DNA from: Candidatus Hydrogenedentota bacterium
Lineage (GTDB): Bacteria; Hydrogenedentota; Hydrogenedentia; Hydrogenedentales; JAEUWI01
Assembly: GCA_034669905.1 (NCBI GenBank)
Contig: JAXMOL010000011.1
Span: 64,001-128,000 of the forward strand
DNA: 64,000 nt
Direction of reading: 5' to 3'
The position numbers and the translations under genes were made by a program. The notes under the pieces were generated by a model. That model saw nothing but the letters and a program-made list of their open reading frames with translations. It did no database searches and was not told the DNA's origin. This document shows, piece after piece, positions 1 through 64,000 of this stretch (its first letter is position 1; every line of letters begins with the position of its first letter).

Positions 1-2
1 GC

Positions 3-176
3 CGGGAACTCCGCGTCTACCCCCTCGTCACGCTGGAGGGTGAACCCTCCCCCCACCTGGAGCCAGCACGGCGGGCCCTGGCAATCGACGGATTCGAGAG
101 CGAGCTGTGTCCGGTGACCTATCGCTTCCAACGGGGCGCTACCCATATGTTACGTGTTGTCCCGGCCCATCCATGA
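3..176 (+). CDS. C-terminal fragment of a probable SAM-dependent methyltransferase (5'-truncated by window)
   Basis: Manual translation of frame 3: RELRVYPLVTLEGEPSPHLEPARRAL...VTYRFQRGATHMLRV*, resembling the ExRxxPL...SPHL...YxFQRG..ML tail of an uncharacterised methyltransferase family; TGA at 174-176. Confidence 0.6.
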   Translation, partial: RELRVYPLVTLEGEPSPHLEPARRALAIDGFESELCPVTYRFQRGATHMLRVVPAHP

Positions 177-246
177 CGTGCGTTGACCCCGACCTGCGCC
201 TCGGTTATATTCGGAACCAGCAGTTCACACCACGGAGAGCATCATC

Positions 247-945
247 ATGAAACAGGTTGTTCGCGTCGTCTTCACGTTGGGTGGGCTCCTCGCCCTTGCG
301 GGGGTAGCGTATTGGTTCAGCCGACCGGCACTACCCGTCCCCGTGGGCGCTCCGACCCCCGCCCCGACGGGAGCCGGATGGATCAATCTGCTGGATGAAG
401 CCCATCGCGGCGCCTGGCGCAATATCACGGACGATCGGGAGATCTTCGCACTGGAAGACGACCAACTCCACATCTTTGGCCACACCGTGTACCCCCTCCG
501 CTATGTGGGCTATGAAACGGAGCGCTTCGGCGACTTTGAGCTGCATGTAGAGTTTAAGGTCGCCCCCGGTGCCAACAGCGGTATCTTTCTGCGGGCCCAG
601 GCCAATGATCCGGTTTACCGCGGCTTTGAAGTACAGGTCCTGGATGACCACGGTAAGGCACCCAACAAGAATGGCTCGGGGGCCATCTACGATGTGGTCT
701 CCCCCATGTACAATATGGCCCTGCCCGCCGGGGAATGGAACAGCTATGACATCACCGTGGTGGGCGGAGAAGTCATCGTTTTCATGAACGGCTGGCGTGT
801 CGTCCATGCCAACCTCGACCAAATGACCATGCCCATCGGCAAATACAAGGCCCCCTTTGCAGAACTTCCCCGCGATGGGCTCCTGCTTTTTCAGGACCAC
901 GGCGGGGAAGTCTGGTATCGCAATGTGTGGCTTAAGAAACCCTGA
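247..945 (+). CDS. DUF1080 (3-keto-disaccharide hydrolase-like) protein with N-terminal anchor/signal
   Basis: Motifs FGDFELHVEFK, ANSGIFLR, GFEVQVLD, GEWNSYDI, QDHGGEVWYRNVWLK; GGAG RBS upstream. Confidence 0.9.
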   Translation: MKQVVRVVFTLGGLLALAGVAYWFSRPALPVPVGAPTPAPTGAGWINLLDEAHRGAWRNITDDREIFALEDDQLHIFGHTVYPLRYVGYETERFGDFELHVEFKVAPGANSGIFLRAQANDPVYRGFEVQVLDDHGKAPNKNGSGAIYDVVSPMYNMALPAGEWNSYDITVVGGEVIVFMNGWRVVHANLDQMTMPIGKYKAPFAELPRDGLLLFQDHGGEVWYRNVWLKKP

Positions 946-1109
946 ACAGGCGAAGATTCATCTCGGACATTTTCCAAGTCATTCGGTTGCCATCTTAACG
1001 ATTTGGGGCTTGGGAGTGCAGGCGCTTGCGTACGCCGTCGTAACGAATGAAATGGAATTGAGTGAGGTCTACCTCCGCTCATGTAGCCCGGTTGGGCAGA
1101 GCGGCCTGC

Positions 1110-1883
1110 TCAGCCTTCCTGCAGCTTCCGCTCGAGCAACTGATTGAGTTCCTTGCTGAGGGCCGCAATCCGGGCATCCAGCGATTCATTGTCCACGTCT
1201 TTCTTTTTTTCGCTTTCGTGCACTTCCTGGTAGTTATTGAGGACGGCCCCCACCACCAGGTTGATAAGCAGGAAGGTACCGATCATGATCCAGGACACAT
1301 GGTAGGTGGTCACCACCCAGTAGTTCCGATGGGGCAGGCCGTCGTAGCGCAGGTCGGTCCAGTCTTCGCAGGTGAGCGAGCGAAAGAGGGAAAAGAAGGC
1401 TTCGTGGAGCGTGCCATATTCGCTGGGCTGCCCTTCCCCGAAGAGTTCCACGCCCATGACGGCGTAGATATAGAAGCAGATGGTCATGAGCAAGGCGATG
1501 TAGACCATGGAAGACAGGGACTTGATGAGGACGGAGACGATCAGCCGAAGCTCATCGAGGCCATCCACCAGGCGCAGCACCCGGAATACCCGGAGCACCC
1601 GTAGCAGGGTTGCGATGGTGGAGATGTTGGGCACGAATGCCGAACCGACGACGATGATATCGAAGATGTTCCAGCCATTGCTGAAAAAGGTCTTCAGGTT
1701 TTCGCGGGCGTAGAACTTGAGCGCCAACTCGACGACGAAGACCCAGATACAGACCCACTCCAGCAAACGGATAACGGGCGATTCCACGTAGGTCGACAAT
1801 CCAATCAGGAAGGCATTGAATATGATTACGCCGAGAATGATACGACCGAAAAGGGTGCTGTTAATAAACTTCTTGGGATGCAT
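1110..1883 (-). CDS. Voltage-gated cation channel, BacNav/Ion_trans family (6TM)
   Basis: S2 VFVVELALK, S3 NGWNIFDIIVV, S4 LLRVLRVFRVLRLV, pore FSLFRSLTCEDWTD, S6 FLLINLVVGAVLNN, C-terminal coiled coil; start moved to MHPKK (CAGGAG RBS). Confidence 0.95.
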   Translation of the reverse strand: MHPKKFINSTLFGRIILGVIIFNAFLIGLSTYVESPVIRLLEWVCIWVFVVELALKFYARENLKTFFSNGWNIFDIIVVGSAFVPNISTIATLLRVLRVFRVLRLVDGLDELRLIVSVLIKSLSSMVYIALLMTICFYIYAVMGVELFGEGQPSEYGTLHEAFFSLFRSLTCEDWTDLRYDGLPHRNYWVVTTYHVSWIMIGTFLLINLVVGAVLNNYQEVHESEKKKDVDNESLDARIAALSKELNQLLERKLQEG

Positions 1884-1952
1884 GGGGGCAACTACTCCTG
1901 ATTGCTGGAATCCGAAGGCGGGCATTCGCCGACATCCAGCGCGCTGTGGGCA

Positions 1953-4109
1953 TTAAAACACCGAGGTATAGGTAATGTATCCAAAAATGGCGAATGCCAG
2001 CGGGACGAGGGTCACCGCCGACACAAAGTCAAGTTTCAGGGCCATGGCGTCACGTTTCCGAATAACGAGCCAGTTGGCCACAATACTCTCCAGAATAAGC
2101 GTAAAGGTCAGAATATAGGCGCTCATGAAGTACTTGTCTGCGGACACCAGGTAGCCCACGTTGGGCCAGGCCTCCTCCTGGGAAAGGTGGAACACGAGGA
2201 TACTCAGGAGTGCGGTCATCACGAGGGATACCCGGGCGTCGAACTGGCTATTGGGAATCAGGAACATCAGCAGGCTGACCGAAACCATGATGAAGAAGGG
2301 CAGAAACAAGGTTACCAGATAGGGGAAAAGAATCCGCTTGATGATAATGTTGGTCTGGTAGATGGAGAACTCCACGTCACTGTCGCCACCGGTGTAGTTG
2401 GGGTCACCGAAGGTGGAGCTGAGCGCATGGGTTCCGGAATAGTCTTCCCGCCCGACATAGTCCCACTCTTCGGGATAGATCTCGTGGAGGTAGGCGTGGC
2501 TCAAATTCTTGGCGTCGAGCACCAGCATGATCTGGCTGGCATCTTTGCTCTTGTGTGATACCGTGATCGGCAGGTGCTGGGTATCAAAGGGAAATAACCG
2601 AACGTCATAGGGCGTCAGGTAGGTACCTTTAATCTTGTAACAGATGTACTTGATGTCACCGCTTCGGTCTTCCCGAAGCACTTCGGTTTTGTCCTCGATG
2701 CCATATATTCCGTTGAGGAAATCGATGTTTTCCACATCAATATCCCCTTCCCAGCGGAACCACATGAAGAATTCCACGTCGAAATTCTGTCCGGCCACAT
2801 CCACGCTATTGATACGGTAAAAATCGAGGCCGGCATAAACCACACGGGTCAGGTAATAAGGTATCTTGTCGCTCACCACGACTTCGTTTTCGGCAATGCG
2901 GGATTGAAGGTTGTTGAGGACATGGGGCTCGGTAACGCGGCGCAGCTGGGTAAAGGCCGGTTTGAACTGTCCATCGTCGATATAACTCACCACAATGGGC
3001 CGCCGCATCGCCCCGTGCTCGTCAAAGTAGAGTTTCCCCGTAATGCCCGTGAAAGCGTTTGCCGGTCCGTCGTAGGCCAGCAGCCCATTGCGGAGCGCGG
3101 TGCGGTCGGCTCCACTGGCCTCAATGGCCGCGGCGATCATGCGCCCGGCATCGTAGCAGAAGGCCCCCCATACCGTGGGAGCCACCTGGTATTTCTCAAA
3201 GTATTTCGCTTCATACTCCTGGGCGAACTGCTTGGTCATGAGCGAAGAAAGCTCATAGAGGAATGGACTGGACACATAGACCCCGGCCGTATCTTCGCCC
3301 AGGCTGGTGATAAAGTCCTGTTTCGCAAAGGAATCGGGCCCCATGACGGGCATGGTCACGTCGGCCTCACGCAACTGACGGACGAGTTTTCCACCGTCGG
3401 CGGTATGGGAGAAGAGCACCGCGGCATCGGCCGTGCCCCCCTGCGCGGCATCGAGCTGGGTGGCAACGAAGTCGGCTCCGAACTTGTTCTCTTCGCTATA
3501 GGGGATGGTCTGGACAATTTCCATACCCAAGCGACGGGCCTTGCGGCTGAAGCTTTCCAGCAGGCCCGTGCCATAGGCATCGTCAGAATGAATGACCAGG
3601 ACCCGTTTGGTCTTGAGCACGACCTGCAGATAGACCGCGAGGTTCTCCCCTTGAAGATCGTCCTCATAGTTCATACTGAAGGACCATTCGCTGCTCCGGG
3701 TCACCTTGGGATTACTGGCCGAAGGCGAAATGTGGGGCAATTGGTACTGGGCGTAGACTTCACTGGCGGCCAGGGCCACGCCGGAAAACTGGTGCCCGAT
3801 GACTGCGAGTATATTCGGATCTTTGCCGAATTGTCCGGCGATATTCCGCGCCATGTCGGCGTTATTTTGATCGTCCTTAAACACGATTTGGAGGGGACGT
3901 CCCGCGATACCGCCATTCTGGTTGGTGACTTCGACCAGCAATTCGAGGGCGCCACGCATGGCCCGACCCTCACTGGCGTTGCCGCCGGAAAGGGGCAGGG
4001 AGGCACCGAGCAAGACGGGTTCATTGGCCGCAGCAGCCAGTGTGAAGACAATCAGAAGTGCCAGTTGAAACATCGTGCGGCAGATTGGGTGCATCATAGG
4101 GTGGAGCAC
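1953..4109 (-). CDS. Pentameric ligand-gated ion channel (Pro-loop) fused to an N-terminal type I (LivJ-like) periplasmic binding domain
   Basis: Signal peptide, then LGASLPLSG...NQNGGIAGRPLQIVFKDD (Peripla_BP_6-like); ECD VYAGLDFYRINSVD..FDVEFFMWFRW; Pro-loop YDVRLFPFDTQ; four TM helices with M1 proline, M2 DARVSLVMTALLSILVFH and M2-M3 loop WPNVGYLV. Confidence 0.92.
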   Translation of the reverse strand: MLHPMMHPICRTMFQLALLIVFTLAAAANEPVLLGASLPLSGGNASEGRAMRGALELLVEVTNQNGGIAGRPLQIVFKDDQNNADMARNIAGQFGKDPNILAVIGHQFSGVALAASEVYAQYQLPHISPSASNPKVTRSSEWSFSMNYEDDLQGENLAVYLQVVLKTKRVLVIHSDDAYGTGLLESFSRKARRLGMEIVQTIPYSEENKFGADFVATQLDAAQGGTADAAVLFSHTADGGKLVRQLREADVTMPVMGPDSFAKQDFITSLGEDTAGVYVSSPFLYELSSLMTKQFAQEYEAKYFEKYQVAPTVWGAFCYDAGRMIAAAIEASGADRTALRNGLLAYDGPANAFTGITGKLYFDEHGAMRRPIVVSYIDDGQFKPAFTQLRRVTEPHVLNNLQSRIAENEVVVSDKIPYYLTRVVYAGLDFYRINSVDVAGQNFDVEFFMWFRWEGDIDVENIDFLNGIYGIEDKTEVLREDRSGDIKYICYKIKGTYLTPYDVRLFPFDTQHLPITVSHKSKDASQIMLVLDAKNLSHAYLHEIYPEEWDYVGREDYSGTHALSSTFGDPNYTGGDSDVEFSIYQTNIIIKRILFPYLVTLFLPFFIMVSVSLLMFLIPNSQFDARVSLVMTALLSILVFHLSQEEAWPNVGYLVSADKYFMSAYILTFTLILESIVANWLVIRKRDAMALKLDFVSAVTLVPLAFAIFGYITYTSVF

Positions 4110-4233
4110 GGCAAATTCCCTCGTTGGTCAACTACGCTGAGGCCCGGATAGTCGTTGGTACCGTGTACTGCGCATGGCACCAATCGCTCGCACGCCAGCG
4201 ATTTTTGGGCCGTCTTCCCGACGTCGATGCGGT

Positions 4234-4242
4234 AGTGTAGCA
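4234..4242 (-). promoter_or_regulatory. Candidate extended -10 promoter for the channel operon
   Basis: Minus strand reads TG-C-TACACT about 125 bp upstream of the pLGIC start; no good -35. Confidence 0.35.
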
Positions 4243-4273
4243 AATGGCTTGTGAGTACCGGAAACGTTCCGCG

Positions 4274-4302
4274 TTGCCAATCTCCGGTGACGGTCGTATA
4301 AT
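4274..4302 (+). promoter_or_regulatory. Sigma70-type promoter for the MaoC-yajQ operon
   Basis: TTGCCA-17 bp-TATAAT. Confidence 0.7.
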
Positions 4303-4366
4303 GGAGCCCACGTGAGATTTCGACCATCCCTGGTCGCCTGTTCATACAACTACCCAGCGAGTTTTT

Positions 4367-5284
4367 ATGGCATCACCAGATACGATCGACCTGAATTACA
4401 CGGAGCCCCCAGGCTTTCTACCCATCTATCGGCGGCTCCTCTTCGGGAGACGGGCCAGGTATGTGGCCAACAGTGCTTTACCCCACTTTCGGGCCACCTG
4501 GTCAGGCGCGAAGGCCGATGCGGCCAAGGTGGAAGCCTATTGTGCCGCCTGTTCGCTGGAATACGATGGGCACTACCCCATTTTGTATCCCCACATCCTC
4601 ACGTCGGCCATCCATCTCGACATGATGAGCAAGCCGGCCTTTCCCCTCTCCCCCATGGGCGCGGTGCATGCGCGGAATCACATCCTCCAGCATGCCCCCA
4701 TCCCGGTGGATGGGGCCCTGGAAGTGACCTGTGAGCTGACAGCCACCCGGGTCTTGAAGCAGGGCGTGGAATTTGAAGTGACCACCGTGCTGGAAACAGG
4801 AGGCACCCGTTGCTGGGAAAGCATCAGTGCCTACCTCGTGCGCGGAAAGAAATATGGCGAAGCCGGTGAAGCCTCGGAGCGTGCCGAGTTGCCCGAGGTG
4901 GGCGATAGTGCAAAAACCGATAGCTGGCCGGTGCCCAAAGACATGGGTTGGCGCTACGCGAAGATAACGGGGGATTTTAACCCCATTCACGTATCCCGGC
5001 TGCTGGCCCGCTTGATGGGCTTTCAGCGGGACCTGATTCATGGCATGTGGTCGGCCGCCCGTTGTGTGGGCCATGCGCCCGCCGTCGCACCCGCCTACCC
5101 GGTGCAATTGGATCTGGTCTTTAAGGGCCCCGTATATATGGAGAGCACGGCCACGATGAAGGCCACCGGCCAGGATGATGGCACGCTCTTTGAACTTTAC
5201 TGTGATGACAATCCCCGCCCGTGTATTCGCGGGCAGATAAAGCCCATTGCTGCAACGACCCGACTGGTCGCTGACAGCGCGTAA
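4367..5284 (+). CDS. MaoC-like double hot-dog acyl dehydratase
   Basis: Hydratase motif YAKITGDFNPIHVS...IHGMW; N-terminal hot-dog FPLSPMGAVH. Confidence 0.85.
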   Translation: MASPDTIDLNYTEPPGFLPIYRRLLFGRRARYVANSALPHFRATWSGAKADAAKVEAYCAACSLEYDGHYPILYPHILTSAIHLDMMSKPAFPLSPMGAVHARNHILQHAPIPVDGALEVTCELTATRVLKQGVEFEVTTVLETGGTRCWESISAYLVRGKKYGEAGEASERAELPEVGDSAKTDSWPVPKDMGWRYAKITGDFNPIHVSRLLARLMGFQRDLIHGMWSAARCVGHAPAVAPAYPVQLDLVFKGPVYMESTATMKATGQDDGTLFELYCDDNPRPCIRGQIKPIAATTRLVADSA

Positions 5285-5298
5285 GAAAGGAATACCGA

Positions 5299-5790
5299 AT
5301 GCCCTCCTTTGACGTGGTCAATGAAGTGGACTTGCAGGAAGTCGACAACGCCGTAAACATCACCAAGAAAGTGCTGGCCAACCGCTATGACTTTCGGGGA
5401 TCGGAAACGGAGATTAACCTGGACCGGAAACAGCTCCAGATCACCATCTCCACCGAAGATACCATGCGTATGCAGGCGGTGCAGGACACGCTGGCGACCA
5501 ATCTCATCAAGCGGAAGCTGAGCCCCAAGGCCCTGGAGTATAAGGAGCCCGAAGGCACCTCCAAGGGCGGCGTGCGGGTGGTCGTCGCCCTGAAGCAGGG
5601 TATCGACAAGGAAATGGCCAAGAAGATCACCAAACTCATCAAGGACCAGAAGATGAAGGTCCAGACCCAGATCCAGGATGAGCAGGTGCGTGTGACGGCC
5701 AAGAAGATCGATGACCTGCAGACCGTAATCGCCCTCTTGAAGGAGCAGGAACTCGACATCCCGCTCCAATATGTCAACATGAAGAGCTAG
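5299..5790 (+). CDS. yajQ: YajQ family nucleotide/c-di-GMP-binding protein
   Basis: MPSFDVVNEVDLQEVDNAV, RYDFRGS, LKQGI, QIQDEQVRVT, PLQYVN. Confidence 0.95.
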   Translation: MPSFDVVNEVDLQEVDNAVNITKKVLANRYDFRGSETEINLDRKQLQITISTEDTMRMQAVQDTLATNLIKRKLSPKALEYKEPEGTSKGGVRVVVALKQGIDKEMAKKITKLIKDQKMKVQTQIQDEQVRVTAKKIDDLQTVIALLKEQELDIPLQYVNMKS

Positions 5791-5795
5791 GAGCC

Positions 5796-6923
5796 ATGAT
5801 GCTACTCCCGACTGTGCGCACTGTGAGTCTGTTGCTCACCCTCTCCGCCGCCACCCTCGTGATGGCTGCGGAAAAGGGGCCCCTCTGGCTTCATCCGGAC
5901 ACCACGCCGTTACCCACCGACAAGCTGGGACCCTTCGTTCGCGCGGCAGACAACGTGCTGATCACGGTGGACAAGGAAGGCGTGCACCGGAGTAGCGACG
6001 AAGGCACGACCTGGCAAAGCGCGCCGCTGGAAGTAGACATCCCCTTTGAGGTGAGCAATGAGCGGGCCCTCATCTACACGTCGGATGGGGTGCTGATACT
6101 GGCGTGTATGAATCTAAAGGAAAAGGTCTGGAAGTGGAACAGCACCCTCCACGATGCAGACCCCGGCACCACCCTGCCCACCTACGCAGTGCGGAGCCTG
6201 GACCAGGGGAAGACCTGGGAGAGCCCCATCAAACTCCATGATGAATGGAGTGGCTGCGTGCGCAACATGATCGAAACGAAGGAGGGCCTCATTGTTTTCA
6301 CGGCCATGCGTCTCCTCACGAAACCAGGCCGGCACTCGGTCTTGACCTATTCTTCGGCCGACGGGGGCGCCAGCTGGAAGCCCAGCAACGTGGTGGATCT
6401 GGGGGGCCAGGGACATCATGGTGGCGCGACGGAAGCGACGGTCATCGAATTGAACGATGGCCGCCTGTGGAAGCTCATCCGCACCAACCTGGGCGTCTTC
6501 TGGCAGGCCTGGTCGGAGGACGGCGTCTACTGGCGCACCCTGGCACCCACTACCATCCCGGCGAGTAGCGCGCCGGGTCAATTGCTGCGCCTGAAGAGCG
6601 GGCGAATGGTCCTGCTCTGGAACCGCCCCTATCCCGAAGGGGAAAACACGTTTCCGCTGAGCGGTGGCGATCGGGAATGGTCGGAGACCCCGGTGAGCAA
6701 CCACCGTTGGGAACTTTCCCTGGCCTTTTCGGAAGACGACGGCCTCACCTGGACCGCGCCCATCGTCATCGCCCGCCAAAGGGAGGTGTGGCTCGCCTAC
6801 CCCTATCTGTTTGAGCAGAAACCCGGCACCCTGTGGCTTACCACCATGCAGGGGCCGGTGCGTGTATCTTTTGAGGAATCCGATTTCTGGAAACTGGCGA
6901 ACGAGACAACGACAGGACATTGA
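5796..6923 (+). CDS. Secreted BNR/Asp-box sialidase-family protein
   Basis: Signal peptide; Asp-boxes SSDEGTTW, SLDQGKTW, SADGGASW, SEDGVYW, SEDDGLTW; AYP motif. Confidence 0.85.
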   Translation: MMLLPTVRTVSLLLTLSAATLVMAAEKGPLWLHPDTTPLPTDKLGPFVRAADNVLITVDKEGVHRSSDEGTTWQSAPLEVDIPFEVSNERALIYTSDGVLILACMNLKEKVWKWNSTLHDADPGTTLPTYAVRSLDQGKTWESPIKLHDEWSGCVRNMIETKEGLIVFTAMRLLTKPGRHSVLTYSSADGGASWKPSNVVDLGGQGHHGGATEATVIELNDGRLWKLIRTNLGVFWQAWSEDGVYWRTLAPTTIPASSAPGQLLRLKSGRMVLLWNRPYPEGENTFPLSGGDREWSETPVSNHRWELSLAFSEDDGLTWTAPIVIARQREVWLAYPYLFEQKPGTLWLTTMQGPVRVSFEESDFWKLANETTTGH

Positions 6924-6926
6924 GCG

Positions 6927-7784
6927 ATGGATTCTGCGAAACGTGATCAGTTGATTCGGGACGGGTACTGTGTGTTCCCGAATATTTTGCCCCCCGCATT
7001 GCTGGCGGACCTACAGCGGGTCACGGGAGAGATTCTGGACGGCCTGCCCACGGAACACGAGCAGGACAACCGGTCAACGGGAAGCATGGTCTCGGTCTAT
7101 GAGCACCCCCTCTTCGCCGATCTCATCGCCCTGCCCGAAGCCCAGGAGGCGTTGCGTTCGCTGGGCTTTTCCAAGGCCGGATTCTCCAGTGGCTACATCA
7201 TCAGCAAGCCACCCAAGAGTCCGCGGCTCTTCTGGCACTATGATTGGGCCGGATGGGATGCTCCAGAATCCTTTACCGAACAAGTCCCCCAAATCTTTTT
7301 CATGTATTACCTGACCCATACGCGGCGGGAGAATGGCTGCCTTCGGGTGGTCCCCGGGTCCCACACGCGGGACAACGACCTCCTCCCCTTGCTCGATGAG
7401 GCCCACACGCCCGAATTGCTCCGGGCAGCCGACCCAAGCCGCCCGGCTTTCAGCGATCGCCCCGATGAGGTGGATGTCCCTATTACGGCGGGTGACCTGC
7501 TGATTGGCGACTCCCGTCTGCTGCACGCCTCCCACGCCAACAACAGCGATGCGCGGCGCACGGTCATCACCCTGTGGTTTCACCCCGACACCCACCTCCT
7601 GGGCGAACGCTTGCAGGCCTTCATCGGCGACATGGTTTCCGACCCGCCCGCCGATTGGCCTGAAGCGACCCGAAACAAGACGGAGGCCATGCTGGCCCGG
7701 TACTCCGGGGATGCCCCGGCATGGCCCTGGAACCGCCACCGGCCTTACCCTTCGCCGGTCGTTGATCTCGTATCGCCCGACTAG
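6927..7784 (+). CDS. Phytanoyl-CoA dioxygenase (PhyH) family Fe(II)/2OG oxygenase
   Basis: RDGYCVF, WHYD, ENGCLRVVPGSH, AGDLLIGDSRLLHAS..N.S...R. Confidence 0.88.
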   Translation: MDSAKRDQLIRDGYCVFPNILPPALLADLQRVTGEILDGLPTEHEQDNRSTGSMVSVYEHPLFADLIALPEAQEALRSLGFSKAGFSSGYIISKPPKSPRLFWHYDWAGWDAPESFTEQVPQIFFMYYLTHTRRENGCLRVVPGSHTRDNDLLPLLDEAHTPELLRAADPSRPAFSDRPDEVDVPITAGDLLIGDSRLLHASHANNSDARRTVITLWFHPDTHLLGERLQAFIGDMVSDPPADWPEATRNKTEAMLARYSGDAPAWPWNRHRPYPSPVVDLVSPD

Positions 7785-7841
7785 AAGACGCGGTCTGTTG
7801 CTGCGGATCTCCATTCTCTATCGTCAAGAAAGCGCAAATTA

Positions 7842-9323
7842 ATGAAGTACCCCTATTCAAACTCCCTATCCACCAGGGCGCTCCTCCCCATGGCGATTGT
7901 TCTCACCGCCATCGTATTTCATCTCGATGTGGCCTCCCTGGAGAAAGCCCAGATCGCGGTCAGTCCAAGCGGGCACTACATCGCATACGGCGATGAAACG
8001 TTGATGCTTATCGGAGACAGTGGCACCCAGGTTGTCATGCAGAACGTAAACATCGACTACCGTCAATGGATAGACGAGTGCGCAGCCCGAGGCATTCGCG
8101 CCGTCCATGTCTGGTCTTTCATGGCGCCCCGCCAAAAGCAGGATGGCAGTCTGGTTGAAGCACGCTTTGGCTATGTATATCCCGGCATCACGCCCTGGAA
8201 ACGGGCCGCCTCGGGGCCCCTTGCCACGGACCAGCTACCCCGCTGGGATCTCACGGCTTTTGACGAAGGTCCAGAGGGCGATGCTACGCACTATTGGCCT
8301 CGTCTGCGTGACCTCTGTGGCTATGCGAAGAAAAAGAATATCATCGTTGGCTATACCGTGTTCACGGGCTGGATGAAGGGCAATGGTGGTGCCTGGCCGT
8401 ATCATCCATTCAATGAAGTGAATGGTGGGCACTTAACGACATTTCCTGATGCGGGTGTCACCATCGAAAGCCCGGGAACGGAAGTCTGGCAGCAGGAATG
8501 GAATGAAGCCTGGCCCGACACCCGAAAGACCCAATGGATTTGGGAGCGGTTCGCCAAGAAGGCGATCGATGACCTCGCATCCCTGGGCAATGTGTTCTTC
8601 GTCTACTATGACGAACATTCCTATACCGAAGGCAATATGGGGGACCATTTCGCCGAGTTCTTTCGAAGTCGCGGGGCCTGGTGGGTCGATTGGAGCGCGC
8701 GCCGCGGACAGGTCGATATGGTGTACGATCAGCATCTGCTGACGAAAGATGGGGATCGTGGGTTAGCAGGCCAGTTTAACAAACACCCCGTCCGTCCCTT
8801 CGTGGGCTTGGAAGAGGGGGGCACTTCTGGTTTCAACTACACCTCCGACCTGCTGCATATCCTATGGCGCTATACCACCGCGGGCGGGCACTTCTTCCAC
8901 CACAACGATGCCGAACAGGAAACAGAGACGACCGGGGTCATGATATACGACCCCCATGTCACCCCCGCAGGCGACGAGGACCAGGTGTTCGAACGGCTCT
9001 CGTGGCTGGGAAATGCCTCCCAGTTTTTTAATACGCACGTAAAAAATCTGGACGCACTGAAACCCAACCACGGGTTTGTGGGGAAAGACTTTTTCTGCCT
9101 GGCGGACCCCGGGAGGGAATATGTAGTCTATGCACCGGAAACCTCACCGGAACAATTCACGTTGGACTTGAGTGATCTACGCGGCCCATTCGCGTATCGA
9201 TTCTACAATCCCTATACGGGCGAATTCCTGGAGGCCGTACGCGAAACAAGCACGCCTATACTCACGCTTGTCAAACCCAACCCGACTGCATGGGTCCTCC
9301 ACCTGTTCAGCCTGGAACATTGA
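7842..9323 (+). CDS. Secreted putative glycoside hydrolase-like (TIM-barrel) protein with C-terminal putative collagen-binding-type domain
   Basis: Signal-like N-terminus; SPSGHYIAY..LMLIGD; YWPRLRDLC; C-terminal CLADPGREYVVY...YRFYNPYTGEF...WVLHL. Confidence 0.55.
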   Translation: MKYPYSNSLSTRALLPMAIVLTAIVFHLDVASLEKAQIAVSPSGHYIAYGDETLMLIGDSGTQVVMQNVNIDYRQWIDECAARGIRAVHVWSFMAPRQKQDGSLVEARFGYVYPGITPWKRAASGPLATDQLPRWDLTAFDEGPEGDATHYWPRLRDLCGYAKKKNIIVGYTVFTGWMKGNGGAWPYHPFNEVNGGHLTTFPDAGVTIESPGTEVWQQEWNEAWPDTRKTQWIWERFAKKAIDDLASLGNVFFVYYDEHSYTEGNMGDHFAEFFRSRGAWWVDWSARRGQVDMVYDQHLLTKDGDRGLAGQFNKHPVRPFVGLEEGGTSGFNYTSDLLHILWRYTTAGGHFFHHNDAEQETETTGVMIYDPHVTPAGDEDQVFERLSWLGNASQFFNTHVKNLDALKPNHGFVGKDFFCLADPGREYVVYAPETSPEQFTLDLSDLRGPFAYRFYNPYTGEFLEAVRETSTPILTLVKPNPTAWVLHLFSLEH

Positions 9324-9336
9324 AATTGGACCTGAT

Positions 9337-10254
9337 ATGACCCCCATTGCGAATTTACGCGGCATCGTCACGGTATTGAACACCCCGTTCAACGCCGACA
9401 ACAGTCTCGACCTGCCGGGACTCCGGCAGAATGTAGAGAACGCCATCCGCGCCGGGGTCGCGGGATTCCTGGTTCCGGCCATGGCGAGTGAGGTGGGCTC
9501 TCTCAGTGAAATTGAGCGTTATGAACTGGTAAAAGCGACGGTGGAAGTCTCTGCTGGTCGCGTGCCCATTATCGGGGGGGCATCGGCCACCGATCAGGCC
9601 ACCCGGATGGAAGCCGCCAATACCCTCATTGACCTGGGCTGTGCGGGCATCCTGGTCAACATGCCCTATGAGAATCCCGGCAGTTACACCAGTCACGTGG
9701 AGGCCCTGGCCGCGTTGGATCCGGGCTTCCTCATGTTGCAGGATTGGGATGCCAATGGCTATGGAATTCCGGTGCCGCTTATCGTGGAGCTCTTCCGAGC
9801 GATTCCCGCCTTCAAGTGTCTCAAGGTGGAAGTGGTCCCTGCGGGTCCCAAATACACCGAGGTGTTAGAGGCGACGGACGGACAGCTCCATGTCTCGGGT
9901 GGCTGGGCCGTTTCCCAGATGATTGAGGGCCTGGAACGGGGAGTCCATGCGTTTATGCCCACGGGGATGCATCCCATCTACTGCACGATTTACAACACCT
10001 ATATGGCAGGCGATCGGGAAGCGGCCCAACAGCTCTTTGAGCGGCTCATGCCCATCCTCGCCTTTTCCAATCAGCACCTGGATATTTCCATCCATTTTTT
10101 TAAGCGGCTGCTTCATGCCCAGGGCATCTACGCCACCGATCAGGTGCGCAGCCCCAAAGTGCGCTTCGACGCCATTCATCAGGCGAACGCCGACCGGCTG
10201 ATCCAGCGCGTGATGGGGTTGGAAGTCGAAGTGGCCGATACAAAGTGGAAGTAA
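9337..10254 (+). CDS. DapA/NanA-like class I aldolase
   Basis: GIVTVLNTPF, ASEVGSLSEIER, GRVPIIGG, Schiff-base Lys in CLKVE; start reset to MTPIA. Confidence 0.85.
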   Translation: MTPIANLRGIVTVLNTPFNADNSLDLPGLRQNVENAIRAGVAGFLVPAMASEVGSLSEIERYELVKATVEVSAGRVPIIGGASATDQATRMEAANTLIDLGCAGILVNMPYENPGSYTSHVEALAALDPGFLMLQDWDANGYGIPVPLIVELFRAIPAFKCLKVEVVPAGPKYTEVLEATDGQLHVSGGWAVSQMIEGLERGVHAFMPTGMHPIYCTIYNTYMAGDREAAQQLFERLMPILAFSNQHLDISIHFFKRLLHAQGIYATDQVRSPKVRFDAIHQANADRLIQRVMGLEVEVADTKWK

Positions 10255-10358
10255 GGAACGGTGCCCCCTTGTTCGCGTAGGGTGTGGCCCTGAAATCGCG
10301 TTAACTCTTTTCGTTAAACGATTGGGGATGTTGCGATACGGTTATTGGATACATGGTG

Positions 10359-10453
10359 CGGGCTTACAGCCCTTTTAATCAATATTTTTTTCGTGCATGG
10401 GGCGACGCCCCGGGAATGAGGGAACGGCATGCCCGCAGAGGGCTGAACGTTCG
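10359..10453. repeat. Degenerate REP-like element, family C
   Basis: cgggcttacagccct ... catggggcgacgcccc ... agggctgaacgttcg; same modules as 25849-26051 and 34861-35049. Confidence 0.6.
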
Positions 10454-10551
10454 ACCCATAAATTGAGAAAGCAACGTTGCGATAGTTTCCCCCTTTTGCG
10501 CGCATGGCAATCGGCACTATCAGAATGGCACCCATTAACAAAGGAATTCCC

Positions 10552-11916
10552 ATGTTATCGAATCGATTTGTCCTTGCCCTATTCGTCCTCCTTGCGGGTT
10601 TCTCGGCCCCCGGTGCCGACTTCGCCCTGGCCACCTTCAACGTGGACGCCACGCCGCCCGTGGGTGCCCCCCTCTGCATCGGAACCCGCAAACCCGTTGT
10701 GGATGTGACCGACCCACTCTCGGCGCGGGGCATCGTGCTCGTCCCCGCCGACCAGTTGCCCATCGTCTTGTGTGCGGTGGATTGGGTAGGCATCGCAAAC
10801 AGTGGCAACACGGCCTGGCGCGAGGCCCTGGCGAAAGCCGCGAACACCACGCCCGACCGGGTCGCTGTCCACGCCCTTCACCAGCACGATGCGCCCTACT
10901 GTGGTTTTGCCATTGAAGATATTCTCACCCCCTATGGCCTCAACGGCAAGGCCTCGGACCCCGACTTCGCACGGACCGTCATCAAGCGGGCCGCCGACGC
11001 AGTTTCCCGGGCGGCGGCCAATCCCGTGACCGTCACGCATATGGGCGTCGGTGAAGCGGTGGTAGAACACATCGCGTCGAACCGACGCATTCTCGGCGCC
11101 GACGGCAAGGTCGCCAAGGTGCGCTTTACGGCCACCAAGAATCCAGAACTCCAGGCGGCCCCCGTGGGCACCATCGACCCCTTCCTGAAGACCGTCACCT
11201 TCTGGGCCAGTGAAACGCCCCTGGCCGTGCTCACCTACTATGCCACCCACCCCCAGAGTCACTATGGACAGGGGCACGTTACCGCCGATTTCGTGGGTAT
11301 GGCGCGCACCGCACGGGAGGAAGCCCTCCATGGCGTGCCCCACATCCACTTTAACGGCGCGGGCGGCAATCTCGGTGCGGGCAAGTGGAACGATGGGAGC
11401 CCGGAGAACCGCCCCCGTCTCGCCGCGCGTCTGGCGGATGGCATGGAGCGGGCCTGGAATGGCGCGACCAAGAACCCTGTGGCCGATCTGACGTTGGATT
11501 GGGCCGTGGAAAAGGTCATTCTTCCGATACGAGAAGACGTCGACGACGACACGGTAGCCACGACCCTCGCGAACACCGAGGAGAAAGAAACCTTCCGCGT
11601 CCGGATGGCCCGCGAGATTGCCTTTCGCGAACGGATGCGCGCCGGAACCCCCATCGTTATCAGCCGTCTACGTTTGGGCGACGTCCAGCTGCTTCACCTG
11701 CCGGGAGAACTCTTTGTGGAATATCAGATTGCCGCCCAGGACATGGCGTCCAATGATTTCGTATGTCTGGCCGCCTACGGGGATTATGGCACGGGCTACA
11801 TCGGCACAGCCGTGGCCTATGGGGAAGGGGGCTACGAGACCAAGATGTACACCTCACGCACGGCCCCGGAGGTCGAAGCGGTCTTGATGGACACGATGAA
11901 GAAGCTGGTGGAGTAA
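10552..11916 (+). CDS. Secreted neutral/alkaline ceramidase-like metallohydrolase
   Basis: Signal peptide, DATPPVG, DPLSARGIVL, HQHDAP, YYATHP, LHLPGELFVEYQ; AAGGA RBS. Confidence 0.7.
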   Translation: MLSNRFVLALFVLLAGFSAPGADFALATFNVDATPPVGAPLCIGTRKPVVDVTDPLSARGIVLVPADQLPIVLCAVDWVGIANSGNTAWREALAKAANTTPDRVAVHALHQHDAPYCGFAIEDILTPYGLNGKASDPDFARTVIKRAADAVSRAAANPVTVTHMGVGEAVVEHIASNRRILGADGKVAKVRFTATKNPELQAAPVGTIDPFLKTVTFWASETPLAVLTYYATHPQSHYGQGHVTADFVGMARTAREEALHGVPHIHFNGAGGNLGAGKWNDGSPENRPRLAARLADGMERAWNGATKNPVADLTLDWAVEKVILPIREDVDDDTVATTLANTEEKETFRVRMAREIAFRERMRAGTPIVISRLRLGDVQLLHLPGELFVEYQIAAQDMASNDFVCLAAYGDYGTGYIGTAVAYGEGGYETKMYTSRTAPEVEAVLMDTMKKLVE

Positions 11917-12020
11917 GGGCTGGACGATATTCCTATTGCCAAGACTGGATTGCGCCTGACTGGAAGTTTTCTGGTTGGTGTAGTCTACACGCCCACCTGA
12001 TATGATCCGACAAAGATCTC

Positions 12021-12218
12021 GTGCCACGCGATACCGAGTAGAACGAGGTTTCGTGTGCGTGGAGCAAACGTATTCTAGCCTGCCTCGAGAGCGGTTTTTA
12101 GTGGGCGTATAAATCCGAAGCAATCCATGGGACGCTCGCTCGAGAAATCCCTTGTAGCGGAATCGTCCCCATTGCTCCATGCACACGAAGTCTCGCAGCA
12201 CTCGACATCGCGTGGCAC
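12021..12218. repeat. REPIN-like inverted repeat pair (47-bp arms, 104-bp spacer)
   Basis: 12021-12067 gtgccacgcgataccgagt...ttcgtgtgcgtggagcaa mirrors 12172-12218 ttgctccatgcacacgaa...actcgacatcgcgtggcac. Confidence 0.8.
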
Positions 12219-12352
12219 AAAGACAACCCGTCACCATAAATATCCCGCCCCAAAAAAAGTAGGAGCTCATATCACTGGTGCGTTGCCATCAAAACTGATA
12301 CAATATTCAGTGACGCTACAGCGGGAAACTTCAGGAAATTTGGGAGTCATAC

Positions 12353-13873
12353 ATGGTTGAATTGATTGGTGCGGCGGCGGCAGGACTCCTGGTGGGTGGG
12401 CTCGTCGCCGCGCTCTGGGTTCAGAGTCGTGCGACGGCAGCGGCGGCCGACCAGGCGTCCAAGTATCGCCACGTTCAGGGGGTATCGGAAGAGCGCTTTC
12501 GCCAGTTTGAGCAACACGCCAGCCAACAGCAGAAAGAGCTGCACCAGGCCCGTCAATCCCTCGAACAATACCGCAGCGCCCTGCAGAATACCCGGGCCCA
12601 CCTGGCCGCCAGCGCGGAGCGCAACAGCCGCCTGCCCGAAATGGAGGCCCAAATAGCCAACGCCCAGGCACGGTGCGACATGCTCCAGGAGGACAACACG
12701 GGCCTGAAGATGCGCGTCGCCGAGCTGGAAACCCTGCTCATCGATGAGCGTCGGGCAAGCAGAGACAAGCTCGCAGTTCTTGACGACGCCCAGAACAGCC
12801 TGCGCGATATGTTCTCGGCCCTTTCCTCTGAGGCCCTCCAGCACAACAACACGTCTTTCCTCGAACTCGCCCGGGAGAACCTGGCCCAGTTTCAGGAAAA
12901 GGCACAGGGCGACCTCACGGCCCGCCAGCAGGCTATCTACGCGCTGGTCAATCCCCTCAAGGAATCGCTGGAGCAGGTCAACGCCCGTATCAATGGCGTG
13001 GAGAAGGAACGGGTCTCCGCCTATGCCCAATTGACGGAGCAGGTCAAAGTGCTGGCGACAGGCCATGCCAACCTGCAGGCCGAAACGGGCAACCTGGTGA
13101 AGGCCCTCCGCGCCCCGGCCACCCGGGGACGGTGGGGCGAGCTCCAGTTGAAGCGGGTTGTCGAACTGGCGGGCATGACAGCCTACTGCGATTTTTCCGA
13201 GCAGGTGAACCTGGCCACCGAAGAGGGCCCCCAACGGCCCGATCTGGTGGTCAACCTGCCCAACAACAAGCGCATCGTCATCGACGCGAAGGTATCCCTC
13301 CAGGCCTACCTCGATGCCCTGGAGTCGGAAGTCGACCTGGAGCAGGGACGTCACCTGAAAGAACATGCGCGGCAGGTAGGGAACCACGTACAACAACTCG
13401 GTGCCAAGGCCTATTGGCGCCAGTTTGAGCAAACCCCCGAGTTTGTCGTGCTCTTTCTTCCGGGCGAGCATTTCTTCAGCGCCGCACTCAGCGAGGCCCC
13501 CGATCTCATCGAGCGGGGTGTCAAGCAAAAGGTCATCATCGCCACGCCCACAACCCTCATTGCCCTCTTGCAGGCCGTGGCCTTTGGCTGGCGGCAGGAA
13601 CAACTCGCTGAGAATGCCCAGGTCATCAGCCAATTGGGACGCCAGCTCTATGACCGCATCCGCACGCTGGCAGAACACTTCGACGATATGCGGAAGGGCC
13701 TCGACCGCGCCAACGGCGCCTACAACAAGGCGGTCGGTACCCTGGAGAGTCGCGTGTTGGTGAGTGCCCGCAAGTTCAAGTCGCTGGGTGCGGGCAAAGG
13801 GGAGGCCTTGCCGGAACTCGACGGGGTGGAACAAGCGCCCCGCGCCTTGCAAATCCCGGAAGACGAAGTCTAA
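12353..13873 (+). CDS. rmuC: DNA recombination protein RmuC
   Basis: N-terminal TM plus coiled coil; [53 protein letters not shown]. Confidence 0.95.
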
Positions 13874-13975
13874 CGGGAGCCTTTCCCGAGAAACGATGGG
13901 CGTGTCACAGTTATCTAAGCATGGGCAAACCCTACCGGACCTCCCCATGGCACCCTGGGCCTACTTGAGTGATGT

Positions 13976-14126
13976 CGGGGTGCCACCCTCAAATACGGGA
14001 GCTCCGCGACCGCCTTTGTGGGTGTAGCTTGGCCAGGTGCACGGGAGTCGTTTTGACGACGGGTAACTTTCAAGCGTCACCCACAAGCTTCTGTGGCTCC
14101 GCCACAACGCTTGAGGGTGGCACCCG
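13976..14126. repeat. REPIN-like element, family A
   Basis: cggggtgccaccctcaa...ttgtgggtg / cacccacaagc...ttgagggtggcacccg; same arms at 27875-28064. Confidence 0.8.
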
Positions 14127-14296
14127 TGGTTCTCTTTGTACGGCTGGGTAGGACTGGCGCCCCCCCCATTGTGTGCCAGAATTTTCGTCCGTCCCTATTG
14201 ACGTTTCCTCCTTCATTCCGTAGTATGGTCGCTTCGCCGCGACCACGGGATGAGCTGTTCCGTCGCGGCCAATCGCGAATGGGAGAGCGAATCACG

Positions 14297-15706
14297 ATGG
14301 ATACCAAGCAAGATCTGCAATCAATTGTCCGGAAGGCCCCAACGGGCTGGTTGCTGCTCATGGCCCTGGGACCGGGCCTCATGTGGTGTGGCGAATACAT
14401 CGGCTCGGGAGAAGTGATTCTTTCCACCCGCTCCGGGGCCATCTTCGGTGTGAGTGTGCTGTGGGTGCCCGTCATGGCCATCGTGGCCAAGTTCTGGATC
14501 GGCCTGGCCGGAGCCCACTATACGGTCACCACCGGTGAAGGCATGATCGACATGATGGGTCGTATGCCCGGGCCAAAGAACTGGGTCATCTGGCCCGTTT
14601 TTTTCTGTCAGGCATGCTCGGCTTCTATTTCGACGGCAGGTGTTGCCAGTGCCGCCGGGGCCTTCGCGGCCTATTTCATTCCCCTATCCCCCGTGCTGCT
14701 GGGCTGGATAGCGGTCTTACTGGTTATCGCCGTCGTGTGGCGGGGGGTCTTCGGCTCGCTGAAACAGGCCATGTCCCTCATGGTGTTGTTCATCATTGTG
14801 GGTACCGTCGCCGTGGCCATCACCACCTGGCCGGGTACGGGTGCCGTACTCCATGGCCTCTTCGGCTTTGAACTGCCCGAAACGCCCGCGTGGGCCTTGG
14901 CTGATGGCCAATCCCCATCCCCCTGGAAAGAGCTCCTTCCCTTGCTGGGTTGGGCCGCCGGTGGCTTTGCCAGCCAGGTCTGGTATACCTATTGGGTGTT
15001 GGGTGCAGGCTATGGCATGGCCAAAGACCAGGGCTATGGCACGCCCATGGACGCCGACAAGCTTAAGCGTCTCACCCACGACGACGTAAAAAACCTCCAG
15101 GGCTGGCGCAGACTCGTCAACCTCGATGCGACGACCGCTGTGGTACTCGGCGTGCTGGTCACCTTGGCCTTTATGATCGCCGGTGCGGGGGTTCTCGGTC
15201 CGAAAGAGCTGGCCCCCAAAGGCCCCGAAGTCGCCTTGGAGTTGTCCCATATTTTCGGCACGCAGTGGGGTACCTTCGGTGCCGGGCTCTTTGTCTTGGC
15301 GGGGCTCGCGGCCATGTTGAGCACCATGATGGGCCAGTTTGCCGGTTGGCCACGCTTGCTCGCTGACTGCGTCCGCCTCCTCGCACCGGCCACCAAACGA
15401 TGGACCTGGAAGGCCCAGTTCCGAGTCTTCCTCATTGCGATAGCCGCGTCCAACATGCTTATTATCTACAACTCGGGCAAAGAGCCGGTGAAGTTGGTCC
15501 AATTCGGTGCCAAGCTCGACGGCCTACTGCTCACCCCCTTGCAGGCCATCGTGGTCGGCTGGGTACTCTATAAGGTGATGCCCACCTTCTTCGCCCCCGA
15601 ACACCGGAAGGCCCTCACCCCCGGTCCCCTGTTGGCCATCGGGCTGGCGTCTGCCTTCCTCATTTTTGGTTTCTTTTGTGTCTCGAAGATGGGTGAAATG
15701 TTTTGA
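14297..15706 (+). CDS. NRAMP-superfamily (MntH/YcsG-like) membrane transporter
   Basis: LGPGL..GEYIGSGEVI..TRSGAIFG; YTVTTGE; about 11 hydrophobic segments; lacks the canonical DPGN motif. Confidence 0.75.
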   Translation: MDTKQDLQSIVRKAPTGWLLLMALGPGLMWCGEYIGSGEVILSTRSGAIFGVSVLWVPVMAIVAKFWIGLAGAHYTVTTGEGMIDMMGRMPGPKNWVIWPVFFCQACSASISTAGVASAAGAFAAYFIPLSPVLLGWIAVLLVIAVVWRGVFGSLKQAMSLMVLFIIVGTVAVAITTWPGTGAVLHGLFGFELPETPAWALADGQSPSPWKELLPLLGWAAGGFASQVWYTYWVLGAGYGMAKDQGYGTPMDADKLKRLTHDDVKNLQGWRRLVNLDATTAVVLGVLVTLAFMIAGAGVLGPKELAPKGPEVALELSHIFGTQWGTFGAGLFVLAGLAAMLSTMMGQFAGWPRLLADCVRLLAPATKRWTWKAQFRVFLIAIAASNMLIIYNSGKEPVKLVQFGAKLDGLLLTPLQAIVVGWVLYKVMPTFFAPEHRKALTPGPLLAIGLASAFLIFGFFCVSKMGEMF

Positions 15707-15737
15707 GACGCACCACGCACTACCACAAAGGTTGTCC

Positions 15738-16778
15738 ATGAAAGCCCTCGTTCTCGAAGACTATAAGCAGTTTGTCTACAAAGACGTGCCCGACCCGAAG
15801 CCCCGCCCCGATGAGGTACTCATTGCGGTGAAAGCCTGCGGTATCTGCGGCAGCGACGTGCATGGCATGGATGGCAGCACGGGCCGTCGGCGCCCCCCGA
15901 TTGTCATGGGCCACGAGGCCGCCGGTGAAATCGTGGAGGTGGGGGCCGATGTCAGCGATTGGCAGGTGGGCGACCGGGTGACCTTTGACTCCACGGTCTA
16001 CTGTGGTACCTGCCACTTCTGTCGCCGGGGCCAGGCCAATCTGTGCGAAGACCGCCGTGTCCTCGGCGTCTCCTGCGCGGACTACAAACAACATGGGGCC
16101 TTTGCCGAGTTCGTTGCCGTACCCGAGCGGGTGCTCTACAAACTGCCCGACGAGCTGAGCTATGAAAAAGCCGCCCTGGTAGAGCCGGTCTCCATCGCCT
16201 TTCATGCCGTAAACCGTACCCCCATGGGGCTTAACAGTTCCGTGGTGGTCTTCGGGGCAGGCATGATTGGTCTATTGACCATCCAGGCCCTGCGCCTCGC
16301 CGGCTATGGCACCATTGTCGCCGTGGATCTCGACCCCGAGAAACTCGAGATAGCCCGTAAAGTCGGGGCGGATTATACCTTCCTCGCCAATGACGTGGAC
16401 CTCATACCCAACATCCTCACCCTGAGCCATGGCCGGGGTGCCGACCGCGTCTTTGAGGCGGTGGGCATTGAGGCCACCGTTAACGCTGCCTTCCAGGCCG
16501 TGCGGAAAGGTGGAGCCATCACCCTCATCGGCAATCTCGCCCCCGAAGTAAACTTCCCCCTCCAGTCGGCGGTGACCCGCGAAATCACGCTCTACGGCGT
16601 CTGTGCCTCCTGTGGCGAATATCCCGCCTGCCTGGATATGATTGCCCGGGGCAGCATCGATGTCGATCCCCTGCTCAGTGCCGTGGCTCCCCTTTCGGAA
16701 GGGGCGAGCTGGTTTGAACGGCTCTACAATAAAGAGCGGGGCCTCATGAAGGTGGTGTTGGTGCCTGACGGCGCGTGA
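15738..16778 (+). CDS. Zn-dependent sugar-alcohol dehydrogenase (galactitol-1-P/L-iditol dehydrogenase-like)
   Basis: CGICGSD, MGHEAAG, CGTCHFC..G..NLC, GAGMIG. Confidence 0.9.
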   Translation: MKALVLEDYKQFVYKDVPDPKPRPDEVLIAVKACGICGSDVHGMDGSTGRRRPPIVMGHEAAGEIVEVGADVSDWQVGDRVTFDSTVYCGTCHFCRRGQANLCEDRRVLGVSCADYKQHGAFAEFVAVPERVLYKLPDELSYEKAALVEPVSIAFHAVNRTPMGLNSSVVVFGAGMIGLLTIQALRLAGYGTIVAVDLDPEKLEIARKVGADYTFLANDVDLIPNILTLSHGRGADRVFEAVGIEATVNAAFQAVRKGGAITLIGNLAPEVNFPLQSAVTREITLYGVCASCGEYPACLDMIARGSIDVDPLLSAVAPLSEGASWFERLYNKERGLMKVVLVPDGA

Positions 16779-16933
16779 GTTCTATGCACGATGCCAAGTC
16801 GTACAGCAGACGGGACGTATGAACAAAGCGCGGACCGGGTCATTCCCGCGGAAGCGTGGGGTATCCTCGCCTCCCCTATTCCGCAGGAGCGGAATGGTAG
16901 GCATTGCTACGGCGGACCGTAGCAACGAGCGGG

Positions 16934-17280
16934 AATTCGTGTTTATTCGCGTCCATTCGTGGTTCAAAACCTTCTCTTCCGTGGAGTTCCGTACTTTCCG
17001 TGGTCAACAGAAGAACAACGCTTCTACCACGGAACACACAGAACTACACGGAAAGTATTGTTACCAGAAATGAGGGGATTGCCGCACGGCTGGCGTGTTG
17101 AATCCTACTGGCATCCGATGTTTCTCATTCCGTCCCAAAGAGCATCAACCATTTTCCGGATATAGAGTTCTTCGAAACGGGAATAGGATGCCGCCATGAA
17201 ACCCCCGCCTACCCTCCCCATCGCGCGGCACGGTTCTTCCTTCCCCTTCACTTCTTCGTGCCCTTCGTGTCCTTCGTGGT
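16934..17280. repeat. Cluster of 9-10-nt periodic triplet repeats (TTCGTG / TTCCGTG / CTTCGTG types)
   Basis: aattcgtgtttattcgcgtccattcgtggttcaa (16934-16967); inverted pair 16976-17004 / 17026-17055; cttcgtgcccttcgtgtccttcgtggt (17254-17280). Confidence 0.75.
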
Positions 17281-17319
17281 AGACTTTCCTCTTTACCCGC
17301 ACCATAACAAGGAAGTCCC

Positions 17320-18105
17320 ATGACCGAAAATCCCTTTGACCTCTCCGGCAAGATTGCCCTCATTACGGGCACCAGCCGTGGCCTCGGCCAGTATATGGGC
17401 CGTGCCCTGGCCCGCGCCGGTGCCGACCTCATCATCACCAGCCGCGACGCCGACAGTCTCGCTCCCTTCCAAGCGGAAATTGAAGCCCTCGGGCGGCGCG
17501 CCTTCCCCGTGTCCCTGGACGTCCGCGACCACGACAGCATCCAGGCCGCCGTGGAAAGGGGGCACGAACACTACGGCCAAATCGATATCCTCGTTAACAA
17601 CGCGGGATGCAATGTGCGGAAGCCCTCCCTCGACATCACGTGGGACGACTGGAATCTCGTGCTCGAGACCAACCTGCGCGGTACCTTTTTTGTGGCCCAG
17701 GCGGTGGCGAAAAAAATGATTGCCCGCAACTATGGCCGCATCATCAACATCGGCTCCGTCACGTCGGTCTTTGGCTACGCCGGACTCGGCCCCTATTGCG
17801 CAAGCCGGGGCGGCACCAGGCAACTCACCATGAGCCTGGCCGACGACTGGGGCCAGCACGGCATCACCGTCAACTGCCTCGCGCCCGGCTGGTTTAAGAC
17901 CGCCCAGAATCAGGTCCTCTATGAAAACAAGGAATGGGTGGAGTACCTCTGCGACCGCATCCCCCTGAAGCGCCCGGGCCAGCCCAACGACCTGGACGGC
18001 ACGACGGTTTTCCTGGCGTCCGACGCGAGCGCCTACATCACGGGGCAGACCATCCTGGTGGACGGTGGCATCTCGACAGGGGCCACGAAAGCGACGGTGG
18101 AGTGA
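17320..18105 (+). CDS. SDR oxidoreductase, gluconate 5-dehydrogenase/KduD-like
   Basis: TGTSRGLG, NNAG, GRIINIGS, YCASRGG (YxxxR in place of YxxxK), ITGQTILVDGG. Confidence 0.88.
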   Translation: MTENPFDLSGKIALITGTSRGLGQYMGRALARAGADLIITSRDADSLAPFQAEIEALGRRAFPVSLDVRDHDSIQAAVERGHEHYGQIDILVNNAGCNVRKPSLDITWDDWNLVLETNLRGTFFVAQAVAKKMIARNYGRIINIGSVTSVFGYAGLGPYCASRGGTRQLTMSLADDWGQHGITVNCLAPGWFKTAQNQVLYENKEWVEYLCDRIPLKRPGQPNDLDGTTVFLASDASAYITGQTILVDGGISTGATKATVE

Positions 18106-18158
18106 GACGGGCCGCTTGCAGGAGCCCTGTAAATACTTGACGCAGCTGCCCCTCTTTT

Positions 18159-18217
18159 GTGGACTGGGTGGACGCTTCTGAAGTGTCCATTTCGTCCACC
18201 AAGTCCACCGCGTCCAC
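18159..18217. repeat. 9-nt periodic GTGGAC/GTCCAC inverted repeat
   Basis: gtggactgggtggac then gtccatttc-gtccaccaa-gtccaccgc-gtccac. Confidence 0.7.
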
Positions 18218-18261
18218 AAGAGTCAGCGAAGCATACATCTAAACCCATTGGAGCCCTCTAC

Positions 18262-20745
18262 GTGAATATCGCTGTCCTCCCCCTTCTTCTCTTCAGCGCC
18301 GTGACCTGGGAGCATCCCGCCGGGATGATCACCGACGCCACGATCTCGGAAGTTCGTGACAAGGTCGCCACCCAGGCTTGGGCACGGGAACACGTGAAGC
18401 GGATGGAGTCCTCGGTCACCCCGTGGGTGGAGAAAGACATCACCGAAATTCGTCGCATCTTCCCGCGCGAGGGCGGAAACGTCTACCACAATTTTTCCTG
18501 TCCCACCGACCGGGTCCGGCTCCAGCTTGATCTGTTTAATCCCGAGCAGTTTCACTGCACGACCTGTGGCGAAGATTTTGCGCCCCATACCGACGCGGGC
18601 ATCTACCCGGTGGGCGACCGTTACCACGGGGATATGTATGCGGGCTGGGTCTGTCTGTTTCACAACGGCCTCTCCCAGCGCATGGTCGACATGGCCTTCC
18701 TCAGCCGCCTGCAAGAGAAACCCGCCCTGAAATCCCGGGCCATCGAATTGCTGCTGCTCTATGCCGAGGTCTTGACTGCGCTCCCCCTTCGTGTGCCCGA
18801 ATCCATCAATCAGCACAGCCCCATGCGCGGCCAATACAATCGCATCCTCACCTATCACCGGGAAGGGGACAACACCATCCTCTTCAACCTCGCCCAGGTC
18901 TATGAGTTGGTGCGCGATGGCATGTCTTCCGCGCAGCGGGAGCAGGTGGAAGGGCAGGTGCTCACCCGTCTGCTCGAAGACATCATGCTCGAACCCCAGT
19001 ATGTCTATGACCACAACAACGTGTACCAGTGGCACCGCACGGTGGTCCAGGCGGGGCTCGCCCTGGAGCGGGAAGACGTTATCGACTGGGCCTTTGGTCA
19101 GGGGAATTACGCTCCGGAAAAACTGCCGGAACACCGCAGCATGGCGCGCATCCTCGACACCCATTTCAACGCCGATGGGGCCTTCTGGGAGCTGGCGTCG
19201 GGCTACCACCTCTACCCCGTGCAGCACCTCTGCGAATTTGCCGTCCTTTCGCGCAATGTTTCCGCCATGGACCCGGAACGCTTTCCCGCCGAGCGGTACG
19301 ACCTGACGCGACGGAGCAGCGCGGGCGGACAGGTCATCCACAAGGCCCTGACGTGGTTCATGTCGCTGGCCATGCCCGACCGCACGATGACCATCCTGGG
19401 CGACTCCACCAAGGCTCGGGCAGGGATGGATACCTACACGGCCACGGCCGAGATTGGCTACCGCTACTACGACATTGAGGCTGTGGGGGACTATGCGCGC
19501 TTCCGCGAGGGACGACGTTCCCAGCATGGCCTTTTTTATGGCGCACCGACGGTTGTGCAGCACGACCTGCCTTACACGAGCAGCTTCCTCTCCAGTGGCT
19601 GGGTATCCCTGCGCAATGAATGGGAAGACAACCAGGTCTGGGTGGGGCTGAACGGCCTGATTAAGGGGGGCGGCCATCAACATGCGGATCACCTTACGCT
19701 CACCCTCTTTGCCCACGGTCAGTTGCTCGCGCTGGAGAAAAGCGTGCCTTATAACGAAGGGACGTTGCGCGTGCTGGGCACGGAAACGGCCGCGCACAAC
19801 ACGGTGACCGTGGATAGGGAATCGGGTCCCCAGGGGGAAGCCCTCACACCGGAACAAACGCCGACGGTGGTCTATTTTCACGATGGGCCTGTGGTGAAGT
19901 ACGCCGAAATCCACGGCGATAATCTCTACGCACAAACCACCGTTTACCGGCGGGCGGTGGCCGTCGTCGAAGATGTGGTCGTCGACTGCTTCCGAGTCGA
20001 AGGCGGCGAAACCCACGACTGGATGGTCCATCATGGTGGTGCGGCACCCACCCTCTCCCTCGACCTGACGGACGGCTCCTTTGAGCCGAAAACCTGGCTG
20101 GCAGGTGGACGAGACGCTGTGCAGACGGCCACCACCGACGGTACCTGGGCCGCCGGGTGGTCGGTGGCCGATGTGAGTTCACGGCTGACCATGCTGGGTG
20201 CGGCAGATACCCAGGTCTTCGCCCTGGAGACCTATCCGCTGAATAATGCGGTGATTACCGACGCCTATCCGCCCACCCAGAGTCTCTGCGTGCGGCGAAA
20301 GGACGACGCCCCCTTCATCGCGGTGTGGGATAGCTGGAAAGACACGCCCAATCTGCTATCTGTCTCGGTGGGAAACCGTCCCGAAGCGCTATTACTGCGG
20401 ACCAAGGCGCACACCTACCATGTCTTGTTTGGTGGCGGGAAGGCCGTCTTTCCTGACGGCTTGGAGATGGAGAGCGATGGGGCTTTCGTGGTCGTGAAAG
20501 ACAGGCAAGCGATGACTCTCGTGGGCGGCACGGGACTCACGATGGCACAGGATGGGAACGAGCTGACGCTTGAAGGGGAGACGGTGGCGACGGTGGAAAT
20601 TCGGCGGGGTAACGAAGACATTACGGTGCACCCGGTCATTGCCCATGATACCTATGGGGGGGCGGACCATCCCCGACCCGCGCCAAGCAACGCGGGCTTT
20701 CAGATGGGCGGGACCTGGCCTGCGGGCGGAGTGATTGCCGAGTAG
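18262..20745 (+). CDS. Heparinase II/III-family polysaccharide lyase (oligo-uronide lyase-like), secreted
   Basis: GTG start after GGAG; HNNVYQW, DGAFWELASGYHLY, MPDRTMTILGDS, GGGHQHADHL, TAAHNTVTVD. Confidence 0.8.
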   Translation: MNIAVLPLLLFSAVTWEHPAGMITDATISEVRDKVATQAWAREHVKRMESSVTPWVEKDITEIRRIFPREGGNVYHNFSCPTDRVRLQLDLFNPEQFHCTTCGEDFAPHTDAGIYPVGDRYHGDMYAGWVCLFHNGLSQRMVDMAFLSRLQEKPALKSRAIELLLLYAEVLTALPLRVPESINQHSPMRGQYNRILTYHREGDNTILFNLAQVYELVRDGMSSAQREQVEGQVLTRLLEDIMLEPQYVYDHNNVYQWHRTVVQAGLALEREDVIDWAFGQGNYAPEKLPEHRSMARILDTHFNADGAFWELASGYHLYPVQHLCEFAVLSRNVSAMDPERFPAERYDLTRRSSAGGQVIHKALTWFMSLAMPDRTMTILGDSTKARAGMDTYTATAEIGYRYYDIEAVGDYARFREGRRSQHGLFYGAPTVVQHDLPYTSSFLSSGWVSLRNEWEDNQVWVGLNGLIKGGGHQHADHLTLTLFAHGQLLALEKSVPYNEGTLRVLGTETAAHNTVTVDRESGPQGEALTPEQTPTVVYFHDGPVVKYAEIHGDNLYAQTTVYRRAVAVVEDVVVDCFRVEGGETHDWMVHHGGAAPTLSLDLTDGSFEPKTWLAGGRDAVQTATTDGTWAAGWSVADVSSRLTMLGAADTQVFALETYPLNNAVITDAYPPTQSLCVRRKDDAPFIAVWDSWKDTPNLLSVSVGNRPEALLLRTKAHTYHVLFGGGKAVFPDGLEMESDGAFVVVKDRQAMTLVGGTGLTMAQDGNELTLEGETVATVEIRRGNEDITVHPVIAHDTYGGADHPRPAPSNAGFQMGGTWPAGGVIAE

Positions 20746-20794
20746 GAGTAGTTTAGTTTGAATCCGTGCTTGCGCACGGTGCCGTCGGGCCGAC

Positions 20795-20905
20795 GAAGAG
20801 GGGGACAGCCCCGACGCCCCCGTGGGCTTTGCTGTGGCCAGAAAAATCGTTCGCCCACACGTTGAACACATTCAGCCTGGTTCATTGCGTCGGTGCAGTC
20901 CCCGC
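20795..20905. repeat. REP-like element, family B
   Basis: gaagagggggacagccccgacg...gctgtggccaga...ggttcattgcgtcggtgcagtcccc; near-identical modules at 28075-28188 and 28363-28476. Confidence 0.8.
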
Positions 20906-20919
20906 CGACGGTGCCATAG

Positions 20920-20953
20920 AAAAGGCCCCGCATCACCGGGATGATGCGGGGCC
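20920..20953 (-). terminator. Intrinsic terminator of the heme-binding protein gene (possibly bidirectional)
   Basis: 12-bp stem ggccccgcatca/tgatgcggggcc with an adjacent A run (U-tract on the minus strand), between convergent genes. Confidence 0.8.
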
Positions 20954-20978
20954 GTTGTGTCTTGTGATTGAAGCTGAC

Positions 20979-23900
20979 TTACTTGAACATGGGCGCGTCG
21001 GGATTGCCGCGGGACATGAGGTAGGCCAGGAGGTCGAGGAACTCGGCTTCGTTCATGAAGTCGGCCTGCCCTTCCGGCATCTGGGAAAGACGGGACGCTT
21101 CAATGCTCGCCACTTCGGCCGTCTTCACGATGATGGGATCGGCTTTCGGGTCGGAGGTATGAATCTCCATCCGGCCTTCTTCTTCACTGCCGGACTTATT
21201 GATTACGATGCCCTCGTATTCCGTGCCATTTTCCATCGTCACGATGGAGGAACTGTATTGGTCGGAAATCACGTTGTTGGGCTCGATAATCGCCTCCAGC
21301 AAATCGGGCATGGAGAACTTGTTGGCCACGCTGGAAAGGTCGGGACCAACCGCACCACCGGCACCGTCGAAACGGTGACACTTCACGCAACCGACGGCGT
21401 AGAAGCTGTTCCGCCCATTCTCGAAGTTACGGCCGGTCAGTCCATTCTTCTTGACAGCCGCCAGGGCACTTTCGCGGGTCCAGGACTTGGACGCCCCTTC
21501 CAGCTCTTTGATTTCGAAGGCGGGTCCGGCTTCCAGGTTCAATCCCGTGATGGGGGCCAGGGCCACTTTCTCGGCTTCGGAGCAATTCGCCAAAGCTTCA
21601 TCGCGGATGTTGGTCAGGAACCCGGTATAACTTGCGCCACCCGGGTACTTGGCCGCCTCATTGATGAAGGTGAAGTAGGCTTCCCGCTGATCCATGGACC
21701 AACCATAACGCACGTTGCGGAGCATGAGCGCATAGTTAATCTTGAGGGACGGCGGGTGGTTGTCCAGCACCTGCTGGATGGTGCCGCCGTAGCCCGGATT
21801 ACGCCGGAGGAGTTCGGCCCAATCGGGGATCTTCGTTGGCGCGGCGTCGGCGAGGAGGGCCAGGCCCTTCTCGATGATGCTGGGTGCATCCAGGTAGACC
21901 AGGACACGTACCAACTCGGTGTTGAGGTTATCGCTCTTGGAGGGGAGGAGCGGGTCGATCTGGGCGATAGCCGTGTCGATTGCGGCCTGGTCGGGACGGC
22001 CCATGCGGCTGAAGGTGAGGCTGTAGGCCCGCAACAAGGCCAGGCTCACGTCTTCTTTGAGCTTTGCCAGGTCAAACTGACCGAGGCTCTTCAGGATTTC
22101 TCCCTGAATGGAAGCATCTCCCTGACGTGCCAGGGCAATGAGGGCCACAGCCGCGGCCTGCGGATCCTTTTCAGCGAGCGCCCGGTCCTGCCAGGTGGCG
22201 ACGGGCTGATTTTCGATGGCGATACGGGCGGCGAAACGGATATGGCGATCGTCGCTACCCAGGTGGGGCCACGCCGTTTCGACGGCGGCAGCGTCTTCTT
22301 TGCCGTGGAAGGCTTCCAGACTGCGGCGCAGCGCCCGTGCCTGAAGGGTCGCCGCAGACTCCTGCCGTTTCGCAGGTGCCGTGTTGGCATCGCCCGTGTA
22401 GTACACACGGTAGAGGGCCGACTGGGTGCCACGGCCACCAACGGTGAAGTACAAGGCACCGTCGGGTCCGACGACGGCATCGGTCAGGGGCAGGGGCGAA
22501 CCCGAAACGAACTCTTCCTTTTCACCCACATAGGAGGAACCTTCGGGGGTCATGTGGATGGCATACATGGTGCCGAAGGTCCAGTCGAGGATGTAAAAGG
22601 CATGCTGGTATTTGGCTGGGAATTTTGCCCCCGTGCCGAAGACCACACCCGTGGGCGAACCCGGTCCAATGTCGACGACGGCGGGGAGGCTGTCTTCGTA
22701 GTAGGTCGGCCATTTGCCCGTGCCACTGCGCCAGCCAAATTCGCTGCCGCTGGTGATGTGGTTCACACGGGTGGGACGGTACCAGGGGCTACCAATATCC
22801 CATTCCATGTCGGCGTCGAAGGTGAAGAGTTCTCCTTCGGCATTCAGGGCGATATCGTATTCGTTGCGAAAACCATTGCCAACCAGTTCCCAGCTCGTGC
22901 CGTCAGGAGAAACCTTGGCGACCCAGCCGCCGGGGGCCATACGGCCTTTGGCGTGGCCACGGGCATCCCACTGACGGGGGAGCAGGTGATCTTCCGCGTA
23001 GTTCAAGGGAGCGCGGCTACCCGAGAATTTCGTGGTGTTGGTGTGATTACCCGCGTTGATATAGAGATTCTTGCCGTCCTCGGTAAAGATGATGCCGTGG
23101 GGACCGTGCTCGCCGCTGCCCTTGAGGGTGCGAAGATGCTCCACTGCGTCCAGGTCGCCATTGCCATCGCTATCCGTTACGCGATAGAGACCGCTGTGGC
23201 CTCCGTCGTTCACGTCGACATAGAGGGCGTCGAAGGCCCACAGGAGGCCCTGGGCCGAGGTAATCTTTGCCGGCAAGGGTGTGACCACCGTTTCGGAAGC
23301 CGCGTCACCCAGGGCGGCAGGCTTCACGTGAAAGAGTCCGGCGTCACCCTGGTCCGAAACAAAGAGGCCACCGTCGGGGGCGTTGGTCATGGAAACCCAG
23401 GAACCCTGCGAACCCTTGGGCACGGTATACAGCAACTCGGCCGTGAAACCGGGAAGGAGATTCAGGTTGTTGACCACTTCGGCCGTGGGGGTGGGATCAA
23501 GATTGGCTTTCTCGGTCTGGGCCAACAGGTCGAGCGTGATGACCCGGGTCCAGACGACGCCTTCGCTCCCTACGACGCCGGCGACCTTGGCCTGCCCCCA
23601 TCCGCTGGCATCAAAACCGGGGCTTGCCCAGCCTTCCGGGCCCGCCGCAGCGGCCTTCCAGGAACCATCGGTGACCACGGCAACTTCTTTGCCATTGGCA
23701 TAGGTGAGGGTCAGGCGACAGAAAGCCCCGGCAGAGCCCTCTTTGTTGGAGGCCTGAATGGCGATCGTATTGGTGCCCGGGCTCAGCTTGGCCTTTACGG
23801 GGGTCGCGGAAAGCACTTCCCAGTTGCCGCTCTTCATGACGCGCTCGCCATTGACGAAAACGGCCAGTTCATTGTCACAGGAACCGACGACGATGGCCGA

Positions 23901-24050
23901 TTTCAGCTCTTCCTCCACCTCAAAGGTCGTCAGGAAAAAGGCCTGCTGGCCATCTTTCTGCTCGTCCAGCCATATCCAGGAGGGATCGGCCGCCCAGGCC
24001 AACACGGGACTCAGTATCGCCAGGGCGATCAGGGTAAATCGTTGTTTCAT
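20979..24050 (-). CDS. PVC-type large periplasmic heme c protein (sugar-binding jelly-roll + beta-propeller dehydrogenase-like + HEAT repeats + cytochrome c)
   Basis: Signal peptide MKQRFTLIALA; GEHGPHGI, GFRNEYDIA, FDADMEWDIGSPWYRPTR, GPGSPTG; CVKCH..GGAVGPDL; SQMPEG. Confidence 0.85.
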   Translation of the reverse strand: MKQRFTLIALAILSPVLAWAADPSWIWLDEQKDGQQAFFLTTFEVEEELKSAIVVGSCDNELAVFVNGERVMKSGNWEVLSATPVKAKLSPGTNTIAIQASNKEGSAGAFCRLTLTYANGKEVAVVTDGSWKAAAAGPEGWASPGFDASGWGQAKVAGVVGSEGVVWTRVITLDLLAQTEKANLDPTPTAEVVNNLNLLPGFTAELLYTVPKGSQGSWVSMTNAPDGGLFVSDQGDAGLFHVKPAALGDAASETVVTPLPAKITSAQGLLWAFDALYVDVNDGGHSGLYRVTDSDGNGDLDAVEHLRTLKGSGEHGPHGIIFTEDGKNLYINAGNHTNTTKFSGSRAPLNYAEDHLLPRQWDARGHAKGRMAPGGWVAKVSPDGTSWELVGNGFRNEYDIALNAEGELFTFDADMEWDIGSPWYRPTRVNHITSGSEFGWRSGTGKWPTYYEDSLPAVVDIGPGSPTGVVFGTGAKFPAKYQHAFYILDWTFGTMYAIHMTPEGSSYVGEKEEFVSGSPLPLTDAVVGPDGALYFTVGGRGTQSALYRVYYTGDANTAPAKRQESAATLQARALRRSLEAFHGKEDAAAVETAWPHLGSDDRHIRFAARIAIENQPVATWQDRALAEKDPQAAAVALIALARQGDASIQGEILKSLGQFDLAKLKEDVSLALLRAYSLTFSRMGRPDQAAIDTAIAQIDPLLPSKSDNLNTELVRVLVYLDAPSIIEKGLALLADAAPTKIPDWAELLRRNPGYGGTIQQVLDNHPPSLKINYALMLRNVRYGWSMDQREAYFTFINEAAKYPGGASYTGFLTNIRDEALANCSEAEKVALAPITGLNLEAGPAFEIKELEGASKSWTRESALAAVKKNGLTGRNFENGRNSFYAVGCVKCHRFDGAGGAVGPDLSSVANKFSMPDLLEAIIEPNNVISDQYSSSIVTMENGTEYEGIVINKSGSEEEGRMEIHTSDPKADPIIVKTAEVASIEASRLSQMPEGQADFMNEAEFLDLLAYLMSRGNPDAPMFK

Positions 24051-24206
24051 AACACTTCCTATACGTTTAGGGTATGGATTCACATCCCGCGCCGCCGCAA
24101 GGGGCCGAAGATGCACCGCCAATAGAACAAAAGACCCGTCATACTGCCATATTCCCGGCCAAATTTGAAAGACGGGGCCGGGCCCCCTTCCTTCCCGCCC
24201 CGAATA

Positions 24207-24236
24207 TTGACATATCGACATATTTCGATATATAAT
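24207..24236 (+). promoter_or_regulatory. Consensus sigma70 promoter overlapped by a palindromic operator
   Basis: TTGACA (24207-24212), 18 bp, TATAAT (24231-24236); ATATCGA-N6-TCGATAT at 24212-24231. Confidence 0.8.
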
Positions 24237-24287
24237 TCCCTTCGCAGTATACACGACGGGATTTCACACGGACTTAAGGAACTTCTC

Positions 24288-24806
24288 ATGACCAATACTA
24301 TCTCTCCGACGGAACTCGCCCACAGACAGGCGGCGGGCGACTCGATGGCCATTATTGACGTGCGGACTGCCCTCGAGTTTCGCGAGGTACATGTCCCCCA
24401 TGCCATCAACCTGCCCTTGGAAAAGGTGTCTTCTGCGGCCGTCCAGCAATTGGCAGACAGCGTCCCAATCTACGTCATATGCCGCAGTGGCCAACGGGCC
24501 GCCAAGGCCTGTGAACGGTTGGCCGACGATCCCCTGATCCACGTCAACCTGGTAGAAGGCGGCACGGAAGGCTGGATCCAGGCAGGGCTCAACGTAGTAC
24601 GTGGAAAAAAAACCATGTCCCTGGAGCGGCAGGTGCGCCTTACGGCCGGTGCCCTCGTGTTCCTGGGCACCGTGCTGGGCTATCTGCTACACCCGGCTTT
24701 CCTCCTTCTTTCGGGGGGCATGGGGCTCGGCCTCTTCGTTGCGGCCCTGACGGACTCCTGTGCCATGGGCATGATGCTCTCCCGCATGCCGTGGAACCGG
24801 AACTGA
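24288..24806 (+). CDS. Rhodanese-domain membrane sulfurtransferase (YgaP-like, rhodanese + DUF2892)
   Basis: IIDVRTALEF..VHVPHA, active loop ICRSGQRA, MSLERQVRLTAG, DSCAMGMMLSRMPWN. Confidence 0.9.
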   Translation: MTNTISPTELAHRQAAGDSMAIIDVRTALEFREVHVPHAINLPLEKVSSAAVQQLADSVPIYVICRSGQRAAKACERLADDPLIHVNLVEGGTEGWIQAGLNVVRGKKTMSLERQVRLTAGALVFLGTVLGYLLHPAFLLLSGGMGLGLFVAALTDSCAMGMMLSRMPWNRN

Positions 24807-24858
24807 CGCCCCGCGATACCGGGAACGGGTGACGCGCTGTCCCACGGGCGTGGTCGCC

Positions 24859-24867
24859 TGCTATAAT
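24859..24867 (+). promoter_or_regulatory. Extended -10 promoter
   Basis: TG-C-TATAAT about 50 bp upstream of the 24918 start. Confidence 0.55.
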
Positions 24868-24917
24868 CGGCCTCTTTGAACCGTTATCCGCTTCGTTGCG
24901 TATTCGAAGGAGCCATC

Positions 24918-25742
24918 ATGCCCGACAAACTGACCGACACATCGCGTTTATGCGTCCATACCATGACGACCAAGCCCCTGGACCTGAAGGCGGCTATCCC
25001 GGCCTATGAGAATGCCGGGGTTAAAGGCATCACCCTCTGGCGTGACCATGTGGCCCCCTATGGCCCGAAGGAAGCGGCCAAGATGCTGAAGGATTCTGAC
25101 CTGGAAGTCGTCAGCCTGTGTCGGGGCGGATTCTTTCCGGCCACCTCGGGGATGGCCCGTGAACAGGCCCGCACCGACAACCGCAAGATCATCGACGAGG
25201 CCGCCGAATTGGGAGCACCCGTCTTGGTGCTCGTCTGTGGCGCCGTACCCGATCTGGATCTGAAAACCCAGCGCCAGCAGATTGCGGAAGCCATCCATTC
25301 CCTTATCCCCCATGCGAAGGGCGCGGGCGTAAAGCTGGCCATTGAACCCCTTCACCCCATGTATTCCGCAGATCGCTCCGCCATCAACGCCATGGACCAG
25401 GCCAACAACATGGTCATGATGCTGGGCAGCGAACAGGTGGGCATCGCCCTGGACGTGTACCACGTGTGGTGGGACCATTTCCTGAAGGCCGAAATCGAAC
25501 GGGCCACGGGCACCATCTTTTCCTTCCACGTCTGCGACTGGCGCGTGCCCACGCGGGACATGCTGAATGACCGTGCGGTCATGGGCGACGGCTGCATCCA
25601 GATCAACGAGATTCGGGGCTGGGTGGAAAAGGCGGGCTTTGACGGATTCATCGAAGTGGAAATCTTCTCCGATGAGCTCTGGGGCATGGATCAGGAACGC
25701 TATCTGAGGCGCATCAAGAACGCCTATCTGAAACACGTGTAG
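24918..25742 (+). CDS. Sugar-phosphate isomerase/epimerase (AP endonuclease 2 TIM barrel)
   Basis: SLCRGGFF, LAIEPLHPMY..DRS, ALDVYHVWWD, FHVCDW, MGDGCI, EVEIFS; AAGGAG RBS. Confidence 0.9.
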   Translation: MPDKLTDTSRLCVHTMTTKPLDLKAAIPAYENAGVKGITLWRDHVAPYGPKEAAKMLKDSDLEVVSLCRGGFFPATSGMAREQARTDNRKIIDEAAELGAPVLVLVCGAVPDLDLKTQRQQIAEAIHSLIPHAKGAGVKLAIEPLHPMYSADRSAINAMDQANNMVMMLGSEQVGIALDVYHVWWDHFLKAEIERATGTIFSFHVCDWRVPTRDMLNDRAVMGDGCIQINEIRGWVEKAGFDGFIEVEIFSDELWGMDQERYLRRIKNAYLKHV

Positions 25743-25848
25743 TCGGCTGATTCAGATCGATGGGGTGTTGTTTGCAAGGTACCGCTTATTCATGACGGCC
25801 AATCCGTGTCGCCCTTGTATTACCGCGTCTCTGTACAGGTCGATGGTA

Positions 25849-26051
25849 CGGGCTTTCAGCCCTGTACGATTCTATTGGCCCAAACATGGGGCGTTGCCCC
25901 ATGCTGATATGTTTTCGGGCCGTTGGCCCTACAGGAGGCTTCCACTATGGGACCAAGACTCCTTCCATAGCGCCGAAGGCGTGCGACATGCCAGCCTGGG
26001 GCGAAGCCCCAGGAAATCAAGGTTTAAATTGTAATAAGGGCTGAAAGTCCG
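25849..26051. repeat. REP-like composite element, family C
   Basis: cgggctttcagccct, catggggcgttgccccatg, gggccgttggccc, cctggggcgaagccccagg, agggctgaaagtccg. Confidence 0.8.
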
Positions 26052-26351
26052 CCCCAATACGGCGGACATAAGCGCCTTCACCTACACATCAAACCACGAA
26101 CTGCGCGGGGTACGTGTTCAGACGATACCGCTGATAAGCAGACTCAGTGCAGAGATTAGTTCGGTCACGAAGTTTAATGCGAAGAACAGGGTATCCCGGA
26201 CCAATAGAAACAGTGCCAATAGAATCTGCATGATGTACTCCAGCAAGGTGGACGCCACCGCGTCCTTCGGTAGACAAGAAGCGCCGAGCGCCTCCAACAG
26301 GTAGCTTTGGGTGCCCGAGTATAACAGAAAGTAACTTCACAGGAGCCACCC

Positions 26352-27854
26352 ATGAGTGACGCCCCCCTTGATCGCCTGAAAGCCCGCCTCGGCGAGGTAA
26401 GTGATATTAACAGTGCCGTTTCCCTGCTCCACTGGGACCAGGAAGTCTTTATGCCGCCCAAGGCCGCCGAAGGCCGGGGGCAGCAGCTCGCCACCCTTTC
26501 GGGCTTGGCCCACCGGCTCTTTACGGACGCGGAAATCGGGCAGATGATTCTCCAGCTCATGGACCAGGGCGACCTTTCCGGCGATGACGCGAAGCTGGTG
26601 AGCGAAGCGGCCTACGACTACAACCAGGCCACCAAGGTACCCGAGGCCTTCGTCCAGAAATTCGCCATTGCGCAAAGCAAGGCCTATGAAGCCTGGGTGG
26701 CGGCCCGGGAAGGGTCGGACTTCAAAACCTTCCAGCCCCATCTCGAAACCATGGTGTCCCTGCTGCGCGAGAAGGCCGACTTGCTGGGTTATGAAGGCTC
26801 GCCCTACAACGCCCTGCTGGGCGAATATGAGCGGGGCATGACCGCGGAAGAGCTCAAGACTATCTTTGGCGACCTGGCCCCACGCCAGGGTGCGCTGGTG
26901 GACCGCATCGTCAATGCGCCCCAACAACCCGATCTCGCCTGGCTCGACCAGGAGTGGGATCCGGACACCCAATGGGACATCAGCATGGACGTCCTCCGCG
27001 ATATCGGCTATGACTTTGATGCGGGTCGTCAGGACCGCTCGGTCCACCCCTTCACCATCAACTTCGACACGAAGGACGTACGGGTTACCACCCGCATCCA
27101 TCCCAAAGAACTCTTCTCCGGCCTCACGGGCTCCATCCACGAGGGGGGCCACGCCCTCTATGAGCAGGGCTTTCTGGATAAGGACCGTCGCACGGTCTTG
27201 GGCCAGGCCATTTCGCTGGGCATTCACGAATCCCAGTCGCGCATGTGGGAAAACATGATTGGCCGTAGCCAGCCCTTCTGGAACCGCTATGCGAGCCGCC
27301 TTCAGGTAGCCTACCCCGGCCAGCTCGACGACCAGAGTCCCGAGGATTTCTATCGGGCCATCAACCACGTGGCCCCCACCTTCATCCGCGTGGAAGCCGA
27401 TGAGTGCACCTACAATCTTCACGTCATCATTCGCTTTGAGATCGAACTCGCCCTCATCGAAGGTGATTTGGCGGTGGCCGACGTGCCGGAAGCGTGGAAC
27501 GCCAAGATGAAGCAATACTTGGGGCTCGACGTAGCGGACGACGCCAATGGCTGTCTGCAGGATATCCACTGGTCCCACGGCAGCATGGGCTACTTCCCCA
27601 CCTACGCCCTGGGCAACCTCTACGCCGCCCAGCTTTTTGAGACCATCGAGGGCGCGATACCCGACCTTTGGAAACAGGTAGAGGCCGGTGACTTTGCGCC
27701 GTTGCTGGGCTGGCTGCGCAGCAACGTCCACGAAGTAGGACGGCGTCAGACCGCAGTGGAGCTTATCGAGAACGTAACGGGCAAGGCGCCCTCTGCGGAC
27801 GCCTTCATGCGCTATCTCGAAGGGAAGTACTTGCCCCTCTATGGGCTGAGCTAA
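26352..27854 (+). CDS. Carboxypeptidase, M32 (Taq) family
   Basis: HPF, DVRVTTR, HEGGHALYEQG, HESQSR, IRVEADE, GCLQDIHWS, GYFPTY. Confidence 0.95.
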   Translation: MSDAPLDRLKARLGEVSDINSAVSLLHWDQEVFMPPKAAEGRGQQLATLSGLAHRLFTDAEIGQMILQLMDQGDLSGDDAKLVSEAAYDYNQATKVPEAFVQKFAIAQSKAYEAWVAAREGSDFKTFQPHLETMVSLLREKADLLGYEGSPYNALLGEYERGMTAEELKTIFGDLAPRQGALVDRIVNAPQQPDLAWLDQEWDPDTQWDISMDVLRDIGYDFDAGRQDRSVHPFTINFDTKDVRVTTRIHPKELFSGLTGSIHEGGHALYEQGFLDKDRRTVLGQAISLGIHESQSRMWENMIGRSQPFWNRYASRLQVAYPGQLDDQSPEDFYRAINHVAPTFIRVEADECTYNLHVIIRFEIELALIEGDLAVADVPEAWNAKMKQYLGLDVADDANGCLQDIHWSHGSMGYFPTYALGNLYAAQLFETIEGAIPDLWKQVEAGDFAPLLGWLRSNVHEVGRRQTAVELIENVTGKAPSADAFMRYLEGKYLPLYGLS

Positions 27855-27874
27855 GCCGCAGGGAAGAGGGGCCT

Positions 27875-28064
27875 CGGGGTGCCACCCTCAAGCGGGGCGG
27901 CTACGCCGCAGTGCTTGTGGGTGACAGGACTTCACTGGAGCGGGGCCGCCCGACAAAGGCCACAGAAAAAACAAGTTGCAGCACACGTTCAAGCGTGGAG
28001 TTCATGAGCTCAATGCACCCACAAGCTTCCCCCGCTGCGCTCCTCCGCTTGAGGGTGGCACCCG
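27875..28064. repeat. REPIN-like element, family A
   Basis: cggggtgccaccctcaagcgg...gcttgtgggtg / cacccacaagc...ccgcttgagggtggcacccg. Confidence 0.8.
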
Positions 28065-28476
28065 ACATCCTGTTGAAGAGGGGGACAGCCCCGACGTCTG
28101 CACGGGCTTCGCTGTGGCCAGAGGGAATTTTTCGCCCGCGGGTTGACGGCACTTAGCCCGGTTCATTGCGTCGGTGCAGTCCCCGCTGATGGCACAAAAA
28201 AGGACTTCACTGGAGCGAGGCCGCCCGACAAAGGCCACAGAAAAAACAAGTTACAGCACACGTTCAAGCGTGGAGTTCATGAGCTCAATGCACCCACAAA
28301 CTTCCCCCGCTGCGCTCCCCCGCTGCGCTCCTCCGCTTGAGGGTGGCACCCGACATCCTGTTGAAGAGGGGGACAGCCCCGACGTCTGCACGGGCTTCGC
28401 TGTGGCCAGAGGGAATTTTTCGCCCGCGGGTTGACGGCACGTAGCCCGGTTCATTGCGTCGGTGCAGTCCCCGCTG
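27926..28476. repeat. Tandem direct duplication (263 bp + 276 bp) of REP-containing intergenic DNA
   Basis: Copy 1 at 27926-28188, copy 2 at 28201-28476; four substitutions and a 13-bp internal duplication (cccccgctgcgct) in copy 2. Confidence 0.95.
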
Positions 28477-28480
28477 CTCG

Positions 28481-28837
28481 TCAGCCAAACAACTCCGCCC
28501 ACACGTCTTCTTTAAATCCCACCGTGGCCGCGTCATCGCCCAATACAAAAGGACGTTTGACTAGATTGCCATTCTCCGCGAGCATGGCCAACGCTTCGTC
28601 TTCCGACAGAGTCGGCAGCTTCTCCTTCATGTTCAGGGCCTTGTAGTCCTGTCCGGAAGTGTTGAAGAGCTTCTTGATGTTCCCGTCCATGGCCGCAAGC
28701 ATCGTCTTCAACTCGGTGACCTTCGGCGGCGTTTCGCGGATGGGGTGGTTCTCATAGGCGACGCCCTGTGCATCGAGCCACTTGAGGGCTTTCTTACAGG
28801 TGCCACAGTTTTTGTAGGTGTAGAGTTTGAGGGCCAT
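28481..28837 (-). CDS. ArsC/Spx family (YffB-like) thioredoxin-fold protein
   Basis: LYTYKNCGTCKKA, LFNTSGQDY, LVKRPFV, VGF; start MALKL after AAAGGA. Confidence 0.9.
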   Translation of the reverse strand: MALKLYTYKNCGTCKKALKWLDAQGVAYENHPIRETPPKVTELKTMLAAMDGNIKKLFNTSGQDYKALNMKEKLPTLSEDEALAMLAENGNLVKRPFVLGDDAATVGFKEDVWAELFG

Positions 28838-28935
28838 GGGTTTTCCTTTTCTTATGTTGTCGTCGCTTGGACCGGGCCGCACATGGTACCCGGATGGGCA
28901 GGCAGGCTACAAGCTGTGGCAGACGCCCGTCGTTG

Positions 28936-29091
28936 AAAGGACCAAAAGGACATAAAGGACGTAAAGGCCAGCGAGACGGATGAGCGGGCTGGATAGCGGT
29001 TCAAAGACCACGAATTGGCACCGGTGTCACCGTGCCCTGTGCGCTTCGACAGTCATTGTCCTTTGGGTCCTTTATGTCCTTTAGGTCCTTT
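28936..29091. repeat. 9-nt periodic AAAGGAC x4 / GTCCTTT x4 inverted repeat
   Basis: aaaggacca-aaaggacat-aaaggacgt-aaaggcc (28936-28969) and gtcctttgg-gtcctttat-gtcctttag-gtccttt (29058-29091). Confidence 0.85.
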
Positions 29092-29170
29092 CCCCGCAGC
29101 TTGCCTCCGCCCCCTTTCCATGCTAGGATTGGTTATAACCACTTTGCACCATTACCTGAGGGAATCTATT

Positions 29171-30379
29171 ATGCCGAAATGCCATCTCCTCTTCGCACTG
29201 GCCTTGCTCTCCCCACTCGCGGCCCCTGCCACGACCTTCTCCGAGCACCTCATCTACGAGAAATTCAGCTACCCCTATGGCATCGCAGCGGGTGACCTGG
29301 ATGGCGATGGCGACCTCGACCTCTCCAGTGCCGACTGCAAGACCAATGACTCCGTCTACTGGTTCGAAAACGACGGACAGGGAAATTTCACCCAACACTT
29401 CGTCCAGAAGAATGACCCCGATCGGCTGGAGCGCCATTTACTGGGCGATGTGAACGCCGACGGACACCTGGACATCGTCATCGTAAAAAACCTCCGGGGC
29501 CACCTTCTCTGGTTCGAAAACAACGGTACCCCGAAAGACGGTCAACTGTGGAAGCGACACGTCATCACCGAAGATCTTCCCGGAGCCTATGACGTGGCCC
29601 TGGCCGACATCGATCAGGATGGCGATCTCGATGTAGCGGGCTCCAGTTGGGTATTGGGCAATCAGTTCGCCTGGTTTGAGAACGACGGTACCCCTGCGGA
29701 TGGCCATTGGAAGAAACACCTCATCGAAGGGGATGTGGACGAAACCCGCGCCATTCGTGCCGCCGATTTTGATGCCGATGGCGATGTGGACTTTCTGGGC
29801 GTCATCTCGGTAAACCCGGTGGCTAACGAAGACGGCGTGAAAGAATTCAAACCCGGCTTTGTGGTCTGGTATGAGCAATACCGCGACGGTGACGCCATTG
29901 CCTTTCGTCGCCATGATGTGGCCACGGCTATTCGCCCGCTCCATGGCGAGCCCGCCGATATGGATGGAGACGGCGACCTGGATATTGTGATGGCCATGGG
30001 CATGTCTGCCCCCGTGGACAGGAAAGACACCCATCGGGTCCTGTGGTATGAGAACACGGACGACCGTCATGCGCCCTGGCCTGCCCACGTGGTGGCCGAT
30101 CGCTTCCGGGACGGCTTCGAAGCCATTGCCTACGATATGGATCAGGATGGCGACATGGATGTAATCGCGACGTCGTGGCGGACACCGGGCCAAGTGGCCT
30201 GGTTTGAAAATTCGGGCGATGCGAAAGGCCCGTGGACGAAACACCCCTTGAAGACCGACTGGCGGAGTGCAAACCAGGTCATCGTCGCGGACTTCAATGG
30301 CGACAAGCGCCCCGACATTGCCGCTATCGCGGAATATGGCAGTCTGGAACTTCGCTGGTGGCGCAACGAAGGGCCGTGA
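29171..30379 (+). CDS. Secreted FG-GAP/VCBS repeat beta-propeller protein
   Basis: Seven DxDxDGxxD repeats with WFEN/WYEN linkers; signal peptide. Confidence 0.9.
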   Translation: MPKCHLLFALALLSPLAAPATTFSEHLIYEKFSYPYGIAAGDLDGDGDLDLSSADCKTNDSVYWFENDGQGNFTQHFVQKNDPDRLERHLLGDVNADGHLDIVIVKNLRGHLLWFENNGTPKDGQLWKRHVITEDLPGAYDVALADIDQDGDLDVAGSSWVLGNQFAWFENDGTPADGHWKKHLIEGDVDETRAIRAADFDADGDVDFLGVISVNPVANEDGVKEFKPGFVVWYEQYRDGDAIAFRRHDVATAIRPLHGEPADMDGDGDLDIVMAMGMSAPVDRKDTHRVLWYENTDDRHAPWPAHVVADRFRDGFEAIAYDMDQDGDMDVIATSWRTPGQVAWFENSGDAKGPWTKHPLKTDWRSANQVIVADFNGDKRPDIAAIAEYGSLELRWWRNEGP

Positions 30380-30385
30380 CTTTCC

Positions 30386-31000
30386 CTACACGAAGAGGAC
30401 GGGTAGCCCGTCCAGGATAAGCGCCAGAATCGCGAACTTTGACCAGCGACGATCCCACGGGTAGAGGCTGGACACGGCCAGGATCACGGATGCAATGATG
30501 GCGACCGTGCCCACCCCGATGAGGGGCGGTAATACGAATGAAAACGACGCGCCACGGAGCGAAAGGTCGTTGTAGTTGTGGGACATGATAAGGTGGAGCA
30601 TGGCCGCACTCAACAGCGAAAGTCCCACCACGGACAAGACCAGCGCTGCCGCCGCACGGGGAATAACGCGGCGCGTCCGGCGGATACTCGTGGGGGAAGG
30701 TGCCTTGACGTAGACCACACCATCATGCCCCATGACCCGGGCATCTAACTGCACGGCCATGGCCAACATCTTGGTGAGGACTTCGAGATCAGAAGAAACG
30801 CCCACCACGTTGCCCCGCTCCAGGCGGAACACGTTGGCATGGGTCTTCCAGCTCACCGCCCCGTTGGGGTCATCTTCCACCCCGTCACGGCGCAACTCCC
30901 CATCAAGCGCCACGTGATCTGCCCATTCCTCGGCAGTTATCTCGGGGCCGTCCTCCTGAGAATAACGCGTACGGCGGGTAATGTAATAGGTTTCTTCCAT
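30386..31000 (-). CDS. Hypothetical membrane protein
   Basis: ATG start 2 bp after the upstream stop; soluble N-terminus (ITAEEW...LDARVMGHDG) plus about three C-terminal TM segments. Confidence 0.6.
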   Translation of the reverse strand: MEETYYITRRTRYSQEDGPEITAEEWADHVALDGELRRDGVEDDPNGAVSWKTHANVFRLERGNVVGVSSDLEVLTKMLAMAVQLDARVMGHDGVVYVKAPSPTSIRRTRRVIPRAAAALVLSVVGLSLLSAAMLHLIMSHNYNDLSLRGASFSFVLPPLIGVGTVAIIASVILAVSSLYPWDRRWSKFAILALILDGLPVLFV

Positions 31001-31002
31001 AA

Positions 31003-31449
31003 TTATTCTACTTCTCCGGTCGGTCCCATTTGGAGTTCTCCCAACGACACCACGTCCGTTGTATGCCCCAAGGTGACGGGCACATCGACGACGCCGAAGG
31101 ACCCCGTCTCCACCTGGAAAACTACGGTAATCGCCTCGCCATCGCCTGCTGAATCCGGGCGCCCTCCCCGACGCGGCACGGATCCTTCATAGGTAAACGA
31201 TAGTGTCCCATCGGCATCCGTGTACCCATCATAGATCACCGCCTCCCCCACTTTCACGATCACGCGGCGCCCTTCGATGGCTTCGCCGGACTGTCCGTTG
31301 ACCAAGGCACCGCGCACCTCCACGGCATAGTCATAGCGCACACAGCCCCCGAGGCCGAGCACGAGCAGAGAAAGACACAAAAGGGGGCGGATGACGGTGG
31401 CCGATAGCCATCGCCCGAAAAAAAACGGCCATGAAATTACGTGATTCAT
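31003..31449 (-). CDS. Hypothetical lipoprotein (prealbumin/carboxypeptidase-regulatory-like fold)
   Basis: Lipobox LGGC; VRGALVNGQSGEAI..YTDADGTLSF; GGAGG RBS. Confidence 0.55.
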   Translation of the reverse strand: MNHVISWPFFFGRWLSATVIRPLLCLSLLVLGLGGCVRYDYAVEVRGALVNGQSGEAIEGRRVIVKVGEAVIYDGYTDADGTLSFTYEGSVPRRGGRPDSAGDGEAITVVFQVETGSFGVVDVPVTLGHTTDVVSLGELQMGPTGEVE

Positions 31450-31486
31450 TCTCTCACCCTCCACCGGTCCGCCCCACCGGCCCTGT

Positions 31487-32890
31487 TCATGCACCGGCGA
31501 CCACGACGGGTTCCGGCAGTTGGCGCTCGATTTCATCGACCCGATAGCCAAAGCCCGTGCCCGAGAGACTCTCGAGGCGCACCACGCCGTCACGACGCTG
31601 GTAAAGCCCTGGATGCACCTTGGCTTCCGGCTGGCTCGCATCCGGATAAAACTGCATGGCATTGGTTTCGACGCCCATGATGGTGCCTGCGTGAGCCGCG
31701 AGCAAGACATGGGGAATCTGAGCGAGCATGGGGTTGGTCAAATCCTGCACCATGAGGGTCATGCCGTGGGCCTTGGCCCAACACATGCTCAAGAGCGCAC
31801 CCGTCTGGGTTTTACAGGTCTTGAGCGCAACGCCCGTCCAACCCAGCTCCCGCCCCAGGCGCACCAGCTCCCAGTCATGGGCGCTTTCATCCATAAACAG
31901 GGGCTTGCGGGACGAGACACTGTGTACATCGATCCGGTTTTCTTCCAGCTCGTAGGGGAAGGGTTGTTCCACATAGAGGAGCATGCCGCAGATGCGGGGA
32001 TACTCCACGATAAGCCGGTCGAGAATGGCGTTTACATAGGCCGGATCCGTCACCGTGCAATTGAAGTCTGTGGTCAACCAGACCACGCCCTCTTCGATGG
32101 CGATGGTGCCCACATCCACAATGCGCTGGTAATCCCACACCGCATCGGTGCCACAAAGCTTAATCTTCAGACAGGTAAGCCCATCGGTGCGAATCCAGTC
32201 TTTTAACAGCACCGGGTAGTCATCCTGCGGCAGGACGATATCGGGTTCGAAAAAGGTCAGCGGGTCTTTGCCACCGACGAGGTGCCAGGCGGGCAGCGCC
32301 GTCGGGTGGGGCAATTGGAAAAAGTCCTGGGGATACAATCCATCAAAGGACACATCCGTGCCCGTCGCCGGCTCAACAAACTGGCTCAGGTCCCGGTTCA
32401 TGTAATTGCCGTTGTAGGTTTCGTAGACGGGCACCTTGTTGAGATTGCCGTAGGCGTCGTGGAGGGCGATATCGAAGGCGGAGCAGCAGACGAGGGCCGC
32501 GAGCCAGGGCATATCTTCATCGGCCCGCCCCGCGTTGAAGTCGGCCAGCAGGGTGGGCAATTGCTCTTGCAGGAAATCGTGGCCCACTTCCATGGCATGG
32601 CCCATTGTGTCGAAGGCCGCCCAGGCCGTCGCCAGTTTCTCGCAGAAGGCCATGAGGGCCCCTTCGCGGATACTGTAGTCCAGGCTGCTGGGCCAGACCC
32701 AATTGCCACTCAAGGGAGTCTCGCCCCAACCGGCGGCCCGGTTACCGTCGGCATCACATACCTCCATCTTCACGCGGGCACATTGGATATGGGTAGATAC
32801 GGCCGACCCGAACTTGAGGGGCACGCGGAGGGTGCAGGGGATGTAGTAGAGCTGGGTAGCGACGGGGCGTACGTCGGTCGATTTCGACAC
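31487..32890 (-). CDS. Enolase-superfamily (mandelate racemase/MLE-like) enzyme
   Basis: GWGET, FDIALHDAYG, KxK (LKIKL), TDFN, YVEQP, MDES, ALKTCK; start either GTG 32890 (TAAGGA RBS) or ATG 32923. Confidence 0.8.
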   Translation of the reverse strand: MSKSTDVRPVATQLYYIPCTLRVPLKFGSAVSTHIQCARVKMEVCDADGNRAAGWGETPLSGNWVWPSSLDYSIREGALMAFCEKLATAWAAFDTMGHAMEVGHDFLQEQLPTLLADFNAGRADEDMPWLAALVCCSAFDIALHDAYGNLNKVPVYETYNGNYMNRDLSQFVEPATGTDVSFDGLYPQDFFQLPHPTALPAWHLVGGKDPLTFFEPDIVLPQDDYPVLLKDWIRTDGLTCLKIKLCGTDAVWDYQRIVDVGTIAIEEGVVWLTTDFNCTVTDPAYVNAILDRLIVEYPRICGMLLYVEQPFPYELEENRIDVHSVSSRKPLFMDESAHDWELVRLGRELGWTGVALKTCKTQTGALLSMCWAKAHGMTLMVQDLTNPMLAQIPHVLLAAHAGTIMGVETNAMQFYPDASQPEAKVHPGLYQRRDGVVRLESLSGTGFGYRVDEIERQLPEPVVVAGA

Positions 32891-32998
32891 GTTTTCATTC
32901 CTTATGGGCACAAATCCGGACATGGGTGAAACAATTCACTATGTTCCACGGGTCCAAACGAAGCGTTAAATACTTAACCTGAGAATAGGAAGTGTGCC

Positions 32999-33907
32999 AT
33001 GAGTACCCTCCGGACTACAATGCTTCTCGCTGTCTGCCTCGTTGTCGCTCCCCTCTGGGCGGCGCCTATCGTCGAGAAGGTCACCCATCATCATGCGGAG
33101 AACGACGGCGTCAAGATACACTACGTCGCCCTTGGGGAAGGGCCGCTTCTGGTCTTTATCCACGGCTTTCCCGACTATTGGTATAGCTGGCGCCACCAAC
33201 TGGAAGCCCTCGCAAAAGACTATCGTGTCGTCGCCCTGGACCAGCGGGGCTACAACCAAAGCGACAAGCCAACGGGGGCGGATAACTATGGCATTTCCCA
33301 TCTGGTGGGCGATGTGGTGGCCGTCATTCAGGACAACGGAGCCGAAAAAGCGACGCTGGTCGGCCATGACTGGGGAGGCTACGTGGCGTGGTCCACGGCC
33401 ATGTCTGCGCCAGCGCACGTGAGCGCCCTGGTCATCTGTAACCTGCCCCACCCCACCAATCTGCAGCGTGAACTCGCCCACAATCCCGCACAACAAGAGG
33501 CCAGTGCCTATGCGCGGGCCTTTCAATTGCCCGGGGCCTACAAACAGTTAAGCCCCGAGATCCTTACCCAGATTGTGGCAAAGGACGACGTGGAGGCCCA
33601 GGCGCACTATCGTGAAGCCTTCCAACGCTCCAACATCGAAGCCATGCTCCACTACTACACCCAGAACTATCCCCGACCGCCCTACACGGAAACCGGCGAG
33701 GCCCTCCCCCGCATCGGGGTTCCGGTCCTCCAGTTTCATGGCCTGGCCGACGAGGCCCTCTTGCCCGGGGGCTTAAACGATACCTGGAAGTACCTGGATG
33801 GACCCTATACCCTGGTCACGGTGCCGGGAGCTGGTCACTGGGTGCACCACGACGCGCCCGACCTGATTAACCATACGCTCTTGGATTGGCTGGGGCGGAA
33901 CCGGTAG
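32999..33907 (+). CDS. Alpha/beta hydrolase, epoxide hydrolase-like, with signal peptide
   Basis: HGFPD.WYSWR, DQRGYNQSD, GHDWGG, GHWVHHD. Confidence 0.9.
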   Translation: MSTLRTTMLLAVCLVVAPLWAAPIVEKVTHHHAENDGVKIHYVALGEGPLLVFIHGFPDYWYSWRHQLEALAKDYRVVALDQRGYNQSDKPTGADNYGISHLVGDVVAVIQDNGAEKATLVGHDWGGYVAWSTAMSAPAHVSALVICNLPHPTNLQRELAHNPAQQEASAYARAFQLPGAYKQLSPEILTQIVAKDDVEAQAHYREAFQRSNIEAMLHYYTQNYPRPPYTETGEALPRIGVPVLQFHGLADEALLPGGLNDTWKYLDGPYTLVTVPGAGHWVHHDAPDLINHTLLDWLGRNR

Positions 33908-33997
33908 AATTCCGTCGTATCCACGCCGCAATAAACCGCCACCGTCGGGCATTTCTGTGTAATTTTGCGGTGCATCGACCTATCTCCGGACTCCCCC

Positions 33998-34828
33998 ATG
34001 CCTGTAAAGCCCATCCGTGCGGAGCGCAAAAAGCGGCTATCGCTCCTGCGCCAACCCCTTGACGATCTCTACGCACACTACAACCAACGGCACTTCGTCC
34101 ATCCCGATCCCCTGTCACCCCTCTATGACTTTGCCGACCCGCGGGATCAGGAAGTGGCGGGGCTCATCACGGCCACCTTGGCCTTCGGAAACGTGAAGCA
34201 AATCCTGAAGAGTATTGCGGTGGTGCTGGATTGCTTTCCGGAACCGGCAAAAACCCTGCCGGAGCTTTCCGACCGAAAACTCGCTCAGTGTCTGCAGGGC
34301 TTCCGGCACCGCTACGTCACCGGGGTCGAGATGGCCTCGCTCCTGGCCGGTGTCCGACAGGCCTTGCGCGAACATCAATCCATCGGGGCCTGTTTCGATG
34401 CCCTCGACGACCCTACCGAGAGCACCCTCGTGCCCACCCTGGGCCGCTTCGTCACCTATCTGTGTGCACATGGCACGGCGGAACGCAACTACCTGCTTCC
34501 CGACCCGAAGAAGGGCAGTGCCTGCAAGCGTTGGTTCATGTACCTCCGGTGGATGGTACGCGAAGACACCGTCGACCTCGGACATTGGGCCCATCTGGGT
34601 GCCCACCGATTGGTCATTCCCGTGGATACCCACATGCACCGCGTCGCCCGGGGCATGTTTCTGACCCGACGCAAAAGCGCGGATTTGAAGACGGCCCTCG
34701 AGATTACCCAAGCCTTTCAGGTCATCTGCCCCGAGGACCCGGTGCGGTACGATTTCTGCCTGACCCGCCTGGGCATCCGCGAAGAGGGCGACATGGATGC
34801 CTTCTTGAAAGGGCTGCGGAAGGGTTAA
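33998..34828 (+). CDS. TIGR02757 / DUF2400 family protein
   Basis: HPDPL, LAFGNVKQI, SACKRWFMYLRWMVR, PVDTH, DPVRYDFCL. Confidence 0.9.
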   Translation: MPVKPIRAERKKRLSLLRQPLDDLYAHYNQRHFVHPDPLSPLYDFADPRDQEVAGLITATLAFGNVKQILKSIAVVLDCFPEPAKTLPELSDRKLAQCLQGFRHRYVTGVEMASLLAGVRQALREHQSIGACFDALDDPTESTLVPTLGRFVTYLCAHGTAERNYLLPDPKKGSACKRWFMYLRWMVREDTVDLGHWAHLGAHRLVIPVDTHMHRVARGMFLTRRKSADLKTALEITQAFQVICPEDPVRYDFCLTRLGIREEGDMDAFLKGLRKG

Positions 34829-34860
34829 CTATGTCCCGGGTATATTGCGTAGTGGATGGC

Positions 34861-35049
34861 CCGGACTTTCAGCCCTACTTACGCGGATGTACCCTCGTCA
34901 TGGGGCGTTGCCCCATGCTGGTATGTTTTCAGGCCGTTGGCCCTGTCTATTCCCAACCGCGCCACATCGAGCGCCCATGGTCAACTGGGTAGAGCCTTAG
35001 CGTTGTGTCGGCCCGGCATAACGCATGGTCCAAAGGGCTGAAAGCCCGG
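34861..35049. repeat. REP-like composite element, family C
   Basis: ccggactttcagccct, catggggcgttgccccatgctg, ggccgttggccc, agggctgaaagcccgg. Confidence 0.8.
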
Positions 35050-35109
35050 TCCATGAATTGAACGAGGCTCGTCGCCCTCCTGCCAAACGAAACTCCGTGA
35101 ATATCGCCC

Positions 35110-36339
35110 CTATGCGGCAACCTTGTTACGTTCCCGACGCCAGTAGTAGAGATGCAAAACCAAGACAATCCCCTGTTCCAGAAACTTGAGGGAGACGAGG
35201 CCCCACAGCCCCGCGGCATACCAGGCGGGGACGACCAGCGCGATCGACAACAGGCGCGAACTGAGGGTGGGCACGAGGATGGCCCGGCGATTGGCGGTGG
35301 CGCGGTAGTAATTGTTAAACAGCAGGTTGATAGGCGTGGCCACGAGCACGATGGACAGTACCTGGGCCAGGGGAATGGCGTCCCGATAATCCACGAAGAG
35401 CAGGTGCAGCAGCAAGGTCATGAACACCGCCGCGCCCATGGCAAAGAGCACCCCGGCCCCCAGAAGATAGACTAGCTTTCTCCCGGTAACCGCCGTGTGG
35501 CCCGTGGCAAAGCGGGCAGAGAACACCGAAAAGAGGGGCACCACCACGGAGCGCAATTTGCTGTAGGGCATGAGCGCCAGGTAGAGCATCCCGATTTGTT
35601 CCGGGTCCCCCAGGGTGCCCACGAGCACCTTATCAAAGTTGTTTTCCAGCATGACGATGCCACTGACCACGGTGGCAAAGGCCCCATAACCAATGAGTTC
35701 GGGATCCGACGCTCCCGCGCGAAGGGTCTGCTGGCAACGGAAGCACATCACGCCTGCGAGGAGCAGGTGGCTCCCAAGATAAGCCAACATGACGGGCCAC
35801 ACCTGACTGGGAAAAAGGAGGGTAGCCCCCACGGCCGCGATAATACGTCCTGCGAAGAGGGTCGAAAAGAAGCGTGCCTCCCGGCCAAATTCCTGTCGCC
35901 CGTTGAGAAAGGCGGAAAAGTATTCCAGGGGACGAAACACGGGGAAAAAGACGGCGCACACCACGAGGCTGATGGCCCGGTCGATGTTTCCCTGCCCGTA
36001 GTAATAGAGCGCAATCGCCAGTAGGATAGCGGTCCCCGAAAGGGCCACGAGACTGGCGAAACGGACGCCCCGCTTAAAGGACGTGTCGAAGCCCCGGGCG
36101 ACGGAGCGGGTCATGCTGTCGCTGATGCCCATGTAGGCACAGATGCTGAGCATACTTAAGAGGGACGTGAGATAGACGAATTCGTCGAACACGCCCACCC
36201 CGGCCACGTTGGCCAGGTACCAGGTGAAGGCGAAGCTGGCGGTGAGTTCCGTACCCGATTTCAGGAGCTTATAGCGCCCGCCACCGACGAGGTGTTTCAC
36301 GTCGCCGTGCCCCCAGATTGCACGTAGCCGCCCCATCAT
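35110..36339 (-). CDS. Oligosaccharide flippase (Wzx/MOP family)
   Basis: About 12 TM segments, FDKVLVG..IGMLY motif; last gene of a glycosyltransferase operon. Confidence 0.8.
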   Translation of the reverse strand: MMGRLRAIWGHGDVKHLVGGGRYKLLKSGTELTASFAFTWYLANVAGVGVFDEFVYLTSLLSMLSICAYMGISDSMTRSVARGFDTSFKRGVRFASLVALSGTAILLAIALYYYGQGNIDRAISLVVCAVFFPVFRPLEYFSAFLNGRQEFGREARFFSTLFAGRIIAAVGATLLFPSQVWPVMLAYLGSHLLLAGVMCFRCQQTLRAGASDPELIGYGAFATVVSGIVMLENNFDKVLVGTLGDPEQIGMLYLALMPYSKLRSVVVPLFSVFSARFATGHTAVTGRKLVYLLGAGVLFAMGAAVFMTLLLHLLFVDYRDAIPLAQVLSIVLVATPINLLFNNYYRATANRRAILVPTLSSRLLSIALVVPAWYAAGLWGLVSLKFLEQGIVLVLHLYYWRRERNKVAA

Positions 36340-37163
36340 GTGCGGGACCGCGTGAGGCGCTGTTTGACGCCCTTCAAGCAGCCCGGAAGCAGCAATTTGA
36401 ACGCAAGTGGCACGAGCACTCGATAGTGCCCGAGTGGTTTATGACCCGTGCGCAAATAGTGCCACCGAATCCGAAGGGTGCACCGCACCTGCTCCTTCCA
36501 TCGGGTGTAGGATATAGACGTGGCCCCGTGGGTGGGACGACAGGCCAACGGCTCGGGGAGATTGTGTCCTTCGGTGAGCGCGAGCAGGCGAAAGTAGAGA
36601 TCGTAATCCTGGGAGCAGGGATAGGCGGGGTTATAGCCTCCGCACTGACGGACCAAATCCAGGCGCGCCACGATGGTGGGGTGGATGAAGGGACAGGCAT
36701 TCCAGATCGTCTGCTGGATGCTTGCGGCCGTCTCGGGCTTTCGCCGGATAGACACCTGACCGGTTTGCTGATTGGTCTCCTCGGTGGCGCAGCCGACGAT
36801 GCCTACCTCGGGGTGGGCCTGTAGATAGTCCAGCTGCCGGGCGAGCTTTTCCGGGTGCCAGGTATCCCCGGCATCGATGCGGGCCATCCAGGTACCCGAT
36901 GCGGCCGCAACGCCCGCCACCAGGGCGCGGGTAAGCCCCCCCTGCTCCGTCTGAACGACCAGCCGAAGACGGGGCTCTTTGCCGAAGGCCCGTTCCATGA
37001 TCGCCACGGTGTCATCGGTGGAGCCATCATCCACCACGATGCACTCCAGATCAGACATGGTCTGGGAAAATACACTTTCCAGGGTCGCCGCGATTGCTGC
37101 AGCTTCGTTGTGGACGCCCATCACGACGGAGACACAGGGCGCTGGCTTGCGCGGCCCGCTCAT
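36336..37163 (-). CDS. Glycosyltransferase family 2
   Basis: VSVVMGVHNE, IVVDDGSTD, ARIDAGD, QDYDL; ATGA overlap with the upstream gene. Confidence 0.92.
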   Translation of the reverse strand: MSGPRKPAPCVSVVMGVHNEAAAIAATLESVFSQTMSDLECIVVDDGSTDDTVAIMERAFGKEPRLRLVVQTEQGGLTRALVAGVAAASGTWMARIDAGDTWHPEKLARQLDYLQAHPEVGIVGCATEETNQQTGQVSIRRKPETAASIQQTIWNACPFIHPTIVARLDLVRQCGGYNPAYPCSQDYDLYFRLLALTEGHNLPEPLACRPTHGATSISYTRWKEQVRCTLRIRWHYLRTGHKPLGHYRVLVPLAFKLLLPGCLKGVKQRLTRSRT

Positions 37164-38398
37164 GGTGAAACACCCCGTAGTGACCGTGACCGTAGCCACG
37201 CAGCGGCCCAACGACTTTCCGTGACTTTTCGGAGTTGCCGAATCAAGGCCGAGGGCGGATGGTGGGCATCCTGTAAAAAACGCTTCGTGAGCCGTGCCTC
37301 TTCCCGGGCAATCCATTCGGCGGGCCAGGGCGGGCATGGGCCTTCGGAAGGCACCAGCTCGGGATGGGCCGCGCGGAAATTCCGTTGGGCCATTTCGTAA
37401 AGGGGAATCACCCCGGGCGCGGTGTGGGACCAATCGAAGTGTTCGCGAATGCGTTGCGCCGCCGCCGCGCCCATGGCCCTGCGGAGCACCGCATCATTTT
37501 GCAGGTGGGCCGTTTCCCGGGCGAAGGCCTCGGCGTCGTTGAAGGGCAGAATACGCCCCACGGCGTCCGAGTCCATCACGTCGGGCACCATACCCACCGC
37601 GGTCGCCAGCACACATACGCCGCTCGCCATGGCCTCGAGCACGGGCACGGGTCCGCCCTCGATGGTAGCGGTGCACCAGTAGGCATCCATCAACGCATAG
37701 GCCGCCGCAAATTCCCGCTCATCGGTGACAAAGGGCTTTCGGGTACAGCCCACGCCCTGGGCCGCGAGCTCTCCGGCCACCTGCTCCCAGCCGGGTCCTA
37801 TCAAGACCACATGCACCGGAAATCCCTGTTGCGCAAGGAGCCCTATGCCCCGCAGAAACACGTCCGTGCCTTTGCGTCCGTGGGCATCGCTCGAGCGCTT
37901 TCCCACGAATCCAACGACAAAGGTATCGTCGGCAATGTCTTGTTCCTGACGCAACTGCCTTCGTTCCCCGGGCGACCGGGGATAGAAAATTGTCGTATCG
38001 ACACCATAGGGCACGACGGCCAGTTTTTCCGGGTCTACCCCGGCTTCCTGCAGTCGCCCCTGCCACTGGGTAGAGCCCGTCATTACGGCATCGGCCTCCG
38101 CCACGCTGTTCAGATTGGATGCGTCCTGCACATGGTGAATCGTGCTGACGGTGGCCACGCGCCCCCGAAAGTCGGTCTGGCTCTTGTTCGCATCATGGGG
38201 CGTCAGAAAATGCACCACGTCGAAACGGTCGGCATGGGAAGCCACCTCCGGGAGGGTGCGCAGAACCCGGCCACTGCAGATGCACATGTCCAGTTGGGGA
38301 TTGTGTTTCACATAGGCCCGGGCGATGGTGCCGCATATCCAATAGGGCACATCAGGCACGAGCAAAATACGCCGCTTTTTGGTGCGTTCAGCGTTCAC
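37160..38398 (-). CDS. Glycosyltransferase family 4
   Basis: VVPYGVD, KGTD, EGGPVPVLEAMASG. Confidence 0.9.
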   Translation of the reverse strand: MNAERTKKRRILLVPDVPYWICGTIARAYVKHNPQLDMCICSGRVLRTLPEVASHADRFDVVHFLTPHDANKSQTDFRGRVATVSTIHHVQDASNLNSVAEADAVMTGSTQWQGRLQEAGVDPEKLAVVPYGVDTTIFYPRSPGERRQLRQEQDIADDTFVVGFVGKRSSDAHGRKGTDVFLRGIGLLAQQGFPVHVVLIGPGWEQVAGELAAQGVGCTRKPFVTDEREFAAAYALMDAYWCTATIEGGPVPVLEAMASGVCVLATAVGMVPDVMDSDAVGRILPFNDAEAFARETAHLQNDAVLRRAMGAAAAQRIREHFDWSHTAPGVIPLYEMAQRNFRAAHPELVPSEGPCPPWPAEWIAREEARLTKRFLQDAHHPPSALIRQLRKVTESRWAAAWLRSRSLRGVSP

Positions 38399-39362
38399 GG
38401 GGCACCGTCACCAGGGGCAGGCCTTGGATGAGGGCCTGCTGCTGTTGCCAATCCCGCGGGGGAAGCGCCACCTCCCCCGATCCATCGAGGTAGGGCGTGG
38501 TGCCGCCATTCTTGTCGCTCTGGTTATCCCGGAAGTCGAGGCCCCGCAATCCTTCCGAAAACCCTTCGGGGAAGGCGTCGGGTTGGATGAAAAAGGCATT
38601 GGTGCCATTGGAATCGACGGTGACAAAGCGGTAACCGACCCCTTCCAGGAGGGCCCGCCACCCGGCGAGAGACACGCCGTAATAGAGGAGACTCTCATGG
38701 GCCGCACGGCGAGAAAAGGTCGGTTCATAGGGAATGGTGACGGCCTGCTCGGAACCAAAGACGCTGTTGTATTCGACGACCAGGAGTTTGGGGAGAAATC
38801 CCATTTCCAACACGCGCTCGACGATGTAGTAGTCGATGCCGTCGATATCGATGATAAACACATCGGGAGCTGCGTGGGGACAACGCTTCATCAGCGACGC
38901 GATGTTGTCCTGGTCGACCAATTGATTCACCGCGAGAATGTTGTGGCACTTGGCGGCTTTCAGCACCTGCACGCAACGGCGGCTGAGATCGGGATTCCCC
39001 TCCACCATGACCCCGCTGAAACGGCGGGCGAAGGCGAGCCAGGCGGAACAATTCTGCAATCCATCCGCGCCACCAATTTCGAAGAAGTAGCGGTTGGGCG
39101 CGCTCATCTGCCCGCAGAGATAATCCACAATGCCGTCTTCGCCGTGTTGACTGAAGCCGGAAAATTCCCAGCTCAGTGGCTGTGTCGGGTCGATCTCCCG
39201 CGTGGCGGCCGTGGCCGCAGCCCGACTGTAGGCCGTCGCCAGGCGGGCCTCAATTTCCAGGCGACCGGGAAGATGCAGGAGCCCTTGGCGGCCGAAAAGT
39301 CGTTTCGCTATGGAGAGCACGGTGTGTCGCAAAAGGTATCTTTCGTTGGGTTTTTCGGCCAT
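38388..39362 (-). CDS. FkbM/Methyltransf_21-like glycan methyltransferase
   Basis: FSQHGEDGI, FFEIGGADG, IDIDGIDYY, VVEYNS, NGTNAFFI. Confidence 0.7.
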   Translation of the reverse strand: MAEKPNERYLLRHTVLSIAKRLFGRQGLLHLPGRLEIEARLATAYSRAAATAATREIDPTQPLSWEFSGFSQHGEDGIVDYLCGQMSAPNRYFFEIGGADGLQNCSAWLAFARRFSGVMVEGNPDLSRRCVQVLKAAKCHNILAVNQLVDQDNIASLMKRCPHAAPDVFIIDIDGIDYYIVERVLEMGFLPKLLVVEYNSVFGSEQAVTIPYEPTFSRRAAHESLLYYGVSLAGWRALLEGVGYRFVTVDSNGTNAFFIQPDAFPEGFSEGLRGLDFRDNQSDKNGGTTPYLDGSGEVALPPRDWQQQQALIQGLPLVTVPRER

Positions 39363-39509
39363 TTCCGATGGGCTGCCTATTGTAGCATATGGCAGGAGAG
39401 TCGACGTCGCCGGGATGCGGGAACGTCTGGGTGCCACCCTTACAAACACGAGGTACGAGGCACCCTTGGTGCCCCCTGGCCGGCGGGCCGCCGGCGCTCC
39501 ATAGGGACG

Positions 39510-40619
39510 CTACGATACCACCGAATCGTACAGGGCCTGCCATTGGGCCACGGTGTTGGCAAGTGAAAAGCGTTCCTCCACCGTGCGGCGGGCCGCTATG
39601 CCCTGCGCCTGGTTTCCCGCGGGACTCCCCAGGGCCATCCGAAGGGCATTGGCGAAGCCCGCGGACGTCCCCCCTGATACGACACGGGCCGTGACGCCGT
39701 CTTCCACAATTTCCTTCACCGCCGGGTAGTCCGCCACCACGACCGGCAACGCGGAGGCCATGGCCTCCAACAAGGCACTACCCAGCCCCTCCCGCGCACT
39801 CGCCATGATGTAGTGGTCCGCCGCATGGAGCCCCAGACGCACGTCCTCCTGGAAGCCTGCCATACACACAATGTCGGAGATGCCCGCCTGGACACAGTAG
39901 CTGCGGACCGCCGTTTCATCGGGCCCGCTCCCCACCAGGAGCAATCTCAAGGTGGGAAAGTCGGTGTGAAGCGCCGCGACGGCCTCACACACGGTACGCA
40001 CCCCTTTCAGGCGGGTAATACGCCCGGTCATGCACAGCACGAGGTCTTGGGGCGCGAAGCCAAAGCGTACCCGGGCGGCACGTCGCGCTTCGGCGGTGGG
40101 CGGGGCGAAATGTTCCGTGTCTATCCCGTTATAAATCACCTGTTTCGGGAGCGGTGTCTCCACGCTGTCGGCCACCGCCTGGGAACAGGCCACGAGCCGC
40201 GTTCCGCGCCGATAGACATAGCGCTCCAACTGATTCTGTAGGGGCTGACCGTGTTGTCCCTGATACATGTGGTGGAGATGCTGAATCAAACAGGACACCC
40301 GCCCCGATGTAAGGGCACGTTGTCCCAACCAGCAGGAGGGCACGCCATGGGTGTGCAAGATGTCGCACGAAGCCGCTTTCAACAACCGCTCCAATCGCGG
40401 TGACACGCGGGGATCCCACTTCGACGAGGCCAGATGCCGGGGCGAAATGCCCCGTGCAGCGAGCACTTCGGAGAAGGGCCCGGGCCCGTGGAGCGCCGCC
40501 ACCTGCACATCGACACCCCGCGCTGCCAGGCGAGGCAACACATCACACAGCAGGGTCTGTACACCACCGAGCTTCAGGCTGTCCACCAGATGGAGCACGC
40601 GGCAAGGATGCTTCAGCAT
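39510..40619 (-). CDS. Glycosyltransferase family 4
   Basis: VLHLVDSLKLGG, IYNGID, EGLGSALLEAMAS. Confidence 0.92.
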   Translation of the reverse strand: MLKHPCRVLHLVDSLKLGGVQTLLCDVLPRLAARGVDVQVAALHGPGPFSEVLAARGISPRHLASSKWDPRVSPRLERLLKAASCDILHTHGVPSCWLGQRALTSGRVSCLIQHLHHMYQGQHGQPLQNQLERYVYRRGTRLVACSQAVADSVETPLPKQVIYNGIDTEHFAPPTAEARRAARVRFGFAPQDLVLCMTGRITRLKGVRTVCEAVAALHTDFPTLRLLLVGSGPDETAVRSYCVQAGISDIVCMAGFQEDVRLGLHAADHYIMASAREGLGSALLEAMASALPVVVADYPAVKEIVEDGVTARVVSGGTSAGFANALRMALGSPAGNQAQGIAARRTVEERFSLANTVAQWQALYDSVVS

Positions 40620-41749
40620 TCGGACGTCACCTGGTCATAGCAGCTGCGGTAGGCCGTGGCGACGGCCCGCCAGCTCATGTTTTCGGCCATTTTGCGGGAG
40701 CGGGCACCGTGCTCGCCGATACGCTCCGGACGATCGAGGTACTGGCGCAGTCCATCGACGATGCTGTCTACGGAGCCGAATTCCAGCAGGTATCCATTGC
40801 GCCCCGGCTCAACCGTCTCGCGGGCACCGCCCGTATCGGTCATCAGGATGGGCAGGCCGGAGGCCATGGCTTCGAGCACCGTGTTGCTCATGCCCTCGTT
40901 GAGCGATGGCAAGACAAAGATATGGTGCTCCCGGTAGATGGCCGGCAGTTCCTCGTGGGCCACGACGCCCAGAAAGCGCACCCGGTCGCCCAATCCCAAT
41001 TGCAGAACCAACGCGTCCAGGGCTTCCCGCTGGTTTCCATCCCCCGCGATGGTCAGTTCGACCCCTTCCTCCTCCAGGTATTTCACCGCTTCGATGAGCC
41101 AGGGAATACCTTTCCGCGAAATGAGCCGTGCGACAATGAGTACCCGCAAGGGACCTTCTGCAGGCGGCCCCGGGTAAAATCGCGCCGTGTCTACTCCATT
41201 GGGAATGACCCCGATATTCTGCTTTGGTGCCGAAGCCCGGGCCAGATCCCGCAACCCCACGGAATTGGCAATGACCGCTCCGGCCCGCGCCCAGACATGG
41301 CGACTGAGCCGACGAAAGACCAGGGTGTCCGGCACGCGAAAGCGCTCGTTGTAGAAGGGCACATCGGAACCCCGAAGGGACACGATGTAGGGCAGTCCGA
41401 GCCGCCAGGCCAGGACCCCGCAGGGAATCCCGAAAAAGGCGTGGCACACGTCAAAGTCCTGCGTCCGCAGGAGGTGACGGGCATAGCAATAGGCCCGCCA
41501 GGAATAGGTGAGCAGTTCGCGGTTTCGCTGGTAATGGACGCTGCCCGATTTACCAATATTCAGATAGTGAATGCGTATCTGGGGCGTGAGCGAAACCACC
41601 GAGGCCGTGCCGGTGGAGGAGGTGATCAGGTCCACCTCGATATCCGCGTCTTCTCCGAAAACCTGGAGAATTTTCTCCGTCGCATTGGCAGCACCCCCAC
41701 CCAGGGGCGGGTACTCGTAGTTGAGCATGAGGACACGCATGGGTATCAC
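40613..41749 (-). CDS. Glycosyltransferase family 4
   Basis: NYEYPPLGGG, IPNGVD, EGMSNTVLEAMASGLP. Confidence 0.92.
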   Translation of the reverse strand: MIPMRVLMLNYEYPPLGGGAANATEKILQVFGEDADIEVDLITSSTGTASVVSLTPQIRIHYLNIGKSGSVHYQRNRELLTYSWRAYCYARHLLRTQDFDVCHAFFGIPCGVLAWRLGLPYIVSLRGSDVPFYNERFRVPDTLVFRRLSRHVWARAGAVIANSVGLRDLARASAPKQNIGVIPNGVDTARFYPGPPAEGPLRVLIVARLISRKGIPWLIEAVKYLEEEGVELTIAGDGNQREALDALVLQLGLGDRVRFLGVVAHEELPAIYREHHIFVLPSLNEGMSNTVLEAMASGLPILMTDTGGARETVEPGRNGYLLEFGSVDSIVDGLRQYLDRPERIGEHGARSRKMAENMSWRAVATAYRSCYDQVTSEC

Positions 41750-42714
41750 TCCGGTTCAGATTGCTCGCGAATGGTGTAGATGGCTTTTTGTTGACTCTCG
41801 TAGTAGGTCCGTACATTAATTTCGCCCAAAAGGCCCATCCCGATCAACTGGAGGCCACCGAGGGAGAAAAACATGGCGATGAATAGCCACGCGTTGTCGG
41901 TTACATCCTGCCCTTTGAGGACCTTTTGTGCCAACGTGATACCCGCCGCCCCGACGCCCGTGGCCATGGCCGCCAGGCCCCACTTCCCGAAGACCTGCAT
42001 GGGCTTGGTGGAATAGGAGAGCAGAAACTTGATGGTAATGAGATCCAGGATCACACGGAGCGTCCGTCCGATGCCATACTTGGATTCGCCAAATTCCCGG
42101 GGCCGGTGGTTCACTTCGATTTCCGCGACCCGTGCGCCGGCCCAACTGGCCAGCACCGGCAGAAAACGGTGGAGCTCGCCATAGAAATTCATGTGCTCGG
42201 CCACTTCGCGGTGGTAGGCCTTGAGGGTGCAGCCATAGTCATGGAGCCGCACACCGGTGATAGCGGAAATGAGCCGGTTGGCCAGCATACTCGGCAGACG
42301 CCGGGAAAGGAGCTTGTCTTTGCGGTCCGCCCGCCAACCACTGACCACGTCATAGCCTTCGTCGATTTTCTCCAGCAACCGGGGAATGTCACGGGGGTCG
42401 TTCTGCAGATCGGCGTCGATAGGCACAATCACCTCGTGCCGCGCCCGATCGAAGCCCGCCGCCATGGCCGCCGTCTGACCAAAATTGCGTCGGAAAATAA
42501 CATGGCGCACCTGCTGCGGAGCACGGCGATGGAGCGTGCGAATCAGGTCGGCCGACGCATCCGTGCTCCCGTCATCGACAAAAATGATTTCATAGGATAC
42601 CCCGGCGGCTTCCATGGCCTCCCGCACTTCTTCGTAAAGGCGGGGCAGCGACTCTACCTCGTTGTACACGGGCACCACCACCGAGACGGCATACGCTGTG
42701 GTTCGTTCTGTCAT
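41746..42714 (-). CDS. Polyprenol-phosphate glycosyltransferase (GT2, ArnC/GtrB-like)
   Basis: VVVPVYNE, FVDDGSTD, RRNFGQTAA, DADLQNDP, LHDYGC, LHRFLP; two C-terminal TMs. Confidence 0.92.
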   Translation of the reverse strand: MTERTTAYAVSVVVPVYNEVESLPRLYEEVREAMEAAGVSYEIIFVDDGSTDASADLIRTLHRRAPQQVRHVIFRRNFGQTAAMAAGFDRARHEVIVPIDADLQNDPRDIPRLLEKIDEGYDVVSGWRADRKDKLLSRRLPSMLANRLISAITGVRLHDYGCTLKAYHREVAEHMNFYGELHRFLPVLASWAGARVAEIEVNHRPREFGESKYGIGRTLRVILDLITIKFLLSYSTKPMQVFGKWGLAAMATGVGAAGITLAQKVLKGQDVTDNAWLFIAMFFSLGGLQLIGMGLLGEINVRTYYESQQKAIYTIREQSEPE

Positions 42715-42912
42715 GAGGGATCGCCTGGGTTGCTAAACGCATCAAAAGACCGATAGTCGGCACACGTGGCGGGAAGGCCGCGAAGGAACGGAAATCATAC
42801 CGAACAAAGCGCTTACAGGTCAACGCATCCGGGCCGCACATTGGTTTAGGAGGCCCGTTTTCACTATAATCCAAGATTCTGCTCAAGCCCCGAACGCGCC
42901 ATTGAGGTACCC

Positions 42913-43575
42913 ATGGATAAATCTGTTGCCGAGTTAGTCGCCCACGATACGGACGACCCCATGTTGCACGAAGAATGTCATGAATCAGAGTCCGGCACGC
43001 GGGCATCCCGCCGTCCAGAGCATAGCCTTCTTTCCATCGTGCTGATGGCGCTCCTCGCCGCCGGCGCCGTCTATGGCGTGGGATGGACCCTGCGAGCCCA
43101 GCATAAGGTGGTCCATAGCTGGGATTTCCGCACCCTCCCCTATGAGTCCTCTCCCTGGCGCTTTCCCGAAGTAAAAATCGAGCAGGATGAAGGGGGGGTC
43201 ATCATACCGACCCTGCAGACCGGTCCCGGCCCCCAACTCATCCTGGACCTCGACACCGATACAGTCAGCGCGATTCGTGCCACGGTGGAGATTACCCGGG
43301 TGGAAGACGGCGCGCCGGTAGGCTACGCCCTCGAATGGTACTGGTCAAGCGCGGAGGAGGTGGCCGCGGCGGCGGGTGCGTGGCCCTATTCCACCGAGCG
43401 CGGGGTGGCCTTCCGCCCCCTGAATCGCCACACGCCCAACATCCACACCGCCCAGGTGAGCAGACACAAGGCCTGGAAGGGCACCATCGCCCAGGGTTTC
43501 ATTGGAATTAAGATACCACCCCGTGTCGAAGGCCCTTTTTTCGTGCGCCTCGTCCACGTCGAATTTCTGGAGTAA
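42913..43575 (+). CDS. Hypothetical membrane-anchored protein
   Basis: GAGG RBS, TATAAT at 42865-42870, one N-terminal TM, beta-rich remainder. Confidence 0.65.
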   Translation: MDKSVAELVAHDTDDPMLHEECHESESGTRASRRPEHSLLSIVLMALLAAGAVYGVGWTLRAQHKVVHSWDFRTLPYESSPWRFPEVKIEQDEGGVIIPTLQTGPGPQLILDLDTDTVSAIRATVEITRVEDGAPVGYALEWYWSSAEEVAAAAGAWPYSTERGVAFRPLNRHTPNIHTAQVSRHKAWKGTIAQGFIGIKIPPRVEGPFFVRLVHVEFLE

Positions 43576-43581
43576 GCATTC

Positions 43582-46386
43582 ATGGCAACCCAATGGAATG
43601 ATAAAAAGTGGGCCCGCATCTTGACGAGCCTTATCTTGCTGGCCCTCTTCTCCTACGGCGCCTACCTGCGGTTTCACGATCTCGGGGTAAGCCTCTATGA
43701 CGACGAAATCAATACCCGCGAGCGGGCCATGCAGTCCGTCACCCACACCCTCCAGACCCGGCCCTATCCCCTCTACTACCTGAGCGCCAAGCTGGCCCTG
43801 GGCCTGGGCGATACCGAAACGGCCCTGCGACTTCCCAGCTTTATCGCCGGACTCTTAAGCATCCTCGCTATCTTTGGGCTGGTCCGACACCTCCACTCCC
43901 GGACTGCCGGGCTGGTGGCGGCGGCGCTCATCGCTTTCAATCCCTTTCACATTACCCACAGTGATTTCGCGCGCTACTATGCCCTGCTCATGCTCTTCAC
44001 CATCTTGACGGTGTGGTCGTTGACCCTGGTGCTGGAACGGGGACGGTGGCACCAATGGCTGGCCTATATCCTGTCCGCCTTTCTGGCGCTGGCCTCCCAC
44101 GTGTGTTTCATCCCGGCCCTCGCCCTGCTCAATGTGGGTGCGGCCCTCTATCTGCTGGGCCAGAAAAGTCGGGGCTCGCTGAAGCGCCGCGTGCTCCATG
44201 TGGGCCTCCTCGCCTGCGCCACCCTCATGGCCTGCAGCTTTGTCATCTACAAAGAGGTCGGTCCCTTTAAGGCCGTGAAGTCCCTCATCACCTTCGGCAA
44301 CCAACCCGTCAGTGCCGCCACAGAAACGGCCCCTCCTGCGGCCAACACAGGCGATACGATGGTGGGCACCCTGCCGGAACAGACCTGGGCGGGCCCCTCT
44401 TTCCTGGAAGCCCACCAGATGCGCCCCAAAGGGGGCGGGGCCGCCTTTACGAATCCGGAGACCGGCGAAACCAGGTACCTCCTGACCTACTATGATTGCC
44501 TGGAATACCTGAAACGCTATTTCTGGAACAACACGACCTGGGTATGGCCCGTGCTCCTCTTTGCAGGCATCTGTGGTGTTTTCGATCTGTTGTACCGGGT
44601 ACCGGCTGCGGGGCTCCCCCTCTTTTTCGGATTCTTCCTCACCCCCGGCGCACTCTTTTTCTACGTTACGGATCACTGGTACCACCCCCGCTACCTCTCC
44701 TTCACCTTTGTCTTCGCCCTGGTTTTTGTGGCCATTGGACTCTGTGTGCTGCCCCGGTTTCTCTCCCGGGTCATCGGCGCCCCCCGCAGCCTCCGGCTCT
44801 GGCGACGTCGCCCCCTGGAAGGCCCTGCGCGCACGGCGTCGGTCGCCAATGTGCTTTATGTAATGGCCGTCGGTGCCCTTGCCATACCGGCGGTGCCGGT
44901 GATCAATGAGGCCTACCAGACCTATCCCGTGACCGGTTATCTTCCCGAAGGGCCGCTGGTGGCCAATCGCACGCCCGAACGGGATTGGCGCAATCTCTAT
45001 CAATACGTTTCCCGCACGGTGAAAGACGGGGACCAGTTCCTGTTCATGAGCCCCAAGGACCAGCATGGCCCCCGTTATGCCCGGTATTATTTTTCGAAAT
45101 TCCTTCCCTGGGCCGAGGAGGAGCACCATTTCGATTCCCGCTTTGACGCCCCCACCGAGCAGAGCATGCACGCTTTTGCGACCGAGCACCCCTTTGCCAA
45201 TTTCTGGTGTGTGGGTTATCTGAAACATGAGTATGGCCGTCACATGCGGCTGCTCCGTGAAGCCGGTGCAACCCAACTCAGTTTCTGGAGCCGCAATCAG
45301 GACAATGGCATCTGCCTCTTTTACCTGGGTGCCCCGACGACCAACTACCTCACCAATGGTGATTTTGAAACGCGTATGAAAACACCCCTGCCGGAGGGTT
45401 CCGATATTGATAAGCACGAGGGTTACCAGAGCCGCTCCTCTCTGCGGGTCCGCTATGACAAGACTGAGGTGGGCGATCAGACCAACTGGGCGCGCTATGT
45501 TCCCCTGAAAGTCAATCCCACGAGTTACCGCCTGCGCAACAACCGCTTTGAAGCCTGGAAAGACGGCCAACCCGTCGGCTGGAACCTGGGAGCCACCGCC
45601 CCGGCCGTGGTTGGGCCGGTTGACCCCGGATTCAAGGAGACCAAGAGCCTGCGTATCACCCCGTCGGACGACGCGGTGGTTCTTCAACAGAGCTTCCCCG
45701 TGGGCCTGGCGCCGGGCCGCACCGTGGAATTGCAGATGATGGGGCTGAGCAACACGGCCAACAATCTCCACCTGGTGCTGCGCTACCAGGGACCGGGCTA
45801 CCAGCGGGAAGAACACGCAGTGCACCCCGGCACGGGAAAATGGGTGTTGCTCACCATGTCAGCCCATATCCCCGCTGATGCGGACCCGGAAAGCCTCACC
45901 GTGGAAGTGTGGCGCATGGCCAACCCGGGTGGGGATACAGTCATCGACGATGTGGAATTTCGCGTCCTGGGCCTCGAAGGCCAACTGGAACCCCACGAAC
46001 CCTATGTGCTCTCCCTCATGGTGCGTACGGAAGATCTCCAGGATCACCGGGGTGCCGACCAACGCCCGGCGGGCCATGTCCGTCTGGCCTGGACCGATGC
46101 CGCAGGCCAGGCAGGCCACCGGGACCTGCTGGACATCCGCCAGGAAAAGGGCTGGCGACACCGGACGGTTACCTTTGTGCCTGGAGTCGATATTCCGCAG
46201 GACGTGGTCACCCTCCATGTGGAAGTGGGCCTGGAAAATGGTACCGGCACCCTGTGGGTAGATCAGGTACAATTGGAGAAAGGCCGTCACCCGACGCCCT
46301 TCACCGAGACCTATCGCCTGCCCCACGACGAGACGTTGGCGAATGTTCCGCTGGCCGCTTTTGAAGTGAATGCGGCCTGGAAATAA
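43582..46386 (+). CDS. GT-C fold (PMT_2/GT39/GT83-like) glycosyltransferase with C-terminal CBM-like jelly-roll domains
   Basis: LRFHDLGVSLYDDE, YPLYY, LRLPSFIAG, ARYYALL, about 11 TMs; NGDFE...WVDQVQLE. Confidence 0.85.
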   Translation: MATQWNDKKWARILTSLILLALFSYGAYLRFHDLGVSLYDDEINTRERAMQSVTHTLQTRPYPLYYLSAKLALGLGDTETALRLPSFIAGLLSILAIFGLVRHLHSRTAGLVAAALIAFNPFHITHSDFARYYALLMLFTILTVWSLTLVLERGRWHQWLAYILSAFLALASHVCFIPALALLNVGAALYLLGQKSRGSLKRRVLHVGLLACATLMACSFVIYKEVGPFKAVKSLITFGNQPVSAATETAPPAANTGDTMVGTLPEQTWAGPSFLEAHQMRPKGGGAAFTNPETGETRYLLTYYDCLEYLKRYFWNNTTWVWPVLLFAGICGVFDLLYRVPAAGLPLFFGFFLTPGALFFYVTDHWYHPRYLSFTFVFALVFVAIGLCVLPRFLSRVIGAPRSLRLWRRRPLEGPARTASVANVLYVMAVGALAIPAVPVINEAYQTYPVTGYLPEGPLVANRTPERDWRNLYQYVSRTVKDGDQFLFMSPKDQHGPRYARYYFSKFLPWAEEEHHFDSRFDAPTEQSMHAFATEHPFANFWCVGYLKHEYGRHMRLLREAGATQLSFWSRNQDNGICLFYLGAPTTNYLTNGDFETRMKTPLPEGSDIDKHEGYQSRSSLRVRYDKTEVGDQTNWARYVPLKVNPTSYRLRNNRFEAWKDGQPVGWNLGATAPAVVGPVDPGFKETKSLRITPSDDAVVLQQSFPVGLAPGRTVELQMMGLSNTANNLHLVLRYQGPGYQREEHAVHPGTGKWVLLTMSAHIPADADPESLTVEVWRMANPGGDTVIDDVEFRVLGLEGQLEPHEPYVLSLMVRTEDLQDHRGADQRPAGHVRLAWTDAAGQAGHRDLLDIRQEKGWRHRTVTFVPGVDIPQDVVTLHVEVGLENGTGTLWVDQVQLEKGRHPTPFTETYRLPHDETLANVPLAAFEVNAAWK

Positions 46387-46414
46387 CACGGACCCGCAGT
46401 AACCGGGAGCACCC

Positions 46415-48223
46415 ATGGCATACGAGAAATTCCGGCACGTGCTCCAACGGGAATTGAGCCGTCCCCGCTCCACGCGCTTTCTGCTGTCGGGTGCGGCCCT
46501 TATCATGGTGCCCACCCTCTTCGCCGGTTTTTTCTTTGACGACTACGTCCACCTCCTCACCCTCCGGGGTGAGGAGACGGTGGCCGCGCCCTTTGACCTC
46601 TTTTGTTTTGCCCGGGGCAATGCCGACGCCCTCTATCCCTTTCTGAACTCCGGCCCCTACCCCTGGTATACCCTGCCTGATCTCAAGCTCCATTTTTTTC
46701 GGCCCCTCTCGTCGGCCACCATGGTGCTCGACCACCAGCTTTTTGGCGAGACCGCCTTCCTTTACCATGTGCACAGCCTCCTCTGGTACGTACTCCTCGT
46801 GTGGGGTGTCGTCCTCCTCTTCCGACGTCATATGACACCCGGCCTGGCGAGTCTCTGCGGCCTGCTCTACCTGTTGGACGACGGACACCTGCTCCCCGCC
46901 TTGTGGTGGTCCAATCGCAACGCCATCGTGGCCGCGGCACCCGCACTCCTGGGATTGGTGGCCCACCTCCGGTGGCGGGAAGACCATTGGCGGCCCGGAC
47001 TGCCCCTCTCCCTCCTGGGTTACGGCCTGGGTCTCCTCGGCGGCGAAACGGCGCTGGGCATATTCGGCTATCTCATCGCCTATGAGATGACGTGCCCCCG
47101 CACTCCCTGGTATGACCGGGTTCGGGCCCTGAGCCCCGCGGGTCTCTTGGCCGTCGCCTATCTGCTGGTCTATAAGACGGCCAACTTCGGTGTGCACGGC
47201 TCGGGAGTCTATCTCGACCCCATCGCGGAATGGCGCACCTACCTGGCCGCGGCACCCACCCGCCTCACCGAGCTCCTCGGCATCCAGTTCTTCTCGCTGC
47301 CCTCGGAGTTGTCCGTAGTTTCCAACCCCCTTGGAACGCTCCTGCTGGCGGCTGCCTTCCTACTCACCCTCGTCCTGGGCGCGGGCCTGGTACGCCTTTG
47401 GAAATTCTGTGATAAGGACGAACGTCGGCTGCTCCTGTGGATGGGACTGGGCTCCTTTATCGCATCCCTTCCCGTCCTCGCCACCTTCCCCTCGGGACGT
47501 CTCCTGCTGCTGCCATCCATCGGGGGCTGCGTCTGGATAGGCCTGTTCATTAGCAAAGGACTCCAGTTGGCCCGCGCGCGTGAAACACGGTTTGTCCGCC
47601 TGCTCGCCGGCGTCTTCGTTGTCCTGCATCTCGCGGTGCCGCCCCTCCATTGGATCGGTGCGAGTATCGCGATTCCGACCATCATCCATGCCTCCAAAGA
47701 TGCCTTTCGCGAAATAGAAATCAACCCGAAAACAGCCCCCACGCAACGGGTCATCGCCCTTTTTGCCGCCGACCCCTACACGGGCTTCTACCCCCTGGTC
47801 ATGCGCCAATACCTGGGTTATCCCAATCCCCGGAGCTGGCAGACCCTTTCGCTGGCGCCATTCGACCACGAAATCACCCGCACGGCCCCCCATCAGTTTG
47901 AGGTGCACGTCCTGGGTGGCGAACTGCTCTCGACCCCCTTTGAACGACTCATGCGCAGTGACCAATACCCCTATCAGCCGGGCGAAGTGGTTACCCTTCA
48001 GGGATTTACCATCACGATTCTTGAGACTGGCGCCTGGGGACCCTCCCGCTTCCGGCTGACGATGGATGAACCGCTGGAGTCTCCGGCCTACACTTTCCTC
48101 GCCTGGCAGGACGGCCGCCTTTCCCCCATCACCTGGCCCGCCGTGGGCGAATCAAGGACATTTTCGGTGTCCGACGGCTACTTCGCCTGGCGAAACTTCA
48201 AAAGCCGGCTTCCCCTGTTGTAG
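46415..48223 (+). CDS. Multi-pass membrane protein, probable GT-C fold
   Basis: FFFDDY after TM1, FFRPLS, YHVHSLLW, WWSNRN; many TM segments plus a soluble C-terminus. Confidence 0.65.
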   Translation: MAYEKFRHVLQRELSRPRSTRFLLSGAALIMVPTLFAGFFFDDYVHLLTLRGEETVAAPFDLFCFARGNADALYPFLNSGPYPWYTLPDLKLHFFRPLSSATMVLDHQLFGETAFLYHVHSLLWYVLLVWGVVLLFRRHMTPGLASLCGLLYLLDDGHLLPALWWSNRNAIVAAAPALLGLVAHLRWREDHWRPGLPLSLLGYGLGLLGGETALGIFGYLIAYEMTCPRTPWYDRVRALSPAGLLAVAYLLVYKTANFGVHGSGVYLDPIAEWRTYLAAAPTRLTELLGIQFFSLPSELSVVSNPLGTLLLAAAFLLTLVLGAGLVRLWKFCDKDERRLLLWMGLGSFIASLPVLATFPSGRLLLLPSIGGCVWIGLFISKGLQLARARETRFVRLLAGVFVVLHLAVPPLHWIGASIAIPTIIHASKDAFREIEINPKTAPTQRVIALFAADPYTGFYPLVMRQYLGYPNPRSWQTLSLAPFDHEITRTAPHQFEVHVLGGELLSTPFERLMRSDQYPYQPGEVVTLQGFTITILETGAWGPSRFRLTMDEPLESPAYTFLAWQDGRLSPITWPAVGESRTFSVSDGYFAWRNFKSRLPLL

Positions 48224-48286
48224 AATCAGCGGATTCCAACGCCCCCCTTTCCGGCGGGCAGTTCACTTTGTTAAAAGGATTGCATT

Positions 48287-48487
48287 ATGAACGTCATGGT
48301 AAATGGCGAAGCCCGCGAATTAGCGGCGGGCACCTCTATCCAGGCATTGCTCGATACCCTGGGCTTTGACGGCACAACCCTCGTGGTCCAGAAAAATGAT
48401 GACATCATCGAGCAGGCCGACTACGCAGACAGTCCCCTCAACGAAGGGGACCAGATTGAACTCGTCCGCTTTGTGGGCGGTGGCTGA
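48287..48487 (+). CDS. thiS: Sulfur carrier protein ThiS
   Basis: 66 aa, VNGE start, ends IELVRFVGGG. Confidence 0.95.
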   Translation: MNVMVNGEARELAAGTSIQALLDTLGFDGTTLVVQKNDDIIEQADYADSPLNEGDQIELVRFVGGG

Positions 48488-49137
48488 TGGACTTAGCCAG
48501 CCGGCAGGCCCGGTTCCAACAGGCCGATTTGTATGTGGTCATCACGGAGGCCTTTTGCGAGGGGCGCGACGGGGTGGACGTGCTGGATGCCTGCCTTCGG
48601 GCCGGGGTGCGGCTGGTCCAGTTTCGTGAGAAGCATGTTTCTGCACAGGTTTTGGTCGAAAAGGGGCGGGCCTTTGCCGAACGCTGCCACGATGCCGGTG
48701 CCCTGCTCATCGTCAACGACCGGGTCGATGTCGCCCTGGCCATCGGCGCGGATGGTGTCCATTTGGGACAGGACGATCTGCCCGTAGCCGATGCGCGGCG
48801 GATTGCCCCGGAATTGTTGGTCGGTGCAAGTTCCCACGATCTTGAGGAAGCCCTGGCTGCCCAGAAGGCCGGCGCGACCTACGTCAACATTGGCCCCATT
48901 TTCGCCACCCAGACCAAAGACGTCCCCACGGGAGTGGTTGGGCCGGAAATGATTGATACGATTCGTCCCCACCTGACCATTCCGTTCACCTGTATGGGCG
49001 GCCTCAAGGCCCACAATCTCCATGAAGTGGTGCGCCGGGGTACCCGTCGGGTGGCCGTCGTGACCGCCGTCACCGCCGCGCCAGACGTGCGGGTTGCGGC
49101 GAAAGAACTCCGCCAGGCCATTCACGCGGCGGATTAG
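48487..49137 (+). CDS. thiE: Thiamine-phosphate synthase
   Basis: LYVVIT, VQFREK, IVNDRVDVA, DGVHLGQDD, GPIFATQTK. Confidence 0.95.
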   Translation: MDLASRQARFQQADLYVVITEAFCEGRDGVDVLDACLRAGVRLVQFREKHVSAQVLVEKGRAFAERCHDAGALLIVNDRVDVALAIGADGVHLGQDDLPVADARRIAPELLVGASSHDLEEALAAQKAGATYVNIGPIFATQTKDVPTGVVGPEMIDTIRPHLTIPFTCMGGLKAHNLHEVVRRGTRRVAVVTAVTAAPDVRVAAKELRQAIHAAD

Positions 49138-49242
49138 TAGGTCGAGACCGCAGGATCATGATACCCATCCCCATCGCGGTGGGCACCTTCCTGTCACAGA
49201 CTGTATGGTATCCGGCAATTTTCTCGCGCAGCACGACGGGCG

Positions 49243-49997
49243 TAGCGCAGCCGTTGGCCGCAACCAGAAGATTTTGAACCACGAATAAACACTAATTCAC
49301 ACGAATAAGAGTCGTTGCGCCCAGACAATTAGCCTCTAATAAGGCGGATATTAAGGGACCGGACGCCATCGAAAATTGCCTTTCGAACAGGCCATGCCCA
49401 CGCGGTCCGAATGGGGCAATCTTATCTCTATGCTGATCTGTGTCATCCGTGCTATCCATCTCCTCCGTGGTCACTATTCTGCATATGCGACCCTGATTGG
49501 TGAATGCATTCACAAGACTAGCAGGGAGAGATTGGGATTCAGCATCCAGCCTGTCTATCTTGCAGGCACCACCGCCTTCCTCCTTCCCTCTTCTTCGTGC
49601 TCTTCGTTCCACTATCCGGCGTCTTCTTCTCCTTTTGACAAGAAAATAGATTTCGCGAGTTTGCATCACCTATTCCTTCTTTAGGTTACACGCCTGAATC
49701 AGAGTTGGAGAAATTCCGAATTTTGACCACGGATTAAAGGGATGATACGGATAGGAGAACATAGACTAAAAGTCGATTAGCGGTAGGTATCCATTGCGAT
49801 ACATCCCCGCAAGCCGTTTTATCCGTGGTCAATCATGTTGATTACCATTCATTGCTTTCTCACCACAGATACACAGTGAACCTGAGAGAATATTTCGTCT
49901 CCGCGTTCCTTACGTTCCTTTGCGGCCAATAAAATTCGTGTTCATTCGTGTTCATTCGTGGTTCAACTTTTTTGAGTTGTGGCCAACGGCTGCGCTA
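49243..49997. mobile_element. Candidate non-autonomous element bounded by 64-bp imperfect terminal inverted repeats
   Basis: Left arm 49243-49306 tagcgcagccgttggccgcaacc..ttgaaccacgaataaacactaattcacacgaat; right arm 49934-49997 is its near reverse complement; the interior is AT-richer with no credible gene. Confidence 0.55.
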
Positions 49998-50108
49998 AGT
50001 CCTTCGTGGTGAAAACTACTATAGGTATCCACCACGGAATGCACCGAATGACACGGAAGGAAAACTAAGGGGGTTGACCTTTCCGCCACGGGCAGCCCAA
50101 ACATAGAA

Positions 50109-50137
50109 CGGGCGCTCCGTATTTTTCGGAGCGCCCG
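50109..50137 (-). terminator. Hairpin terminator downstream of gspF/pilC
   Basis: 11-bp perfect stem cgggcgctccg/cggagcgcccg, 40 bp after the stop. Confidence 0.7.
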
Positions 50138-50177
50138 GTGGCTTGAGTATGGTTGCTAGTGGATGTCCCGCCCGTTA

Positions 50178-51728
50178 TCAGGCACCCGCGTTACCCAACT
50201 GTTCGATGAGGGCCACGAGGGGTTGGAACAGGGCCACGAAGAGAATCAGGATGCCCAGACCAACAATCACGGTAAATATAGGCTGAAGCGTCTCGCCCAG
50301 ACTACGGGTCTGAATTTCCACTTCCTGCTCATAAATGTCCGCAATCTGATTGGCTACTTCGTCGACCCGACCGGACTCTTCACCGGTGACCAACATGTCG
50401 GTCACGACCGGGGGAATGGCCGGAGCCGCCTTACGCAGGGGCGCTTCCATACCACCACCGCGCTCGATGGAATCCCGAACCCCCTGAAGGGCCTCGGCCA
50501 CGCGCCGGTTATTCACCGAAGAGCGGGTCAGTTCGAGGGTGGCCATCATGGGAACACCCGAACGAATCAGGAGCGCCAGGGTCCGGGTCAACTCGACGAT
50601 GGCATTGCCTTTGACGATGGGGCCGGTTACCGGAATGCGCAGTTTAATGGTGTCCACCCAGAGTCGCGCCACAGGGGAGCGGGCGACAAAGAGTTTGTAG
50701 AGCACGACCAGCACCGCGAGTATGACGAAGGGCCACCACCAGTACGCGGAGAACCACTCGGAGGCATCAAAAAGCGCCTGGGTCAGGCCCTTAATTTCGA
50801 TATCGGCTTTTTCAAACATGGATTTGAATTCGGGGATAACGAACTTGGTGATGAGCAGCATAACCAGGGTACAGGCGACGATCAGAATCGCCGGATAGAC
50901 CATGGCACTGCGCACCCGTTTGTGCATGAGCTCCCGCTCTGTACGGTACGCGACCACCCGTTCCAACACGGTGATCAGGGTACCGCTCGCCTCACTGGCG
51001 CGAATCAGGTTGACGAAAACACGGTCGAAATAGCGGCTGTGCCGATCAAAGGCCTGCCAGAGGGGGTTACCCGCTTCCACATATTGGGTGATATCGGCCA
51101 CGAGGGCACGGGCACGGGCACGTTCGCCCCGTTTCGAAAGGGTCTGGAGGGCACGAAGGATGGGCGTACCGGCCTTGAGCAACATGATGAGCTGCCGCAG
51201 GAAGTTGGTGACGTCCGATTTCCGAACGCTCCCCATGAAGGATGCGGCGGCGGCAGGGCCCCCGAACTCATCCCGGGCACCGGATTTCCGGGCGTCTTTA
51301 CCAGCGCCGGCCTTCGATTTGGCCGCAACCGCTTTCACGGCCAGGGGCTTGGCGCCACCGGCGATACTTACCGCGGGTTTCTCTGCGGGCGCGGCGGGCT
51401 TGGATACCGCAGGTCGCTCGGCCACTTCGTCGTCTTTTTCCGTATCAGCCAACACGTCCGCGAGTCCTTTAACGTCGATCTTTTTCAAGCCGCCGCGGGC
51501 TGCGACCGCCTTTTTCGCGGGTGCCTTTTTGGCAGCCGGCTTTTTGGCGGCAGCTTTCTTTGCCGCTGCTTTTTTGGTGGCCGCTTTCTTCGCGGCCGGC
51601 TTCTTGGCGGTTGCCTTTTTCTTCGCCGCCGGTTTGGGCTCGGTCACGTCGCCCTCAGCGGCAGGCGCTTCGGGGGTGACTTCTTCGGCATCGGTGCTGA
51701 CTTCCGGATTCTCGGCTTCGTTCGCCAT
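50178..51728 (-). CDS. Type II secretion/type IV pilus inner-membrane platform protein (GspF/PilC) with N-terminal K/A/P-rich extension
   Basis: FLRQL..LLKAGTPI, ASEASGTL, SAMVYP, LIRSGVP, TGEESGRVD, LQPIF; GGAGG RBS. Confidence 0.92.
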   Translation of the reverse strand: MANEAENPEVSTDAEEVTPEAPAAEGDVTEPKPAAKKKATAKKPAAKKAATKKAAAKKAAAKKPAAKKAPAKKAVAARGGLKKIDVKGLADVLADTEKDDEVAERPAVSKPAAPAEKPAVSIAGGAKPLAVKAVAAKSKAGAGKDARKSGARDEFGGPAAAASFMGSVRKSDVTNFLRQLIMLLKAGTPILRALQTLSKRGERARARALVADITQYVEAGNPLWQAFDRHSRYFDRVFVNLIRASEASGTLITVLERVVAYRTERELMHKRVRSAMVYPAILIVACTLVMLLITKFVIPEFKSMFEKADIEIKGLTQALFDASEWFSAYWWWPFVILAVLVVLYKLFVARSPVARLWVDTIKLRIPVTGPIVKGNAIVELTRTLALLIRSGVPMMATLELTRSSVNNRRVAEALQGVRDSIERGGGMEAPLRKAAPAIPPVVTDMLVTGEESGRVDEVANQIADIYEQEVEIQTRSLGETLQPIFTVIVGLGILILFVALFQPLVALIEQLGNAGA

Positions 51729-51813
51729 CAGACGGCATCCTCCCTGGAGTTCCTATTCGATGCCCCGCAGAGCGGGGCCAATTTCCTGGTTTGTCGGGCG
51801 CGTTGGGACCACA

Positions 51814-52920
51814 TTAGACCGTCGCCTCCGCTTCCGCGTTGACTTCCTGTTCCTCGACGGTCTCATCCGCATTCTCCGCGGCCGGCGCTTCCGTCGCTTC
51901 TTTGGCATCGGCAAAATCCACATTCCAGTGGACGATGTCATACTCGGCGTTTTCGTTAAACAGCAGGACGGCCTCCACCCGATGGACGGATACATTCATG
52001 AGGTAGCGACGCTTATCGGCGGCACTGGCCGTTTCATACTGGTCTTTGTCCACGTACCGGGCGTAGCGCCCTTCACAGACCACGCGGAAACACCGGGATT
52101 GGAAGCCCAGCGACGGGTCGGGACTGACCGATTCCGCGGGTACGCCGCGGGCGGCCGCCACCGCAGCAGCCAGGGCGGTGGGAGAAGAAAAAGGTCCCTT
52201 CCCTTTCACCTGGGCGGCTTGCTCCGGGGTCAAATCCAACACGGCGGCCAGCACGGCGGCGTCGGCCGCGTTGACATTAAAGTAACCCTGGGGCTTCGCA
52301 TGGTCCACGACGGAATAGGTCGTTAAGGTTTCGTGGACGGCGGGGGAAAGGGGCGATTCAATGAGTCCCCGAGCGACGAGCTCATCCAACTCCAGATACC
52401 ACGGGTTGGTGGAGGAATTCCCACCTGCGGGCACGCTGGCCGCAATCGCGCGCGCGGTATCCCCGGAAACGCCGAGTACTTTTTGTAAGACACTGGCCGG
52501 CGCGTGGTTCAGATTGACCTTGCCGCTTTCATCATAAATCGTGAAGGTCGTTTCGGCCAGGCGGGGCGCGCCCATTTCCTCAATGAGGGTCTGGCCCTCC
52601 TCACCCGACACCAGGGAACGATAGGTGGGGAACTTTATTGCATAGGGGGATTCCAGCTGGATGGGACGGGTCGTGGGATTCAGCAGGTATTGTTGAATGC
52701 CGGCGGCGGCGCTCTCGACCCCCGCAATGGCCAATTGTCGGGCCCGTTTCTGGCGCAACTCGATGCTGGTGTCGGCCACTTCCAACTCCATGTGACGGAG
52801 GTAAATCATGCCCAGCGCGGAGAAGACGGCCAGGATGGAAAGGGCGAAGAGTAATGCAGCACCGCGACGCCCCTCCGTTGACCGGGGGCCCGCCTGGGTA
52901 TCAATCTTGGTATCGTGCAT
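51814..52920 (-). CDS. GspK/PilX-like minor pseudopilin
   Basis: RRG|AALLFAL class III signal lacking E5; DESGKVNLNHAP and FNVNAA HhH-like repeats; acidic tail. Confidence 0.8.
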   Translation of the reverse strand: MHDTKIDTQAGPRSTEGRRGAALLFALSILAVFSALGMIYLRHMELEVADTSIELRQKRARQLAIAGVESAAAGIQQYLLNPTTRPIQLESPYAIKFPTYRSLVSGEEGQTLIEEMGAPRLAETTFTIYDESGKVNLNHAPASVLQKVLGVSGDTARAIAASVPAGGNSSTNPWYLELDELVARGLIESPLSPAVHETLTTYSVVDHAKPQGYFNVNAADAAVLAAVLDLTPEQAAQVKGKGPFSSPTALAAAVAAARGVPAESVSPDPSLGFQSRCFRVVCEGRYARYVDKDQYETASAADKRRYLMNVSVHRVEAVLLFNENAEYDIVHWNVDFADAKEATEAPAAENADETVEEQEVNAEAEATV

Positions 52921-52928
52921 AGAGCGAC

Positions 52929-53564
52929 TCACTTTACGTGGATTGGAAATACGGCTTCGCGGGAAATGTGCTCGCCTGGGCGATTTACCATACCGATGGC
53001 CAGGCTGACCCGAACCGCTTCCGGATGGTGGGGAGCGGACCATTCCTCGACCCAGCCATTCTTGCCATCCAGATAGGTGACATTCATGGAAACCACGGCT
53101 TCGGCAAGTACCTGGGCACCCTGTTCGGGAAGGCTTCCGTCGTTGGGGCCAACCGACCGAATGAGTTTTGGATTCTCGACTTCGGTCCGATCGATGCTAT
53201 AGCGAACGGCCAATTGTTCCCACGGCCCATTGCCAAGACGACGTTGCTGAATCGGCAGAATCAGCGCGTCGTTTTCGGGATAGTGGCGGTTCAGCGTTGC
53301 CTCTTCCTCCAGGGCATCCACGCCTCGGATCGCGTGGCCATTGCGCTGGGCGGAAAGGACACGTTCGGTATCGTTTCGCACCATGTTAAAGACATTGACA
53401 CATTTGGCGTTCAGATCCATGCTGGCCGAGGTATCGCGCCAGAGGCTGGTCATCGAAATGAAAGTCGTGGCCCCCAACGTCGTTACGACCGAAAGGATGG
53501 TCAACACCATGAGGAGTTCAATGAGCGTGAAACCAAGTCGTTGCTTGCGTTGTATCATGATCAT
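52929..53564 (-). CDS. GspJ/PilW-like minor pseudopilin
   Basis: LG|FTLIELLMVL prepilin motif; C-terminal WVEEW...PEAVRVSL. Confidence 0.8.
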   Translation of the reverse strand: MIMIQRKQRLGFTLIELLMVLTILSVVTTLGATTFISMTSLWRDTSASMDLNAKCVNVFNMVRNDTERVLSAQRNGHAIRGVDALEEEATLNRHYPENDALILPIQQRRLGNGPWEQLAVRYSIDRTEVENPKLIRSVGPNDGSLPEQGAQVLAEAVVSMNVTYLDGKNGWVEEWSAPHHPEAVRVSLAIGMVNRPGEHISREAVFPIHVK

Positions 53565-54100
53565 TTCTCCGCCCAATTCGGTTCCACTTTGGAGCGTGGA
53601 ACGGCACCGGTCAGCGCGATGTGCTCCTTCTTGCCCGCGTGCTCCCAATGGACATCCACGGTCACTTCCACGATGGAACTCGCGGGATTGGGAACGCGGC
53701 CGAAAGCGGCCCAGCGGAATTTGTCGTACACGATCTTCTGACGCTCGAAGGACGCGTCGTACGGTAGCAGCACTTCAGGCAGTAAGACTTTCCGGCCCGC
53801 CCGGGGATCATCGGCGTTGCTTTTTACGCGAAACAGGCCGACCCCATCTGCGCGGTCATGCTCCCACACGAAATTTGCCGGTTCGCGGACCATTTGTGCC
53901 AATTGGGACTCGGCCACGGAGGCCGCCAGTTCCCGGTATTGGGCTTGCACACCCAGGTCGGTACTTGCCATGTAGAGGCGGATGAGTATGGTGGTCGCGA
54001 CGCTTATGACGGTCAATGCCACAATGAGTTCGATCAGCGTGAAACCACGCCGACTGGATGGATGACAGCGAGTGCGGCAAGATCGTTGAGTGGATTGCAT
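53561..54100 (-). CDS. GspI/PilV-like minor pseudopilin
   Basis: RRG|FTLIELIVAL prepilin motif; EVTVDVHW; AAGGAG RBS. Confidence 0.8.
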   Translation of the reverse strand: MQSTQRSCRTRCHPSSRRGFTLIELIVALTVISVATTILIRLYMASTDLGVQAQYRELAASVAESQLAQMVREPANFVWEHDRADGVGLFRVKSNADDPRAGRKVLLPEVLLPYDASFERQKIVYDKFRWAAFGRVPNPASSIVEVTVDVHWEHAGKKEHIALTGAVPRSKVEPNWAEK

Positions 54101-54198
54101 GAGACTCCTTCCTGCGCGAACGAAGGGCCGACGGCTCGGCCCGTGAACTCCCTGACACCGACCCGTTCCGAGCCAGCCTCTCCACAGGGACAAATGTT

Positions 54199-54228
54199 AT
54201 AGTAAGCATAAGTTCTCATTTATGTCAA
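54199..54228 (-). promoter_or_regulatory. Sigma70-type promoter of the pseudopilin operon
   Basis: Minus strand TTGACA-18 bp-TACTAT with an AT-rich upstream tract. Confidence 0.6.
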
Positions 54229-54381
54229 CAATAAAAAAAAGTGGAAATAGCTCGAGTAAATTATTGACAAGAAAACTAAAGATATCGGGATGTTGTGCAA
54301 ACTTGACCAACTTTTCCCAATTTGCGTCTCTTGGGGGCCCCTCGCCCCGTTCTGGCAAAGAGGCGCAGAACGGGTCCAGGG

Positions 54382-56193
54382 CTAGTCGGAAACCCCGTAT
54401 TCGGCGAGCTTCAGGTAAAGCGTGCTCCGACTGATTCCCAGCACCCGTGCACTCTTGGCCCGGTTGCCGGAACATTTACGCAGCACCTTCATGATATGCT
54501 CCCGCTCCATCTCGGCGAGGGTACTCAGGGGGCCCTCTTGGACGGTCTTCGGGGGCTGAATGTTGCCATCCCGCCAGATGTCTTCCGCGCTAATTAGCGC
54601 GGTGCGGGTCCGATGGGCAATGCGCTCAACCGTATTCCGAAGTTGACGGACGTTTCCGGGCCAATGGTGGCCTTTGAGCACTTCGATGGCGTCTTCCGAC
54701 AGGACATGCACCAGGCGCTCATCCTCTGCGGCCATGACATCCAGAAAGTGTTGGGCGAGCCCTGGGATGTCGCCGATACGACTCCGAAGCGGCGGGGCCT
54801 GAAGGGTGAATCCCGCCAGCCGGTGATAGAGATCGCTCCGAAACTCCTTATCGTCGACCGGTCGATTGGTGGCGGCGACGAAACGTACATCCACGCGTTC
54901 CTCCGCAGTGGCCCCCACAGGCCGAAAGGTCCCCTGCTCCAGAACCCGGAGGATCCGGGCCTGATTTTCCGGACTGAGGTCCCCCACTTCGTCGAGAAAC
55001 AGGATACCCCCGTCGGCCAGGGTGAGCAATCCCCGCCGGGCGACGTGGGCCCCCGTAAAGGCGCCACGCTCATGACCGAAGAGCTCGCTCTCCAGCATAT
55101 TGGCGGGAATCGCCGCACAGTTTACGACGACAAAGGGCTTGTCCGCCCGCTCACTGTTCCGGTGGATAGCCTCGGCAATCAGTTCTTTTCCCGTACCGGT
55201 CTCCCCGGTAATAATGACATTTAACGGAGTTCGGGCCGCCTCGTAGACGAGATTGCGGAGGGATTTCATCACGGGACTGCGCCCGACCAGGGGCATTAGT
55301 TCGTCGACCTCCGCGGCCGTCAGGCGCTTATTCAGTTGAAGTATCGACTCATGGTGCCGTGCCGCATGGACGCAGGGGCCAACCAACCCGCAGAGATTCG
55401 AGAAGAAGGTGAGCACCGTTTCCCGGTCCGCATCCTTATTAATCTTTGCCATTTTCACGACGGCCAAGCCCAAGACCTCGTCCCCGTGGTACAGGGGGGC
55501 GAGGAACAGATAGCGCGCATCGAGATCTTCTCGCGGAACGGCGGTGGAAAAGGCACGGCGTTGCTCGACGGCCTTGTCGAGGGTGTCGGACGGAATCAAA
55601 GACCGATAGTCCTTGCCCAGCGCGGTGTCCACCGGCCACCCCCCCTCTTCCTCTACCAGTATATGGGCCGTGCTTTCCCCAAAGCGCTGGGTCATTAGTT
55701 CCGCGATCTGGCGGGCGAGAGAGGCTTCCGAACGAATATGACTGCAGACCCGGCAAAAACGGAAGAGGAGAATGTAGTCGCTGGTCGTGCCGGGCCAGGC
55801 CCCATGCTGTTCGATGCTGTCAAGCCCCAGGCTATCCAATTCAATGGAGATCGTTTCCGAATCGGGACGTTCCCCATTGGGGCCGTTGTTGGCACCGGCA
55901 ACGGCGGTTACGAGGAAAACGGCCCGCCCCACGCTGAATTCATCGCCCACCTGTAATACGGCATCTTTTTCCGGTACCCCTTCGACCAGGGCGGGGTTGC
56001 GGCTCCCCATATCTTCCAACCGGATACCATCGAGCACCTTGATAACCCGGCAATGCTGACGGGACACCGTGCCATCGTCGACGACGATATCACAGCGATA
56101 CGAGCGCCCAATGGTCAGCGCCTTTTGATCCACCACCCAAGCCGAGCCACGGGTATACCCGGCCTTGGCCGTAATCATAAACTGCATGGTCAT
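54382..56193 (-). CDS. Sigma54 enhancer-binding protein: FHA + GAF-like + AAA+ + Fis-type HTH
   Basis: FHA IGRS..CDIVVDDGTVSRQHC..DMGSRN; GETGTGKE, ESELFGHERGAFTGA, LFLDEVGD, WPGNVRQLRN, LGISRSTLYLKL. Confidence 0.95.
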   Translation of the reverse strand: MTMQFMITAKAGYTRGSAWVVDQKALTIGRSYRCDIVVDDGTVSRQHCRVIKVLDGIRLEDMGSRNPALVEGVPEKDAVLQVGDEFSVGRAVFLVTAVAGANNGPNGERPDSETISIELDSLGLDSIEQHGAWPGTTSDYILLFRFCRVCSHIRSEASLARQIAELMTQRFGESTAHILVEEEGGWPVDTALGKDYRSLIPSDTLDKAVEQRRAFSTAVPREDLDARYLFLAPLYHGDEVLGLAVVKMAKINKDADRETVLTFFSNLCGLVGPCVHAARHHESILQLNKRLTAAEVDELMPLVGRSPVMKSLRNLVYEAARTPLNVIITGETGTGKELIAEAIHRNSERADKPFVVVNCAAIPANMLESELFGHERGAFTGAHVARRGLLTLADGGILFLDEVGDLSPENQARILRVLEQGTFRPVGATAEERVDVRFVAATNRPVDDKEFRSDLYHRLAGFTLQAPPLRSRIGDIPGLAQHFLDVMAAEDERLVHVLSEDAIEVLKGHHWPGNVRQLRNTVERIAHRTRTALISAEDIWRDGNIQPPKTVQEGPLSTLAEMEREHIMKVLRKCSGNRAKSARVLGISRSTLYLKLAEYGVSD

Positions 56194-56338
56194 GATACCT
56201 ACCCCTCTCGATAGCCACCTTGTATGCCCTTAGCGACCCAATCACCCGACGTTCACACGCCATAAATCAGTGCTTAAGCTCTCCTCATAGTACGCTAACT
56301 CACCACAATTAGCCAAACCTTTTGTCCCTTCCCGGGCC

Positions 56339-56380
56339 TGTCCGATTATCGTTCAATGGCTTGTGTCCGATTAACGGACA
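56339..56380. promoter_or_regulatory. Candidate tandem enhancer (UAS) sites
   Basis: Perfect TGTCCG-N5-CGGACA at 56364-56380 and degenerate TGTCCG-N5-CGTTCA at 56339-56355. Confidence 0.65.
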
Positions 56381-56464
56381 ACTCCTATTCCCGGGCCGCC
56401 TAATTTCCCCACCGCATCGCAGAAACCCTTTTAAAACAGGGGTTGACCGGGTCAGCACGCGCAT

Positions 56465-56480
56465 TGGCACAGTTCTTTCT
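56465..56480 (+). promoter_or_regulatory. Candidate sigma54 -24/-12 promoter
   Basis: TGGCAC-N5-TTTCT (one mismatch from TTGC), about 85 bp downstream of the palindromes. Confidence 0.6.
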
Positions 56481-56490
56481 TTAGCAGGGT

Positions 56491-56720
56491 AGCTTCAATC
56501 TGGATTCTGCTTCAGAGGGTGAAACCACTTGAGGCTTCGCAGGGGCGATTGCGCTGTCGCCCCTGCGGAATTTAATTAACAGCCTGGGAGTCTGCGGATG
56601 CCCTCGCTGATGAAAAAGACAAGGCGCCAAAGTTGAACCTGATCTTGCTTCTTTGCTCCAAGACATTCGGAACGGAACCGCCCCTCCCCCAAGCCCGCCC
56701 GTGTGTCTTGGGGTTTTTTG
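56491..56720 (+). ncRNA. Candidate sigma54-dependent small RNA or small-peptide transcript
   Basis: Lies between the candidate sigma54 promoter and a terminator; strong hairpin cgcaggggcga/tcgcccctgcg; only tiny plus-strand ORFs. Confidence 0.4.
56687..56720 (+). terminator. Intrinsic terminator-like hairpin with U tract
   Basis: ccccaag...cttgggg followed by tttttt. Confidence 0.6.
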
Positions 56721-56891
56721 TTGTTCGACTTTCTGGCCTGCCGATTCGCCGGGTTGAAAGCGCAACGAAAATCCCGCATAATTAGGCACCAATTCATCGT
56801 GCGGCGGTCTGCTGTGTCTGAGACCTTGCTCAGACCCGCGTTGATCAAAGCAATCAAACCCTTACCGCGCGCCTGCCAGTCGGAACGTTGC

Positions 56892-57686
56892 ATGCCCATA
56901 CACCCTACAGCCATTATTCATCCGAGTGCCCAACTCGCTGCTGATGTGGAGGTCCAGGCCTTCAGCATTATCGAGGAGAACGTTCGTATTGGTGCAGGCA
57001 CCATTATCGGCCCCCACAATGTCGTTGGTGCGGGCACGGTCATGGGCGCGCACAACCGCACGTATAGCGGTGCCCAAATTGGCGTGGCCCCGCAGGACCT
57101 GAAACACCATCATGATCGAAAAGGCCGCACGGTGCTGGGCGATCACAATATCGTGCGCGAATTTGTGACCGTCAGTTCCAGCACGGTGTACGGCGACGCC
57201 CCCGAAGAGCAAGACAAGGCAACCCGGGTAGGGAGCCACTGTTTGCTGATGGCGACCTGCCACGTGGGACACGATTGCGTGCTGGGCGATCACGTTATTC
57301 TGGCCAATGGCTCTCCCCTGGCCGGGCACGTCACCGTTCAGGACCGGGCCTTCATTGGCGGCCTGACGGGCATCCACCAGTTTTGCGTCATCGGCACGAT
57401 GGCCTTCGTGGGAGGCATGGCCCGGGTCAACAAAGACGTGCCCCCCTATATGCTCTGTGAAGGCCATCCCGCACGCTGTTTCGGCCCCAACGTCATTGGT
57501 CTGGAACGGAATGGCCTGTCTTCCGAACAGATAAAAACGATACGCACCATCTATAAACTCATTTATCGCTCCGATCTCAACATGAGCCAGGCGGTGGCGC
57601 GCATCGAGGCGGATGTGCCCGATTGCGCAGAAAAGAAGACCCTGCTCGATTTCATTGCCCAGTCCCAACGTGGATTGACGAAATAG
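56892..57686 (+). CDS. lpxA: Acyl-ACP--UDP-N-acetylglucosamine acyltransferase
   Basis: IHPTAIIHP, APQDLK, NIVREFVTV, HVGHDC, LAGHV, IHQFC, DVPPY, NVIGLER. Confidence 0.95.
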   Translation: MPIHPTAIIHPSAQLAADVEVQAFSIIEENVRIGAGTIIGPHNVVGAGTVMGAHNRTYSGAQIGVAPQDLKHHHDRKGRTVLGDHNIVREFVTVSSSTVYGDAPEEQDKATRVGSHCLLMATCHVGHDCVLGDHVILANGSPLAGHVTVQDRAFIGGLTGIHQFCVIGTMAFVGGMARVNKDVPPYMLCEGHPARCFGPNVIGLERNGLSSEQIKTIRTIYKLIYRSDLNMSQAVARIEADVPDCAEKKTLLDFIAQSQRGLTK

Positions 57687-57691
57687 GATTC

Positions 57692-58081
57692 ATGGCGAAG
57701 TCCGATCTTAAATCCCTTTTGGAACAGGCCGCAGCGGCCTACCAGCATGAAGACTACCCCCTGGCCCAGCAGTTGGCAGCGTCTGCGACCCGCGCCGATT
57801 CGAAGAGCGTGGATGCCTGGGATTTTCACGGCATGGCCAGCCAGGAGTTGGGTGACCGGGAGGCCGCGGTTGAGTCCTACAAGAAGGCGCTGAGACTCGC
57901 GCAGCAGGCGTACAAGAAAAACCCGAAAGATGGGAAGATGGCACTGCGCCAGTTGTTTTTGCTGATGCGGCTCGATCGCAAGGCCGACATTGAAGCACTG
58001 CTGGCACTCCTGCAAGAGCGCCATCCGGATAGCCCGGGCTTAAAAAAACTCATCGCCTCCTATCGGTTGCGTCAACGGTGA
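57692..58081 (+). CDS. TPR-containing protein
   Basis: AWDFHGMASQELGDREAAVESYKKAL TPR pattern. Confidence 0.7.
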   Translation: MAKSDLKSLLEQAAAAYQHEDYPLAQQLAASATRADSKSVDAWDFHGMASQELGDREAAVESYKKALRLAQQAYKKNPKDGKMALRQLFLLMRLDRKADIEALLALLQERHPDSPGLKKLIASYRLRQR

Positions 58082-58277
58082 TCGGCACCGTTGAAAGCGG
58101 CGCACCGCTTCGGTTAGCATACGGTCAGCGCTGTGGGGTACGGCGTCTTCTTTCCTCCAGATTCCACGCGATGACCCTACCCCGGCTTGATGCCCTGTCG
58201 CTTGGCTTGCGTTGACGCGACGGGAGCGCATCGATGCCCATAGCCCCCTTATCGACCCACCCATGAAGGACGAGAAC

Positions 58278-59231
58278 ATGCCCCCTATTCGTACGGGAGT
58301 CGTTGGTGTCGGACACCTTGGATACCATCATGCCCGGAATTATGCGGCACTGGACGGTGCCGAGCTGGTCGGCATCGTGGACCCTTCCGAAGCCAACCGC
58401 GCCAAGGCGGCGGAAGACTTCACGGTCCCCGGCTTTTCCGATGTAAAGGGCCTGATAGCGGTGGGCGTGGATGCGGTTTCCGTGGTGACGCCCACGGTAA
58501 GCCATGGGGAAGTGGTCAATGAACTCCTCCAGGCAGGGATCCATGTATTGGTGGAAAAGCCCATCGCCCCCACCTTGCACGAGGCGGAAACCATGGTGGC
58601 CCTCGCACGCACCCACCAGCGCATTCTCCAGGTGGGTCACATCGAACGGTTTAACGGAGCGGTGTTGGCCTTTTCCCAGGCAATCCAGGCCCCGCGCTTT
58701 ATCGAATGCCACCGCCTCAGCCCCTTCCCCGGACGGGGCACCGACGTGAGCGTGGTCCTCGACCTCATGATCCACGACCTGGACATTATCCTGGCGATGG
58801 AACCATCGGAAGTCGTCTCGTTGGACGCGGTGGGGGTGCCCGTGTTTTCGGAGAGCGAAGATATTGCCAACGTACGCCTTCGCTTTGCGTCCGGGTGTGT
58901 GGCCAACCTTACCTGTAGCCGGGTGTCGCTGGACCGGATGCGGAAAATTCGCATCTTCGAAGAAAACGCCTATCTCAGCACGGACTACAGTGCCCAGGAA
59001 GTGCTCGTCTACCGCAAGAAGTCGGGTCCCATACCGGTGGGCGAGAATCCTATGGAACACATCACGATGGAGCCCCTCCCCGTCGAGAAAGACGAACCCC
59101 TGAAACTGGAGCTTCGCTCCTTCGTCGACTGCGTGCGGGAAGGCAAGCCGCCCATCGTAAGTGGTGAAGACGGCATCAAGGCCCTCCGGCTGGCCCAGGA
59201 CATCATGGACTTTATTCGGGAACACGCGTGA
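58278..59231 (+). CDS. Gfo/Idh/MocA oxidoreductase, GnnA-like (UDP-GlcNAc 3-dehydrogenase candidate)
   Basis: GVGHLGYHHAR, HVLVEKPI, QVGHIERFN, DVSVVLDLMIHDLD; located between lpxA and lpxB. Confidence 0.85.
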   Translation: MPPIRTGVVGVGHLGYHHARNYAALDGAELVGIVDPSEANRAKAAEDFTVPGFSDVKGLIAVGVDAVSVVTPTVSHGEVVNELLQAGIHVLVEKPIAPTLHEAETMVALARTHQRILQVGHIERFNGAVLAFSQAIQAPRFIECHRLSPFPGRGTDVSVVLDLMIHDLDIILAMEPSEVVSLDAVGVPVFSESEDIANVRLRFASGCVANLTCSRVSLDRMRKIRIFEENAYLSTDYSAQEVLVYRKKSGPIPVGENPMEHITMEPLPVEKDEPLKLELRSFVDCVREGKPPIVSGEDGIKALRLAQDIMDFIREHA

Positions 59232-60349
59232 AACGAATTTACTTTGTAGCCGGGGAAGAGTCCGGCGATATCCACGGCGCCAACCTGATTCGTGCGCTAC
59301 AGGCCGCCCGGGAAGGTGTGGCGTGCGAAGGACTCGGTGGGCAGCGCATGGCCGACGTGGGTATGGACCTCCACTATGATCTGGCGGGAGAAGCCATCAT
59401 GGGCTTTACCGAAGTGGTCCGCAATTTCCCCCGCATCCGTCGCCTCTTTCTGGACACGGTTGCCCACCTCGAAGCCACCCGCCCCGACGCCCTCGTGCTC
59501 ATCGACTACCCCGGATTCAACATCCGCCTGGCCAAACGGGCCCACGCCCTTGGCATTCCCGTTATTTTCTATATCAGCCCCCAGGTGTGGGCCTGGAAGA
59601 AAAAGCGCATCCACACGCTGGCAAAATACGTGGACAAGATGCTGGTCATCTTCCCCTTTGAAAAGCCCCTCTACGACAAGGTGGGTTTGGACTGCGCCTA
59701 TGTGGGCCACCCCCTGCTGGACCATATCCAGGCCTATGAGCGCGCCGCAGAACCCGGCGATGATCTCGTTATTGGCCTTTTGCCCGGGAGTCGTGAGCAG
59801 GAAATTAAGCGCCTCCTGGAACCCATGATCGCCGTGGCGCGGGGCATCCGCGCGCAACACCCCGACGCCCGATTCGTAACGCCCGTCGTCAATGCGACCC
59901 GGGCCGAACAGGCGCGGGCCCTTATTGGCGACTTCCCCCTGGAAATCCAGGTTGGCGGCATGTATGACATTCTTGCCCAAGCCCGATGCTGCCTGGTCGC
60001 TTCGGGAACGGCCACCCTGGAGACCGCGCTTTTTGGTGTGCCCATGATCATCCTCTACAAAGTGACCACCGTGACTTATTGGCTCGCACGGCTCTTGGTA
60101 GACATTCGGCACATCGGTATAGTAAACATATTGGCAGGCCGCGAAGTGGTCCCCGAATTTATTCAGGGAGCCATCCAGCCCGACCAAATCCTACCCAGAG
60201 CGCTTGCGCTGATAACCCCCTCCCCCGAACGGGATGCCATGTTGGCCGATCTCGATTCGGTACGCGCCCAGTTGGGTGCCGGGGGCGCATCCGCCTGCGC
60301 CGCACAAGAAATCCTCACTCTCATCGATGGAGCAGCCCCCCATGCGTGA
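59228..60349 (+). CDS. lpxB: Lipid-A-disaccharide synthase
   Basis: AGEESGD, IDYPGFN, YISPQVWAW, YVGHPL, LLPGSREQE, SGTATLE. Confidence 0.96.
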   Translation: MKRIYFVAGEESGDIHGANLIRALQAAREGVACEGLGGQRMADVGMDLHYDLAGEAIMGFTEVVRNFPRIRRLFLDTVAHLEATRPDALVLIDYPGFNIRLAKRAHALGIPVIFYISPQVWAWKKKRIHTLAKYVDKMLVIFPFEKPLYDKVGLDCAYVGHPLLDHIQAYERAAEPGDDLVIGLLPGSREQEIKRLLEPMIAVARGIRAQHPDARFVTPVVNATRAEQARALIGDFPLEIQVGGMYDILAQARCCLVASGTATLETALFGVPMIILYKVTTVTYWLARLLVDIRHIGIVNILAGREVVPEFIQGAIQPDQILPRALALITPSPERDAMLADLDSVRAQLGAGGASACAAQEILTLIDGAAPHA

Positions 60350-63065
60350 CCGCATCTTTCTCGTCGACGGTATGGCCTACGCCTTTCGCTCCTACTACGC
60401 GATCCGGGCCGCCCTCACCGATACGGAGGGCAACCCGACCAACGCCCTCTATGGTTTCACCCGGGTCCTCCTGAAGCTGATTCGCGAACACGACCCCAGT
60501 CACGTAGCGGTCATATTCGACGCGCCCGGGAAAACTTTTCGCGACGAGATGTTCGCCGATTACAAGGGCACACGAAAAGAGACCCCGGCCGACCTCAAGT
60601 CCCAATTCCCCATGATGCACGACATGGTAAAAGCCCTGAACATTCCCCTGCTGGTCATCCCCGGCGTCGAAGCGGACGATGTTATCGGCACCCTGGCGAA
60701 GCAGGCCGAAGCCGATGGGATGGACGCCATCATCGTGACGGGTGACAAAGATCTCCAACAGATGGTAACCGAGCACATCGCTGTTTTCGACCCTTCCAAA
60801 GGCGACAACGGACAATGGTACCGCGAGGCCGAAGTGCGCGAACGCTTTGGGGTGGGCCCGGAAAATGTCATCGATGCGTTGGCGCTGATTGGTGATTCGG
60901 CGGACAACGTACCCGGCGTGCGGGGCATTGGTGACAAGACCGCCAAAAAACTTCTGGAAAAGTATACGTCGCTTGAAGGACTCTACGCGCACACCGACGA
61001 GCTGAAGGGCAAACAGAAGGAGCGCATCCTCGAAGATCGCGAGCAGGCCTTTTTCAGTCGTGAGCTCGTCACCATAAAAACGGATGTGCCCCTCGAGATT
61101 ACGCCGACCGAATGCATCCGCCAGGATTTCATTGAGTCGGAACTGGTGGCGGCGCTGACACGCTTTGCCTTTCACACCCTGCTTGAAGAATTGGCCCCCG
61201 GCAACAACGTGGGTGAAACGACGACGTGCGAATACCAATTGGTGTTGACCCGGGAAGAACTCGATGCCATGGTGGCCCGAATGCGGGCGGCGGGAACCTT
61301 TGCGGTAGACACGGAAACAACCTCCACCAACCCCATGATGGCCCAACTGGTCGGCATATCGTGCTGTTGTGACGATGAAATAGCCTACTATATTCCCATC
61401 AACCACACCGCAGAGTCGCTCACATATATGACCGACCCCGATGACCTGACAACCTGTGTGCGGCTGGAGCCCCTACCGGCGGCCGAAGCGTTGGATACGG
61501 TCCGCGAATTATTTTCCGATGTAACGATTGGCAAGGTGGGGCATAATATTAAATATGATATGGTGGTGCTGGAGCGGGCGGGTGTTCCCTTACAGGGCAT
61601 CGTGATGGATACGATGATTGCATCGTACTTGACAGATCCCTCTCAGTTAAGGCACAATCTAGATGAAGTTAGCCTCCAATACCTCCGACGGAAACTCATC
61701 CCCATTTCTGATGTAATAGGAAAAGGGTCGAAAGCCGTCACCTTTGATCACGTTCCCATCCACGCGGCCTGCACATATGCAGCCGAAGACGCCGATGTCA
61801 CGTGGCAACTCCACCAAGTCTTTCGGGAACAATTGAAGGACCGTGAACTTGAATCGTTGTTTTCCGACGTTGAGCTCCCCCTCATTCACGTTTTAGCCCG
61901 GATGGAACAAGCGGGTATCGCGGTTGAAGAAACCGTCTTCCACAAACTCCACACCGAGATTGAGACGCGACTGGGCGAGTTAACCACGGAAATCATTACC
62001 TTGGCCGGGGAGCCCTTTAAGATCAATTCGCCCAAGCAACTGCAGGGCATTTTGTTTGATAAGCTTGGACTGACCCCGGTGCGAAAAACCAAAACGGGGT
62101 ACTCTACTGACGAACGCGTTTTAGAGCAGCTGGCCCACGAACATCCGCTTCCCGAGAAAATCCTCGAGTATCGGATGCTGGAAAAACTGCGTGGCACCTA
62201 TGTGGATGCCCTCCCGCGGTTGATCCACCCTGAGACCCACAAGATACACACTTCCTACAATCAGGCCGTAGCGGCAACAGGACGCCTGTCCAGCAGTGAC
62301 CCCAATCTTCAAAATATTCCGATTCGCAATGCTTTCGGCAAACGCATTCGGGAAGCCTTCATACCGAGCCAACCCGATTATCAGTTGATCTCGGCCGACT
62401 ACTCACAAATTGAATTACGTGTTCTGGCGCATCTGTCCGGAGACACCCAACTCATCGAAGCCTTTCAGCGCGATGCCGATATCCACACGGAAACGGCCGC
62501 AAAGGTCTTTGATGTGGACCGGGAAGCGGTCACCGACGACATGCGCCGACGGGCTAAGGCCGTTAATTTTGGCGTGGTATATGGGATCAGCGCCTTTGGT
62601 CTGGCTCGAAACCTGGGGATCAGCAATGCCGAAGCGGGTCGTTTTATCGACGGCTACTTCGCACTCTACCCCGGGATTCAGGCGTGGCTTGACCGCACGA
62701 TGGAAGAAGCCCGGGAATCGGGTTATGTAACCACCGTGCTCAATAGACGTCGTTACGTACCCGATATTACCAGCGGGAACGCCAATGTACGGCGCGCTGG
62801 AGAACGGGTCGCGATTAATACGCCGGTGCAAGGGAGCGCCGCGGACATTATTAAACTGGCTATGATCAAACTGGACGCGGCCCTCCGGGAGGAGCCTGCC
62901 ACCTTGCTGCTTCAAGTGCACGATGAATTGGTCGTGGAAGCGCCGGCGCAGGACGTGGACCAGGTCACCCGTCAGATGCAGGAAATAATGGAGAATACCT
63001 TCACACTCGACGTGCCTTTGAAAGTCGATGTGGGAGTTGGGAATAACTGGGCAGAAATTCATTAG
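60342..63065 (+). CDS. polA: DNA polymerase I
   Basis: 5'-3' exo (LVDG..AFRSYY, EADD, GDSADN), 3'-5' exo (DTET, HNIKYD, YAAED), polymerase (DYSQIELR, KAVNFGVVYG, QVHDE). Confidence 0.98.
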   Translation: MRDRIFLVDGMAYAFRSYYAIRAALTDTEGNPTNALYGFTRVLLKLIREHDPSHVAVIFDAPGKTFRDEMFADYKGTRKETPADLKSQFPMMHDMVKALNIPLLVIPGVEADDVIGTLAKQAEADGMDAIIVTGDKDLQQMVTEHIAVFDPSKGDNGQWYREAEVRERFGVGPENVIDALALIGDSADNVPGVRGIGDKTAKKLLEKYTSLEGLYAHTDELKGKQKERILEDREQAFFSRELVTIKTDVPLEITPTECIRQDFIESELVAALTRFAFHTLLEELAPGNNVGETTTCEYQLVLTREELDAMVARMRAAGTFAVDTETTSTNPMMAQLVGISCCCDDEIAYYIPINHTAESLTYMTDPDDLTTCVRLEPLPAAEALDTVRELFSDVTIGKVGHNIKYDMVVLERAGVPLQGIVMDTMIASYLTDPSQLRHNLDEVSLQYLRRKLIPISDVIGKGSKAVTFDHVPIHAACTYAAEDADVTWQLHQVFREQLKDRELESLFSDVELPLIHVLARMEQAGIAVEETVFHKLHTEIETRLGELTTEIITLAGEPFKINSPKQLQGILFDKLGLTPVRKTKTGYSTDERVLEQLAHEHPLPEKILEYRMLEKLRGTYVDALPRLIHPETHKIHTSYNQAVAATGRLSSSDPNLQNIPIRNAFGKRIREAFIPSQPDYQLISADYSQIELRVLAHLSGDTQLIEAFQRDADIHTETAAKVFDVDREAVTDDMRRRAKAVNFGVVYGISAFGLARNLGISNAEAGRFIDGYFALYPGIQAWLDRTMEEARESGYVTTVLNRRRYVPDITSGNANVRRAGERVAINTPVQGSAADIIKLAMIKLDAALREEPATLLLQVHDELVVEAPAQDVDQVTRQMQEIMENTFTLDVPLKVDVGVGNNWAEIH

Positions 63066-63162
63066 TCTTAACAATCTTTGTAGTGGAGCATTGGCGTTCC
63101 TGTACTCCCTACCAACCCTATGTGGGCAATCCACAAAAACAGGAACAGCGAAAGGATTCAGC

Positions 63163-64000
63163 ATGGCAGAGAGACCCGCCACCGAACGTGGCCAGGGGCG
63201 TCCGAAAGGCAAGGGCCGTAGCCCGAAGCGCAGCACAGCGAACGGTAATAACGCCAGCGGCAACAACCGTTCCTCACAAAGCAACAACCGGTCCCAGCAG
63301 GGCGGCGGTGGAAACAATCGCCCCCGACGGAACTCCGGCGGACGACCCCAGCAACGGCGCAATGGCGCACCCCAGGTATTGGACGTGGCCAATGAGGTCA
63401 TACCCGATAGCGTTGATGGTCCGGAATTAAATATTACCGACCTCAAAGCCATGACGATGCCCCAGCTCAACGAAGCCGCAGAAGAACTCGGCATCGAAGA
63501 GTATGGTGGTCTGAAGAAACAAGACCTTATCTTCACCGTCCTCCAGCGAAGCATCGAAAAAGCTGGCTCCATTTATGGAGAAGGCACCTTGGAGATCCTG
63601 CCCGATGGCTTTGGATTCCTCCGCTCGGCCGACTATTCGTACCTGCCCGGGCCCGACGACATTTATGTCTCCCCCTCGCAGATTCGCAAGTTCGCCCTCC
63701 GCACCGGTGACGGCATCACGGGGCACGTCCGCCCTCCCAAGGAAGGCGAACGCTATTTCGCCCTCCTCAAGGTGGAGTCGGTCAACAATGAATCGCCCGA
63801 TGTCGCACACAAGCGGATTATCTTCGACAGCCTCACTCCCATCCACCCCGATGAGCGCTTCACCCTGGAGGTAGGGCAGAATGAGATCGGCATGCGTATC
63901 ATGGATCTCATCTCCCCCATCGGTAAGGGCCAGCGTGGTCTTATCGTGGCCGCGCCCTTCACGGGTAAGACGGTGCTGCTCCAGAAGATCGCCAACAGCA
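63163..64000 (+). CDS. rho: Transcription termination factor Rho (3'-truncated by window), with N-terminal low-complexity extension
   Basis: Manual translation: LKKQDLIF, GEGTLEILPDGFGFLRS, DDIYVSPSQIRKF, PIGKGQRGLIVAAPFTGKT; AAAGGA RBS. Confidence 0.97.
   Translation, partial: MAERPATERGQGRPKGKGRSPKRSTANGNNASGNNRSSQSNNRSQQGGGGNNRPRRNSGGRPQQRRNGAPQVLDVANEVIPDSVDGPELNITDLKAMTMPQLNEAAEELGIEEYGGLKKQDLIFTVLQRSIEKAGSIYGEGTLEILPDGFGFLRSADYSYLPGPDDIYVSPSQIRKFALRTGDGITGHVRPPKEGERYFALLKVESVNNESPDVAHKRIIFDSLTPIHPDERFTLEVGQNEIGMRIMDLISPIGKGQRGLIVAAPFTGKTVLLQKIANS

Follow-up and report, generated by a model that had tools for sequence, protein, structure and literature searches.

A gene for a binding-domain-fused ligand-gated channel adjoins a voltage-gated channel gene in a Hydrogenedentota bacterium

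Gene organization of the locus

The window analyzed here, a 64,000-nucleotide stretch of contig JAXMOL010000011.1 from a Candidatus Hydrogenedentota bacterium, carries two open and intact reading frames on the minus strand, at positions 1953 to 4109 and 1110 to 1883, with a 69-bp gap (1884-1952) between them. The upstream gene encodes a 718-aa protein made up of a signal peptide, a type I periplasmic binding domain (PBP-I), and a Pro-loop ligand-gated channel (pLGIC), as assigned by profile, model, and fold searches. The downstream gene encodes a 257-aa 6TM voltage-gated cation channel with an AnclNav/NavPp-like filter (PF00520 and model). The initial annotation had reported a pLGIC gene followed 69 bp downstream by a complete 6TM channel on the same strand, and this arrangement is confirmed. 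So are the two bounding genes, both on the plus strand and identified by profile searches: a divergent MaoC-family gene (4367-5284) and a convergent 3-keto-disaccharide hydrolase-family gene (247-945). The intergenic region that separates the channel from the convergent gene holds a dispersed repeat (942-1089) detected by blastn; 43 pieces of it are scattered over 26 further contigs of this genome, and it has no Rfam match. No riboswitch or other Rfam family was found in positions 800 to 4500 at an E value of ≤1.

Both genes are under purifying selection, with dN/dS values of about 0.01 to 0.1, and the pair has been retained over a dS of about 2.7 between this genome (G000) and that of a congener, G004. 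A recent foreign island was rejected, as the GC3 of the two genes (0.71 to 0.78) fits that of their neighbors (0.70 to 0.83).

The ligand-gated channel and its binding domain

The pLGIC frame begins at a GTG with GAGGGA 7 nt upstream (an ATG at 4097 would give 714 aa), and a GTG start with a purine-rich element is common to the pLGICs of G005 and G007. Half of the frame encodes a LivJ/LivK-type periplasmic binding domain (2958-4016, minus strand), matched by PF13458 over residues 33 to 380 (E = 2e-52). The identity originally proposed, a Pro-loop pLGIC, stands on the superfamily features described below, but this N-terminal domain had been overlooked. Binding domain and channel lie in one stop-free frame, as a single polypeptide, and PF13458 or PF01094 is found in 48 of 52 pLGIC homologues.

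The best solved relatives of the binding domain in fold searches were branched-chain amino acid and Ala/GABA binders. Its pocket motifs align with those of Streptococcus pneumoniae LivJ, a Leu-bound Desulfitobacterium protein, and Atu2422, at an identity of only 22 to 28%, and the pocket columns S/T128 and Y175 are kept in 37 and 27 of 45 relatives, respectively. The alignment matches the positions that we take to bind the amino and carboxyl groups in LivJ/LivK proteins. Given this low identity, and since aromatic acids too are bound by this fold in solved relatives, the pocket comparison does not fix the ligand; the domain is a probable amino acid sensor.

The extracellular beta-sandwich (2334-2864, minus strand; model and alignment) carries a Cys-less Pro-loop, FPFD, at 2583 to 2609, and the transmembrane helices M1 to M4 occupy 1959 to 2327 on the same strand (PF02932 and model). 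The AlphaFold2 model (pLDDT of 90.2) places strands at residues 412 to 588 and helices at residues 591 to 713, and GLIC and GABA-A chains match it in Foldseek with E values of about 1e-18. PF02932 scored above its cutoff; PF02931 gave no match at an E value of ≤0.001, and the beta-sandwich rests on the model and the fold search. The Pro-loop proline, the interface aspartate, and the pre-M1 arginine (P503, D505, and R588) are invariant in 45 of 45 rows, and the Pro-loop motif aligns with that of GLIC/ELIC chimeras. M2 reads D(-2') A(-1') R(0') ... L(9') ... E(19') E(20'), with no Pro at -2'; L9' is present in all 37 rows, R0' in 34, and D(-2') in only 18 of the 37 relatives, while P600 and P645 are invariant. 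A hydrophobic 9' gate, an M1 proline, and an M2-M3 proline are marks of pLGICs. By sequence and modeled fold, the protein is a member of the Pro-loop pLGIC superfamily. An absolutely conserved Pro-loop proline marks this superfamily according to the accessible text of PMC4795631, which also describes the M2 A(-1')R(0') motif as a mark of anion channels in animals that has no predictive value in prokaryotes. A cationic M2 signature would be GE[K/R] or an acidic -2' residue of the GLIC type; M2 here has the acidic -2' residue together with A(-1')R(0'), and cation selectivity cannot be read from it.

With GLIC, ELIC, sTeLIC, and DeCLIC the protein shares the Cys-less Pro-loop and the beta-sandwich with four helices, and its acidic -2' residue resembles Glu-2' of GLIC (accessible text of PMC3590989). 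It differs from these channels in its LivJ-type domain and A(-1')R(0'), at an identity of about 16 to 21% in the fold search. For the transmembrane part, chimeras of the GABA-A and glycine receptors were the top-scoring matches, and the score against NCBIfam LGIC_1 was 54 bits, far under the 500-bit cutoff. No solved structure of a full PBP-I-pLGIC fusion was among the structure and fold-search matches. Fusion of PBP-I to a bacterial ART-LGIC was predicted in 2004 by Tasneem, Iyer, Jakobsson, and Aravind (PMC549065), and the present protein shares with those members a signal peptide, PBP-I, a ligand-binding beta-sandwich, and 4TM. The accessible part of that study predicts that PBP-I-fused members are chemoreceptors acting via ion flux, by analogy with a Bacillus Na+ channel, and predicts that one ART-LGIC member shares an operon with a gene for a Na+/H+ transporter. 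The neighborhoods it describes include PBP-II, Cache, and Na+/H+ transporter genes; a voltage-gated channel neighbor is unmentioned in that part.

The voltage-gated channel

The downstream protein matches PF00520 with an E value of 5e-45, and its AlphaFold2 model (pLDDT of 84.9) matches NavMs, NavAb, and CavAb in Foldseek with TM scores of 0.68 to 0.76. Translation and alignment place the S4 voltage sensor at 1569 to 1604 (minus strand), with four arginines at every third position (R95, R98, R101, and R104), and F49, E52, D75, R95, R98, R101, T171, and W175 are invariant in 38 of 38 rows. As modeled, the channel is of the BacNav fold, with an S1-S4 sensor bearing S2/S3 counter-charges and an S5-P1-filter-P2-S6 pore. 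Fold and family agree with its earlier description as a BacNav-type 6TM channel, but the selectivity filter (1353-1373, minus strand; translation and alignment) reads TCEDWTD instead of the canonical TLESW, and neither TLESWAS nor TLESWSM is present in the channel. The fold, the four S4 arginines, and a C-terminal helix are shared with NaChBac, NavAb, NavMs, and NavBP (Bacillus pseudofirmus), whereas identity to canonical BacNavs is about 30%, and a pLGIC partner is unmentioned in the accessible accounts of those channels.

TCEDWTD equals the filter of NavPp, a Ca2+-blocked Na+ channel (TLEDWTD; PMC7041947), at 6 of 7 positions. The accessible parts of PMC7041947 and PMC8677417 give TLE[D/G]W[T/V]D, with an acidic position 7, as the filter pattern of the AnclNav group, to which NavPp and CavMr belong. 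By its filter sequence the channel is a candidate member of this group. Like NavPp and CavMr it is a single-domain 6TM channel; it differs in its phylum-specific clade, short pore turret, and Cys at filter position 2. From the Asp at filter position 4, a Na+-permeable channel that Ca2+ blocks is predicted, and a Ca2+ channel was rejected because this residue speaks against CavMr-type selectivity. No current was obtained from two AnclNavs whose filters resemble that of NavPp (accessible text of PMC7041947).

Spacer and promoter-like motifs

Motif scanning and folding of the 69-bp spacer (1884-1952, minus strand) gave an AGGAG (1899-1895) and a hairpin that lacks a U tract; no match to an extended -10 was found. 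The AGGAG lies 11 nt 5' of the channel ATG, at identical spacing in G007 and G004, in agreement with the ribosome binding site attributed to the channel. The claimed lack of a U-tailed terminator in the gap also held, as none of the six terminator-like sites in positions 1 to 6000 falls there. Alignment of congeners revealed a promoter-like motif of the extended -10 type, TTTGCTACACTA, at 4233 to 4244 (minus strand). Every one of the 8 genus members examined has this motif in the alignment, ahead of the pLGIC in three and ahead of the channel in five, and 19 of 23 genome matches to the pattern are noncoding, against a coding share of 85% for the genome as a whole in a rough gene call. These alignments suggest that the motif ancestrally preceded the channel gene and now lies upstream of the pLGIC gene. 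The divergent MaoC-family gene has a sigma-70-like promoter of its own (4274-4302, plus strand), which matches the consensus at 11 of 12 positions and whose -10 is recognizable in congeners. The pLGIC and channel genes probably share one promoter, and their co-transcription as an operon is likely, as judged from the sequence. From one run, just six short pieces of the contig were recovered, none of which spans the gap, leaving it uninformative.

Distribution and history within the phylum

The pLGIC was found in 4 of 135 phylum genomes, all in one rpoB clade (support of 99), and among the 9 genomes of the genus, 3 carry the two genes side by side. Five of the 8 congeners have the channel but no pLGIC, with the promoter-like motif preceding the channel, and in four of these (G001, G002, G006, and G008) the site is empty and the flanks are the same. 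The channel clade is phylum-specific, with a support of 100 in a quick tree without reference sequences. The channel, present at this site in congeners that lack the pLGIC, is probably the older resident; the pLGIC gene was probably inserted between promoter and channel, because the pLGIC is confined to so few genomes of a single clade. Joint acquisition of both genes is disfavored, since other families of the phylum have close channel forms (56 to 66% identity) but no pLGIC. An ancestral pair followed by losses may also be considered, the position of G003 in the rpoB tree being unsettled (support of 43).

The filter TCDAWAE is common to the four empty-site congeners and TCEDWTD to all pair-bearing genomes; this change is one event only, and G003 retains TCEDWTD without a pLGIC. 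G005 retains a pLGIC under purifying selection, and no channel was detected in its genome. Each gene thus occurs without the other, and no obligate co-occurrence was seen. The co-phylogeny check suggested in the initial annotation was negative: the pLGIC and channel trees are incongruent, and the co-occurrence, adjacency, and common history of a conserved two-gene system were not found. In G007 the channel is split over two contigs, one of which ends in unrelated low-GC sequence and resembles an assembly chimera.

Pairings outside the phylum

Outside the phylum, such a channel adjoins 2 of 42 binding-domain-fused pLGIC loci, both times divergently. The initial annotation had made its reading depend on the adjacency recurring in another lineage, and it recurs in these two unrelated ones. 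The three pLGICs fall in three separate clades among unpaired sisters, and the three channels fall in different clades, each local to its host, indicating that the three juxtapositions arose independently. A single cassette moved between phyla was rejected on the same clades and the differing orientation. The Spirochaetia pair has a CavMr-like filter, TMEGWID.

The pairing is absent from the closest relatives of the two outside paired pLGICs. No adjacent PF00520 gene was found in 77 and 30 further pLGIC-bearing genomes (0 of 107; coordinates compared by eye), although 33 of the 77 and 27 of the 30 carry one elsewhere. A further 31 pLGIC loci had no channel neighbor, and 16 of 20 other pLGIC genomes had no BacNav-like match. 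Under random gene order, two independent repeats compare with about 0.02 expected (P of about 3e-4); under tenfold clustering of accessory genes P rises to about 0.02, or to 0.27 when any 6TM channel is counted, all with assumed numbers. Neighbors of pLGIC genes vary across loci and include a CLC gene beside L048 and a PBP-MscS fusion beside L042. Together with the Na+/H+ transporter neighbor described in PMC549065, these suggest that PBP-pLGIC genes are drawn to ion-flux genes of any kind. In G067 the channel 3' end and the pLGIC 5' end both lie at contig ends, and the pair in G066 is probably not adjacent, because the identical pLGIC core in L048 has an upstream CLC gene. The pairing is real, recurs, and is optional; it is apparently undescribed, no description having been found in literature searches.

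Host physiology and cell model

The host genome has matches to NqrA, flagellins, and a PomA/PomB-like stator, the stator ion being assigned from best matches under curated cutoffs. Na+-NQR and the PomAB-like stator probably work on sodium-motive force. No CheW or MCP match was found in this genome (95.7% complete), in which flagella are present. However, four of the five congeners that were tested do have CheW, among them G004 and G007, which bear the pair, and pLGIC-free G003 has none, so replacement of chemotaxis by the pair was rejected as a general explanation.

In a toy cell model, one open pLGIC passed -52 mV, reaching the activation range of characterized relatives, in 7 of 12 settings, but only 1 of 12 passed -17 mV, the midpoint of NavPp T232A (accessible text of PMC7041947). 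The proposal that pLGIC activation moves the potential into the range of its partner gains from the first count and loses by the second. Amplification to a spike is the weakest step of a relay, because in a cell of this small size most of the potential would already be lost through the pLGIC itself.

Discussion

Our tentative preference is for a facultative, co-expressed, loose ion-flux module made by insertion, which we hold to be likelier than either a passenger insertion or a dedicated spike circuit. The anatomy, empty site, distribution, and purifying selection are its observed parts. In the common ancestor of a single clade of four species, a PBP-I-pLGIC gene acquired horizontally would have entered ahead of the start of a resident TxEDWTD-type channel gene, on the downstream side of its promoter. 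Both genes have been retained since, and one transcript would run from the motif at 4244 to 4233. An L-amino acid would close the binding domain and open the pentamer, ion flux through the pentamer would depolarize the cell within milliseconds, and at about -50 to -20 mV the partner would open and add a Ca2+-damped Na+ influx. This influx would drain the sodium-motive force used by Na+-NQR and the PomAB-like stator. The two channels would be coupled only via shared expression and shared membrane potential; each would also work alone, the partner contributing Na+ flux and time course, not gain.

It is somewhat unlikely that the pLGIC gene is instead a passenger that took a housekeeping promoter and displaced the channel downstream, with accidental co-transcription, independent function, and the other two cases due to chance in plastic regions. 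Two independent repeats against the small random expectation (on assumed numbers), retention of the pair from G000 to G004, and the filter difference between empty-site and pair-bearing genomes (one event, with G003 as the exception) sit poorly with such an accident, which does fit the confinement of the pair to one shallow clade, the lack of adjacent PF00520 genes in the 107 further genomes and 31 loci, the variable neighbors, the opposite orientation and unrelated channel clades of the other two cases, and the persistence of either gene alone. Far less probable, indeed very improbable, are separate transcription units, in which the gap hairpin would end the pLGIC message and a channel promoter would lie inside the pLGIC 3' end. 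The hairpin has a folding energy of -18.4 kcal/mol (a single fold without shuffle control), but besides lacking a U tract its sequence is not conserved in G007 or G004. The weak promoter-like matches in the pLGIC 3' end are at 2317 and at 2140 to 2112 (9 of 12), the latter at chance level (6 found; shuffles, 2.7 ± 1.6), and the ancestral motif of the channel now lies upstream of the pLGIC.

We consider improbable the dedicated excitability relay, in which a ligand-opened cation pLGIC would drive its partner to a regenerative spike or Na+/Ca2+ signal controlling motility, under repeated selection. This is the sequence from ligand to depolarization to spike originally envisaged. The intact genes, an intact voltage sensor, the three independent juxtapositions, the acidic -2' residue as in GLIC, the passing of -52 mV by one open channel in most model settings, flagella without a CheW or MCP match in the host, and the ion-flux chemoreception proposed in the accessible part of PMC549065 are consistent with it. 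Each gene is dispensable to the other, however, the higher threshold is passed in a single setting, and a cell already largely depolarized at threshold has little gain left. Chemotaxis is not replaced, given CheW in G004 and G007 and none in G003, and A(-1')R(0') is an anion-channel mark in animals, though nonpredictive in prokaryotes.

In the animal synapse, depolarization by Cys-loop receptors is amplified by Nav/Cav channels. The locus joins the same two superfamilies in the same possible order of events, as an analogy only; the pairing here is recent, optional, and independently assembled and so does not represent an ancestral circuit. It is doubtful that bacteria have repeatedly assembled a two-step chemo-electrical relay from local genes, in which an amino-acid-gated pLGIC would trigger an ancestor-like Na+ channel (here) or Ca2+ channel (Spirochaetia) and the all-or-none signal would, independently of the Che pathway, brake or switch a flagellar motor driven by Na+.

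No biological role is known for any unicellular pLGIC according to the accessible text of PMC4795631. What most BacNav-type channels do in their native hosts is just as unsettled. The locus makes a specific test possible, as the binding domain narrows the ligand search and the partner filter predicts the ion. Congeners with the channel alone, a changed filter, or the pLGIC alone, and two independent pairs with different filters, provide natural controls. Gating of a PBP-I-pLGIC via its Venus-flytrap domain would parallel animal glutamate receptors even if the two channels were uncoupled. Coupling, if true, would amount to a bacterial chemical-to-electrical relay built by convergence, and such a relay would give a prokaryotic pLGIC its first native function and would mirror, by convergence, the synapse-to-spike logic of animals.

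Organization of the gene pair

The PBP-I-fused Pro-loop channel gene (pLGIC; 1953-4109) and the BacNav-type 6TM channel gene (1110-1883) are both intact on the minus strand, flanked by a convergent gene of the 3-keto-disaccharide hydrolase family and a divergent one of the MaoC family. The spacer is 69 bp, with AGGAG 11 nt ahead of the channel ATG, as in the relatives G007 and G004. Six terminator-like sites were found in positions 1 to 6000, none of them in the spacer. The open reading frames, AGGAG, and terminator scan bear out the initial annotation of two intact same-strand genes separated by a terminator-free 69-bp gap with a ribosome binding site. The genome has one pLGIC gene and two PF00520 genes, the pair's channel and a TVGYG-type K+ channel. 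Hydrogenedentota loci are 78 to 92% identical to the window pLGIC. Separately, positions 942-1089 hold a dispersed hairpin-forming intergenic repeat (43 blastn pieces spread over 26 other contigs) with no Rfam match.

Predicted proteins

The pLGIC comprises, in order, a signal peptide, a LivJ-type periplasmic binding domain (PF13458; E value, 2e-52), a beta-sandwich, and four helices (PF02932). In its AlphaFold2 model (pLDDT, 90.2), the first half matched amino-acid binding proteins and the second half GLIC and GABA-A chains. The Pro-loop proline, Pro-loop aspartate, and pre-M1 arginine are invariant in all 45 aligned rows (the query and 44 of 52 homologue matches). The proline and the fold support the original Pro-loop pLGIC call, but that call had left the PBP-I domain unmentioned. 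This domain offers the best indication of the ligand, which is likely an L-amino acid, although not fixed as such. The architecture is of the PBP-I-fused kind predicted in PMC549065. The M2 segment has D(-2') A(-1') R(0'); an acidic residue at -2' is also found in GLIC (PMC3590989), and A-R is the animal anion-channel motif. According to section 14 of PMC4795631, this selectivity site is not predictive in prokaryotes. From general electrochemistry, we infer that a Cl- channel too would depolarize a cell at rest near -150 mV. Several Myxococcota-phylum pLGICs (e.g., L122-L128) are about 820 to 890 aa long; in these, the channel core precedes a long C-terminal extension.

The partner has a BacNav fold (AlphaFold2 model and fold search) and four S4 arginines, so the BacNav-type assignment stood in these respects, but the filter is TCEDWTD, not the canonical TLESW. 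It is one residue off TLEDWTD of NavPp, and by filter the channel was filed as AnclNav-like, with the ancestor-like NavPp and CavMr. According to PMC7041947 and PMC8677417, NavPp is Na+ permeant and Ca2+ blocked (half-activation of a slowed mutant, -17 mV), CavMr half-activates at -52 mV, and no current was obtained from two further AnclNavs whose filters resemble that of NavPp. Tandem BacNav-type gene pairs at L140 and L141 (genomes G568 and G566; filters TMEGWPD and TTEGWP(N/S)) stem from an old duplication that both genomes have retained.

Distribution and history within the phylum

The pLGIC occurs in 4 of 135 Hydrogenedentota-phylum genomes (the host G000, G004, G005, and G007), which group together as a single rpoB clade (support, 99). 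The channel query matched 26 of the 135, and 12 of the close forms make up one clade (support, 100; quick tree) that includes five pLGIC-free genomes of other families. The same flanking genes enclose the channel alone in G001, G002, G006, and G008, and G003 has a lone channel with a different upstream gene. The motif TTTG(C/A)TA(C/G)ACTA lies ahead of the lone channel in these five genomes and ahead of the pLGIC in G000, G005, and G007 (the G004 contig ends within the pLGIC), and no match of this type occurs within the 69-bp gap. Genome matches to the pattern are mostly noncoding (19 of 23; a rough gene call puts 85% of the genome in coding sequence). The simplest reading is that the pLGIC was inserted once, separating the channel from its promoter; co-transcription of the two genes is therefore likely, and separate transcription, each gene being read independently, is very improbable. 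In G001, the spacer separating the MaoC promoter from the channel's promoter-like motif is taken up by a short tandem repeat with a 10-bp unit (L069:8622-8960).

Both genes are under purifying selection (e.g., pLGIC core versus G007, dN 0.017 and dS 1.55; channel versus G004, dN 0.128 and dS 2.69; both dS values near saturation). G000 and G004 have the intact pair; in G007, the genes are adjacent but split by an assembly break. There, the contig (L065:1-145) departs from the channel gene at about codon 84 into low-GC sequence resembling an adenylate kinase piece, and this continuation is probably an assembly chimera. No channel was found in G005 (94% complete); an ISAzo13-family transposase end (L004:2-208) lies directly 3' of the pLGIC stop, at the site of the channel in relatives, and the usual convergent neighbor sits elsewhere without a channel. 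The changed filter TCDAWAE, a single event, is common to the empty-site genomes G001, G002, G006, and G008 (L069, L007, L009, and L067). These channels have lost acidic residues, are still under purifying selection (dN 0.029 and dS 0.58, G001 versus G008), and possibly differ in selectivity.

Pairing in other lineages

Of 92 pLGIC loci from outside the phylum, 86 encode the whole membrane part; the binding domain is present in 42 of these, a few of them duplicates, and 27 of the 42 are flanked on each side by 1.2 kb or more. A BacNav-type neighbor occurs in 2 of the 42, divergently oriented in each case. One is L029, on Spirochaetia MAG contig VFLI01000025.1, with the filter TMEGWID. The other is L043, on metagenome contig Ga0213839_1003981, with the filter TLEDWTD; both of its proteins group with Myxococcota-like sequences. 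The co-phylogeny check proposed in the initial annotation found none: the two pLGICs belong to different clades, each next to sisters that lack the pairing (L112 and L111; L044 and L056), and the channels lie outside the Hydrogenedentota clade (quick tree). By these placements, the pairing arose independently about three times, from local genes.

Filter-confirmed BacNav-like matches above 125 bits occurred in only 4 of 20 pLGIC genomes. pLGIC cores were found in 79 of 401 Myxococcota-phylum and 31 of 190 Leptospirae-class genomes (sample names inferred from centre loci); neighbors were compared in 77 and 30 of these, the remaining three belonging to the 20-genome comparison. A PF00520 gene was present anywhere in 33 of the 77 and 27 of the 30, and adjacent to the pLGIC, with coordinates compared by eye, in none of either; the nearest same-contig distances were 49 and 72 kb, respectively. 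Pairing was also absent from 31 further loci of two additional phyla (pLGIC-positive genomes, 21 of 401 and 8 of 401). Adjacency across genomes thus recurs in L029 and L043 but not in these samples, and pairing is not the rule among pLGIC genomes. With 4,500 genes and 27 genomes carrying both kinds of gene (assumed values, six of the genomes being a guess), random gene order gives 0.02 expected cases and a P of about 3e-4 for at least two; with tenfold accessory-gene clustering, P is 0.023, or 0.27 counting any 6TM channel.

Among 30 chosen neighbors scanned, a CLC gene adjoins one further PBP-pLGIC locus and a PBP-MscS fusion another, suggesting that the attraction extends to ion-flux genes more broadly. 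The CLC-family chloride channel/antiporter gene (L048:336-1883) is directly upstream on the same strand; the fusion (L042:5910-8768), directly 3', joins a PBP-I domain, a weak pLGIC-extracellular-like stretch, and an MscS domain. Many Leptospirae-class genomes match only model positions 1-177/195, in open reading frames of about 1,150 aa, and may encode the same fusion. In the Desulfobacterota-phylum search, several loci (L174, L170, L177, L176, L181, and L186) carry pLGIC genes in tandem or have a large PBP-bearing gene immediately upstream of a PBP-pLGIC.

Possible coupling, output, and mechanism

In a toy model (94-fF cell and 0.2 to 3 pA pumping, both assumed; pLGIC conductance, 9.3 pS from PMC3590989 or an assumed 50 pS), one open pLGIC brought the potential to between -4 and -112 mV in 1 to 9 ms, passing -52 mV in 7 of 12 settings and -17 mV in 1 of 12. 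Coupling through the potential is thus feasible in the model, and the proposed depolarization reached the CavMr midpoint in those seven settings and that of the NavPp mutant in one. The proposed amplification is the weakest step: where coupling occurs the cell is already largely depolarized, so the partner's contribution would be Na+ influx and a shaped time course more than gain. A dedicated spike relay is unlikely. A passenger insertion of the pLGIC is somewhat more plausible. The most likely mechanism, tentatively, is a co-expressed, optional ion-flux module whose two channels would be coupled only via membrane potential.

The host genome encodes NqrA, six flagellin matches, and a stator (L131:678-2289) with best matches, below curated cutoffs, to PomA/PomB; these make sodium-motive force and motility a plausible output of such a module. 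No CheW or MCP match was found in G000 (95.7% complete) and no CheW match in G003; CheW is present in G004, G005, G007, and G008, of which G004 and G007 bear the pair.

Each channel belongs to a described kind, and the pairing itself is apparently undescribed. No description was found in the literature searched, including the available portions of PMC549065, PMC7041947, PMC4795631, PMC3590989, and PMC8677417; the gene neighborhoods shown in PMC549065 (Figure 3 and supplements) may be relevant to this point. In a host known here from assembled genomes only, the pairing makes a weaker case than a conserved circuit, but one that is surprising and testable.
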